This document shows, in pieces, positions 1-64,000 of a stretch of DNA of 64,000 nt. The notes under the pieces are model-generated. The model saw only the letters and a list, made by a program, of their open reading frames with translations, was not told where the DNA came from and searched no databases. The stretch is from NCBI GenBank assembly GCA_951406725.2, contig OX597831.1, positions 12,648,001 through 12,712,000 on the forward strand, read 5' to 3'. This DNA comes from Octopus vulgaris. Lineage: Eukaryota. Within the stretch, counting starts at the first letter, position 1; the number at the start of each line of letters is the position of its first letter. The position numbers and the translations under genes were made by a program.

Positions 1-333
1 CCATCCGATCGTGGCCGTTTGCCAGCCTCATCTGGCACCTGTGTCGGTGGCACATAAAAACACCATCCGAGCGTGGCCGTCTGCCAGCCTCGTCTGGCAC
101 TGTGTCGGTGGCACATAAAAAACACCATCCGAGCGTGGCCGTTTGCCAGCCTCGTCTGGCACCTGTGTCGGTGGCACATAAAATCACCCACTACACTCTC
201 GGAGTGGTTGGCGTTAGGAAGGGCATCCAGCTGTAGAAACACTGCCAGATCTGACTGGACTGGTGCAGCTTTCGGGCTCCCCAGACCCCAGTTGAACCGT
301 CCAACCCATGCTAGCATGGAAAGCGGACGTTAA

Positions 334-366
<33 letters not shown>
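1..366 (+). mobile_element. SINE (family A) 3' part with internal ~62-bp tandem repeats and (TGA)n tail
   Basis: Three ~62-bp units at 1-183, then GGTTGGCGTTAGGAAGGGCATCCAGCTGTAGAAAC...CCAACCCATGCTAGCATGGAAAGCGGACGTTAAA and (TGA)n. The same 3' end recurs at ~6606-6757(-), 7728-7985(-), 29385-29570(-), 35380-35603(+), 36820-36993(+) and 41995-42260(-). Confidence 0.85.
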
Positions 367-663
367 TAACAAGTTATAAGGATAATAAAATTCTAATAAG
401 ATTGTAATAATATATTTTATGTTTTTCCTTTTTTTCTTTTGCTTTTCAAATTTTTATGAAGAGAGTGTTACCCACAAGATGTCTTTTGCAGGGCTTGCAG
501 TATAGTGAAGAAAAAGAAGAAACCACAATTCATAAATTGCATCAGTGAGCAATGCTTCAGGATATCTTCTATAATCTCAAGATACAGTTCTATGTTTAAG
601 AAATGAGGAATTGTGTACATTATTTACATTTGAAGGATAATTTTCCTCATCTTGTTTGTTGTT

Positions 664-709
664 AACAGAATGTTTCAGTTGATATACCCTCCAGTCTTCA
701 TCAGGTATC
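664..709 (-). ncRNA. Hammerhead motif, degenerate copy (family 1)
   Basis: Reverse complement GATAC-CTGATGA-A-GACTG-GAGGGTATAT-CAACT-GAAA-CATT-CTGTT. Confidence 0.6.
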
Positions 710-767
710 TTGGGGAAATTTTGAACCTGGGTTCTCATTCTTAAGGTATTTTTCGATGTTGTTGTTG

Positions 768-840
<73 letters not shown>

Positions 841-845
<5 letters not shown>

Positions 846-908
846 TCACTGCCTGGAATTGAACTTGGAATCTTGGGGTTAGTAGCCTGTGCTCTTAACC
901 ACTATGCC
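841..908 (-). promoter_or_regulatory. tRNA-derived head (Pol III A/B boxes) of the family 1 element
   Basis: Reverse complement GGCATAGTGGTTAAGAGC...CTACTAA...CCAAGTTCAATTCCAGG has a D-arm/A box, an anticodon-like loop and a T-arm/B box. The plus arm keeps TTCGATTCC at 913-921. Confidence 0.7.
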
Positions 909-930
909 TGAATTCGATTCCAGGCAGTCA

Positions 931-977
<47 letters not shown>

Positions 978-1039
978 GTAATAATAATAACATTGAAAAA
1001 TACCTTAGGAATGAGAACCCAGGTTTGAAACTTCCCCAA

Positions 1040-1085
1040 GACACCTGATGAAGGCTGGTGGGTATATCAGCTGAAACATTGTGTT
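1040..1085 (+). ncRNA. Minimal type-I hammerhead ribozyme motif (CpG-decayed)
   Basis: GACAC-CTGATGA-A-GGCTG-GTGGGTATAT-CAGCT-GAAA-C-ATT-GTGTT: stem I GACAC/GTGTT, core CUGAUGA, stem II GGCTG/CAGCT, then GAAA. Confidence 0.75.
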
Positions 1086-1366
1086 AACAACAAACACGAT
1101 GAGGACAAATATCTGTCAAATGTAAATAATGTAATCTCAAGTTGATCTTAGACTTGTAAAGAAAACTGGTTTGACAAAAATTGAGTAGCAGTCTGTCTCA
1201 GTTTAACCTCGAAGAAGCAGTTCACTTGTTGCTTCTTTCTTTTACCAGTCTTTGAGAAGATCAAAAAAAAAAAAAAAATCAAGGAAAACAAAATTCAAGG
1301 GCAATGCTCTTCTTTCTTTGAAGAAAAGATTTTTTTATTTTTAATTTTATGTTTCAAGTTCAACTG

Positions 1367-1410
<44 letters not shown>

Positions 1411-2819
1411 GATGTGTTTAAAAATAACTTAAGAGAACTCTTTTAGAAGACAATTTCAGATAATGTTGCTGCATGCAGTGATATAAGCTTTCTTGTTGCG
1501 ACTATTAGTCATTTTATTGTAAGGAATCGGAAAGAAAATGGTGAGTAACCAATTAACATTAAAGCAGAGATTTCTTTGTTCTGTGTAGATGGGGGAAAAA
1601 ATAACAAAAAGAAATACAACAGAAAATAAGAAACTACTTAGGAGCAATTAGCTTTGACCTCTGCAACCAAAGCAATCTCCCACTGCTTCTGATATTATTG
1701 CTGACTTTCAGTCTTATTGTTGGTGTATGCGTACACCCACACACACACGTATATCTATACATACATACATACATACACACAGACACACATTAATTTTCTT
1801 TTTTGAAATCATATAGACATTTTTCAATTCATGTAGCCTATTTTCAGTAGGTCTTTGATAATGGTTCTTTTACCAAAAATTTAGCATAAAATTCTATGAG
1901 CGAATCAACAGCTGAATAATGCTATATTTAAGCGACTTTATATTTAAATCTATATGATATAAGATGGAAATCGAGTTTGAAAGGAAATAGGAAATAAATA
2001 AAAACAAAACGGTATTATTTTATGACTCTGGAAATGAAATGACAGAAATTTATGTAAGATCATGTTATAGCTTTGGTATAGATAAAACTTAGAAAGCAGA
2101 ATATCAAAATCTGTAATCTCACAATAGACACAATATATTCTTTATAGAATTCATGTATTTAAAGATTAAACAATTGTAGCAGTTTACTAGGAAACTGTGC
2201 ACTTTCTATTTAAGTAAGTAGACACAAAATTTAATTTGACTTTGACAAGTTAAAATGTCAATAAATATTGAAAGCAAAATACACTACAGAAAATGCTCCA
2301 TAAACTATACACACACACACACAAAATATATCTAGAATCTGGAATGCTGAACCAATGATGTAATAAAATTCCTCTCATATTTACTCCTTTATTTAAGGTG
2401 GTGGGAATGATATAATTCAATATAGTTGTTCTACAGATCTCTAAAAGCTGGCAGCGTCAGTATTGTAACATCTTTGATTACATGGTGAGATTGTTTAATC
2501 AAAATGCTGAACAACAGCAACAACAGAAATGAATAAAAATATTCTTTTCTACTTTAGGCACAAGGCCCGAAATTTTTAGGGAGGAGGCCAGTCAATTAGA
2601 TTACCCCCAACTGAGAGCTAATTTATTGACCCCGAAAGGATGAAAGGCAAAGTTGAACTTGTCAGAATTTGAACTCAGACTGTAAAGACAGACAAAATAC
2701 CGCTAAGCTTTTCAGCCGGCATGCTAATGTTTCTGCCAGCTCACCGCCTTAACATGAATAAAAATCTCCTTTGAATCAGACCAATATTATCTTCAATTAA
2801 TAAAAACAAAGGTTGCACA

Positions 2820-3180
2820 GATGCAGGAATGGCTGTATGGTTAAGAAGGTTGCTTCCCAACCATGTGCTCACAGATTTAGTTCCACCATGTGGAACCTTG
2901 GGCAAGTGTGCTTAACTAATAATCTCAGGCTAACCAGACCCTTATGGGAGGATTTGGTAGAAGGAAACTGAAAGAAGCCCATTGTGTATATATGTGTGTG
3001 TGTTGACAACTGGTGTTGATTTGTTTATGATCCTGTAACTTAGCAGTTTGGCAAAAGAGTAGATAGAATAGGTACCAGGTTTAAAAAGTACTGTGGTTGA
3101 TTTATTTGACAAAACCCTTCTACCCTATATCCCTGCATGGCTGCAGTCTAATGACTGAAACAAGTAAATGATAAAAGATA
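2820..3180 (+). mobile_element. tRNA-derived SINE (family B)
   Basis: Head GCAGGAATGGCTGTATGGTTAAGAAG..., body GGATTTGGTAGAAGGAAACTGAAAGAAGCCC, a microsatellite, and a tail ending GACTGAAACAAGTAAA. Further copies at ~25483-25898, 40287-40655, 49655-50010, 54650-54878 and 55622-56148. Confidence 0.8.
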
Positions 3181-3199
3181 GGATAATGTAATCCTTGAT

Positions 3200-3405
3200 T
3201 ACATTATTTATATTTGACAGATATTTGTTCTCATCTTGTTTGTTGTTAATACAACATTTCGGTTGATATACCCTCCAGCCTTCATCAGTTGTCTTGGGGA
3301 GAACCTGGGTTCTCATTCCTAAGGTATGTTTTGATGTTATATCCATCAAATGTAAATAATGTAAAAAATGTACATAATTCCTTATCTCTTAAATATAGAA
3401 CTGTA
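3200..3405. mobile_element. Second inverted family 1 insertion, hammerhead at ~3248-3293 (-)
   Basis: Minus arm ~3200-3340 carries CTGATGA-A-GGCTG-GAGGGTATAT-CAACC-GAAA-TGTT-GTATT. Short plus arm ~3340-3405. TSD TAATCCTTGATTA at 3189-3201 and 3406-3418. Confidence 0.85.
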
Positions 3406-6400
3406 TAATCCTTGATTAGCTATCGTAAATCAATGAAATAGCCTCTATGTGATCACATGACCCACACCCGCCAAAATAAATATCATTCAAACGATCTTAA
3501 AAGAGGAAGGAATCACTAGATGATGTAGTCCAGAGACAGGAAGGCCACAGCTAGAATGCATTTGATTATAAGTCAACACAAGGTTGACTTAAGCTGATGG
3601 CTAATTAAGAACAGCAACAGATTTGCTGCTATCATTAAGCAAGTGCTGAGCTTAGATATTCTGAAGAGTAGAATACTGAATAGACAGTGAAATAAGGAAA
3701 AAAAAGTACATTTTTATCTTTAGAACAATTACAAGCAAGATCAGTGAAAACTATGGATTTGCAAAAAATAACTGTTATAAGTTTTTTTTTTTTTTTAAAC
3801 TTCTAAAGATAGGCAAAATAAGAAAATGCAATCTGAAACTTAGCTTCATTTCAATTATGTGTGTGTATAAGAGCAACGTTAAAAATGTATTAATTCAAAA
3901 GATTCTCCAGATTAGATTAAAATAATTCAGAAGTTAATTTTATTTTTAGCTGAAAATATGAATCACAAAATATAAGAAAATATTATGAACTGTCTATGAG
4001 GAAACACACACACATACACAATTAAAAACAATAAATATTTTATTCATTTGTCTTTATCTTCAATATGAAAACATGTTTAATTAGTCATTTGCTGTCTCAC
4101 TCATACTTATTGATTCATAAAGTGAGATTGTTAGTAGCATTAAAAGGAGCTGAAGAAAGAGGAAACCAAGCTTCAGATTAAAGACTGAGATCTGAGAATC
4201 ACTATGTTGTTATATTTAAATTCACTCACTATGTCAACAGAAAAAGAATAAACAACAAAAATACACAAAGAACAAAACAAATAAATAAAATTGGTTATGG
4301 AAATATAAAATAAACAAAATAATAAATCTATTAAAAAAATTAGTTTAAAGTAACAAGATATAAGGTAAATGTAAATGTATAGCAAACAGGTGTGAACAGT
4401 TTGTTAAATGTTCTATGTGATTGTGAAACTAAATAAACATTATATCACTACAACTGTTGGGTAATTTTTGCCTGCTTCTGATATATTTAACAGTTTACAT
4501 CTATAAGAGATGCTTTATCAATATGAATACTGCAGTTTAGGAAGCTTTCAACAGTATAATGCTTTAAGTATGATGTGCAGATCACTAATTTGAACAAATA
4601 TTACTTTTGTTGCTAATAACAAACATCATATTTTATATATTCATTTAATTTGCATATGACATAGTAATTTAAGGGCAGTCTCATTATCATTTTCAAAATG
4701 TTCAAGAATGGTCAGAGGAAGAGAAGCAGTTATCCTCTGACCAGAGGGTAACCTGCTTTGAATGCTTACAACAGAATAGAATCTGCTATAAACAGCCATA
4801 GTCCAGATGGGGGAAATCAAACCAGGAACAGAATTAAGTAGACCAGTCAAGAACAGGAAGTGTCCCACTGACATGCTTCCACATAGTTTCTGCCTACCAA
4901 AATCACTCACAAGGCTTTGGCTGAGTTGTAGCTAGAGTAGAAAACATGCTAAACTGTGTCACTCATTGACATTGACCTCAAAACTGCCAAGCCAACACCC
5001 ACACACTAAAATTCATCAGAGCAGCAACTATCTAATAAAAGATTATTGATTAGGTAAGATAATCTTACATGCTATTGAGCTTAGAGATGTTTTGGTTTCA
5101 GTTCTTCAGAGTTTGCAAAAACATGTCATGCAATACAGTTGAAGTTTAAGATAAAAATATAAGTTGCAAGAATATAAGGCTGTATGGTTAAGAAGTTTAC
5201 TTCTAAATTATGTGATTTTGAGTTCACTTCTACTGTGTGGCACCTTGGGGTAAGAGTATCCCGCTGTAACTTTGGATCAACCACAATCTTGTCAGTGAAT
5301 TTGGTGGACATACACACACACACACACACGTGTGTGTGTGTATGGTTATGTATGTGAGTGTGTATGTATGTGTGTATGTATGTATGTATATATATATTTT
5401 ATGCTACCATGGGTTGAATACTTCAACAAGATCTGATGAGAGAGAGAGAGAGAGAGAGAGAGGGGGGAGATGCCTACAGTGTAGGTTTATGGATGTGAAT
5501 GGTTGTGCTTGTGTTTCCTTGTCTTGACATTGTGCAATAATTGCAAATGAATATCACCATCACTCAAGCAGTGTCATTCATTCTCAGTCGTCTGTGGAGA
5601 CTTGTCTGACCATGGGGGGGGGGACTTTCTCTTGCTTAGAAACAAGTGAGTGTTAGTAACATGAGGACCATCTGGCAATAGAAGACCAGCTTCAACAAAT
5701 TCTGTCTGACCCATGCAGGTATAAAAAAAATTGGACATTAAAACGATGATGAAGACGAATCTACTTGATTAAAAAGCTCTATGATAAAAGGTATTCCGGT
5801 CATGACCATCTCACCTTAAATATCTAGGATTAAAATATCCAATATATATTTTCCATTTTAGAAGATACAGTTTGGGGAAAATTCAGTTGCAGTTTCTACC
5901 AGATTATGTGACCACATATAATCTCCCTCTTGTCTGGATTTGCTTTGTTAGATAATTCATTTACGCAAATGGGAATCACTTAGATTAATTTGATGGTCAG
6001 GCTTTGTATAATAATGAACTATCATAAGTCAGCCTAAACTAAATTACTCTCCTGAATATAGTTATGATTGAACTAAGTGAAGCTTGACAGGACAGATATA
6101 GCATGTGTTGCTTGTTTATACAATACATTCTCTCTGAAACAACTTCTTTCCTTTCATAACTCATTCTTTCTCTCCAATACAAGTATTAATACTGTATTTC
6201 TTTCTCTCTCTCTCTCATGTGTATGTGTATGTGGAATCAACCATCAGGATTCAGTTTCATTGGGTAATATCAATCTAACTATAATATACCAATGGTAGAT
6301 TTTAGTGGAACATTACTCATAACCATTTTCCTTTCAGTTGGATAGATAGTGCTCTTCTAAACAATTGGTGCTGACATGGCTTTGTATGGTTAAGAAGTTC

Positions 6401-8837
6401 ACTTTACAACTTCAGGGTTCCAGACTCAATTCTCACTTTGTCGTCTCTTGGATAAGTATCTTCTGTCCTAGCCTTATGCCAGCACACACAGTGAGATTTG
6501 ATAGGCAGAAACTGTAGCAGTCCATCATATATATATATATTAGAAATTTCAAGAGACAAGAAATAATTTTAACAGTGCAATTTAAAGTGGATAAAGCTAT
6601 AAATAATATCATCATCATTCATCATCATTCAATGTCCATTTTCCGTGCTAGCATGGGTTGGACGGTTCGACTGGGGTCTGGGAAGCCAGGAAGCTGCACC
6701 AGGCTCCAGTCTGATCTGGCAGTGCTTCTACAGCTGGATGCCCTTCCTAACACCAATACGTGTGTGTGTGTGCATGCGTGCAGGAGTGTTTGTCTCCCTA
6801 TTTGACATCATGCAGTATCTCTTGTTTCTAGTCTTTTGTGAAAATATCCACTATCATCTTGCTTGGAAACTGGTAAGATTTGAGAAGAAATGCATTTGGT
6901 CATACAAAAAGAAAAAAAGAAATGTACCTCAACAAATTCTGTCAGATCCATGCAAGCAATGAAAAGTGGACGTTAAAATGATGATGGTGTCAAATCTGAT
7001 AGTGTCTTAACTAGTAGATGGAAACTGAGAAAAAGCCAGTCATACAAAAAGCCAGTCATACAAATGCTTGTGGGTATAAGTGGATGTGTGGAGGTGTATG
7101 GCTTAGTGGTTAGGGTGTTGGAATCTTGATTCTAAGATTGTGGTTTTGATTCTTGGACTGGGTGAGCTGATGTGTTCTTGAGTGAAGAACAGCATTTTTT
7201 CTACTGCTCCAGTCCACACAGCAGGTAAAAATGAGCAATCCTGTGATGACCTCGCATCCCATCCAGGAAGGAATATTTATGCTAGAGAAACCAGCCCTTT
7301 ACTCCTTACAGAGTAATGTGGACTAACCATAAGTGCATATGTGTGTGTGTTTTTTTCTTCCATGTGCTCTCATTAACACTAAATGGAAAAATGGTATTTG
7401 CTTACATTCTCCAGTAAACAGAAGTATTACAGATTCAGTTTTTGGTATATGAAGACCAGTAGTTGAAAAACAAAAACAAAGCAAACAATAAAAATACCTT
7501 ATTTAGAAAATAGATAAGGGTTGGTAAGATGAAGAGCTTCTGGTCACAGAAAATCTGCTTCGGTAAGTTTCATCTAACCCAAGCCAGTATGAAAAAGCAG
7601 ACAATACCTTACCATTCTCAATCAAAAATGCAGTGAATCAGTGACAGGCTCACTGGAAATCTTTAACCAATGATGTAAATGTTCACCAAATATGTGATAT
7701 TAAATAAATATATAAAAAAAATTAATACATCATCATCATCATCATCATTTAACGTCTGCTTTCCATGCTGGCCTGGGTTGGACGGTTCAACTGGGGTCTG
7801 TGAAGCCAGAAGGCTGCACCAGGCCCAGTCTGATCTGGCAGTGTTTCTACAGCTGGATGCCCTTCCTAACGCCAACCACTCCGTGAGTGTAGTGGGTGCT
7901 TTTTACGTGCCACCGACACAGGCGCCAGACGGGGCTGGCAAACGGCCACGGACGGATGGTGCTTTTTACGTGCCACTGGCACAGGGGTCAACCTCATTAG
8001 AGTTCGCTACATAATGCTTCTAATTAAAACAAAAGTAGTCTAGAAAGTGTTTGTAAATCTACATCTTTTTTTTTAGATTTAATTATTTCACAGTAGTACT
8101 CACAATTTCATGCACTTTCACATAATGCCAATGACCTTGTTTTGTATGCACGTGTGTGTGTGTGTGTGTGTATATATATCATGATCATTATATATATATA
8201 TATATATGTGTTGCCCCAACCATTACTTGCAGTGAATGTTTTTTCACATTTGCTTTTTTTCTTATCTTTGTCTTAAAAATAGATAATACTTTTGCACAAA
8301 TAACTGCTTGCGTAATAGATATGTTTAATTTTGCGTTTGATCAGTTATCTATGTTAATAAAAGGATTTCTATGTAAGAAATAAAGTTGACTGCTTCTAAA
8401 TTGCATACTGCTGGAGATTGCAGGCAGTACACATGTTTAATTTCATTCAAAAACGTTTTCTTTATCCATTAACATAGTTGCAGGCATGGCTGTGTTGTAA
8501 GAAGATTGTTTCTCAACCATATCACATTGGGCCCGGTCCCACTGTGTGGCACCTTTGGCAAGGGTCTTTTAGCACAGCTTTGGACTGACCAAAGCCTGTG
8601 AATCGATTTGCTGATTCAGTGGAAACTGAAACAAGATTCTTGCATGTATGTGTGTTTTCCAAAATGAAGACAAACACCTTTCTCCATGTGATCAGCTTGA
8701 AAAATTAAGATACTAGGATATTTTCCTACATTTCTAAATATGAAACCAATGGTAGCGTTAATTCACAAATAAAGTATATCTACCAATGCAGTGCTGAAGA
8801 CTCTCATTTTCATTGTTTCACATTTACACACACACAC

Positions 8838-9150
8838 GATGGACTCTCCGGTCGGATTCGACATGTGAGGCTCCAACAATGTACTCTTTCTTTGTCAGTC
8901 ACAATGCTTATGTTGAATGCGACATTTAAGTCCTGCCAACGATTAACAAAGAAGGCCACAGATGTTGCAAGTATAAGGATTACAGGTCAGTGCAGGTGGT
9001 ATACATGAAGCCACTTTTCTCCTTTGCCTTGCACCCTGGAGCCTGTTAATGCTGGTTGCAACAAAGTTTTTAATACCATTTTGACACAACAATCTCCATT
9101 TGTTCATTCCAAGGCTGTTCACTCGAAGGTGTTGTAAGCTATCTTCATTT
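8838..9150 (-). mobile_element. RTE-type LINE 3' remnant with C-terminal zinc-finger-like motif
   Basis: Minus-strand translation ...NKWRLLCQNGIKNF...ARQRRK...YTCNICGLLC*SLAGL matches the WR...G...F...RRK...CxxCG..C.S..GL end typical of RTE ORFs. Confidence 0.6.
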
Positions 9151-12100
9151 CTGAGATATATATATACATACACACTCAGATGTGTATGTGTGTCTTTGTG
9201 TCTGTTTCCCCACTGTTTGATAACTGGTATTGGTTTGTTTACAAACCCACAATTTAGTGGTTCAAGTAAGAGACAGAGAATAAATATCTGATTTTGAAAG
9301 TACTGAAGTCAATTTATTTGATAAAAATCTGTCAAGAAAAGAGCTCCAGCATGGTACTATCTACTGATTGAAACTAGTCATCATCATCATAGTTTAACAT
9401 CCACTATGTGGCATGGGTTGGATGATTTGATAGGAGCTGGCAAACTGGAGAGCTGTCCAGAAGATAAAAAATTAAAATCATAGGCACAATCAACAGACCA
9501 TAAGAAAAATCTTAAAGTAAAATCTTTCTCAGCTTTACATTCATCTTGTTCTCATGTTTTTTCCTGAAGTTTATTGCATTTTCATTTCTCTGTTATTAAT
9601 AGCATTCATCATTGCACTATCCATTTTGGGGTGAACTAATTCAAAAGTTTGACAAAGAAAGAGTAGCAGAGAGACTATGAACATGGTCAGAGAACACAAC
9701 ATCAACAAGAAAACTAACTAAATAAATGAACAAACACTCACATGAACATTATCGGTGTGCGATGCGGAAATTGAACATTTAAAGCATTCATTATGAATGT
9801 TAAGCATTTATTTTATGCAATTAACTATTAAATTTTTATTTTTATAATTTAAAAAAAATATATCGCTAAAGCTGTGGCAATCATTAAAAAGAGAGCTCAT
9901 TAACAAAGATGGTTATACATGATTGAAGACCCATAAGGAGATCCACAGGAAGACTCTGGATCATCAATTCTAAAATTTTAAATTAGATAATTACGTGATC
10001 GATTTCCATGAAAGAATGAATAGCCAGAATGAAACACTGTACAAAGGGAACCAAAAGTCAACAAAGGACATTTATATGGTTCCATGAGCTGCCAGAAATA
10101 GTAGCAAAATCTCCCTCAAATTATACCCTACCTCTATTTTCTTTCTAATTTTTTGCTGTAGGTGTATACAGAAATTTGTTAATGTACAGCTTTTGTGTTT
10201 CTTTGCAAAATAGGTGTATAATCCATGTGAGTAAACACTCCCAAATTTCTTTAGTCAAAAAAATAATTTGATTTAAATGGAAAACCTTGATTAGGTGTAT
10301 AAGTTCACGGCTTACAGCAAACACTTCTTTATATCCCTACAAAAAGGAGAGGACTTGTTAGATAATGTAAGCCAACATATTCTAGAGACAAGATCATCAT
10401 GGCTGCTGTGACTTTGTTCAATGACGTACTCAACCAAGGCTGACTTGGGACAGACAGATGGGCAAGTGTGTGAGGTTGCATGTGTGCATAAGTATTTAAT
10501 TAGAAAAGGAAGAAGAGATTCTTCAAAATAATGGTTTTTGATTTAGATACAAAGCCAACAATTTGAGGGGAGGTTAAGTAGTTGATACCCTACTGACTTT
10601 AGTACTTACTTGACTGGTGCCTTATTTCATTAACCCTGGAGGGATGTAAAATAAAATTAACCTCAGTAGGATTTGAACTTGGAACATAAAGATCCAGAAC
10701 AAATACTGCATAGCATTTTGTCTAACACTCTTAACAATCCTAACAGCTTGTGAATGCCTTAGTAGATTGCATGATGTTCAGAAAAGAGCAATTGAAACAG
10801 AGATCAAACAGTCTGTAATTTCATTCAACTTAGTAATTTATCTGATGATGTTTGTTCTCTTTATATTTCAATCTGTTTGATATCAACCCACTCTTGCTGC
10901 TATGATACATACTTTCTGTCTTAAAGAGATTTGAATTAAAACCTCAAATAATTTATGTTCCAAACACTAGCTTAATAATGACAAAGTTAATTTACTAAAT
11001 TCTTCATAATTTTCAAAGTTGATTGAAACAGCAGGGAATTTCAAAAGACAGAAGGTAACAAAAGGGTTAAATTAATGAGTGGATTTGACAGACAGAAACT
11101 GAAAGAAGCTCATTGTATGTCTGTGTGTATATATGTTTGTGTTGTTTGTACCCCCACCACTACTTAGTAAGTGACATTGGTTTTCTTACATTCCTATAAC
11201 TTAGCTGTTTGGCAAAAGAGACTAATAGCATAAGAACCAAATTTTAAAATAAGTACTGGAGTTGATATGTTCAGCTAAACCCATCAAGGTGATGTCATAG
11301 CATGCCCACAATCCAACGACTGATTCAAATAAAAGATTGGCTAGTATGGTCCACAGCACCATGGATGAAACATTTTTGTACAAATGTCTATCTTGGCAAC
11401 CATTTCTCTTTATGGTTCTTTTACTTTTCTTTTACTCTATTATATAGAGAGTTTAGTGACTTCAGAAGGATAAACGGGTAAAGACTGTTTAAATGAGGTT
11501 GAAGTAACAATTTGAAAGCTCCACAAGGTAAAGCACTATATGGTCATGCAATCTGTTAGAAACGACAGTCAAATTCACATAGAAATATACTCCACCAAAT
11601 TAAAAATGAGGAAAGACACATTCAATAATATAGTTCTTAATAAACCCCAAAACATTCTAGAGATTTCTGGACATAGTAAAATCACAGGTGTAAGATTGTG
11701 ATGCAAAGTTTTTAAACATCCATCCTATGCCTGCATCAATATTTTAAGTGTTTTGAATTTGTTCCCTATTTAGTAACAATACGTTTTGGGAGGATTTTGT
11801 GACTGTAATTTTAATTAACTATCCAGCCTGTGCATTTCAATTAATTTGGAAACAATGCAGAATTTGGAAGGAAATAGTAAGATAAATTACCTTCTCATTA
11901 TAAGCAAGTTTTGGAGCCTAATTGAAATAAATTAAAATTTTGATGGTAGGTGAGTTAATTTGAATACAAATGCATCAGAGAAAGAGGTTTTCTACCATAG
12001 AATCAGAGATAATATCAGGTAGGGTGGAATCAAAAAATGGTTGAATAATGAAGTACAGTTATTTACTGTTCAATGACAGTTAATATATAAAAATACTACC

Positions 12101-12676
12101 AGGAATAATTTATACAAGAAGCAAAGAAATGGTGAATTTATAAATATTCAATTCTAAACTGAAATATTGTTTCATTTGAAAATAGCAAATTGCAAAATAT
12201 AACTAAGTTGCATACTTGTGTAAATAACAGTGCAGCTTAATGATTCTCAAGTATCAGGCTTTTAAAGTTTCATATATTTATTCCTTTAAGGACTGACAGT
12301 TTTACAGAACAACAGTATTCTTGCTGCATTAAGTCAATGAAGGAGCCTCTACAATACCATTCTTTTAGAAATGACTGACAAGCTTCCCTCAAACCATATC
12401 CTACTGTATTTAACAAAATGAAAAAAAAAAAAAATAAAGGTGTATTGGACAATGTAATCCTAGGTAAACTAGTATGCCTTTGATCATAAGTTCTATTAGA
12501 TCAAAGATATCTTGAGGCTAAACACTAACACTACCACCTCCAACATATGGTCATATGACCACATGACACCAATAAAACATTCAGTATTTTTTCCTGCAAT
12601 ATCACTATAATTACATATACATAAGTATTAAGGTCTTGGAGGGTATCATCATCATCATCATTATTATCATTATATA

Positions 12677-12890
12677 AGGTGGTGAGCTGGCAGAATCATT
12701 AGCAAGCTGGGCAAAATGTTTTGTGACATTTGATCTCTCTTTCCATTCTGAGTTCAAATTCTGCCAAGATCGATTTTGCCTTTCATCCTTACAAGGTCAA
12801 TAAAATAAGTACCAGTTGAACACAAGCGTTTATGTCATCAGCTTACCCCCTATCCCGAAATCGTTGGACTTGAGCCAAAATCTGAAACCA
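12677..12890 (+). mobile_element. tRNA-derived SINE (family C, Meta-domain-like core)
   Basis: GGTGGTGAGCTGGCAGAATC...GAGTTCAAATTC...TTTGCCTTTCATCCTT...GGTCAATAAAATAAGTACCAG. Copies at ~2540-2750, 21520-22010, 39581-40285 and 61860-62420. Confidence 0.75.
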
Positions 12891-14237
12891 TAATTATAAT
12901 TATTATAATTATTATTATTATTATTATCACCAATACCTTGGACTGAAATCACATTCATGCATCCATCGCAAATAGACTTTTATTTCCTTAACTCTAAGTC
13001 CGTTCCTTCAAACACTCATACATTGAAACCGTCAGGAGTGAGCATCATCATTATTATTGTATACATATATTAATACCTTTGATCATAGCAATAAAAAGTG
13101 AAGGTATTTAATCTAATTAAAAACTTTGCTTTTGTCAATGTAAATTTCGATGTAAGATGAATAAAACCAATACGCATTTATTATTTATTTCTTTTCTCTT
13201 TTTTATATTCTTTCAACTCCAGGTCCAATTAAGACATCAGTATTTTGAGAAGTGTGGATTAAGAAAGAATAACAAGGAAAGGAATAAGAAAAACACAAAT
13301 TTTTGTTTGCGAGATCAAAGAGCTATGTTTTTCAATGCTACAATAACAATTTTAAATTAAAATACCAACTAAATAATTATGTTTACAATCGATACGATGC
13401 CTTACATCTACTTGAATAACAGCAACAAATAAATGATCTATGATGTTACATTTGATAAAGTGTTCTTTATTGATAAATTTTCTTTCAGATATATATATAT
13501 ATATATATATACATACATATATATAATATGTATATATATATATATATATATACATACATATATATAATATGTATATATATACATGATACCACTAACTGGA
13601 TTGTAGGTTAAGGTACATGAAAATGTTAAATATATAGAAGATTAAATGTAGTTTAAATAAATTACAAGCAATTTAAAAGAACTAATTTTACTAATACATA
13701 ATAGTTTCAAGCTAAATCATACTATTTTCATTGGTATTTTTATGATGGGTGAAAGGAAGGAGAAAGACATTGAGAAAGATTTTATTTTCCGAGGTTATGA
13801 ACAACAAATAATCTTCTAAAATTTGTTTAATGAAATGTTAGGCGTTCCAATTTTTTAATCTATTCTATCAATTCACAAATAAACAGACAGATAAGTTATT
13901 AGAGTGTTGGAACAAAAGTTGAAGGGCTGTAGATTTGTATCCTGTTGTCAAGTCAATACAGGATACAAACACTTGCATTGTGTTTATTGGTAAGACACTT
14001 GATTCTCAGCAAGTCTATCAAGCTTTAAGTGGGTATCACAAAGTAGTTAGTTCAGTATGAGAAGCAGCAGCAACAATGGCACTGTACAATGAATAAATAC
14101 TTCATTAATTCACAATACTCAGTTCACTTCTCTCACCTCAGCTGCAGAAGATACAAGCATTCTTTCTTCAGGAGCAGCAAGAGAGGGTTGGACAATGTGA
14201 AGCAAATAATCTCCATGAAAGATGTGTTGCTCTAGTG

Positions 14238-14498
14238 CAGTGGTTCTCAACTGGGGTCCATATGGCCCTTGGGGGTCTGTATAAGATTTTATTGTTACAA
14301 CTTATATGCAATAAATTGATTGTATTTATACAATACACAAAATATTAAAAAAAACTTTTATACAATTCTTAATTAAATCTAATTATAAAAATACAGCAGG
14401 AATTTTTTTTTTACATTTATCGAAAGGTTATGATGGTCCAGTAGATTAATATAGGAAACACAGGGGTCCATAGGCAAACAATCAGTTGAGAACCACTA
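14238..14498. mobile_element. hAT (Charlie-like) MITE
   Basis: TIRs CAGTGGTTCTCAAC / GTTGAGAACCACTA, with a degenerate 8-bp TSD (CTCTAGTG / CCCTACTG). Confidence 0.75.
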
Positions 14499-15697
14499 CC
14501 CTACTGATTTGATAATAAAAGAAGTTGGTTTAATCTTTATGTGTTACAAAACATATTGAAATGGAACATTAATACAATGAAGATAACAATAATTTCAGAC
14601 AGTAACTTTCCCTTTCCTCACCACAGTTTTCTGTAACTGTTCACATTCCCTCTCTGGCACAGGGGTAAGCCACGATCAGCAAGGTGCTTCTCATTACCTC
14701 CTTTTACCTCAGCTATTCCTATGACTATGTACAGAATGAAACTTGGCAAACTTGTTACCATATACCCCTGAACTTTTATAATGGGCTATAGTCTATTGAT
14801 TTATACTGTATTTTCCAAGTTGAATTTTTCAGACTAAAATTTATAGCCAAGAAATGGTTAATCGACATATACACAGAGTCAGCTTTGGAGGACTCAAAAT
14901 TCCATGTGAAATGCAGCAGGATTTGGAAAGATAGGGACAATGTTCAGTTGTTTACACTACATGTTTACACTACATACTGTATCAACTTGTTAGTCAGAAA
15001 TTGCAGTAATCAATGCATACTTTTAAGAATATATTTCCGAAAATCAAATCTTGTGTCTCGAAATGGAGCTTTTGGCATGTATATCTAGTATCTCAGTAAA
15101 ACTTTGCTTTCTTCTCCAAAAATTTTTATGAGCTTTTACATGGTTACCTAATCTGCTGAAAATAGTAGCTAAGTTCCTCTCAGACCACATTTTACCATCT
15201 TTAAAATGACACATTCAGTAATGTAGTCTTTGATACATTATCTGAAAGTATGATGGGATGGCCATGACGGAAATGATTTGATTAGAGATCTGTGTGATCT
15301 GGAACTAAACGACAACATCACTGCATTATCAAGATAATCATTTCCAAAATCTCATACCTTAATAGCAAATTTTGGACCATTTCCATTTTTCTTTCTTTGT
15401 ACAATCATAACTTTGATACCACATCCATCATCTTACTTTCACTCAAGCATTAATTTCTATAATTTGATTTTTGAATTAAAGTGGAAGCCTCAACACAGTC
15501 ACTTAAAGTGCAAGAAATAGAAATCAAATCTCCTTCTAAATATTCTCTATCAGCCTGAAACAAAAAGGGGACATTGGATAATACCTTTTTAAAGAGGTAA
15601 AGAGGAAAAAGAAAGACAGGATGGCCTTGAATTGAGTATTTTTGATCATAGATCAACACAATATGAGCTGATTGGGGGCTAAACATCGATAATTAGA

Positions 15698-15883
<186 letters not shown>

Positions 15884-16119
15884 GTCTTCAAGAAGTTTGC
15901 TTTGCAATTACATGGTTTCAGGTTTAGCTGACTGCATGCCACCAATGCTGTATGAGAGCAATTTTGCAAGCCAGAAATTGTATGGAAGCCTATTGTAAGT
16001 GGTACGTGCATATGTATATGATTATTTGTTATCCATGTCATCACAATATTTGAGCAAAGCAGTGATATAGTTTATGTCTCCTACATGCAACTGGTCCCAT
16101 AGCTCCATAATGTCATGTA

Positions 16120-17012
16120 TGAGGTCCGATCAATAAGTATCCGGACTATTGCCATAGTAACAAAGCTAAAACATGCAGAGTAAAGCTGCTGGGCACAGAT
16201 TGACCTTGAACGTTACTGTGCATGTGCACTAAGTTTTAATGTTCTAGCTCACTTCTGTTGTCAACAGCAGTGCTTGCAAGGCACATGTGTAGCATTTGAT
16301 TGTCACAATGATCATGACAGAGTAAGTTGCCATGGCAATGTCTGCTTAGAGGCCAACGCAAAGTTGCAGAAAGTGTATGGAGAGGAGTGTATGAGTCACA
16401 CACAAGCGTACGAGTGGTTCGGATGTTTCCAAGATGGTTGAAAAAATGTCAGTAGTGATGAATGTTCTGTGAGACCCACAACCAGCAGAACTGAGAAAAA
16501 CATCGCAGAAGTGTATGCAGCTGTGAGGGAAAAATTATTGAATCACCATCCGTGACTTAGCAGATGTGCAGATTAGTTACAGTTCAGTTCAGTCCATTAT
16601 CACTGAAGATTTGGGTATAAGATGCGTGTCTGCCATGTTTGTGCCAAAACTATGTTCAACTGATCAAAAAGACACTTGACTCTCAGTTGCACAAGATCGC
16701 CTTGATTGTGTCAAGATCAACGAAAATATTTTGAAAACTTTGCATCGGTCTCTGAGCAGGTATCACCAAGCTTTCAGCAAAATTTGACGCAGATTCTCTG
16801 CTCAACTTTCTCAGTCATGGTGAATGCAACAATCACACACTACACACCTTCGTTCCAAGAACTGCTGTAAACAGCGAAAGTAAGCTAGAACATTAAAACT
16901 TAGTGTGCATGCACAGTAGAGTTCAAGGTCAATCTGTGCCATGTGGCTTCACTCTGCATGCTTTAACTTCATTACTATGGCAACTGTCCGGATACTTATT
17001 GATCAGACCACA
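16120..17012 (+). mobile_element. Internally deleted mariner element with long (~170 bp) inverted ends
   Basis: TA-TGAGGTCCGATCAATAAGTATCCGGAC...GTCCGGATACTTATTGATCAGACCACA-TA. The internal remnant (~16364-16740) reads LQKVYGEECMSHTQAYEWF..FQDG...RPTTSRT...ITIRDLA...FVPKL, the mariner HTH plus WVPH-like linker. No catalytic domain. Confidence 0.9.
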
Positions 17013-18046
17013 TATAACGAACAGTTGGGAAAATAGCTTTCTTGGAACAAAGGTAGGCAACTGAAAGGGCATCTAACTGTAGAATATTTCCTCAATAGTA
17101 CTCATCTTTTCCAAGACTGAATCATTTATTCTATAAGCTAGCCAACTCCTCGTAGTAAAAGAGTGAAATAACACAAAATACCTCAAGTTTTTTAATTAAG
17201 TGTAATAGGATCAAAAATTAGCATTCTTTTGTATAATTATGTGTTAGTATATTTATAACTAAATTCTTTTTTCTATTTTTTTCTCTCAATTTGTTTCCAT
17301 TCTTTCTTAATCATGCAACATTCAACAAATTTTTAGCATTGATTAAGAAACGGAAATTGATTTATAAAAACCTTTTCTTGAAATAGGAAGATGATGATTA
17401 TATTTTCAAGAATGCTTCCATCGATTGGAATAATTTATCATTAAAAATAGTTTGTGTTATTTGGTCCTGGAAGTATCACTCAGTGATGTTCCAGATTAAA
17501 AGTATTGAATATCACTGCTGGGATCAATTCTCACAATAAATATATAAATAAACAAATATTTTGTTTTCATATTTCTAGTGAAACAGCACTAAACAGGAAA
17601 AAAATTTATTTTCCAAGCGGTAGGGTTGGTAGGTCAGGGCAATTTATATTCATCTTTTATGGATAATTGTTTTGTTTTTGTACATATATATGTATATGTC
17701 TATTTATGAATAAAGAAGATAAACAACTATCTTAAAATAAAGCCATTATTAAATGTAAGTGGATGTCATCATACTCATGCTTATTTCTTGTACATTAAAA
17801 AGGATTATTGAAGTCCATAAAGTGCGGAACATCCAGAAATTATGTACATTGTTAATTCAAATATAATTAGTTGTTATTCTTGTGTAGCTGTAATCAGTCT
17901 TTATCAGGCAGACCTATGATCAAAGACATTCCAATAATGACCAACTCATTTTGATGTTTTTGATTTTATTTCTTTTGTTGGGCAGTTGTTTAGATTTCCA
18001 ATGTGTCCACAGTCTTTTTATGATCTCTAACCACCCACCTTCTTTG

Positions 18047-18465
18047 CCCCCTATTCCTGAGAGAGTTGTGGGGTTAGAGCCCTCAGGCACTGCTTCCACA
18101 GGATCTTATCAAAAGTGACTGACATTACAATTTCTGGCTAAACTCTCAAGCGGGACCAACTGAGATTATGGATATTCTCCCACTGTCTCATTCTTGGGCT
18201 ACCCCTAGATCTCTTGATGGTTGGCTTGGCTTCAAGAACCCATCCTGCAATTCTTTCCTGCAACATTCTAATCACATGCCCATAGTATTAGAACTATGAC
18301 CTTTAGCATCTCAACCTAGAAAGACTTTCTGATACTTCAGAGACTCTTCAGAGGAACACATTTCAGCTGCTTATATTTACAGTCATACACTTTCGGTCAT
18401 TAGCCAACATTCATGACCATAGGTGAAGATAGGCACAAAAGTTGAACTGAAGAGAGCAAGTTTTA
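18047..18465 (-). mobile_element. RTE-type LINE 3' remnant
   Basis: Minus-strand translation RSRGSPRMRQWENIHNLSWSRL...DKILWKQCLRAL. A related fragment lies at ~26480-26670. Confidence 0.65.
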
Positions 18466-21400
18466 TGACAATAAGATGTAATATGAGAAAGAGTTGGCTG
18501 TTATTTCTAGCAGTACAAATAATCTAGTAGAAGTTCTTTCATTAGTTCAGAGTTCCAGCAGTTTGTGTGACCTCCTTTAAATGCTATTAGTCAGTGGTTG
18601 AAATGATTTGAAAGTAAAGTCTCTGTGCAAATTGATTTATATACATGCTGGGTTCTGCCCAGTGCATACAAATTCTAATGCTCCTGTAGTTTGCCAAACA
18701 GCAAAGAAGCCAAATGTTAATTGCTCTTGTTTCATAATTAACAGCAGCATGTTACAGCTGATTAATCTAAATCAATGTGCATGGCTTTTCCCTTTCCACC
18801 ATCTTTATTTTGTTTTAATCCTCCAACACAATAACTTCTATAAACCAATGAGGAAACATCTATAATGGGAATAACAGCTAAATTATTCTCAAGGCATACA
18901 CTATCTTCAAAACAGGAAGAAGTCATTGGACAATGTAGGCTAGGAAAGTAAGATGAGATGGTCATAGCTGGAATGTTTTGATCGCAAGTCTGCCTGATAA
19001 GACAACTTAAGGTTTAATAACTTGAGAAACCATATAGTAAGTCATGTGTTGGAAAGATGAAAGCATCATTTAGAATGCGTTGTTAATTGAGTAATTTCCT
19101 TCACATATAATTGTAGACTGGGGATTGTTAAGATTTCCCTAATTAGTTTATATTCAGAATATCAGAATTCTTGTGCATTTTCATATCTGAACTAAGTCAT
19201 GTAATCAATACTTTGAAGAAGTGTTTTTAAAATAGCTGATGAACTCACTTATTGGAGATACTCATTAATTTCTATATATTTATATTAATAATCTGTAACT
19301 GAAATATAATAATTTAACATCATTGTGTTTTTTTATGCTTAACCATAGGTTGGTTCTGATGAAAAAATCATGATTACAGAATTCAAGTGATAACCACCCT
19401 GTCTTTTAGGAGCATCTGGGATTATATTATCTAATGCATCTTGCCCTTTCATAAAACAGTGAAAAATGATCTGAAGGAGATCTGCTATTTCAATTAAATC
19501 AAATGGCTAAATAGAGCAGGACTGGAGATCTCTCTCCCTCTTGTCTGCATTAAAATTAGAAACCCACCACTGAAGAAATCGTTGGATACCGATATGAAGA
19601 AATGGTTTAAGATGTCCACTTTTCTGTACTTGAATGGGTCAGATGGAATTCACTGAGGCAGATTTTTTTTACAACCAGGCACTCTTCTTGCCACCAACTT
19701 TCATCTGTTTCCAAGCAAGCTAATATTTCCCCATGACCAAACACGTGTACACAGAAGACTGAGAACAAGGGACAATGGAGACTTCTTGTATGGCAGTAAC
19801 ATTCATTTACAACTATCACCCCATCTCAAGTCAAGAAGACACAAATACACACATGCATATATGATGGGCTTTTTTCTGGGTATATCTATCAGATCCACTC
19901 ACAAGGCTTTGGTCAATCAAGGATGAAAAGAGAAGACACTTTCCCAGCGGCCATACAATAAGACTGAATCCAGAACCATATGGTTAGAAAGCAAACTTCT
20001 TAACCATGCTGCCATTCCTGCCTACCTATGAATTTGTAAAAGCAAAAATTCATTATTTTTCTCTTGCAAATTAGTTTCTTATGCCTTTGTAATTCGATCC
20101 TAGTTCTGAAAAAGGTTTCCAGCTCCCAACAGAGAGGTTTCCTTGCTAGTTACAATTAATATATAACTAGATGTTTGTGTGAACAGAGAGACAGTAGCAG
20201 AGTCTTATTTACTTGTAGAGAAAAGGAGAAAAAGAAAAAAAAAACCATGCTCAATTACTTATCCAGAAAATTAGTATCAGCTCAGTTTACAATATATTTT
20301 ATTGAAGAGGGAGGAACAATAAAGAAAATATAATTGATTTACAATTCAAAAACCACAAAAAAACCCCCAGATCTGTTTACACAGATATCTGAGACTAAAT
20401 TATCTAATGAATCCTTATCGTATTTATTTTTTAAATGGCAGGGTGTGGTTTGAGGGGAGGTTTTGTTGTTATTTCTAAAACACTATACAACCACATAGAG
20501 GTTCTTTTTACTGGCAACAGTTATTATATAAATATATGTGTGAAGATGGTGGTGACGGCGGTGAGACAGAAACTGTTTATTTGCAGAAAAATGACTTGTA
20601 TCCAATTAGTTGTCCAGAAAAAGAGTATCACAGCTCAGCTTACAATTTATTTTATCAGAAGGTGGGGAACAATAAAGATAAAAGTAATTGGCTTACAATT
20701 CACAGAAAAATAAAATAAAATAAAAACACAAAAATATACCCTTCTGTTTACATAACATTCAAATAATGAAAAAAAAAGATATACACATATTTTTGGTAGC
20801 AATGATTACTCATATTTATTATATTTGCTTCTTGTTAAAAATGTTGATCTTTTTTTTTATTATACATTTTATCTTTACTACACTGTCACTGTAATTTAGA
20901 CACAAAATTGTTACAACTCTAGGAATATTGTTAAACGGCTTTCTCTAGATAACTGTATTTAGGCTATAAACTATAATTTATAATATCTTTGGGGAGTTTC
21001 TACAGCTAATGGTTTATTTACTTGCCATTGATTTTTCAAAAAAAAAAACACCCCACACTACGCATACATACATACGTGTGTGTGTGTGTGTTTTATTGCC
21101 TCAGCAATTTTAAATGTAGCATATTACAAAGAACATGTCAAAGTGCTTTTGAAACTGGTTTGGCTTCACCCTTTACCTAAATTAATTGTTACATCACATC
21201 TATTTGTAAATAAGTGTTATTGCAGTCTCAACTGGACTTATTACGTTGTACAAAACAGTATTCGGAAATGGTTTTGAAAAGGAGCAAATAGAAAAAGAAA
21301 ACACAGTTTATTTTCTTCCTATGTTTTTGTATGTCTATATTTGTTTATTCATTTTTGCTACACTAATTATAGCAGGGAATAAGATTGCAATTTCAGATGC

Positions 21401-21733
21401 ATAGATGAGAAGTAATCACAACTTTTAAGTTATAATATAATAAAAATGGTTTCTGATTTAGACATAGAAGCATTAATCTATAGGGATGTGGATAACATAG
21501 ACCCAATAATTAAAATAATTGTGATTTCAGATTTTAGCACAAGGCCAGCAATGTTAGGAGGTTGGGATAGTCATTTATACTAAGCCCAGTCCTTACTGGT
21601 ACTTATTTTACTGAGCCCAAAGGATGAAAGGTAAAGTCAACTCCAGTAAAATTTAAACCCAGAACATAAAGAACCAGCATTTTAGCAGCATTTTGCTCAA
21701 GGCACTAATGATGCCACTAGCTTGCTGTTTAAA

Positions 21734-21814
<81 letters not shown>

Positions 21815-22029
21815 TAATAATTATAATAATAATCCTTTCTACTATAGACAAAATTTAAAGGAAGGAGATTAGTCAATTGCATCAATCCCATTGCTCAACT
21901 GGTATTTATTGATCCTGGAAAGATAAAAAGTAAAGTTGACCTTGACAGAATCTGAACCCAAAATGCCGCTAAGTATTTTGTCGGCTGTGCTAATGACTCT
22001 GCCAGCTTGCTACTATGCAGTGCTAATTA

Positions 22030-23445
22030 CTGGAATGCAGTTTGGAATAAGTGAGTGTGCAGTGCTAATTAAGAAGATAAACTCTGGTGTCAAAATTATC
22101 ACAACATCATTAGATTGCCATGGAATAATGAGGGGTACAAAGACTTAGGGGTACTGAAGATGATAGGATAATAGGAGAAATGAGAGAAAATCTCTAAAGA
22201 GCACAAGAGACTGGATGGTGCTTGAAATGTGATTAAATAGAGTAACCATCATTAAAGCAATTAATACATGGGCCGTACCAGTGTTGAAATACTTTGCTCT
22301 CTCCCCAAAATGCACAAAAGCTGAGCTACAGAATTAGGACAGAAGAACTAGAAAGCTGCTCACAATACACAACATTCTGAAAGTAGTACTGACAGACTCT
22401 ATGTATCAAGAAAGGAAGGAGGAGGAAGATTACTAAATGAAGAAGACACTGTAAGGACTGAGATATTGGTGTTGAAAATTTATGTTGTGTGGAGTGAAGA
22501 AAGAATACTATTGGTAGCTAGAGAAGCCTAAAATGTTGCTGAAACAGTAGAATTAAAAAGGAGGAGGAACAATAACAGACCAAGCAGGTGGAAAGAAATG
22601 GAATTAAATGGACAATTTATACAATAAACTGATGCTGTTGGAAGTGCATAATGCTGGCTATGGTTGATGAATGGAAACCTGAAATGAGAGACCAAAGCAC
22701 TAATTATAGCTGCTCAGGAACAAGCTATTAAGATGAATCTGATAAAGGCAAAAATTGACAAAACTGAATCTTACGACAAATGAAGAATCTGCAAGTAAGA
22801 AAATATTGTGTCTTGAGTAAGTACAAAAATCTAGCACAAAAAGAGTATAAGTGCAGGCGTGATGTGTAAGTAAAAGAGTGAATTAGGATGTTAGCTAAGT
22901 GTATGGCTTTGATATAACCAGAGAGTGAACATCAACCAGATGCTGTGACAGGAAATAACAAGAAAATGAACATAAACTAGAGGCTGTGACAGAGAACAAG
23001 AATTATGGAACTTCCTCATAAAGACTGACCATACTATTATAGATATTATACAAAACAAAATAAACAGTGTAAGATTACATTACTTACATTTGATGGATAT
23101 CTGTCCTCTTCTTGTTTGTTGTTAACACAATGTTTCAGCTGATATACCCTCCAGCCTTCATCAGGTGTCTTAGCAACAAACAAGATGAGAACAAATATTT
23201 GTCAAATGTAAATAATGCAAAATCAACAATTATTCCTGTGGTAATTTGTGCAATTGGCACAACATCAAAATATCAGCCAAGAGAGTGAAATTTAGACTTA
23301 TATTGTCAACTTGCAGAAAAGTACTATCATATGTTCCATAAGAATCCTAGGAAAGATTCTTGAGATATGAGGAGACTTGTGGTCATCAAACCTCAAGATA
23401 CTCCTGTTAATTAAATTAGCAAGTACTAGCTTGATAATGATGATA
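22030..23445 (+). mobile_element. Decayed R4/Dong/NeSL-like (restriction-like endonuclease) non-LTR retrotransposon, 3' half
   Basis: Interrupted motifs IKAINTWAVPVLKY, RRTRKLLTIH, DRLYVSRKEGG, ETKALIIAAQEQAI, KTDH, IIPVVICAIGTT and LQKS, followed by an (ATA/ATG)n tail. Confidence 0.8.
23076..23219. mobile_element. Third inverted family 1 insertion, hammerhead at 23124-23169 (-)
   Basis: Reverse complement GACAC-CTGATGA-A-GGCTG-GAGGGTATAT-CAGCT-GAAA-CATT-GTGTT, followed by an inverted tail at 23174-23219. Nested in the R4-like LINE. Confidence 0.8.
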
Positions 23446-23754
23446 ATAATAATTCTTTCTACAACAAGTGAACATCTACATGTTCACTCAATCCACTAGA
23501 AATACCAGTCAAATCTCTCTTAAATTACACTCTCATTTAAAAAGGGAGGACATATTGGATAATATAGTTCTAGATATATGTAAGGGATGGGGATGATGAA
23601 ATGATCAAGCTTGGTGTGCTTTTGTTTGTAGGTTTGTTGATATGAAAAAAAAAACAACAAAGACGCACAAGTTATTCCAATAAATTTGAATATAAGGATA
23701 ATTTATTTTCTGTCATAAATAACTTTCTAGCAAATAATAATAATAATAATAATG

Positions 23755-23790
<36 letters not shown>

Positions 23791-23827
23791 TAATAATAAT
23801 AATAAAATAATAATAATAATAATAATG

Positions 23828-23871
<44 letters not shown>

Positions 23872-26800
23872 CGTATAGAATTTAGAATATTTATTTTTCA
23901 TTTGGTTAAAAGCAACTAATTAGCAGTTGAAGAAATTCTTCCCAATGGAAAAATTTAAAAAAGAATATATCAGACAATATTGCAATAAGTGACTATTTAA
24001 AAACTCATTAGCAAAAACCATTTAAGTAATTAAAGCCTAATCAAATTGGGAACAGACCTTTAATGGAAAAATCAATAAATTAAAGTGTTCATCAATAAAC
24101 TACTTTAATGCTGGTGCCTTTGACATCCAACTTACAAACAAGGTATCAGATTCATTAACACCAGAAAAATGTCAGCGCTAGGCTGTTATGAAGATAATGT
24201 TTCCATTACTTAGCTCTTAAAACTAGCTCTCTCGGATGCATAGCTTTAATTAGGTTTTAAATTTTAACTCAGTATTGCTGTTTGTACTAGCGTTATACAT
24301 GCATCGTTTACTTTAAACTGACAGTTGCTTTAGCACTACCAAGGCTGGCCAAGGAGGTTTTGGAAATAATCCATGATCTCTGACCTGGAACGTGTTTGGA
24401 AGAGGTTGTGAAGTACTCCAGTACTTCTTCAGAAACATTTGGAGAATATTCTAGACCATCATTGATAATTTCTTCCATTAAATCATTAAATATGAAAAAA
24501 AAAGTGAAGTAGATATTCCTTCAACTATATTTATTGCTCAAACTCTCAGAAGGATGTAAGTACTTGGCAAACAACACTTGCTATCAGAGTAGAAAATGGA
24601 AGAGAACATTACAAAATACACAAAACACACACACAAAAAAAAAAAAAAAATAACAAGAATAAAATAAAATTCACAACGAAAGAGACAAAGAGGTGCAACA
24701 CATGTGTCTTGTATGCACATATTTTTTTCTTCTAATTACTAAAAATGTCATTAATACCAATGATATACATGTGTGATTATGTATACATATGTATATATTA
24801 TATATACATATACATGTGTGTGTGTATATATGAATACACACACATATCTATACACCCACACACCTCTATATCTACATCTATATATACACACTCACGCACA
24901 CTAAGTAGCAAGGCAGCAAACGTGTCACTTTAGTAATGTTATTAGATATTTATGACATTAAAGATCTTGCTTGATATTGTCAACATTTCTACTCTTTGGC
25001 ATTCAATGGCATCAAAACTGGAATCCATATTTGATAAGCATTTCTGTTTTTCTTTATTGTCTTTATATATTTATTTACTTATTTGTCCATATTAAATCGG
25101 TTAATACCATATAGTGAATTAGTGGCAGAAACAAACAAGACTTTAGCATGTGTCAAGGAGAGAGAACAAAGAAATTATATAGCGCTTTGGATAGCGAAAC
25201 AATTGCTGGAAACAAACAGAGATGTTAGTAGACAGAATTATATAAAATAATACAGAAATAATACTATCATAGAGTCAATGAGATATTATGATTAAAATAA
25301 ATATGAGAGTTGAGATGAGCTTAATTGAAAGGTCAGTTTTAAAGATCAGAGCATCAAGTGCATATATATGTATATAACCAAGGGAAATGATAACTAGAAA
25401 AGCAACTGGTTCCGTTTGTGTATCTATGGGTATACTAATGGACTTCCGAGTAGATAAGAACACAGTTATATGCTGAGCTGTCTTTTATCTTTTATTTGTT
25501 TCAAGCATTAGACTGTGGCCATGCTGGGGCATTGCCTTGAAGAATTTTTAGCCGAATGAATTGACCCCAGTACTCTTTTTTTTTTTAAATATTTCTAGCC
25601 TGATACTTATTCTATCGGTCTCTTTTGCTGAACCACTAAATTACAGAAACACAAACAAACCAACACTGATTGTCAAGCAGTGGGGTAGAGGAACAAACAC
25701 ATACATGAAAACACACACACACACATAGTTATATACACAATGGACTTCTTTCAGTTTCCGTCTACTGAATCTACTCACAAGGCTATGGTCAGCCCAACGC
25801 TAAAGTAGAAGTTGCTTGCCCAAGATACTATGCAATGGGATTGAATCTCAGAACCATGTGGATGGGAAGCAAACTTCTTACCACACAGCCATGCCTGTAT
25901 CTATAAATGTTTTGTAAGAAAGCCATATGTAATAAGTTTTAATATTGTTTCCATTAACTGCTGTTATATGATGGTCTGGGAATACACAAACAAGAAAAAA
26001 AAATGAAAGAAGGAATTGAACATTGAAGTGGGGTTTCAAAATTACTTTCTTCTGCTGAATAATAACGTTCATTATTAAGTTTAGCCTTCAGTTTCTTTAC
26101 CTCCTGATCCGTTAAAAAGAATCAAGATGGTTACATGGATAAAGTACTGGACAACGTGCTTATGGATCACAAATTCAAATTTATTGCAAATGGTTTATTC
26201 ATTTGGGGGTTGGAACAATTTATTTTACATTGCCACAGTTCAACTAATGGCCAGGAAAAGAAAGCAGGACATCTGGAAATGTTACATCTGTGATATGCTG
26301 GAATTTAGTCAAAGAGATTTATCTCTCATCTGCACACCATAAAACCAAATACCCAATAAACCTATAATGCTTATATCATCAATATTCAGAGAATGTAGTT
26401 ATCTATTGATTTCTTGCAGCTTATTTAAGTGTAAGGAATATGTTTGATGAAAAGAAAGTTTAAATATTCCATCCAGCCATCTGTTTTCTCCACCCACTAT
26501 TCTTGCAAGTATTATGGAGGTAGAGTCCCTCAGGCACTTCCTCCATTGGATCCTGTCAGAAGCAACTGTCATTAGACGTCCCCAAGCATGACTAACTGAA
26601 AACATGGATATTATTCAAATGTCTTGTTCTAGGTCTACATCTAGGTCTTTTGCCAGTTGGCTCAGCATGAAGAAATTTCATACATACATATTTTAAATTA
26701 TACAAGTGTCAGTAAATCTGCAACAATACACCACACATTTCAATATGTAATAACATCATTAGAAATTGTAAAAAATCTTGAGAACTCATCCAAGCTTTTA

Positions 26801-29763
26801 GTTCTGTCAATTTAATCATCATAAGAGTATATGCAGTACTTGAGGTGTCAGGAATTATTAACAATAGCCATGTACTTCCTCTACAGCAAGAAACCTGTTC
26901 TGGGCCCTTCATCCTATAGCCTTTCATCACCAGGCATAAAGCTATTACCCTTTTAACTGTAGTCTCATTCAGTTGAAGGGGGTCTTTGTCATGGAAGATA
27001 TATGGTGCAATTAAAAAAAGGGTCTATTACACTCTGTAATGTGGTTGGCATTAGAAAGGGGATCCAGTTGCAGATATACTGATACATTGCCAAAGTAGAC
27101 GTTGGAGCATGATACAGTCCTCTGACCAATCAGATCCTGAAAAACCACCCAATGCATGCCAGCATTTGTAGATAGATTTTAAAAGATGATGATGGTGATG
27201 ATGATGAGGCCTTAAAGGGTTTCACATCATCCTCTCGAAACCTCTTTGGTCTTAAAAGACATTTACATATGTCTGTTCATGTAAATTGACCTGAGCTAAA
27301 AAACAATCACTACCACCAAATATTTTGAGATAAAGAACCAAATCCCTAATATCTTTTAATATACATATGTGATTTAAATTTGGATACCAGAGAAAATATT
27401 GTAGATTACTGGAAGTTATTGTTTAGCTAGCGGCAATGATCACAAGCAGACATTTGAAACCAAACAGACAGCTGCAATACTAATAAAGTAGTTTACCTGG
27501 AAGATTGATAGCAGACTAATTGTTGAAAATGTACTTAAATGAAAGCAGGTGTTTACTTCTGTTGCTAATGATTAAAATCATCAACTATGGATCACTCAAA
27601 ACAATATATTTGGTTACTCGAGCAACCTTTACAAGCTTCAGAAGTCCAGAGAGATTTAGAGAACTTCAAAGAAGATTAAACCAATGTAGAGAAGAAGGCA
27701 GAACAGTTATAACTGAAATATTAGATAGAGCAATTTACTTTTATAATTAAATTTATAAATTTTCATGATTGATGTTTATATATAAGTAGCTGTTGAGTCT
27801 CTGGAACCCAACTGTAGATTTTATTTATTTATTTTTTGTTGCTGCTGGTATTGTTGAGCCCAAAGTTAGCCCTGACAGAATAGCTCTATGATCAAAGGTC
27901 TCTCTATAACAATATCATCCAATGAGGCCTTCTCTTTGGAGGATGGTAGGATGTAATTTGAAGGAGATATAGTCATTATTTCTAGCAGATCAAGTAACCA
28001 GTTCAAAGCTGGTTTAACTAGACAGCTCAATGCTGTCTAGTTAAATCATGTTCTAGATAGTAAAAAATTACTTTGACTATTTGGTGCAAGGAAAACATAA
28101 ACAAAGTGACAAGAAGAGGAAAGATAAGTAAATTGCTTAATTGATTGGCAAACTCAAAATAGAAAATATTTGAATAAAGGGAGGGAAGGTTTAATGTGGT
28201 GAAGTTGAATAATGAGTGAAAGTTTGTTGACCTCCTCACAATTTCATTGTAGTATCATCATCATCATTTTACATTCACTTTAACCCTTTATTCACAATGT
28301 TTTGAATTTATCATACATTATCTCATACCTTTGATACTTCAATGATGTGATTATCTATTTTTGGAATGACATTGTAGGGTAGGTGTGAGAGGCCAGGTGG
28401 TGACAGCTTGAACATAAAACAGGTAAAATATTTGTCACACTGAATCCATCTCTGGTTTAACACTACCATCCAGTACTGACTGTCTTTGGCAGTATTTATT
28501 CAGTTGCTAATATTTGGACTAGATCCCTGATTTGAAAAAAAAACATCTTTCTTCCTCCCTTTCGCAAATCTTGTAGTCTTGGAAGCTCTGTAAAGAGTTA
28601 TAGTTATGTCTTCCCTCCTGACTTAAGGAAAATAAAACAACTTCAATTCATGGATTGTATGGGTTACATAACATCTCACCTTTTATCACAATCCTTCTTA
28701 ATATGGGCATAATATGCTTTTTCATAAAGGCTGGAGGCCTTTCATATTTCTAACAGCTCTACAACATAAACTGGTACTCTGACAGTTTGCAACAACGAGT
28801 GTCCCAGTTCATCTGATCAATGAAATAATCTGCCCATGAAATTAACATGCAAGTGGCTGAGCAACACACAGACATGCATGACCTTAATGTAGTTCTCAGG
28901 GAGGTTCAGTATGACACAGAATGAGACAAGGCTGGGCCTTTGAGTTACAAGTTCAACTCAGTTTTGCAAGATGAGTGGACTAGATCAATGTGAAATAAAG
29001 TGCCTTGCTCAATGATATGATACACAGCCAGGTATTGAACTTGTGATCTTATGATTATAAGCTGAATACCCAAGCCACTAAGCCATGTTCCTTTACACAA
29101 CATAAACCAAGTGGTTTTTATCATTCCAAAGCACAAAAGAGGCTGTTTCTGACAAAACAAATAGATTTCCTCTACTTTACATGCCTTTGTTTGGTTTGCC
29201 ATTTTTTGACATAGGTTTAACAGGTTGATACACTTCCTATCAATGGCCACTTCATAGCAAAACTTGGATTCAGTTTGCTTTGAGAGAGGCTGTCTATTAT
29301 AATTCAGCCCAGTCTTTCCTGCTTGCTGAGGAGATAAGCATTTCTTTATAACAATCCAAAAGATACACTCAAGTGTCCCTCTCTCATTATCATCATGATC
29401 ATCAATTAACATCAGTTTTCCATGCTGGCATGGGTTGGATGGTATGACAGCAGCTGGCAAGCTAGAGGACTGTGCCAAGCTTTATTGTCTGATTGGCATG
29501 GTTTCTATGGTTAGATGCCCTTCCTATAGCCAACCACTTTACAGAGTACAGGGTGCTTTTTATGTAACATCAGTCCTACTAACATTAGCTGTCTACTATA
29601 GATCTACTAGATGATACTGAAAATATAAAAAGTGAGATTAGTTTGCTCAGAAAATAAAAGAATTTTCTTGTGTCTACAATATTATAGCCTTGAATATTAT
29701 AACCATAGAATCTCTAACAAATGAAAATAAAGAATATCCAAAATCTAAAAAGAAATCATAAAC

Positions 29764-29795
<32 letters not shown>

Positions 29796-29950
29796 AGAAT
29801 ATATTTCTGAAAGATAAATGTAAATTGAAAATAACATTTAAAAAATCAAGATAGTGATAGAGAAATTAATGTATTTACTGATGATTGAAAGAAAATAACC
29901 TTAATAAGAGGAAAAAAGCTGAGACGTATTAAACATCAACGGTAAGAAAA

Positions 29951-30054
29951 TATAAGTGGGTGGATAGTATATAGCTGTGTATTTAGAGTATGGTGTGGAG
30001 AGGGAACAACGTAACAATGAGAACAGTGAAAATGACTTAAAAGATAATATAACA
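29951..30054 (+). repeat. 104-bp direct repeat, copy 1
   Basis: TATAAGTGGGTGGATAG...GATAATATAACA, repeated at 31788-31891 with 4 mismatches. Confidence 0.9.
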
Positions 30055-31787
30055 TGTTTCTTGCTTGACAGTCAGTCAGCAAGAGGCAACTATCTTGATG
30101 AAATTATGTAATATTGTTTTCTCATTTTGTGATGAAATTTGCTTAGGATTGTAATTATAAATGTTCTAACAAAGAAAAGAAATTTCAACACAGATATCTA
30201 ATACTATGAGTGATTACCATTTCAGTATCCTAAGATCGTTTTTCTTCAGCGTTGCTAGTTAGTTATCACCAGCTCTCTTATTTCAATCGCTTGACTCATT
30301 TACCCATTTGTCATCAAAGTACAGATGAACTTGATCATAATCTTAGTGTCATTAAACCTACAAACAAAACACAAAGATATAAAGGGGGAAAAAAATTCCT
30401 TCTTTTCCTAGCCAGATGCTAAATTTAGCCCAGTTGCTAGAATTAGAATATGCAGGAATCTTGTCTCGTAACAGAGGTTGTATGCTACATTGTTTCTTTA
30501 GCAGCTAAATGTAAAGCTGGACCCGTTTATTTTGTGACTTATAAAGAGTAACACAAAATTTCATACATACTTTCATAAAATCTGAGGGAAGGAGAAAAGA
30601 AAAAGAATAAAACAAAAACACCCACAACTATATAATGATTTATTAGTATCATAAACTAAAAGTTTTGGTAAATTAATACAGGTGATGGTAATCTAAGAAT
30701 CATTAAGTTTTGTAATGATGATAAAGAAAACTAAAAATATTGATTTTTAGCTAACCTAATACATCCAGTGTATGTATGTATTGTAAGCAATAGAGACGTT
30801 GTTCAGCTAGTTATCCAAAAGCAGCAAGCACACCTTTCCTTTTTAGAATGCTTTTCTTAATAATGTGCGTCATGAAATTTGGTCTAATAGAATTCTATCT
30901 TCTGACATTACTATAGTAACTAAAGTGTAAAAGCGTAAGATAATATAAAATAACTAAAACATTATTTTGCAAAGGAACAAAGTGTGAAAATATTTTCGTC
31001 TCCAGGTGTTAATAAAATTAGGCACTCAATTGAATCGGTGGCAGTGTCACAATATTCTACAAAATTTTGTATTTGTCATTTACTATAAACATGACATCAC
31101 AGACACACACACACATACACACACACACACACAAACATAATTCTTTCTCTCTCTGTGTTTGCAAAATTTTAAAATTCAACATTCAAAAGCAAGCAAGTTT
31201 AAGTCTATGAAAAAAATGTGATTGCATGTCAAACTAAATGTAGAACTACTACCATATGATAATGGAATCTAATGCATGTCAAAGAAAACTGTTCTCGTGA
31301 CTAATATTTGTTTATTAAGACAGTGAAGGAGCCCCTCATATGGTCACTCAAACCATTAGAAATAGCGACCAAACCTTTAATCTTTTTGTTACAATATTTC
31401 TGTTGAAATACCTTTATTTCAAATAATCTTGAAGGTAAATTTGTCATCATTTAATGGTTGAAACATAACTTGGCATGAAAATTTTGATGACAGATTTTAA
31501 TTTAGATTACTATAAAACTGGAATTATGTAATCAGAGAAACACTGGGCAAGGTGAACATGAATTGCTTCCTAGCATCTTAGGTAAGGAAAGTATATATTA
31601 GATCCTACCATCAACCCACCTGTCAAAAAAAGAAAGATAGTCATATAAAGAATGCCTCTGTCCAGAGATCTACTCCGTCAGAGCTGCTTGAGGCTACACA
31701 AAACTACTGTTCTTACTATTGTTGCTAATCTTCACAAATATCAATATTTAACCAACCTTATGTTTTAAACATTATTAGTTATTTTTC

Positions 31788-31891
31788 TATAAGTGGGTGG
31801 ATAGTATATAGGTGTGTATTTAGAGTATGGTGTGGAGAGGGGACAATGTAATAATGAGAACAGTGAAAATGACTTAAAAGATAATATAACA
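31788..31891 (+). repeat. 104-bp direct repeat, copy 2
   Basis: Matches 29951-30054. Confidence 0.9.
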
Positions 31892-32365
31892 CAACATAAT
31901 AATATAAGTGTATGAAGAGATGAAACTTCATATAACTGGAAAAAGTTTGGTGAGAAGAGAAGAAATATTAGAATATATTAGAACAAGAATGTCACATTTG
32001 ATGGCAACACGAGAAAACATAGTATAGGTACATGAACGTTTTTTTTTTAAGTGCAATACAGGAAACTATCAGTCTTTGAGTAACTTATGTAACTTCACAG
32101 TTTAAACAAACAGGAGGTATAAAACTCAGTACATAACACTATATATATATTGTTTATTTCTCTGTGAAGTTGCATAAATGCTTCAGGGGACAAGAATTTT
32201 GTGCATTGTGCTTATTAAATGTTTTGTGTGCAAAGTGTAGTACATGAAACTCATGGCCATTGAGTCACTAAAATAACTTTACAGCTAAATAAATATCTAT
32301 ATCATATATTTGTAGACATGTATGTGTTTCTGTGTGTGTTTGTTCCTGTATGTATACATGATTTT

Positions 32366-32401
<36 letters not shown>

Positions 32402-35400
32402 TAGAAATTCTAAGCTTTATATATACATACATACATATATCATATTTACTAAAGTATATAAAACGTGCAACAAAAACACACTTTTCCAGATTCCCGAATT
32501 CTGATGTACATTATACATGTTTTTTGCAATTTATACACGAAGAAAAAATAATCAAAACTTTAGCACACTAAATACAGCATATTGAAAATATTTCAAAATA
32601 CTTTTCTGCTTTTTCTTCCTGCTGTGTAACTAGTGCTACTGACTACAGTTTTTGTTAAATATTTACACATTTGGATAAGAACTTTTTAGAAAGTTCTTGA
32701 TAAAATAAAGCCTGTTCTTTGTAACTGTGCATCAATGTGACATATGCACTTTGATGGAGATCACGTCGAGTATAGAATGGACAAATATAACAATGTCTAA
32801 AGTTTGCCTTCCAAAAAATCTTGTGTGATTTATAAAAAGCTGACATTGAATCATACGAATTGGATGACAATCCTGTCAACAGCACACTGATGCTGCACAT
32901 ACAATCTACTAGAATTCAAAAATTTACCCACATAAATGCCACTAGGAGATGCTGCTCCACAACATCTATCACTGATCCCCATATATGATATCACAACACC
33001 AGTGTGACACTGAACATTTACTTCACCTAGGTAAATATCTTCCACAGCCCTAGGCTGACCAAAGCCATGTGAGTGGATGTGGTAGACTTCATACTAATGA
33101 AAATCATATTGTCTGTTTTCTTTCATTCCTTACTTTCATTTATCTACAAATTAGGATATCCATATATTTTACAGAAGCAGGCATGGCTATGTGGTTGAGA
33201 AGTTCCAGGTTCAATCCCACTGTATGTTACCTTGGGCAAGTTTCTTCTAATATAGCCGCAAACTGACCAACACCTTGTGAGTGGATTTGGCAGAGAGAAA
33301 CTGAAAGAAGCCCATTATGTGTGTGTGTTTGCATCTCATTGTGTTGACATTACATGGTTGTTGTAAATGAATGTTGTTCCTTTCCAATATTCTATAAAAA
33401 CCTGTGTGGCCATGAAGAAATATTACCTTGCGTGGAAACAGGTGAGGGTTGGCAACAGGTAAGGCAGAAAATTAGCTGTAGAAAATTAGCTTCAACAAAT
33501 TCCATCTGATCCATGCAAACATGGAAAGATGGATGTTAAATGAAGATAATGATGATTGATGTGTGTGTGTGTGTGTGTGTGTGCCCTTGTCTTGATATCA
33601 TATGATGGCTGTGAACAAGCATCACCATTACACAAGCAATTTTGTTAAATTCCAGTGTCTTTTGAAAAACATGTCTGGCCATAGAAAAATGTGTCTCAAC
33701 AAATTTCCTGTGACTCATATAAGCATGGAAAATGAACATTAAATGATGATGATGATACAATTTTGTCGATTAGCTGTGCCAGAATGAAATGAAAAGATGC
33801 AGTGACTTTGAATCCTCATTCAAGGCTACTGTAGAATAGAATAGAAATAATGACAGAGATAAAAATGATATGAGCGCTTTGTTACCCAATTAATTTTCAT
33901 GTTATCATGACTTTCTGTCAATGACAGAGTTAGCACACATTTAGCTGACTGACCACTGCTACTGTTATGATCATAATTTGTGTTTTGAAATGAAGAGTTT
34001 GGTTTGAAAATACAGAAATAATGTCTCAACAATAAATGTGAATCTGTCTGTGCATCTCAATAATGTAAATGGTTGGAAGCATCATTGCGCATATCAGAAA
34101 AAAAACAAAAAAACATTACGTACTGTCTGTGTAACAAAGAATGGCACTGAATTTCTTCTATACCAGGCAACCTGTATAACTAGATAGAGATGCCATCAAA
34201 CCAGTCTAACTCTCTTCTTTGCTCGACACTCACCTATTTATTATACCATACAACCCATGTAAAGAAAGATGATATTTGAGTTACATGTATTCAATAGCCT
34301 CTACCACCATACTGTTACTCTAGCTTTCCTGTCCCTCATGAAGTCATATATGAAAGATTACACCAGATCTGGTGTACCACTCTTTCTGACTGCCAACCAT
34401 CAATCCCTCTGCCCTGGCTAGTAGACTCTATAAAAATGGTTGGTAAATTAGCAGAGACATGGGGTTGACAGGATCTGTTGGTCCTATCGAGGAGATAATA
34501 CTTCTCTAGTGCTGGCGCATCAATAAAAAGACTCCATTACACCCTGTTGAGTGGCTGGTGTTAGGAAGGGCATCTAGCCAGTAAAACCTTTTCAAAAATG
34601 AAACGTATGAGTGAAATATGGTCCCTTAACTCATCTTAAAGTGCAGTAATTCTAAATAAGAGTTGAATTACACCTTAAAAACTCATTCAATCCATAACAG
34701 CATGGAAAACTGATGTATGATGATGTTGAGGATTGTATTACATATATTATAAATTTTCTCCCCTTTTTTTGCCCTTTCCTGTGTTGCAAGTTACTTGGCA
34801 ACCTTACAACTGCTGGTGGCATGGAAAATAGTACACACAATAATGTGGTTGGCATTATGAAGGGCATGCACCTGAAGAAACTATGCCATAGCTGACGTGG
34901 AGCTCACCAGATCCTGTCAAACAGTCCAACACATGCCAGCACAGAAAGCAGCTTAAATGATGATGATGATGATGATTTATTGCAGGTATCATTTCTTTTT
35001 AGTTAAATGAGGCTTATACTAGCGCAAAAAAACTGCAATTCAGTAAATGACAAGATATCAAATAATAATAACAATAATAATGTCAGATAGCATAACAGAT
35101 AATATGAGCTTTGTTGTTGGTTTATGTCTTATTATTTAACCATATTGACAAATGAACTGACATAGATAGGTATTTAGACGGTAGTGCAAAATGATAAATA
35201 GGTAGATAGATATACTGATAGGTAGATAAATGCATAGTAAGATAGTAAGCAGATAATGGTCAGGTATATATTTGATTGCCTCTAAGTTGGGACAGTAAAG
35301 TCAACCTAAGTGCAGAAAGATATAATTAGAATGTAATCAAATATCACAGTGCATTTTTTAATGAAAAATAATGGTAGACACATGCTGGTACAACATTAAA

Positions 35401-36439
35401 AGCACTGGTGGTGGTATCACATAAAAAGCACAAGTACACTCAGTGGAGTGGTTGGCATTAGGAAGGGCATCCAGCTATAGAAACCATTCCAGAACAAACA
35501 ATGGAGCCTGGTGCAGCCCCTGACCTTACTGGCTCTGGTCAAACTATCCAACCTGTGCCAGCATGGAAAACAGATGTATAATGATGATGATGATGATGAT
35601 GACTGAGCCTTGAAGTTTCAAAAGTTGCAATCAGTGAAGTAAAATAGTGATTGCTTGCTTTGAGTCTTAAAGATCCATCATAAGACATGCTGCTTATGCA
35701 TTTGCTATCGCACTGATAGCTGAATAACCAAGCACTCTTACTACTCAGAGAAATAGTACATATGAATCTATGTGCCTAATTCCTTTCTGGCAATCCAGAG
35801 TGGGTCATAGTTTTTAATGAAATTAACCTCAGCTCATCAAAGATTTACTGGATTTTTGTTTTCCATTAAGATTTGTTTTGATATGCTTCCTTTATATTTT
35901 ACTGTGTTAGAATGCTGCAGTGGTTAGTATGGTTTTGTATATATATGCTCTTATCTTGTGATATATTAATTAGAACAAGAAAATAAATTTAGTGGATAAC
36001 AAAAATGTATTAATTCATTTTCTTCTCATATAAGCAATTAAAACAGATAAGCTCAAAGTATATGATAAATGGATTACTTTTAAATAGTTTTTAAAAAAAA
36101 TTTTATTGAGTTTTGCTTTCTTATTTCTTTACTATTGATTGCTAATAAGGTACAACTTCATAAATTTGGTGGAGGGCAAGAAGAGTTAATTAGATTGACC
36201 TTAATATTCAGCTGGTACATATTTCATCAACCCCAGAAAGATGAAAAGCAAAGCCTACTTCAGCAGGAGTTAAACTTGGAATCTACAAGACTAGGGCAAT
36301 AGCAAAACACTACAAGGCATTTCATTTGATGCTTTGCCAATTCTGCCAATACACTACCCTCATTGATACAACATTTCAAAGAAATAATTTTAAAAAATGT
36401 ATATAAAACATCCAAAAACAAACTACACACACACACAGC

Positions 36440-36993
36440 ATGATCTTCGAACATTGGGCCTTTGGTGATATGCCGTGCTTGAGAAAACCTGTCAAGCCAA
36501 GTGAAATTGTAGCCATGGCTGATGCCAGAGTCACATAACTGACATTTGTGCTGGTGGCACACAAAGAGCACTCTGAACATTAGGCAATATGCCATGCTTG
36601 AGAAGACCAATCAAGCCAAGTGAAATTGTAATCATGGCCGATGCTAGTGTTGCATTATTGACACCTGTGCTGGTGGCACCCTTTGAACTTTGGGCCTCAC
36701 AGAGGCAGTGACAAGTGACTGAGACCTTTGGCAATATCCTGTGCTTGAAAAGTCTTGTTAAGCCAAATGAGATTGTAGTCATGGCTGGTGCTGGTGTTCT
36801 GTAACTGGCACCCATGCCGTAAAAAGCACCCACTACACTCTCGAGGTGGTTGGCATTAGGAAGGGCATCCAGTTGTAGAAACCAAATCAAATCAAATTGA
36901 AACCTTGTGCAGCTCCCCAGCTTACTAGTTTTCAGTCAAACCATCCAACCCATGCCAGCATGGCAAGTGGACACTAAATGATGATGATGATGA
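36440..36993 (+). mobile_element. Family A SINE with three ~110-150 bp internal tandem units
   Basis: Repeated (C/T)GTGCTTGAGAA..CC..TCAAGCCAAGTGAAATTGTAG.CATGGC, followed by the family A 3' end and (TGA)n. Confidence 0.75.
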
Positions 36994-37914
36994 TATATCA
37001 GACAACCATAGAATAAAAGAGAGAAAAAAAAAAAGAAATGACAGAAATCAAAGCTAACTTTAGTTATATTTTTGGTGTCTTTTAGACATTTGATGTTGCA
37101 AAAAAATAAGTAAAAGTAAAAATAATAAAAGAAAGGAAAAATCATTGCATCAAATTTAAAAAATTTTTTTTATTGCTTTTATCATGATAGATGTCTAATA
37201 CAAAAACGGCTTTTAGATGTTTGCAAGACAGTTCTAGAATTTTGGAAGATAAAATTGTAAAGGGAAATAATAAACAATATTTCACAATGGAAATGTAGGG
37301 CAGAGTTATTCTGGAGATAATATGAATATTCAGTTGCAGCATTCTGGTACATGATTGGTTATATTTCTAGAACAAAGTGAATTCTGTATAGAAAGTGATA
37401 AATCCTTCTCTAATAGGGAAAGTTTGAGCAAAGAAATTAAACAAATTGAGCTGTTTCTTTAATCGTTTACTGCTTTCAATTAATGGACTGTGGCTATGCT
37501 GGGGCATTGTTTCCAAGAACTTTAGGTGAGTATATTGACCATAGTACTTGGCCATCTACATATTTGATTGCCTCAGTAAGTTGGGACAGCAAACTCAACC
37601 TAAGCACAGGAAGACGTAATTAGAATGTAATCAAATACCACAATGGACTTTTTAAAAGCTGATATATATCCATGTACCAAATTGCAATCATAAGGCTTGA
37701 GACAAGCCAATGCTATGTTAGAAGACAGTTGCCAAATGTGTGGACAGTATGACACAACTCTAACAATAAGGTGAGCCTCTTAACCAGGTGTCTAAGTCTT
37801 TTATTTCTCCAGAGATAATGAAATAACAACTATATCATGTCGACTAGAATGATCTGGATGTGGTTGATGAAGTGACTGTATATTTAAAGGGGAAAAAGTT
37901 CATGTAAAATTCTG

Positions 37915-38145
37915 TTAAAACCTTTTTGATACCAGCCCGGCTGAAACTGCTTCTGGCTCTGTAGTACAAATGTCTTGTTTTCATAAATTTCGAATTAAAA
38001 TCTTCCACCAAACCTTAGTCACAAGTTATGTTCATAACACTGGCTTAATGATAACCAAGTCATTTTACTAAATTCTTTGTTGTATTTAAAATTAATTGAA
38101 AGAAACAAGAGCGTCTCAAAATAAATACAATAACGAAAGGGTTAA
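37915..38145. mobile_element. piggyBac-like MITE (TTAA-CCC...GGG-TTAA family)
   Basis: Begins TTAAAACCTTTTTGATACC and ends AACGAAAGGGTTAA. Related copies at ~10880-11070, 31378-31550, 38458-38780 and 48604-48790. Confidence 0.55.
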
Positions 38146-39654
38146 TCTGTCTTCAGTCAACGAAGATAGCTCCAGGCATGTTTGTGTGATTATGAAATTT
38201 GCTTTGCTACTGCATGGCATCTTGGCAAATACTTACTGCTACTGCTGCTACTACTATTACAGCTTTGGGTTGACCAAAGCCTGCTGAGAAAAATTTGGTA
38301 GACAATAAGATGTGTTAGTGAGGCATGCTGAACACAACTGGAGGTATTTGATTCATACCTTTATGATCAGGTTGACTTTGCCATTTATTCCTTAAGAGAT
38401 CAATAAAACAGAACCAGAGAAAGTAATGGAGCTAATAAAACTGAAAGAAAATTTTTTAATCCTTTTAACACTACATTTCTGTTGGAATACACTGCCTTTG
38501 CTTCAATTAATTTCGAAAATATTGAGGAATTTATAAAAGTAATTGTCATTCAAATTCTGCTGAGGTTGACTTTGACCTTCATCCTTTTGAGGCTCAATAA
38601 AATTAAGTACCAGTCAAGTACAGAGGTCAATATAATCGACTAGCCCCCTCCCCCAATTATTTAGCTTGTGTTTAGACCATGAATTGACATAAAATTTTCA
38701 AGAAGAGTTTTAATGTAATTATTTTAAATATTAAGTTTGTAACATTGAACTGGGGTGGTCTCAGGTGGGTTAGCATCAAAAACAGTGAAGTAGCACTGCC
38801 ACTTTAAAGATTTTATTTGACAGACAACAATCTAAAGACTAAAATCAATAAGTAACAGAAAGAATAATGGGAAAAGTAATAGATATGCAACAGACGAGAA
38901 TTCTACCTAAATGGGGGCTCAAGGAACAAAGATGAATCACTCCAAATGGGGTAAAATAAAATAACAAAGAAAAAAATCTAACAAAAATCCCCAGAAAAAT
39001 TGAGGTCTCCTGCAAATGGCATAAGAGATACATTTCTCAAATTTTGGGTTGTATGTATATATAATCATGAAACAAAGAGATGTCTTTATTGCTTAACATT
39101 TTGAGCTGATATTTTTTTGTATTTATTTTTATTTGTTTTGTTCAATAAACGTGATGCTATTTTAATTTTTTTCTTTTAGAATATTACTAGTTTATGTCTT
39201 TCAGTTTGAAATTTTATAGTTTTTTTTTTTCTTTCCTTGATTTATACATAGAATCATTGTCATGAGAGCAAAGCTGTATTTTAAATACAATTTTATGTCA
39301 AGTGAGGTGTGAAAACTGTAGCGGGGTAATAATTTTTTTCTATTGAAAACTACTGAATCTACAACATTTAAACTTCACATATAAAGTAATAAATATGTTG
39401 TACCAATATTACGTCTATCCAGGCTATAAAAAGAAAAAAAGAATGTGGTTTTTTTTTTTCTGAATCATCTCTAACTTTTTAAAGCTGAGAATCAACTGCT
39501 TATCAATTGGTAAAAAAAGAACACCAAAGAAAACACAACAAAAATGAATATATATATATTTTAATATTTTAGTTTGACTAAGGCGGTGAGCTGGCAGAAA
39601 TGTTAGCATGCTGGGCAAAATGCTTAGTGGTATTTCGTCTGTTTTTACATTCTG

Positions 39655-39886
39655 GCGACGAGCTGGCAGAAACGTTAGCATGCCAGGCGAAATGTGTAGC
39701 CGTATTTCGCCTGCTGTTACATTCTGAGTTCAAATTCCGCCGAGGTCAACTTTGCCTTTCATCCTTTCAGGGTCGATAAATTAAGTACCAGTTACGCACT
39801 GGGGTCAATGTAATCGACTTGACCCGTTTGTCTGTTCTTGTTTGTCCCCTCTGTGTTTAGCCCCTTGTGGGTAGTAAAGAAATAGC
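39655..39886 (+). mobile_element. Young family C SINE nested in another family C SINE
   Basis: 24-bp direct repeat TATTTCGTCTGTTTTTA(C/A)ATTCTG at 39631-39654 and 39887-39910. The insert retains CpGs. Confidence 0.8.
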
Positions 39887-42299
39887 TATTTCGTCTGTTT
39901 TTAAATTCTGAGTTCAAATGCTGCTGAGGTTGACTTTGCCTTTCAGGCTTGATAAATTAAGTACCAGTTGCATACTCAGGTCGATCTAATTGACCAACCC
40001 CACTCCCCCAAAATTTTGAGCATTGTGCCTAGAGTAGAAAAGAATATTTTAGTATGATTAAATATTCCAAAGCAGCAAGCTAGCAGCATTGTTAGCATGC
40101 AAGGCAGAATGTTTAGTAGCATTTTGTCTGACTTTACATTCTATGCTCAAATCCCACCAAGGTTGACTCTGCCTTTCATCCTTTTGGGGTTGAGAAAATA
40201 AGTACCAGTCAAATATTGGGGTGAATGTTATCAACTTTCTGCTCCCTTCAAAAACTGCTGGCCCTGTACCAAAATTTGAAACCATTATCTTTTACTTGTT
40301 TCAGTCATTAGACTGCAGTCATGCTGGGGCACCACCTCAAAGAATTTTTAGGCAAATGAATCAACTCCAGTACTTATATTATTAAAGCCTGCTACTTATT
40401 CTATTGGTCTCTTTTTCTGAACTACTAAATTATGGGGATGTAAACACACCAACAACTGTTGTCAAGCTGTGGTGGGGGACAGACACACAAAGATACACAC
40501 ACACATACATGACTGACTTCTTTCAGTTTCTGTCTACCAAATCCATTCACCAGGTTTTGATCAGCCTGAGGCTGAAGTAGATGTCACGCAATGGGATTGA
40601 ACCTAAAACCATATGGTTGAGAAACAAACTTCTTACCACATACCCATGCCTGCGCCTTTAATATTAATATTCAGAAGCTTTTAAAGTAAGGTGCATGCAT
40701 ACCTGAGGATGCATTATGTAACTTGCAGTGTTATGCAAGGCAATTCACAAAAGCATAAGCAAAGAATAATGTCTGCTGTTATATTAAAATTTTTTTCAAG
40801 TAAATTTTAAAGCTACAAATCTTGAAAAATATTCTAATTGTTTGCTTACATATTTCAATGCACAGATTTTCTTTCTTGCATAAAATATATCTTTATAGTT
40901 TTTAGCATTTATTACATTTTTATTGTTCGTTTATTATATTATGTCAGTTGGCTTGTGAATGTCTTTAACTGTAAAACTGTCAATGTGCCTAAAGGATAGG
41001 CAGAGGCACAAGCTTCACTCCAATAAAGAAATATTAAATTTCAGAACAGGGGAGATCTTTTTTCTTTTATCATTTTAGATGTCAAAATCTGCAAAAGCTT
41101 TCAAAACTACACACATGGAAACAACAAAATTATGGCAGCTTTCTACAACAAATTAATTTTGTGAAAAAGAATTTTCTACACTTGAAAAACAATATATAGA
41201 AATTGGGAAACATCATCTAAATGGCTGTGATATCAAAACCCTAATTTTAATGTTGCTATATAAAAAAAAAAAAGATGAAGTTTCTCAAAACTGAAAGTGG
41301 AGCTGGTTTGAATGAAATTTTTTTTTTTCTTTGGGGCTTTTTCTTTTTTTAATTATTTTTTATCTGCTGTTTTTGTATCAGTATGTTTGGCTTCTCCCTC
41401 CTTTATATTTATGTTTGTGATCATGAAAACTGACCCATAAATAATCTTCAAACATGAAAATTAATCCATAATTAATCTTGTGAAATTGAAAATTCAGCTA
41501 TAAAAAAAGAAGGTATGACTGTGGTTAAGACACCTACTTTCTAACCACGAGGTTTCATATTTAGCAATGCTGCTTAGCACTATCGGCAGGTATTTTCTAC
41601 AGTAGTCACATTTTAAAAGGGCCGGTCAACGCCTTGAGTGAATTTGATAGACAGAAACTAAAAGAAGCCTGTTGTATATGTGTATAAATGTTTGTGTGTG
41701 CACTTTTGTATTTGTGTGTGTCTGTCTCTGTTTTGGCATTTTGGGATGGTTGTAAATGAGCATTATTCATAGTTAATCCTCCATAAAAACAAATAATGTC
41801 TGGCCATTTGAAAATATTACTTTTCTTGAAAACAAGTGAGTGTTGCTGACAGAAAAGGGATCCGGCAATAGAAAATCTGTCTAAATGAATTCTGTGTGAC
41901 TCATGCAAACATGGGAAACTGGACATTAAAAAGATGTTGATAATAACAAATCGGTTTTGTCAACTTTTTAATCCCACCACAATAGGAAACTGACATCATC
42001 ATCATCAACCATTTAGTGTCCTCTTTCCATACTGGCACGGGTTGGACGGTTTGACATGGAGCTGGTTAACAGGGTGCTGACCATACTCCAACTGTCTGTT
42101 GTGGCATGGTTTCTATGGCTGGAAGCTCTTCCTAATGTCAAACACTTAACAGAGTATACTGGGTGCTTTTTATGTGCCACCAGCACAGGTGCGATTATGT
42201 AGCACTGGCACAGGTGTGCTGATGCAGCACCGGCATGGGTACTTTTCAAGTGGCACTGGCACCTTAAGGACAAACCTGTATGTGTGGAGGACAGTGACT

Positions 42300-42785
42300 T
42301 TACTTAGCTTGGTGCATCTTATCAAGTTCAGCAAATCACCACATCTCTCAGTCCCTTGTCATCTCCTCAGTGAGACCCAGCACCCGAAGACCCTTTCTTA
42401 CCATTTTGTCCCATGTCTTCCTAGGTCTACCCCTTCCAAAGGTACCCTCCACAATTAGAGTTCAGCACTTTATCCAGCTGTCCTCATCTATATGCATCAC
42501 ATGACCAAACCAGTGCAGTCTTCTCTTCTGACGCTCTTATACCTAGTTTTCCTCTTAAATCAGTTACACTCAGTTATGCATGCACACTGACATTACCCAT
42601 CCAGCGGAGCATGCTAGCTTCATTTCTTTCAAGCCTTCACAGGTCTTCTGTAGTCAAAACCAATGTTTCACTGCCATGCTACGTAGCTGTATGTATACAT
42701 GCATCATATAACTTGCCTTTCACTCTGAGGGAGAGGCCATTAATTACCAACAAAGGTAGAAGCTCACTGAACTTTACCCAGCCCA
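42300..42785 (-). mobile_element. RTE-type LINE 3' remnant contiguous with a family A tail
   Basis: Minus-strand RRLHWFGHV and GRGRPRKTWD motifs. It runs into the family A 3' end at 41995-42260. Confidence 0.7.
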
Positions 42786-42833
42786 AAGAAACTAGTTTCA
42801 ACCCAGCACAGATTAGGATTAGTTTAGAAAATA

Positions 42834-44072
42834 TTGGGTCACCCCATAAATAATGCAGATTTTTGAATTGTATGAACTAAAAGTCAAAGGGGGACTGGAT
42901 AAACTACCTGAATCAACTTGCAATATAAGCAGGTAGTGATTTTATCTTGACCTTATTCTTAGTGAAAGTTTTAAAGAGTGCAGTTCGATTTCCACAGTTA
43001 TTTTTTTCAAAGCTATAATGGAAGCGACAAAGGAGCATATTCAGCATATTTTGCTTTATGAGTTCAATAAAGGCAACAATGCAATGGAAAGTGTGAGGAA
43101 TATTAATGCAGTATATGGAGATCAGACAATAATTCAAAGCCAAAAATTACAGCCTAGAAGACGAGCTTCATCCTGAAAATCTGTAGAGCTTGACAAGGAC
43201 GTCCTGCAAACCCTGGTGGAACAAAATCCCATTGTAACTGTTGAGGAACTAGCAAAGAAGCTTGGATTTGGTCATTCAACCATTCATCGACACCTGTGTG
43301 TCATCAGAAAATTCAGCAAATTAGGTCAATGGGTTCCTCACAAACTTTCTGAGTCTAATCATGTGTAGAGAGTGAATATGTGCTCTTCTTTTCTGCCACA
43401 TCTCACAAATGAATCTTTTTTGGGCCAAATAGTGACTGGTAGTGAGAAATGGGTTCTTTATAGAAATGTCAAGTACTGAAGACAGTGAGTAGGGAAAGGA
43501 GAAACAAGGCACCACAGGCTAAAGAAGGTCTTCATCCACATAAGGTGTCAATATCTGTTTGGTGGGATATGAAAGGTTTAGTCCACTTTGGACTTTTAAC
43601 CCAAACCAAACAATAATAAAGGAGATCTACTGTGAGCAGCTTGAGCAACTAAAGTCAGCACTATAAGAAAAATAACCATCTTTGAGTTTCAAGATGAAAG
43701 CTGTTCTTCCATGAAGATAATGTTCCACCACATACAGTGAAGATGACATTCCAAAGGCTGAAGCAGTTTGAATGGCTAATAATGCCCCAACCATCACATT
43801 CACCAGACATTTCCCCATCTGATTATCATTTATTCTGCAGCCTTCAAAATCATTTGCATGGAAAGAATATGAATTCTGTATATGAGTTTAGAACACTACT
43901 GGAGGAGTATTTTTCATCACAGACAAGTGAAATTTGGAAGAGGGATCTTGCAAGTCTACCAGATAGATGGAAGAGCATTGTAGAAAATGTAGATTAAAAA
44001 AGAACTTTGTTTATCATAATTGTGAAAAATAAAAGAAGTATCAAAAACAGCATTATTTATGGGTTGACCTAA
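42834..44072 (+). mobile_element. Near full-length mariner transposon (~1.24 kb)
   Basis: TA-TTGGGTCACCCCATAAATAATGC...GCATTATTTATGGGTTGACCTAA-TA, i.e. TIRs with a TA TSD. Confidence 0.95.
43018..43997 (+). pseudogene. Mariner (DD34D) transposase pseudogene
   Basis: MEATKEHIQHILLYEFNKGNNA..., WVPH (~43330), IVTGSEKWV and HSPDISPSDYHLF, broken by multiple stops and frameshifts. Confidence 0.92.
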
Positions 44073-45136
44073 TATAATGAAACAACTGTAATTGCCTAAA
44101 CCTTGTGCCTATAATAAAGAGAAACTGTAATTTACAATGTTAAAATAGTTCTAGCTCTAAATTCTATTTTTTCCAATGCATATTTTTTTTATATCTAAAA
44201 TAGTTAAAATGAAGAAAAACAAATAAAATCTGTGACTGAAAAACAGCAAATAAAAAATTATACATGGTTTAGTATAATGTAGAAAAGATATGATGGATTT
44301 GCCAGAAAATAGATTACTCCAGTTTTTATGTATTGTGTCGGAGATTAGTTACAATGAACTGGTCAAGCCCTAAAGATAGGAATAAAGTTCATTAGAAAAC
44401 AGTAATGAAAGAAGTCAGTAATGGCCAAGCATAATGAAAAAAATGGGCAAAAACATAATTATGGAATGAAATTTCTCTTACAAAGAACCAAAGAGAAAAA
44501 CCTAAATTAAAAAGATAACCCAAACTAATTAATATCAGGCAGATTTCAATTCAATATGGCTGCTGCCTTAATTAAAATAAAAATTTATATAACCAAAAAA
44601 CTGGAAAAAAAATTATACATAAACCCTTGGATTAGTAGATAAAGAGATTAGAAATAAAGGTTCCTGGGTCTAATTCAGCCTACAGCAAATGAGTAAGACA
44701 CACCTGGTGAGATTGCAGATCGAATTCATGAAAAAATAATGAAGATACAGTACAATAAAGCAAAACATTTTCCAGGAGATTGTATTTCTAATTAAAATAC
44801 AGGGGTCCTCTATTCAAATTAAACATTTAAATCTAAATTTTTTTTTGCTATCTTTAACTGTGTTGTTCTTTCACCACATTTAAAAGAACAAAAATGTATT
44901 TAGTTGCATGCATGGCTGAATGGTAAGGAGTTTGCTTCCCAGCCACATGGTTTTGGGTTCAGTCCCAGCATGTGGCACATTGGGTAAGTGTCTTCTACAA
45001 TAGCCTTAGGCCAACCAAAGCTTTGTGAGTGGATCTGGTAGATGGCAACTGAAAGAAGCTTATCACATATGTGTGTGTGTGTGTGTGTGTGTGGTGCATA
45101 CCCACGTTCTCCACCACTGCTTGACAACTCTGTCGG

Positions 45137-45388
45137 GTTGTGTATGTCAGAAAGTCAGAAAACAATACAGCTCCCATGACTTTCGGAAACATTTTTTCAC
45201 GCTCAGAGTTGCTGAAGCATGGAATAAACTGCCTGCGTCAGTTGTTGACTGCCATGACACTGCATCTATTAAGGCCCTCATGCTTTCCGAAATCCGCCGA
45301 AACTTCACCTGATTATATATACACTTTAGATGAGTTGTAGTGCACCTGAGCACTGTACACAATTATTATTATTATTATTATTATTATG
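45137..45388 (+). mobile_element. CR1/L2-type LINE 3' end nested in a family B SINE
   Basis: RKHFFTLRVAEAWNKLPASVV is the characteristic CR1-group ORF2 C-terminus. It ends in an (ATT)n tail. Confidence 0.8.
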
Positions 45389-47357
45389 TCCCTGTAACAT
45401 TAGTGTAACATAAGTGGTTCAGCAAAAGAGACCAACTGAATGATTACCAGACATAGAAAAAAAAAATAAAGAATAAATACTGGGGTTGATTTGTTCAATT
45501 AAAACCTTCAGAGGGGGGCTCCAACAAGGCAGCAGTAAAGCAAAAAGATAATTCTCTGAAATGCTGTCATACTGGGGCACCGCTTTCAAGGACTTTGGTC
45601 TCTCACATTGATCCTTGAGAACATGTTTCACTCTAACACTCATTTTATTGAATCCTATTTACTGAATTGACATAAACAGAATGCAGATTCTTATTGGTTT
45701 GCACAAACATAGACATATAGAGTTCCTGTCTATCAAACTGAACTTAAAAGGAATCAATCCACTTAAAGGATACAGCTAAGAGACACTTACCCAAGGTGCT
45801 ATGCAGTAGGAAATCAAACAAGAAACTATACATTAGCAAAGGAAACACCTTCACCATAAAGCTATGCTCTGATCTCATAATGAAAACAATTGAGAATATA
45901 TTGAGAAAATTGAAAGAGTGTCTCCTTGTAGGAATACTAAAGGTAAAGAAATCAAAAAGTAATTTATTCCAATTTATTTTCTCCAAAATCCAATAATTTT
46001 TGCTGGAGAACTTTCATCATACTGTGACATTTCTTTCAAAAATAGATTGAGTCCTAATAGTAGTTGTTTAGTCCCTGATTAACTCTGTGCCTAGCTGTAA
46101 GGGAGATATATGGTTACTCCAGTTGGAAGAGGAAGATGATGGAGAAGGGGTGTCAGCTTGAGGTCAATTCTAATCAAACAGATTTATGATCAAACATGTT
46201 CCAGCTTTGAATGTCCTATCTTTTCGTTTGCCTAAGACTGCAATATCCAAAGTGTTCTCCCTGTTTTAAGATGATAGAATGTGATTTGCTATGAATCAAA
46301 TGAGCACTGTAGCATAAATGATAAAGCTCTTGGCAAAATGTATCTCGAATAATGAATCAATTCCTAGTTTTGTGTTTCACTATTTCTCTTCATTCTTTGG
46401 AAAAGGCATGCACACCTCATAACCATTTCCTACTTCCCTAAGGCTGATTATTTCTATTATCAACTTTTTTGGCTACAAATGGTTTAAGCAAACGATTGTT
46501 TACTGCGCTTGTCCATGCGATATGGCTTAATAAGAAATCACTGTTTTACGGATATGAAGATGAGCTGAAAGCAGCACGAAGGAAGCCAACGATATAACAT
46601 GTCTCTAGCAGTGCAAGACAGAACATGTGTAAGGGAGATAATTACTTTTGAATACGTGAGATTTTAAAAAAGAATAATAGAGAATTTAGTTTTCTATATC
46701 AAACTTCTATATCAAAAATTGGTTGAAAGAAATTTTCTTAGGCATGTTTATTTATGGCTTAGTCAGCAGCAGGGCAGTACTTGTGACCTTTTGCAGGGTT
46801 TCTAAGACTGGTGAGAAAATTAGTGGAACAGACCATGATTCATGAGTTGGTTCAGTAGGAAGTAATGTATCAGACTTACTGGCATCTAATGGTCAGAAGA
46901 AGGTGCTAAATAAAGTGATGGATTAAGTCTATCACCCAAGGTTTATTTCAGTATTTCTGATGAAATCTTATTCCGCTTCTCAATAATTATTATTTACATA
47001 TTTCTTCATGTTTACAGCAGCAAGTAATTTATCATAACCTTTTTTACAGCAGAGATCAGATATATATATCCACTCAAATTTTCATTACCTTTAACTGCAG
47101 AAAGTGGTTTTGTATAACAATCTTTTGTTGAAGAATGTCTTATTAGAACTCTTTTTGGTTGAGATATATCAAGAGAGGCAATGTGACTTGTAGAAAATAC
47201 CAATTCTATTTTTGAGTAGACATTTAACATCAATGTTAGAATGATCATGAAATTTAATTTCGTGATTAAAGGGTTATGCTAATGTTTTTTGTTGTAGTTC
47301 TTTCATAAGGAAGAGATAGTAATAACAGAAAAACCATCAATAGTTAAATTGCATATG

Positions 47358-47547
47358 GTATGTATATATATATGTATGTATATATATATGTATGTATATA
47401 TATATATATATATACATATATATATACATACATATATATATACATACATATATATATACATACATATATATATACATACATATATACATACATATATATA
47501 TATACATATATATACATATATATACATATATATATACATATATATAC

Positions 47548-47618
<71 letters not shown>

Positions 47619-47687
47619 CATATATATATATACATATATATATATACATATATATATACATATATATATATACATATATATATATAC

Positions 47688-47747
<60 letters not shown>
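47358..47747. repeat. Compound (TA)n/(TACA) microsatellite
   Basis: Direct inspection. Similar tracts at 13488-13582, 51485-51735, 55839-55990 and 61108-61203. Confidence 0.97.
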
Positions 47748-47750
<3 letters not shown>

Positions 47751-49243
47751 CTTATGTGAGGACAATGGAGTGGGTGATGGTGATCTCCTGGCTGGCAAGG
47801 TTAAGCATGTAACAAAGACTAGAAAAAAAAATAGTCACGAACATGTTTTGCATGAAAATAAATTAGTGAGGTTGATGCTGACATCTTCAGTGTGGTGAAT
47901 CAAGAAAACTTTAATTAATCAAAACCACACCCTTAGTGATGAGAAATCCTCATTAACCAGAAGTAGTCATTAACTAGGATTGGTTCTAGCCAAAAGTTTA
48001 ATAAGTTAAAATGATTTAACAACTGTATGTCACACTGCTAAGATCAGATTCACTTCCCCCCACTATACTGGCTGCATTATATTTTTAATTAATTAGAATC
48101 TTGGAAAGAGGTGGTTAACGGGATTGTTAGAACATCAAACAAAACATCTTGCAGTATTCATCCTGGATCTTTATGTTCAGGGCTCAAATCCTGCTGGAGT
48201 CAACTTCACCTTTCATTGTTTCAGGCTCAATAAAATAAAGTACCATGTATTAAGTCAGTACTCCACACCGACTCAAAATTGCTGGCCTTGTGTCTAGATT
48301 TGAAATAATCAGTTAAATTAACAGGGCCGTGTCTCCTGCATTTCTTGACCAGAAATGATATGTAAGCTAATAATTCTTTCTCCTCACAAAGAAAACCCTA
48401 TCAATTAGTTAAAATTTCTTTGTGCCTAAAATACTAAATAAAGTTGGTGTTAACATATTTAGTATATGTGATGCAGAGCTTGATAACTGGGGCATTTTGG
48501 CCAGCTTATTGTAATGTTAACTATCAACAGAGTACATGGAGAAATACAGTAGTGTGACTAATTCTTCATGTATAAAGTGCTGTACATCATTCCAGTTCCA
48601 ACCATTAAGTCCTTTTGTTACCATATTTCTGTTGAAATACACTACAATTGTTTCAATTAATTTTTAAAATAATGAAGAATCTGGTAAAATAACTTCGTCA
48701 TTCTCAAGCTGAAATTTGAGATCACTAGAAAATTTCTTTCATAAAACCAAAGATGGTTTGAGGTGGGTTCAAACCAAAGGGGATTTAAACATATGAAAGA
48801 CAAATAGACCTTGTACATGTTGCCAATCTGTCTTGATAATCATAGATAATATGCTTCTATTCCTGAAATCTGAGCAGATTGATCTGTGTAGTCTAAGTAG
48901 ATGTATGTGATTAAGTTGGATTCGTAACTATATTTATCTGGGTTTAACAGCACTGAGTGACAGCGTGAAGAAGTGTATATGCCCAAAATCTTGTTTAGAC
49001 AAATGTGTGCGTGTGTAGTCTTTTATAACCTCAGTACTTTTTTTGAAGTCTGGTACATATTCTATCAGTCTCTGTTGCCAAACAACTAAATTACAAGGAC
49101 AACAATGCTTGTCAAGTAGTGGTGGGTACAAGCACAAACAACACACACACACACCACACAAATAAATACACACATGGAGAGTTTCCACACAGTTTTCATG
49201 TACGAAATATACTCTCAATATATGCACAAATGTATTATATATA

Positions 49244-49453
49244 CAGAGTGTTCATAAATTGTCCTTACAACGTTTACAATTTATTGTACTGTATCATCTA
49301 GATGTGTTGTATGTGACCAATGGGTCCACATTGAAGTGTTCTGATGTTTCTAATAAAGCTATCTGTTTGCAAATAAACTCTGGGCTATTCTTATTTTGCG
49401 TTTTATTTTTCCTGATTTTTTAACAATTGTAAAGGTAATTCACAAAGACTGTG
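49244..49453. mobile_element. Tc1/mariner-type MITE (degenerate)
   Basis: TA-CAGAGTGTTCATAAATTGTCCTTACAA ... TTGTAAAGGTAATTCACAAAGACTGTG-TA. Confidence 0.5.
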
Positions 49454-50262
49454 TATGTGTCTATTCATTGTATCCTAAATTATAATATGTATGCTGTGCC
49501 TTTGCCTATCAAAGGGGGCAACCAATAAGAAACCTTCCAACTCATGCTAGCATGGAAAATCGGACATAAAATTACAACGATGACAATGGTAGTGATGACA
49601 ACAATGACAAGAACATGAGCATGTGAATGTCTTTTAGCAGTGTATATTTTATTTCCTACTTGTTTCATTCAGTAACTGTGTCCATTGAGGAATTTCAGTT
49701 GAACTAATTGACCCCAGAACTTATTTTCTTTCTAAGCCAGGGACTTATTCTCTCAGTCTCTTTTGCCGAATGCTAAGTTATGGAGATGTAAACACAACAA
49801 CACCGGCTGTCATATGGTGGTGGTAAGGGGAACACACACACACACACACAACATACGTTTTTTCAGTTTCCATTATTCAAAACCACTCTCAAAGCTTTGG
49901 CCGGTTCGAGACAATAGAAGACACTCGATCCATGCGCCATGCTATGGGACTGAACCTGAAACCATGTGATCAGCAAGCAATCTTGTTACTATAGCCACGC
50001 CTGCGCCTATATTGATAAAAAAAATATAAACAATGACGAAGAAAAGCAACAGACTATTTACAGATAATCTCCGTCACTCTCACCATCATAAATACAATAT
50101 GAGATACAACAATTTTCAAAAGGCGACTGAAAATTTTAAAAAGTATCAAGTTTACAAAAAAAAAAATTCTGAATCAACGAAGGAGCCGACATATGGTCAC
50201 TAGACTTGCTAGAAATAGCAGCCAAAATCCTCTCAAATCATACCATATTATTTTTTTATAAT

Positions 50263-50425
50263 CTGGTGTGGGCAACCTCTTTCGAATAGCTGGCATCATG
50301 AGACATGGCTCGTCATCGAGTGGGCCGCACTATTAAAAAGAATTTTGTTTTGGTAAATTTCAGGTAATATTTCGTTAAGTATGACATTCAAAAAGCCCCG
50401 CGTGCTGCAGTTTGCTCACGACGGC
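50263..50425. mobile_element. hAT-like MITE; a related copy lies in opposite orientation at ~51190-51338
   Basis: Ends CTGGTGTGGGCAACCT / GTTTGCTCACGACGG. Internal GAGACATGGCTCGTCATC is mirrored by GATGAGCCACATCTC at ~51285. Confidence 0.55.
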
Positions 50426-51480
50426 CTTAAATACAGAAAAGGGCACGTTAGATATTGGTCGCGACTGGAATGTCTTTAGCTATAGATTTAGTCAGTCAAG
50501 ATCGATAGGATAAAATATAAACCATCTCAGAGGTATGGTAAAAGCACTCTTTTTAAAATTTCCCATCTAAGAAACTGTTTTGTTGTGGTGCTAAAATAGA
50601 TCAGTAACAGAAAACGAGAACTTTACCAATCCAAGGGAGAATAATGATGTATTAGAAGAAATAATTTCCCTTGGATTTAGTTCGTGTAAACAGTAATAAA
50701 GAGATAGTTTCGCTTTCTATTCCAAATTTATTAAGTCAACTATGGAGCTTCTGACCTGTTAGAAATAGCAGCCAAGTCTTGTACAATCTAGAAAAGAGAC
50801 GGCCACATTGGAAATTGTAAGTCGTACGTGCGCAATGCTCGTAAGCCGGACGGCTAGAGGGCCTTTAGAAATAGATCTGTTAAGTCATGATTGAACAATC
50901 AATAACAAACCTATCGTGCGAGCTGGCACGAACAAAATGATAAGTGTCATTTCTTCAGGATCTTTTCGTTCAGATCTCATCAAGGTTAACTTTGCCTTTC
51001 ATCACTTCGAGATCGATTTATCCTCTCTCCTCAAAACTATTGGTCATGGACCCTGTAAAGGACCGGCGCCCCATTTAAGGGAAGAATGTTATGATCTCAG
51101 TCACTTATATGGCTGGTTACCCGGCTTCCACGGCATATGAGTCCTAGAACTTGTGAGAACAAAAAAAAAAAAAAAAAAATGAATCTAGGACGGTGGTGGG
51201 CAAGTTGCGGCCTGCGGGACTTTCTGAATAGCACAGCTGACGAAACTTTTCCCTAAATTTTTTTTAGAATGCAACTCGTTTAATGATGAGCCACATCTCG
51301 TGAAGGCCCGTTTCTTGAAAAAACGTCGTCCATGCCTGATCTTGGATTTATCAATTCTTGCATCATTTCCACTTTCAAAAAGACACACAGATCGTCACTA
51401 TTTTACAAAAATAAAATCAAGATTAATTTTTAAATCCTTTAATAAAACCAATGAGTGAAACAAATTTTAAATTGATAAAT

Positions 51481-51541
<61 letters not shown>

Positions 51542-51621
51542 ATACATATATACATGTATAAAAGTGTGTGTATATATACACATACATAAATATACAGACA
51601 CACACACATATATATATATAT

Positions 51622-51652
<31 letters not shown>

Positions 51653-51668
51653 CACATGTATATATATA

Positions 51669-51735
<67 letters not shown>

Positions 51736-52168
51736 GTATCTCTATATGAAAAACCATTATTTAAGATAAGTAAATTAAATGGCTTTCTATGATTTCTTCA
51801 ATGAGTTGAACCAACGATGCAAGCAAGCTGATAGGATGTTCTATAAGTAATTGGTTTCTAAATTTGTCAGTATTAACGATCTCTTAAGTTTAAATGGATT
51901 ATACTAAGGTTCCCTGAGTTTTTGAAAGTTTTGTCGTCTGTCTGTTCAATAGTCCAGTTTTAGTAGCAGATATTTAACTCGTTTTCTCAGTTTCATTTTT
52001 CAGTTGATAGCAACAGATATTTAAAAAAAACTTTGCTGTAGCTAGTAAGCGTATATTGGCGATTTATACAATGCCTTCGCTAATTGTTTTAGATGCCTAT
52101 GTCGTTGTCAACAGACGGAGACGCTCTCTCAGCCGTCCTAGCCTTTCCCTAGTGAATCAATGAGGTGT

Positions 52169-52211
<43 letters not shown>

Positions 52212-52265
52212 GACAGAGCTGTATCAGATGTTGATTGACATCTATTTTTAGCTGGGTATCTAGAG

Positions 52266-52466
52266 CAGTGGTTTTCAACCAGGGTTCCGCCAGAACAGTC
52301 CAGGGGTTCCGCAAGAAGTTACAAAACTGCTAAAATCGACAGTAATTTTTAATTCTCCTGTGCAGATATGTGTACATAAGTCTATTAAATTATTACACAG
52401 GGGTTCCTCGAGCCAGTGGAATGTTTCCTTGGGGTTCCGCTCCAGCAAAAATGTTGAAAAGCACTG
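52266..52466. mobile_element. hAT (Charlie-like) MITE with perfect TSD
   Basis: TIRs CAGTGGTTTTCAAC / GTTGAAAAGCACTG. TSD ATCTAGAG at 52258-52265 and 52467-52474. Confidence 0.9.
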
Positions 52467-52737
52467 ATCTAGAGCAACGTAAAATGAAGTGCCTTGCTCA
52501 CAGAAACAATGCACTACCCAGTCCATGGGCCAAATCTGTGACCTGACAATTGGGTGCCAATCGTCGATATGTATCTAATTAACTGCAGTCTCGAAATCCT
52601 GAACATTGTTCACATAACTTTTAGTGATCCCTGGGGATACAAAGACCGCTAAGTTGGGAACTGTCCACTCTAAAATCACAACTTAAGGAAAGAGCACGAT
52701 GGATAAATATATAACGTTGGTCGTTGGTAGAATTGCT

Positions 52738-53413
52738 GGATCTTTTCCTTTTGAACGGCAGTTTTCAACACAATTTCTAGTTAACTAAACACTTTTAAAC
52801 TTCGTATACTGGTAGAATGTGTCAAAATAAAACGTTTTTTTCTCTTGGCTTTCTTGAGAAAATTGTAATTTGTAAGTTTAACGTAGTTTAATTTTTCGAA
52901 TCTTAACCAATCCTATGGCCTCTATTGAGCTAAAATCATTTGCTGCGTCTAAAACTGAGACAACATCCCGTCACTAACCCTAACCCTAAATTTTAGCCTT
53001 TCGTTTTTTTTTTCTTAATTGTTAAATTAATTTAAGGATAACAATTACGAAAAAAAACGAAAGCAAAAACTCAAAACAAAAACAAAACGAATAATTTTAG
53101 ACACACGCGTAACAATTAAATTAATTTAACAATTAAGAAAAAAAAAAACGAAAGGCTAAAATTTAGGGTTAGGGTTAGTGACAGGATGTTGTTTGTTTTA
53201 GACGCAGCAAATGATTTTAGCTCAATAGAAGCCATAGGATTGGTTAAAATTCGAAAAATTAAACTACGTTAAACTTACAAATTACAATTTTCTCAAGAAA
53301 GCCAAGAGAAAAAATATGTTTTATTTTGACACATTCTACCAGTATACGAAGTTTAAAAGTGTTTAGTTAACTAGAAATTGTGTTGAAAACTGCCGTTCAA
53401 AAGGAAAAGATCC
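52738..53413. mobile_element. Palindromic Merlin-like MITE with ~300-bp arms
   Basis: GGATCTTTTCCTTTTGAACGGC...GCCGTTCAAAAGGAAAAGATCC. The 8-bp flanks are GAATTGCT / GAATTGTT. GG termini, and TAACCC repeats in each arm. Confidence 0.85.
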
Positions 53414-53508
53414 GAATTGTTTTGACTATAGAGCGGCTGAGTCAGAATTGATCTCAGGTTTAAATATGAACGATGTAAGAAGGAAAATGACGATCATTGA
53501 TTATTGAA

Positions 53509-53705
53509 TTACGCAGATGTACTTGCATAGCAAGTGACTTGATCTGAGATCGTGTGCTGAAACAAAAACAATTGCAGCGTGGAAGGTGTTTATAAGCCAT
53601 CTAAAAACACACAAAAACCGTTAGATTCACTTCAGCATTTAAATTTCATTTGTCAAAATAATTTTCGCCGCTTTCAGACCGCGACCTGTTCACTGACAAA
53701 ATTCC
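53509..53705 (-). mobile_element. Family 2 short element with G3-C8 hammerhead motif (53649-53700)
   Basis: Reverse complement of 63790-63988. Motif TTTGTCA-GTGAACA-G-GTCGC-GGTCTGAAA-GCGGC-GAAA-ATTAT-TT-TGACAAA. Confidence 0.75.
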
Positions 53706-54041
53706 GAATTCTAAATAAACGGAAAGATTTAAATATAAACATACTTATCTACATACGCCCCCCCCCCCCACACGCACACACACACACACACAAACCTTCA
53801 GTTAAAGAAATTAGCATAAAACTAAAGTTGTCTTCAGTAATCTCCATTACAGAGAGCGTGGAAAAAGTTATTGAGAGAGAGAGAGAGAGAGAGAGTTATG
53901 CAAGAGAATACGAAAGGGAGACAGAGAGAGGATTATATAAGACACAGAGAGGAGAGAGAGGGGGAGCAAGGGAGTAGAGAAAAGGAGAGAGAGAGAGAAA
54001 GATGCGGCGTTGGAGGTGGAGAGATGACAGGAAGTGTTTCC

Positions 54042-54135
<94 letters not shown>

Positions 54136-55586
54136 GACAGAGAGAGAGAGATGTAGATTGCTGACTGATAGATAAACGATAACGTAAATGGTTTTGTGTT
54201 TGACAAATGTGAGTCAGGCTTCTTAGTCAGAGGAGGAGGATGACGATCAACGCCCATTGACCTGTTGCAGGACCTGTGAAACAGGTGAGTGGAAATGGTT
54301 GGCGAAAACCATGACTCATAGGTTGCTGCAGTAGAAAGCAACACACACGTATGTATATATATATACACACACACACATGCACATATATGTACATACATTT
54401 ACACACACTTGCACATACGATTATGTGAATGTCTCAATAAAACGGAATAAAGTGATTGGTTTGAATATTTTATTAGGATGAATAATAAATGCAGACATAG
54501 CTCAGTGGTTAAGGTCGTTTGGCGATCATAGATTTGAGTCCAATTCCACCGTACAGCATATTCAACAAGTAACTTCTACAAACAACCTAGGGTCTATCAA
54601 AGACTCGTGAGTGAAATCAGCGTCAAGGATCATTGCGTGTGTGTGTGACGGGGTCGTAAACACACCAACATCGGTTGTCAAACGATGGTGAGGGGACAAA
54701 CACAGACACACACATATATACATACGACGGGCTTCTTTCAGTTTCCATCTACCAAATCCACTCAAAAGGCTTTGGTCGGCCCGAGAGTATAGTAGAAGAC
54801 GCTTGCCCAGCGGGACTGAACCCGGAACCATATGGTTGCTAAGCAAGCTACTTACCAAATAGCCAATCCTGTGCCTATATTGACAATATATTGATAATAT
54901 ATATCATAACCTATTCAAATGAACACTGTAGTTATATTCATGATCTGATTTATTTCTTGCCTTAAGTTGATGGAATCCAATGATCCTTTATTTAAATGTG
55001 TCAATAGCTACAACACTTTCCTGTGTTTAATACCAGTTTCTTATTAGGAGACACTTGTTCTATTAACCTTTGAAAGGCAAAGCTGACCTTGGTAGGATTT
55101 GAACTGAGAAAGTAAAAGAAAGTGACTACATATTGTAAAGCATTTGTTTGCCGGTCTAACGATTCTGCCAACCTACTTGTTTAAAGTAAACACATTAATT
55201 CTAATCCGATGTGCTTAATTGAAGCAGTGATGAATTAAAATAGCTATCTAGGTACTATACATAAGGTATATACATCGTAGACAGACAAGGCACTGTAGTT
55301 TTCCTCCGATATAAAATCTCTTATAGACGTGCAGCTATTCGCAATATCAGTCAATGTATTATTTACAGTTTTCTATATTGGAGGCAACAGGGTTCGTCTG
55401 CGCACGTGGCTGCGAGCACACGCCATTGGAGGCTGATATGCATCATATATATATTGCTGACCAACGACATGGTTCCTGGTTCAGTTCCGCTCTGTGGTAC
55501 CTTGGGCAAGTGTCTTCTCCTATATCCTCGAGCCGACTAAAGCTTTGTGAGTGGATTTGATAGACGGAAACTGAAAAAAGCCCGTC

Positions 55587-55620
<34 letters not shown>

Positions 55621-55832
55621 TTTTATTATTTTACTTGTTCCAGTCATTTGATCGCGGCAACTGCTGGAGCACCACCTTTAGTCGAACAAATCGACGCCAG
55701 GACTTATTCTTTGTAAGCCTAGTACTTATTCTATGAGTCTGTTTTGTCGGATCGCTATGTTATGGGGACGTAAACACACCAGCATCGATTGTCAAAGCGA
55801 TGGTGAAGGGACAAACACAAATACACTCACAC

Positions 55833-55982
<150 letters not shown>

Positions 55983-56547
55983 GTATATATACGACGGGCT
56001 TCTTTTAGTGTCCAAATCCAGTCACAAGGCTTTGGTCGGTTCGAAGCTATAGTAGAAGACACTTGCCCAAGGTTTCGCACAGTGGGACTGAACCCGGAAC
56101 TATGTGGTTGGGAAGCAAGCTTTTTACCACACAGCCATTCCTGCGCCTACATGTATTTATTGGTCTGTGTTTATCCCACCACCACCAATTGACTGATGTT
56201 GGTGTGTTTACGTCCCTATAACCTAAGGGTTCGGCAAAAGAAACCAATAGAACAAGTCCTAGGCTTACAAAGAATAAGTCCTGGGGCCGGTTTGTTCGAC
56301 TAAAGGTTGTGCTCCAGCATGGCCGCAGTCAAATGACTGAAACAAGTAAAAAAAAAAAGAATAAAAGAATATATATATATATATATATAACACAGTACGT
56401 CTATAAAAAACTTTATCTCGGACAAAAATCGCAGTATCTTTCCTGTTAACGGCGTATCTACATTAGGTATGAGCACAGATGTGTACTGATTCTACATAAA
56501 TGCTAAAATAGTAAAAGGAAATTATTACATTCAACTATGACTTAAAA

Positions 56548-56880
56548 GGGTAAAGACCCCCTTCGGTCATGAATGACCATGGGATTGCACCTAGAAAGTT
56601 ACCCTCCTAGACACAAGTCCGGGCAAGGTTGTTTATGGAAGACCAGCAGTCGCCCATGCATACCAGCCTCTCATCTCCACGCCACCAGTGTTATCCAAGG
56701 GAAAGGCAAAGGTCGATACAGCTTGGTACCAGTGACGTCGCAACTCATTTCTACAGCTGAGTGAACTGGAGCAACGTGAAATAAAGTGCCTTGCTCAAGA
56801 ACACAACACGCAGCCCGGTCCGAGATTCGAGCTCACAACCTCACGATCGTAAGCTCGACGCTCTAACCACTGAGCCATGA
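56548..56880 (-). mobile_element. tRNA-derived SINE (family D), near full-length
   Basis: Reverse complement TGGCTCAGTGGTTAGAGCG...GAGCTCGAATCTC...TGTGTTCTTGAGCAAGGCACTTTATTTCAC...GACCGAAGGGGGTCTTTACCC. Confidence 0.85.
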
Positions 56881-57071
56881 CTAAAACGATTATATACAAC
56901 GAGATCTAAAATTCAAATAATGACAGTATTTTACCATTCATTTTGATAGGAAACGAAAGTAAACAGATAAGCTTCATTTTGTTTACGCTGTCGATATTTA
57001 GCTCCTGGCTAGCCTTGATATAGCTGTCTTACGGTCAACAGCAATCCAGTAATCATACAGTGTTTTGGTTT

Positions 57072-57375
57072 CAGGTATAGTGGTTAGAGGGTCAGGCTCA
57101 CAATCACGAGGTAGTGAGTTCGATTCCTGGACCTGGTTGTGTGTTATGTTCTTGAGCAATACACTTTACTTTACGTTGCTCCAGTTCACTCAACTGTGGA
57201 AATGAGTTGCGACATCACAGGTGCCAAGCTGTATTGGCCTTTGCCGTTCCCTTGGATGACATCGGTGACGTGGAGAGGGGAGTGTGACATGGAAACAACC
57301 TTGCCCGGACATGTGCCGCGGAGAGTAACATTCTAGTTGCAATTCCATGGTCGTTTATGATCGAAGGGACCCTCT
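57072..57375 (+). mobile_element. Family D SINE, divergent to the 56548-56880 copy
   Basis: TAGTGGTTAGAG...GAGTTCGATTCC...TTCTTGAGCAATACACTT...GATCGAAGGG. Confidence 0.8.
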
Positions 57376-58885
57376 CTCATAGTGAGTGTAAGTAGTGCGG
57401 CATCGTCCAATGTATTTTCTGCAATAGCGTTTCTCAGCCATTCCCAACTCCCAAAAAGCGTGGTCCCATCGTGAACGGACACATATTTCTTTTAACTATT
57501 CACATGTTTCAGATTGAGGCTATACTGGGGTACCAACTTGAGTAAATCGACTCCTGTACCTATTTATTTAGAACCTGATACTTACTCTATCGGTCTTTTG
57601 CCGAACTGCAAGGTTACAGGAACGTAAACCAACCAATATTGGTTGTGAAGTGGTGATTTCAAACTCACACAACGGACTTATTTCAATTTCTGTCAACCAA
57701 AAGCACTCACACGGCTATGATCTCCAAAATAGGTTTAGATAAAAATTTTAATGCAAGTTTTATTCACTTGTTACGTCCTAACCAGAAGAAACCCCCGCCT
57801 CATCTTGAAAAGCATTGCTTTACGTTGACGATAGTGTGACACGAGGTAGATATAGCTTTTATTTCTAGTAAGTGGAATGACCCGATAGAGGCATCCTTGT
57901 TTGCTAATTCCGCGATTTTCCCACAAGATTACGTTAACGGGTGAATACAATGTGAGGAAGACTTGGTTGATATTTCTAGCACTGATAGCGGCCATGTAAA
58001 GGATTCCACGTTCCATGTTAAAGTGGAAAGCAGCAATGTGTAAAGAAAGACAACTCAAAATATTCTGAATTTGAAGTTATTTTGAGTTATCGATCGTGAT
58101 TTCTATTAACTCCCTTGGATCTACCATAGTAGCATTCTGCTAGAATTCAACTGGAAACCATTTCCCACGCTTTATTTTTCTGCAACTCTGCAACATATCG
58201 GTGTTTGCACGCTTCTCGCGAGTGTTTCGTAAACAAGTCATCGATGACGCAGCTACAGAGCTACACGACCAGCTAGAAATAGCAGCCAAATCTCAGTTAA
58301 ATTCAATACTACAGTTTTATATATAAGGAATGCGCATGTTAGGAAATGTAGCCCTAATCCTTAAAATACAAGACGATCATGGCGAAATACTGCTCCATCA
58401 TTGTTTAAAAGGGACAACAATAATAACATTTAGAAACATTCTACTTTTTTTAAAATTGGAACAAAAATACTGAGAAGTTAGTGAATAGATTCATTTTAGT
58501 TACATCAAAGTAACAGCTGACAAGACATTGTGTGGTCGCTCCGACTGCTAGAAATAGCAACTCTTATCACCACCAAACCACACCTAACTATCTTAAAACA
58601 TACGCACACAAAAGACATTATATATACGACTGTTCTAGGAACATGAAAGAGTACGTATGAATAATTTATGGGATGGTCTATGTTAGAAGACCTTTGAACA
58701 TAAGTGTGTTTAATCAAGATTAATTTGAGAATACTGGTTTAGAGCTGAACTAGCCAAACATAAACACGGCTATTCAGAGATCACACTCCATCGCCAAAGA
58801 AGAAAGAAAACTCAACAAAATCACAGTTAAATTAGAAAATTTCTATCTTTAAATCTCACAATGTGAGATATTCAGCAACAGTACT

Positions 58886-59052
58886 TTGTAGTAAAGATTG
58901 CTTGCCAACACAACATGGCAGTCCTGGTTTAGGATGAATGTTGCTATAATTTAGCCTGAGCTGGAGACGATGTCTCCTGGGGATAAATTACAGCAACATT
59001 CGTCCTAAACCAGGACTGCATTGTTATGTTGGCAAACAATCTTTATTACAAA
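58886..59052. mobile_element. Small hairpin MITE-like element
   Basis: ~70-bp arms TTTGTAGTAAAGATTG...GCAGTCCTGGTTTAGGA / TCCTAAACCAGGACTGC...CAATCTTTATTACAAA around a short GGAGAC..GTCTCC centre. Confidence 0.75.
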
Positions 59053-62000
59053 ATAACAGTTTTTTTATAAATAACTATTACTTTTCTGTAAGTGTTGTTT
59101 AGCAAGAAGTCTGACCTGGCTGAGTACAACTGTGATCAGAAGACTTCTTTCCGACCTTTCATAAATATTTTGACTTTTATTCAGGCTTAGCATATCTAAG
59201 TCTATATCACCTATATCACATGTCAAAAACTGGTTGAGCTTCATTTAGAGAAGATTTACTTGTTATTTCATTGTGTTGTCATTAGAAGTATAATAATATA
59301 TTGTTGTGGAAGGATTCTGACCAGCTCACCAAGTGACTAAAGGTGGACTGATTCATTGTTATAAATTAAAGAACTGTAAGCGATGAGCAGTTCAGGTTGG
59401 TAAGCAGTTCACTGTGAGCCATGGTTGAGAGTTTCGAGTCACAGGTAATAGTAATGGTAGTGCATAGTGTATATACTTTCTTTCGCACACTGTATCGTTA
59501 TAATATATATCCAATACAAAGATATAAAACATGTGAACACGGAAAGATTCTAGTAAACTTTTTAAAAAGCTGTTGCATGTGTGTGTCTATCTGAAAGATT
59601 AAGGAATTCATTTCACAATCATAAGTTCCCAGGTTTCATTCAGCTGAGAGACAATTTGCTAAAGTGTCTTCTATGATAGTAACAGGCTGCCCCAAGTAAA
59701 TGAACTTGGTTAGACAGAAACAACTGTACCATGCAGCTGCTCATAGTTTGTCATATAATGTCATGCTGAATGTGCCTAAGGACGCCTGAAGGCACAAGTC
59801 ATCTGAGGAATAATGTAATTATTCAGTATACAGGTATTTTCTGATCAAAAGACTGCAAAACCCATCATGAAAACTGATGCAAGCACCATCATGTTTGTGC
59901 AAGAGAGAGCAAGAAGAGAACAATGAAAGTGAAAAATCAAGGGAAAAGAAAAAGTAAGCTGGTGCAACTGTGTGTGTGTGTGTGTGTGCACGCATGTGTG
60001 TGTGTGTGAAACTGAAGTAAGTTTTAATAATAACGATGGTTGTAAGTAACTCATTGTCTTAGTTGAAAAGGTATCAAGGGTATGTCAAACAGAGGTTTTC
60101 AGAAACAAAGATTAAATTGGGTTTTTTAACCTTAAGAGGTACAGCTGTAAAATTTGAAAAGTGACCACCACTGTAGAGGAAATCCCAGCTAATAACAACT
60201 GAAATGTTTCTATGCTTTATCTATTTTGTAAGAGTATTATTTCAAAATAAGGATTTCGCTATATGAACACATGCTTGATTATATGTATATTATAAGGGAT
60301 CAACTTAATTTGAAAGAATTAATGAGTCAGAGTAATTAGTAGAAATTCTTAGTACATACTAAAAACTTAATTTAACTGCTCTGAAGAGTTGGTTATGATT
60401 CTCAGTATTGCTTGCTTTCTTGTGATATTAAAAATACTGAAATGTTGACAGAATAATGTAAAATTAAATTAAAACAGATGAAGGATTGACATTTTCAACT
60501 TTGAAGGAAAAAATATTATTTGCATTCTTGTTTAAAATGATAACTCATATATACACAGCAAAATTATACTGAATTACAAATTATAGACACATTATTTGAT
60601 TAGAACTCTAATCAAGATATACCAAGAATTAAGGAAAAGAAAACAACAACAAAATAATTTTGTGTTTCTGATAAAACTGTAATGAAACAAAACATTTCAC
60701 GAACAGCTTTTTTTTGGACTGGATTGAACTGCCCACATTCAGTCCACTGCAGAACGAAGGCCTCAGCATGTTCTGTCCATCAACCACAGGTCTGATCCAG
60801 AGGCCATGAATTTGAGCTTCAGATCAAACTGGTTTAATGAGCCTACTCTGCCACACTGGCTTGACATGGCCTGGCAGAGAGGTGCAATTTACTATACTCT
60901 TACCCAGGAGTAGTTAAGTTGACCATATTGATCACTTCCAATATAGTTCTCTACCCTAGTTGGAGTAAAGTTTATCATTCTGTCCCTTGGCCCATACAAG
61001 CCATCAAGTTATAACAGTGCCAATAAAGAACTGATATTTGTGTAATTTACCTAAAATAGATCAGCTTGGCAAAGCTATTCCTTACCAAGTTCGAATGCAG
61101 CACTGAAACATACACACATACATACATACATACATACATACATACATACATACATACATACATACATACATACATACATACATACATACACACATACATA
61201 CATGAACACATGTATGCATATGTACACACTAGCATGCATATATATACATGCATACATACATCACGGATGCATGCATACATGCAGGTATACATAATGCACA
61301 CATGCATACATATATACAAGCTTTCAAATCCAGTACCCAAAATACACTTTTCAGTTTCATATTTATTATCATTATTATTATTGGAGCAACAGGGTACATC
61401 TCAACTTGTCTGGAGCAAAGTATGATTTAACTTGGGTTCTTGGGGAAGAAAATGCAAATCCTTAATTTATACACTACAAAAGATTACAATATGTGGGACT
61501 ACAAAAATCTGCAAAACCTTTTTTCAGATTGAAAGGACGATGAACAAAACAAGATGCTTTACTTCACAACCTTGCTGTCAAGAAGATGACCAGTCAGAGT
61601 TTATTCTAAATTAAAAAGAGAAACAGAACACAAGCACATTCACACACACACACACGGTAATATCTTCCACTGTGACATGATGATGTTGCTAAAGCAAACT
61701 ACAAATCTATTCACAGAAAATACTGCCCTGGGTAAAATACAAACAACACCCTTGTTATGGAATGCATACATAGCACAAGGAACACTGGTTGAACATTCTT
61801 TAATACAAAATTGTTTGGTGATGTAAATCAGCTGGTATGAGCCTAAATTTACAATAACAATTGTTTACTCTAGGCACAGGGCCTTGAATTTGGGGGAGGG
61901 AGCTATTTGATTATGTCCTGGAACTTAGAGTATCAAAATTGAGAGAATTTGAGCTTAAAATGTAAAGCTGGAAGAAATGCTGCTAAGCAGTTTGTCTGAC

Positions 62001-62417
62001 ATGCTAACAATTCTGCTAGCTTGCTGCCTTAATAATAATCCTTTCTACTATAAGCACAAAGACCTGAAATTGGGTGGTGGAGGAGGAGGAGGACCATCAC
62101 CCAGTTTACTGAAAGAATGAACGGTAAAGCTGACCTTAGAGGAATTTGAACTCAGAGTGTAAAGACCAACAAAATGGTGCTAAGCATTTTGCCCAGCATG
62201 CAAGCAATTCTGCCATCTCACCACTTTAATAATCCTTTCTACTGTAGGCACAAGGCCTGAAATTTGGTGAGATCTGGCCAGTTGAATAGATCGACCTAGT
62301 ACACAACTGGTACTTAATTTGTCAACCTTGATGGAACTTGAACTCAGAACGTAGCGATGGGCGAAATACTACTAAGCATTTCATCCAGTGTGCTAACGAT
62401 TCTGCCAGCTCACCACC

Positions 62418-62468
<51 letters not shown>

Positions 62469-62477
62469 GTAATAATA

Positions 62478-62850
62478 ATTGATGTGGCAGAGCCAGGAGA
62501 TCAACATATAAAAGGAAGAGACACTTTTGATGAATATGGAGACCTGAGAATTGAAATTACCAAGTTGTGGAAGCTATGAGACTCAAAGATTGTTCCTGTT
62601 GTCATAGGAGCATTGGGTTCAATACCACTCAACTTTAAGAAACATCTGGAAACTTTAGAAATACCCTACAATCTTGGTGTATTGCAAAAATCAGCTTTAG
62701 TTAGAACTGCATGCACATTGTGAAAAGTACTGTTTGTCTGAGGTCCTTATTGTGACTTGACAGACAATACAAACCCCCGGTACACCCAGTATCTTCAATC
62801 TACAGCATCACAATATTGGATACTGAGCGACGACTTCAATAATAATAACA
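62478..62850 (+). mobile_element. R4/Dong-like LINE 3' end inserted beside an (AAT)n tract
   Basis: IDVAEPGD, IVPVVIGALGSIP and LQKSAL motifs of the restriction-like endonuclease, with (AAT)n on both sides. Confidence 0.8.
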
Positions 62851-63751
62851 AAAGTTTTTATATATATGGTAGCAAGATGCTTAAAATATTAATTAAAATT
62901 AATTAGTTTAATTATCCATTAAGGAGAAAACAAAAGATTTTGCATTCATACTAATCCTTTTTTTGCTTTGTCATGATGTAGGACAAATTCAAAAAGTTAG
63001 ACACCATCTTAATTGTATTAAACATGGCAATTTATCTGGCCCATTTTCAAACTTCTCACCCTGTCCTCAGAGGTGGAGAGGGGACTGGCCTCACCTTTGC
63101 GAAACACAGCACTAAATAAGGAGACATACCATACTGAGCAATATAGTCCTAGATATCTAAAACAGTAAAAAAAAACTCAGAAATGGCATAGCGTTGAATA
63201 CAGGTCTGCTCTAGGACTATAACGCAAGTCCTCAACTGTAAATCCCCCAACAAACATCTCATTTCTAAATTGTTGTAAGTTTAACAATGTATTAACGGTG
63301 GCCACGAGTGTGGGCTGGAAAGCTGCATACAGCTATTGAAGTTATTATATGCAGCCCCCATAATAATATTGGATTACAGTGCCTGTCTTTTCTAAAACAC
63401 TATTCTCTAGAGATGAAGAAAACATATTTATACTATGTAGCTCTCACTGTATATATAATATTTAGTTATGTTTTTTGTAAACATATGCTGCAACTCCTGA
63501 ACATGGAAGAAAATTTTACATCTCATCAAAAGACTTCTTTATACCATACTGACAAACTGAATTTGTTAACCAGATTTTATACTAACATTTATCACCTTGA
63601 AGGAAAAGGTACTATCATCTCATATATAGTCAGGGTTTAGAATTGTTAGTAACTGGAGAGAATATAAATTAAAATATTGTGTTAACATGTCCAAGATAAG
63701 GAAAACACCCCAAAAAGTGAAAAGAAAGCACCACAATTAATTTATTTCAGA

Positions 63752-63782
<31 letters not shown>

Positions 63783-63796
63783 GATGCAGCACGGAC

Positions 63797-63846
63797 TTTG
63801 TCAGTGAACAGGTCGCGGATTTTAGCGACGAAAATATTTTGACAAA
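63797..63846 (+). ncRNA. Minimal type-I hammerhead motif, G3-C8 core variant (within family 2 element 63790-63988)
   Basis: TTTGTCA-GTGAACA-G-GTCGC-GGATTTTA-GCGAC-GAAA-ATAT-TT-TGACAAA: perfect 7-bp stem I, 5-bp stem II and a palindromic AATATT stem III. Confidence 0.75.
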
Positions 63847-64000
63847 TTAAACTTAAATGTTGGAGTGAATCGAACGGCTTTTGTGTGTTTCTTAAATGGC
63901 TTATAAACACCTTCCACGCTGCAATTGTTTTCATTTCAGCACACGATCTCAGATCAAATTACTTGCTATGCGAGTACATCTCCGTAATATATATATATAT

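What the first reader, a model, noticed from the sequence alone, without database searches (positions are those of the whole stretch)
63790..63988. Second ribozyme family with a reciprocal G3-C8 catalytic-core swap
Seen: a complete hammerhead topology in which CUGANGA is replaced by GUGAACA, so positions 3 and 8 are both changed and remain complementary. A second copy (53649-53700, minus) keeps stem I, the core and GAAA, changes the loop II sequence and length, and turns one stem II pair into G-U, which is the pattern expected if structure is conserved. Established: C3-G8 is a tertiary Watson-Crick pair in the active hammerhead and compensatory swaps can retain activity. Inference: a Penelope-type pLTR-derived element that a CUGANGA pattern search would miss.
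Basis: partly seen in the sequence, partly recalled or inferred. Interest (0 to 1): 0.82.

Follow-up and report, generated by a model that had tools for sequence, protein, structure and literature searches.

The report
Core-swapped hammerhead ribozyme in Penelope retrotransposon
This is the front end of a Penelope-type jumping gene, present thousands of times in this animal genome, that carries a hammerhead RNA fold whose central C-G pair is naturally flipped to G-C; related elements keep that pair as C-G or U-A, so it is likely a slow self-cutting RNA that standard searches miss, though cutting is untested.

Summary
Observation confirmed. 63797-63846 (+) is a type I, short-stem-III hammerhead fold with G3/C8 instead of C3/G8 plus an extra G9b; Rfam misses it. 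It is the consensus of a Penelope-like (PLE) family: 6,459 exact matches in G000, none with C3-G8 in the same flanks. A full-length parent (pLTR, RT + GIY-YIG ORF, pLTR) carries it in both pLTRs. The window copy is a solo piece running from a likely transcription start (63782, cap-type G) to the PLE 'tail' (31 codons of the ORF), in an (AT)n tract. At the same position, related PLE families have C3-G8 (2) or U3-A8 (3): 6 of 6 are Watson-Crick, with compensatory stem II changes, which argues for selection on the pair. Against strong activity: no pile-up of copies at the predicted cut, an all-A-U stem III, no RNA evidence. The second copy's G-U pair is a minor variant, not covariation. I found no natural G3-C8 in ten searches, but two key papers were unreadable; engineered C3G/G8C rescue and natural U3-A8 are published. 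Verdict: new variant of a known kind, cleavage untested.

The parts
63782..63988 (+). Solo PLE insertion: likely RNA 5' end to the 'tail' (distal reverse-transcription start)
   Evidence: 2 mismatches in 202 nt to the 3' pLTR of full-length L059; ends match the family's 5' and 3' hot spots
63781..63781 (+). G not present in the parent at this position; likely copied from the RNA cap
   Evidence: 308 G versus 427 A/C/T before the start in the older subfamily; 15 of 30 of the latter simply extend upstream
63797..63846 (+). Type I short-stem-III hammerhead fold; predicted cut after U63839
63804..63811 (+). Core strand G3 U4 G5 A6 A7 C8 A9 plus G9b
   Evidence: G3+C8 in 6,460 of 7,079 family matches
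63812..63829 (+). Stem-loop II (5 bp, G10.1-C11.1, 8-nt loop)
   Evidence: compensatory pairs in sister families
63830..63839 (+). G12-A13-A14-A15.1, palindromic stem III remnant, U16.1, U17
63896..63988 (+). First 31 codons of the PLE ORF
   Evidence: in frame with the parent ORF start in L059
63752..63778 (.). (AT)n target microsatellite; AT repeats resume after 63988
53508..53700 (-). Second copy, older subfamily; hammerhead at 53649-53700

Best explanation
This is a solo 5' piece of a recently amplified Penelope-like retrotransposon carrying a hammerhead fold with a natural G3-C8 core pair, which likely cuts its own RNA only slowly, predicted to need a second copy or the element's protein, and whose cutting is likely not required for insertion. 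Shown: the parent has one RT + Zn-linker + GIY-YIG ORF between two pLTRs, each ending in this motif 4,261 nt apart; copies end at two 3' sites and mostly begin 15 nt before stem I. Inferred: transcription starts at A63782; the endonuclease nicks an (AT)n tract; RT starts inside the ORF (near 63928 or 63988) and copies back to the capped end of an uncut RNA, giving these ~200-nt copies and their inverted partners. Inferred from established chemistry: G12 is the general base, and the 2'-OH of C8, held by pairing with G3, replaces that of G8. A cut at +58 would remove the cap 57 nt before the AUG, or trim read-through transcripts to unit length, so the motif would act as a brake or processing step on the element's RNA.
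For: Parent structure. Family-wide fixation: 6,459 exact G3-C8 matches, 0 C3-G8. A scan with positions 3, 8 and 9 left free gave 7 hits in 14 expected regions of related PLEs, all Watson-Crick at 3-8, against 1 hit in 2,800 shuffles. The 7 hits are six families: G-C x1, C-G x2, U-A x3; permutation P = 0.017 (families not fully independent). The RT tree groups (A,(B,C)) with support 1.0, so at least three double changes are needed. Stem II pairs change compensatorily among A, B and C. Young versus old subfamily differences: 0 of 42 core/stem positions, 13 of 155 others, Fisher P = 0.04 (counted by eye). Literature: C3G/G8C partly rescues a PLE hammerhead, which cuts only with PLE protein and is not needed for insertion in vitro (PMC11167929); minimal PLE hammerheads cut weakly as dimers (PMC4209133).
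Against: No cleavage data exist. Copies starting at the predicted cut are not enriched: about 50-60 estimated genome-wide versus about 20, 40 and 45-60 at three control sites, against 7,375 intact matches (30 loci per site, judged by eye). The dimer stem III would be six A-U pairs (about -0.2 kcal/mol). Sister family B, one copy of C, and L162 carry A9C, a change at a normally invariant position, which suggests relaxed catalytic demands in this clade. About 2% of copies carry G3-G8 (35 of the first 100 of 401). G8C alone is reported to slow cleavage 10^5-fold, with only partial rescue by C3G (PMC8495972 passage).
Confidence: 0.6

Rival explanations
1. The fold is kept by selection but no longer cuts: it serves as a 5'-leader structure (RT/RNP binding, start-site or translation control) that needs the hammerhead shape and the 3-8 pair, not catalysis.
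For: No excess of copies at the cut site; weak stem III; recurrent A9C in relatives; most copies derive from uncut RNA; cleavage was dispensable for insertion in the Anolis PLE.
Against: U4, G5, A6, G12-A15.1, U16.1 and H17 are all kept in the six families, whose RTs are 47-58% identical to family A; these are the catalytic positions. Engineered G3-C8 forms cut.
Confidence: 0.25
2. A neutral relic: the ribozyme died in the ancestor of family A, the G3/C8 pairing is coincidence, and the motif hitchhikes with the pLTR.
For: Given one change at 3, a second random change at 8 restores pairing about one time in three; within-family conservation mostly reflects youth (top 40 copies 99-100% identical); the subfamily test is only P = 0.04.
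Against: All six families pair at 3-8 in three forms; the rest of the core and stem II are intact; subfamily changes fall in loop II and the flanks.
Confidence: 0.08
3. An efficient ribozyme that makes unit-length or circular RNA, as in non-LTR retrozymes, with the short copies spread from such RNA.
For: One tandem array of seven ~180-nt units, each with the G3-C8 motif, exists in G000 (L063).
Against: Dispersed copies start about 57 nt upstream of the cut, not at it, and end at the PLE tail; they include the ORF start; both window copies are solo.
Confidence: 0.07

Closest known systems
Minimal type I hammerheads of metazoan PLEs (Cervera and De la Pena 2014, PMC4209133), including the U3-A8 variant of Schistosoma Cercyon
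   Same: pLTR location, extra nucleotide between 9 and 10.1, G10.1-C11.1, palindromic stem III remnant, mostly solo copies, covariation at 3-8
   Different: G3-C8 rather than C3-G8 or U3-A8; G at 9b (their consensus is H); longer stem I (7 bp versus 4-5)
Hammerhead of Anolis Poseidon element PAc (Frangieh et al. 2024, PMC11167929)
   Same: Hammerhead near the ORF start; two RT start sites inside the ORF giving a 'tail'; AT-rich targets; C3G/G8C tested there
   Different: There G3-C8 is an engineered partial rescue; here it is the wild type of thousands of copies. The AUG lies 57 nt after the cut rather than inside the ribozyme; the tail is about 58 nt rather than 30-40
Natural core variants of Perreault et al. 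2011 (PMC3088659, section 8)
   Same: Natural compensatory change of the 3-8 pair
   Different: Only U3-A8 is described in that section
Nematis/Neptune clades of endonuclease-bearing PLEs (Craig et al. 2021, PMC8557442)
   Same: C-terminal GIY-YIG, CX2-5CxxC linker, microsatellite targets, inverted 5' parts; the short linker spacing resembles the Nematis rows of their Fig. S2
   Different: 128 aa between RT motifs A and B, clearly longer than in the Nematis/Neptune rows of their Fig. S1; clade not placed against reference sequences
Non-LTR retrozymes (PMC7229834; bioRxiv 10.64898/2026.07.22.740005)
   Same: Type I hammerhead, PLE-related; one tandem array of this motif exists
   Different: The window copies are solo by-products of an autonomous PLE, not tandem monomers

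Membership tests
Type I minimal (short stem III) hammerhead ribozyme | Literal CUGANGA core (C3, G8) | tested here: not met
   G3 and C8
Type I minimal (short stem III) hammerhead ribozyme | Watson-Crick complementarity of positions 3 and 8 | tested here: met
   G-C here; C-G or U-A in five related families
Type I minimal (short stem III) hammerhead ribozyme | U4 G5 A6 A9, G12 A13 A14 A15.1, U16.1, H17 | tested here: met
Type I minimal (short stem III) hammerhead ribozyme | Stems I and II, G10.1-C11.1, extra base at 9b, palindromic stem III remnant | tested here: met
   9b is G, not the H of the published consensus
Type I minimal (short stem III) hammerhead ribozyme | Match to an Rfam hammerhead model | tested here: not met
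   no hammerhead family listed at E<=1 (window) or E<=10 (291 nt); the window's canonical-core motifs were not listed either, so this test is insensitive
Type I minimal (short stem III) hammerhead ribozyme | Site-specific self-cleavage | not testable with these tools
   indirect genomic test showed no excess at the cut site; runs were contigs only
Endonuclease-bearing Penelope-like element | Single ORF with RT and C-terminal GIY-YIG | tested here: met
   999 aa open stretch with YVDD and GIY-YIG; the RT is read from motifs, since Pfam RVT_1 did not hit P0001 and hit sister P0002 only weakly
Endonuclease-bearing Penelope-like element | Direct pLTR repeats overlapping the ORF start; inverted 5' parts; tail | tested here: met
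   L059: inverted 1-1809, pLTRs 1804-2921 and 6081-7182; two 3' end classes
Endonuclease-bearing Penelope-like element | Intron in the pLTR | tested here: inconclusive
   acceptor-like sequence just before the start site; no GT-AG joint in four contig sets, which did not cover the upstream pLTR
Nematis or Neptune clade | CX2-5CxxC linker before GIY-YIG | tested here: met
   residues 870-877 of P0001, compared by eye with Fig. S2 of PMC8557442
Nematis or Neptune clade | Placement in the clade by RT phylogeny with reference elements | not tested
   no named reference sequences were available to the tools
Non-LTR retrozyme | Tandem 170-400 nt monomers, each with a hammerhead | tested here: not met
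   both window copies are solo; only locus L063 is tandem

The most novel reading that the evidence does not exclude
First natural, working G3-C8 hammerhead: the wild-type ribozyme of an active PLE family with thousands of copies, in a clade that has sampled three of the four Watson-Crick forms of the catalytic 3-8 pair plus repeated A9C, because the element's own protein chaperones the fold. Sitting 58 nt after the cap, it would work as a protein-triggered decapping switch on the element's mRNA, and many such ribozymes would be invisible to CUGANGA searches.
Probability: 0.3. Interest if true: 0.72.

Novelty: new variant of a known kind. Interest (0 to 1): 0.5.

Why it matters
The 3-8 pair was defined by crystal structure and engineered swaps; the natural covariation I could find in print is C-G to U-A only. 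A G3-C8 wild type in about 6,500 genomic matches, with C-G and U-A sisters in the same genome, gives a ready natural series for testing how much catalysis PLE hammerheads need, which is an open question. It also shows that CUGANGA-anchored surveys undercount hammerheads and may wrongly call some PLE families ribozyme-free. The cap-type G and the two tail ends map the transcription start and RT start sites from DNA alone.

Tried and rejected
Rfam: only microsatellite-driven microRNA/snoRNA noise, no hammerhead. Two-copy covariation: rejected, the G-U is a minor variant. G3-G8 copies as an ancestral intermediate lineage: not supported; they occur on several subfamily backgrounds, and in two inverted pairs (L249, L283) one arm has G8 and the other C8. 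Pile-up of 5' ends at the cut: not found. Expression: no RNA holder listed; four contig sets hold the stretch but cannot show ends or strand. L165 looked like a U3-A8 motif by eye but failed the descriptor and was left out of the six-family count; L159, L161, L163, L166-L168 gave no hit, several having little flanking DNA. Cofolding two monomers did not return the double-hammerhead. PDB sequence search gave only weak bacterial RT hits. Earlier-findings look-ups returned nothing. Lunse et al. 2017 and Przybilski and Hammann 2007 were not held.

Full report
Observation. The window reads, on the + strand, a 7-bp stem I (63797-63803 / 63840-63846), GUGAACA (63804-63810), one extra G (63811), a 5-bp stem II opening with G10.1-C11.1, GAAA, a palindromic AUAU and UU, with the predicted cut after U63839. 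Stems I and II are the minimum-energy fold (z = -3.4), and the strict descriptor found nothing in 40 shuffles of the window. The second copy spans 53508-53700 on the minus strand at 89% identity. Rfam lists no hammerhead for either.

The family. A DNA search of G000 (2.8 Gb) gave 2,077 candidates; the 40 scored were 99-100% identical. An exact 19-mer across the core occurs 6,459 times, and the C3-G8 version 0 times; these counts include inverted partner arms. With 3, 7 and 8 free there are 7,079 matches, of which 218 lack G3 and 401 have G3 without C8, leaving 6,460 (91%) G3-C8. G000 also holds, at 99-100%, a protein that its source labels Octopus vulgaris, so the host is likely an octopus. 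Loose-end consensus lines from contig sets of two other organism labels show the same GUGAACA core.

The parent. Longer copies run upstream into a GIY-YIG domain. L031 holds a 999-aa open stretch with RT motifs (YVDD), a CX3CxxC linker and a Pfam GIY-YIG hit. L059 is a complete unit: inverted part, pLTR, ORF (with stops/frameshifts in this copy), pLTR, with the motif in both pLTRs 4,261 nt apart. The ORF starts at the ATG equal to window 63896, so the last 93 nt of the window copy are its first 31 codons. The linker spacing resembles the Nematis rows in Fig. S2 of Craig et al., but I did not place the element against references.

How the short copies arise. In the first 30 matches on contig C1, anchored downstream of the cut, 13 end at 63925-63932 and 15 at 63979-63989, and 17 begin within 63776-63785 (some are two arms of one insertion or local duplicates). 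Two 3' end classes are the PLE 'tail', which Frangieh et al. tie to two RT start sites inside the ORF. In the older subfamily the base before the start is G 308 times and A/C/T 427 times; 15 of 30 of the latter simply continue into the pLTR, so about 59% of copies starting there carry a G absent from the parent, against 17% G in the window. I read this as a copied cap and A63782 as the transcription start (inference). The hammerhead then begins at +16, the cut is after +58 and the AUG is at +115. The upstream sequence also looks like a splice acceptor, which I could not exclude.

Is the swap selected? Better evidence comes from relatives. Sister family B (58% RT identity) has C3-G8 with C9 at the same place before its ORF; family C has U3-A8 (33 copies); three metagenome contigs have C3-G8 (L160) or U3-A8 (L162, L164) after their ORFs. 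A scan leaving 3, 8 and 9 free hit 7 of 14 regions, all Watson-Crick at 3-8, with 1 hit in 2,800 shuffles; for the six families the permutation P is 0.017. The FastTree RT tree gives (A,(B,C)) at support 1.0 with the others outside, so at least three double substitutions are needed; deep nodes are poorly supported and the ancestral pair is not settled. Stem II changes in compensating pairs among A, B and C. Within family A, young and old subfamilies differ at 0 of 42 core or stem positions and 13 of 155 others (P = 0.04).

Evidence against strong cutting. Copies that start exactly at the cut number about 50-60 (16 of 30 sampled from 112, three explained by stem I microhomology), against about 20, 40 and 45-60 at three nearby control sites and 7,375 intact matches. 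So nearly all insertions came from uncut RNA, as reported in vitro for the Anolis element. Stem III would be six A-U pairs even as a dimer. A9C recurs in the clade. About 140 copies carry G3-G8, some six times the estimate for C3-C8 (35 of 100 listed of 401; 11 of 100 listed of 218), scattered over subfamilies; this excess is unexplained. No run could show RNA ends.

Literature, and what I saw. Cervera and De la Pena 2014 (PMC4209133; text parts 1-2 of 4, supplement file 2 part 1 of 3 and a term search; file 1 not searchable): minimal PLE hammerheads, natural U3-A8, weak dimer activity. Perreault 2011 (PMC3088659; passages and section 8): natural U3-A8 only in that section; supplementary figures not seen. 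Frangieh 2024 (PMC11167929; parts 1-2 of 4 and passages): engineered C3G/G8C partial rescue, protein-assisted cutting. PMC3884650 and PMC8495972 (passages): engineered G3-C8. Craig 2021 (PMC8557442; passages, supplement search and part 54): descriptors anchored on cuganga. Passages only: PMC6765202, PMC6155905, PMC7229834, PMC10085705, PMC2920678, PMC2837043; bioRxiv 10.64898/2026.07.22.740005 part 1 of 5 (supplements closed). Ten searches showed no natural G3-C8 hammerhead. Lunse et al. 2017, which I recall as listing very many PLE-linked variants, and Przybilski and Hammann 2007 were not held, so novelty of the natural form is likely but not certain.

Verdict. Real feature; PLE origin shown (about 0.95); selection on the 3-8 pair well supported; catalysis likely weak or assisted and untested (0.6). 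New variant of a known kind; interest 0.5.

Noticed in passing
   Followed up: partly
L115-L118, L120, L122, L123, L129, L132 (family B): A sister PLE family with many intact ~1,312-aa ORFs and tandem copies; its hammerhead has C3-G8 but C at the normally invariant A9.
   Followed up: partly
L204-L233 (family C): An older sister family with a U3-A8 core, 4,196 first-look candidates in G000.
   Followed up: partly
L162, L435, family B: A9C together with G9b recurs in three lineages of the clade; it may be a tolerated alternative core.
   Followed up: no
L063 (G000:C28:4988500-4997900): Tandem array of at least seven ~180-nt units, each with the G3-C8 motif, most with G10.1-U11.1; retrozyme-like.
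   Followed up: partly
P0001 residues 444-572: 128 aa between RT motifs A and B with conserved residues across the clade: an insertion-in-fingers-like segment, unusual for a PLE with a C-terminal endonuclease.
   Followed up: no
family A, position 8: C8G variants are about six times more frequent than G3C variants and arise on many backgrounds; cause unknown.
   Followed up: partly
window 52738-53413: Long inverted repeat with 300-nt arms at 97% identity next to the second copy, foldback- or MITE-like.
   Followed up: no
L059 2702-2721: Branch-point-like CTAAC, pyrimidine tract and AG immediately before the inferred start site; it may double as a splice acceptor.
   Followed up: no
window 1-188: Three tandem copies of a 62-nt unit at the window edge.
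   Followed up: no
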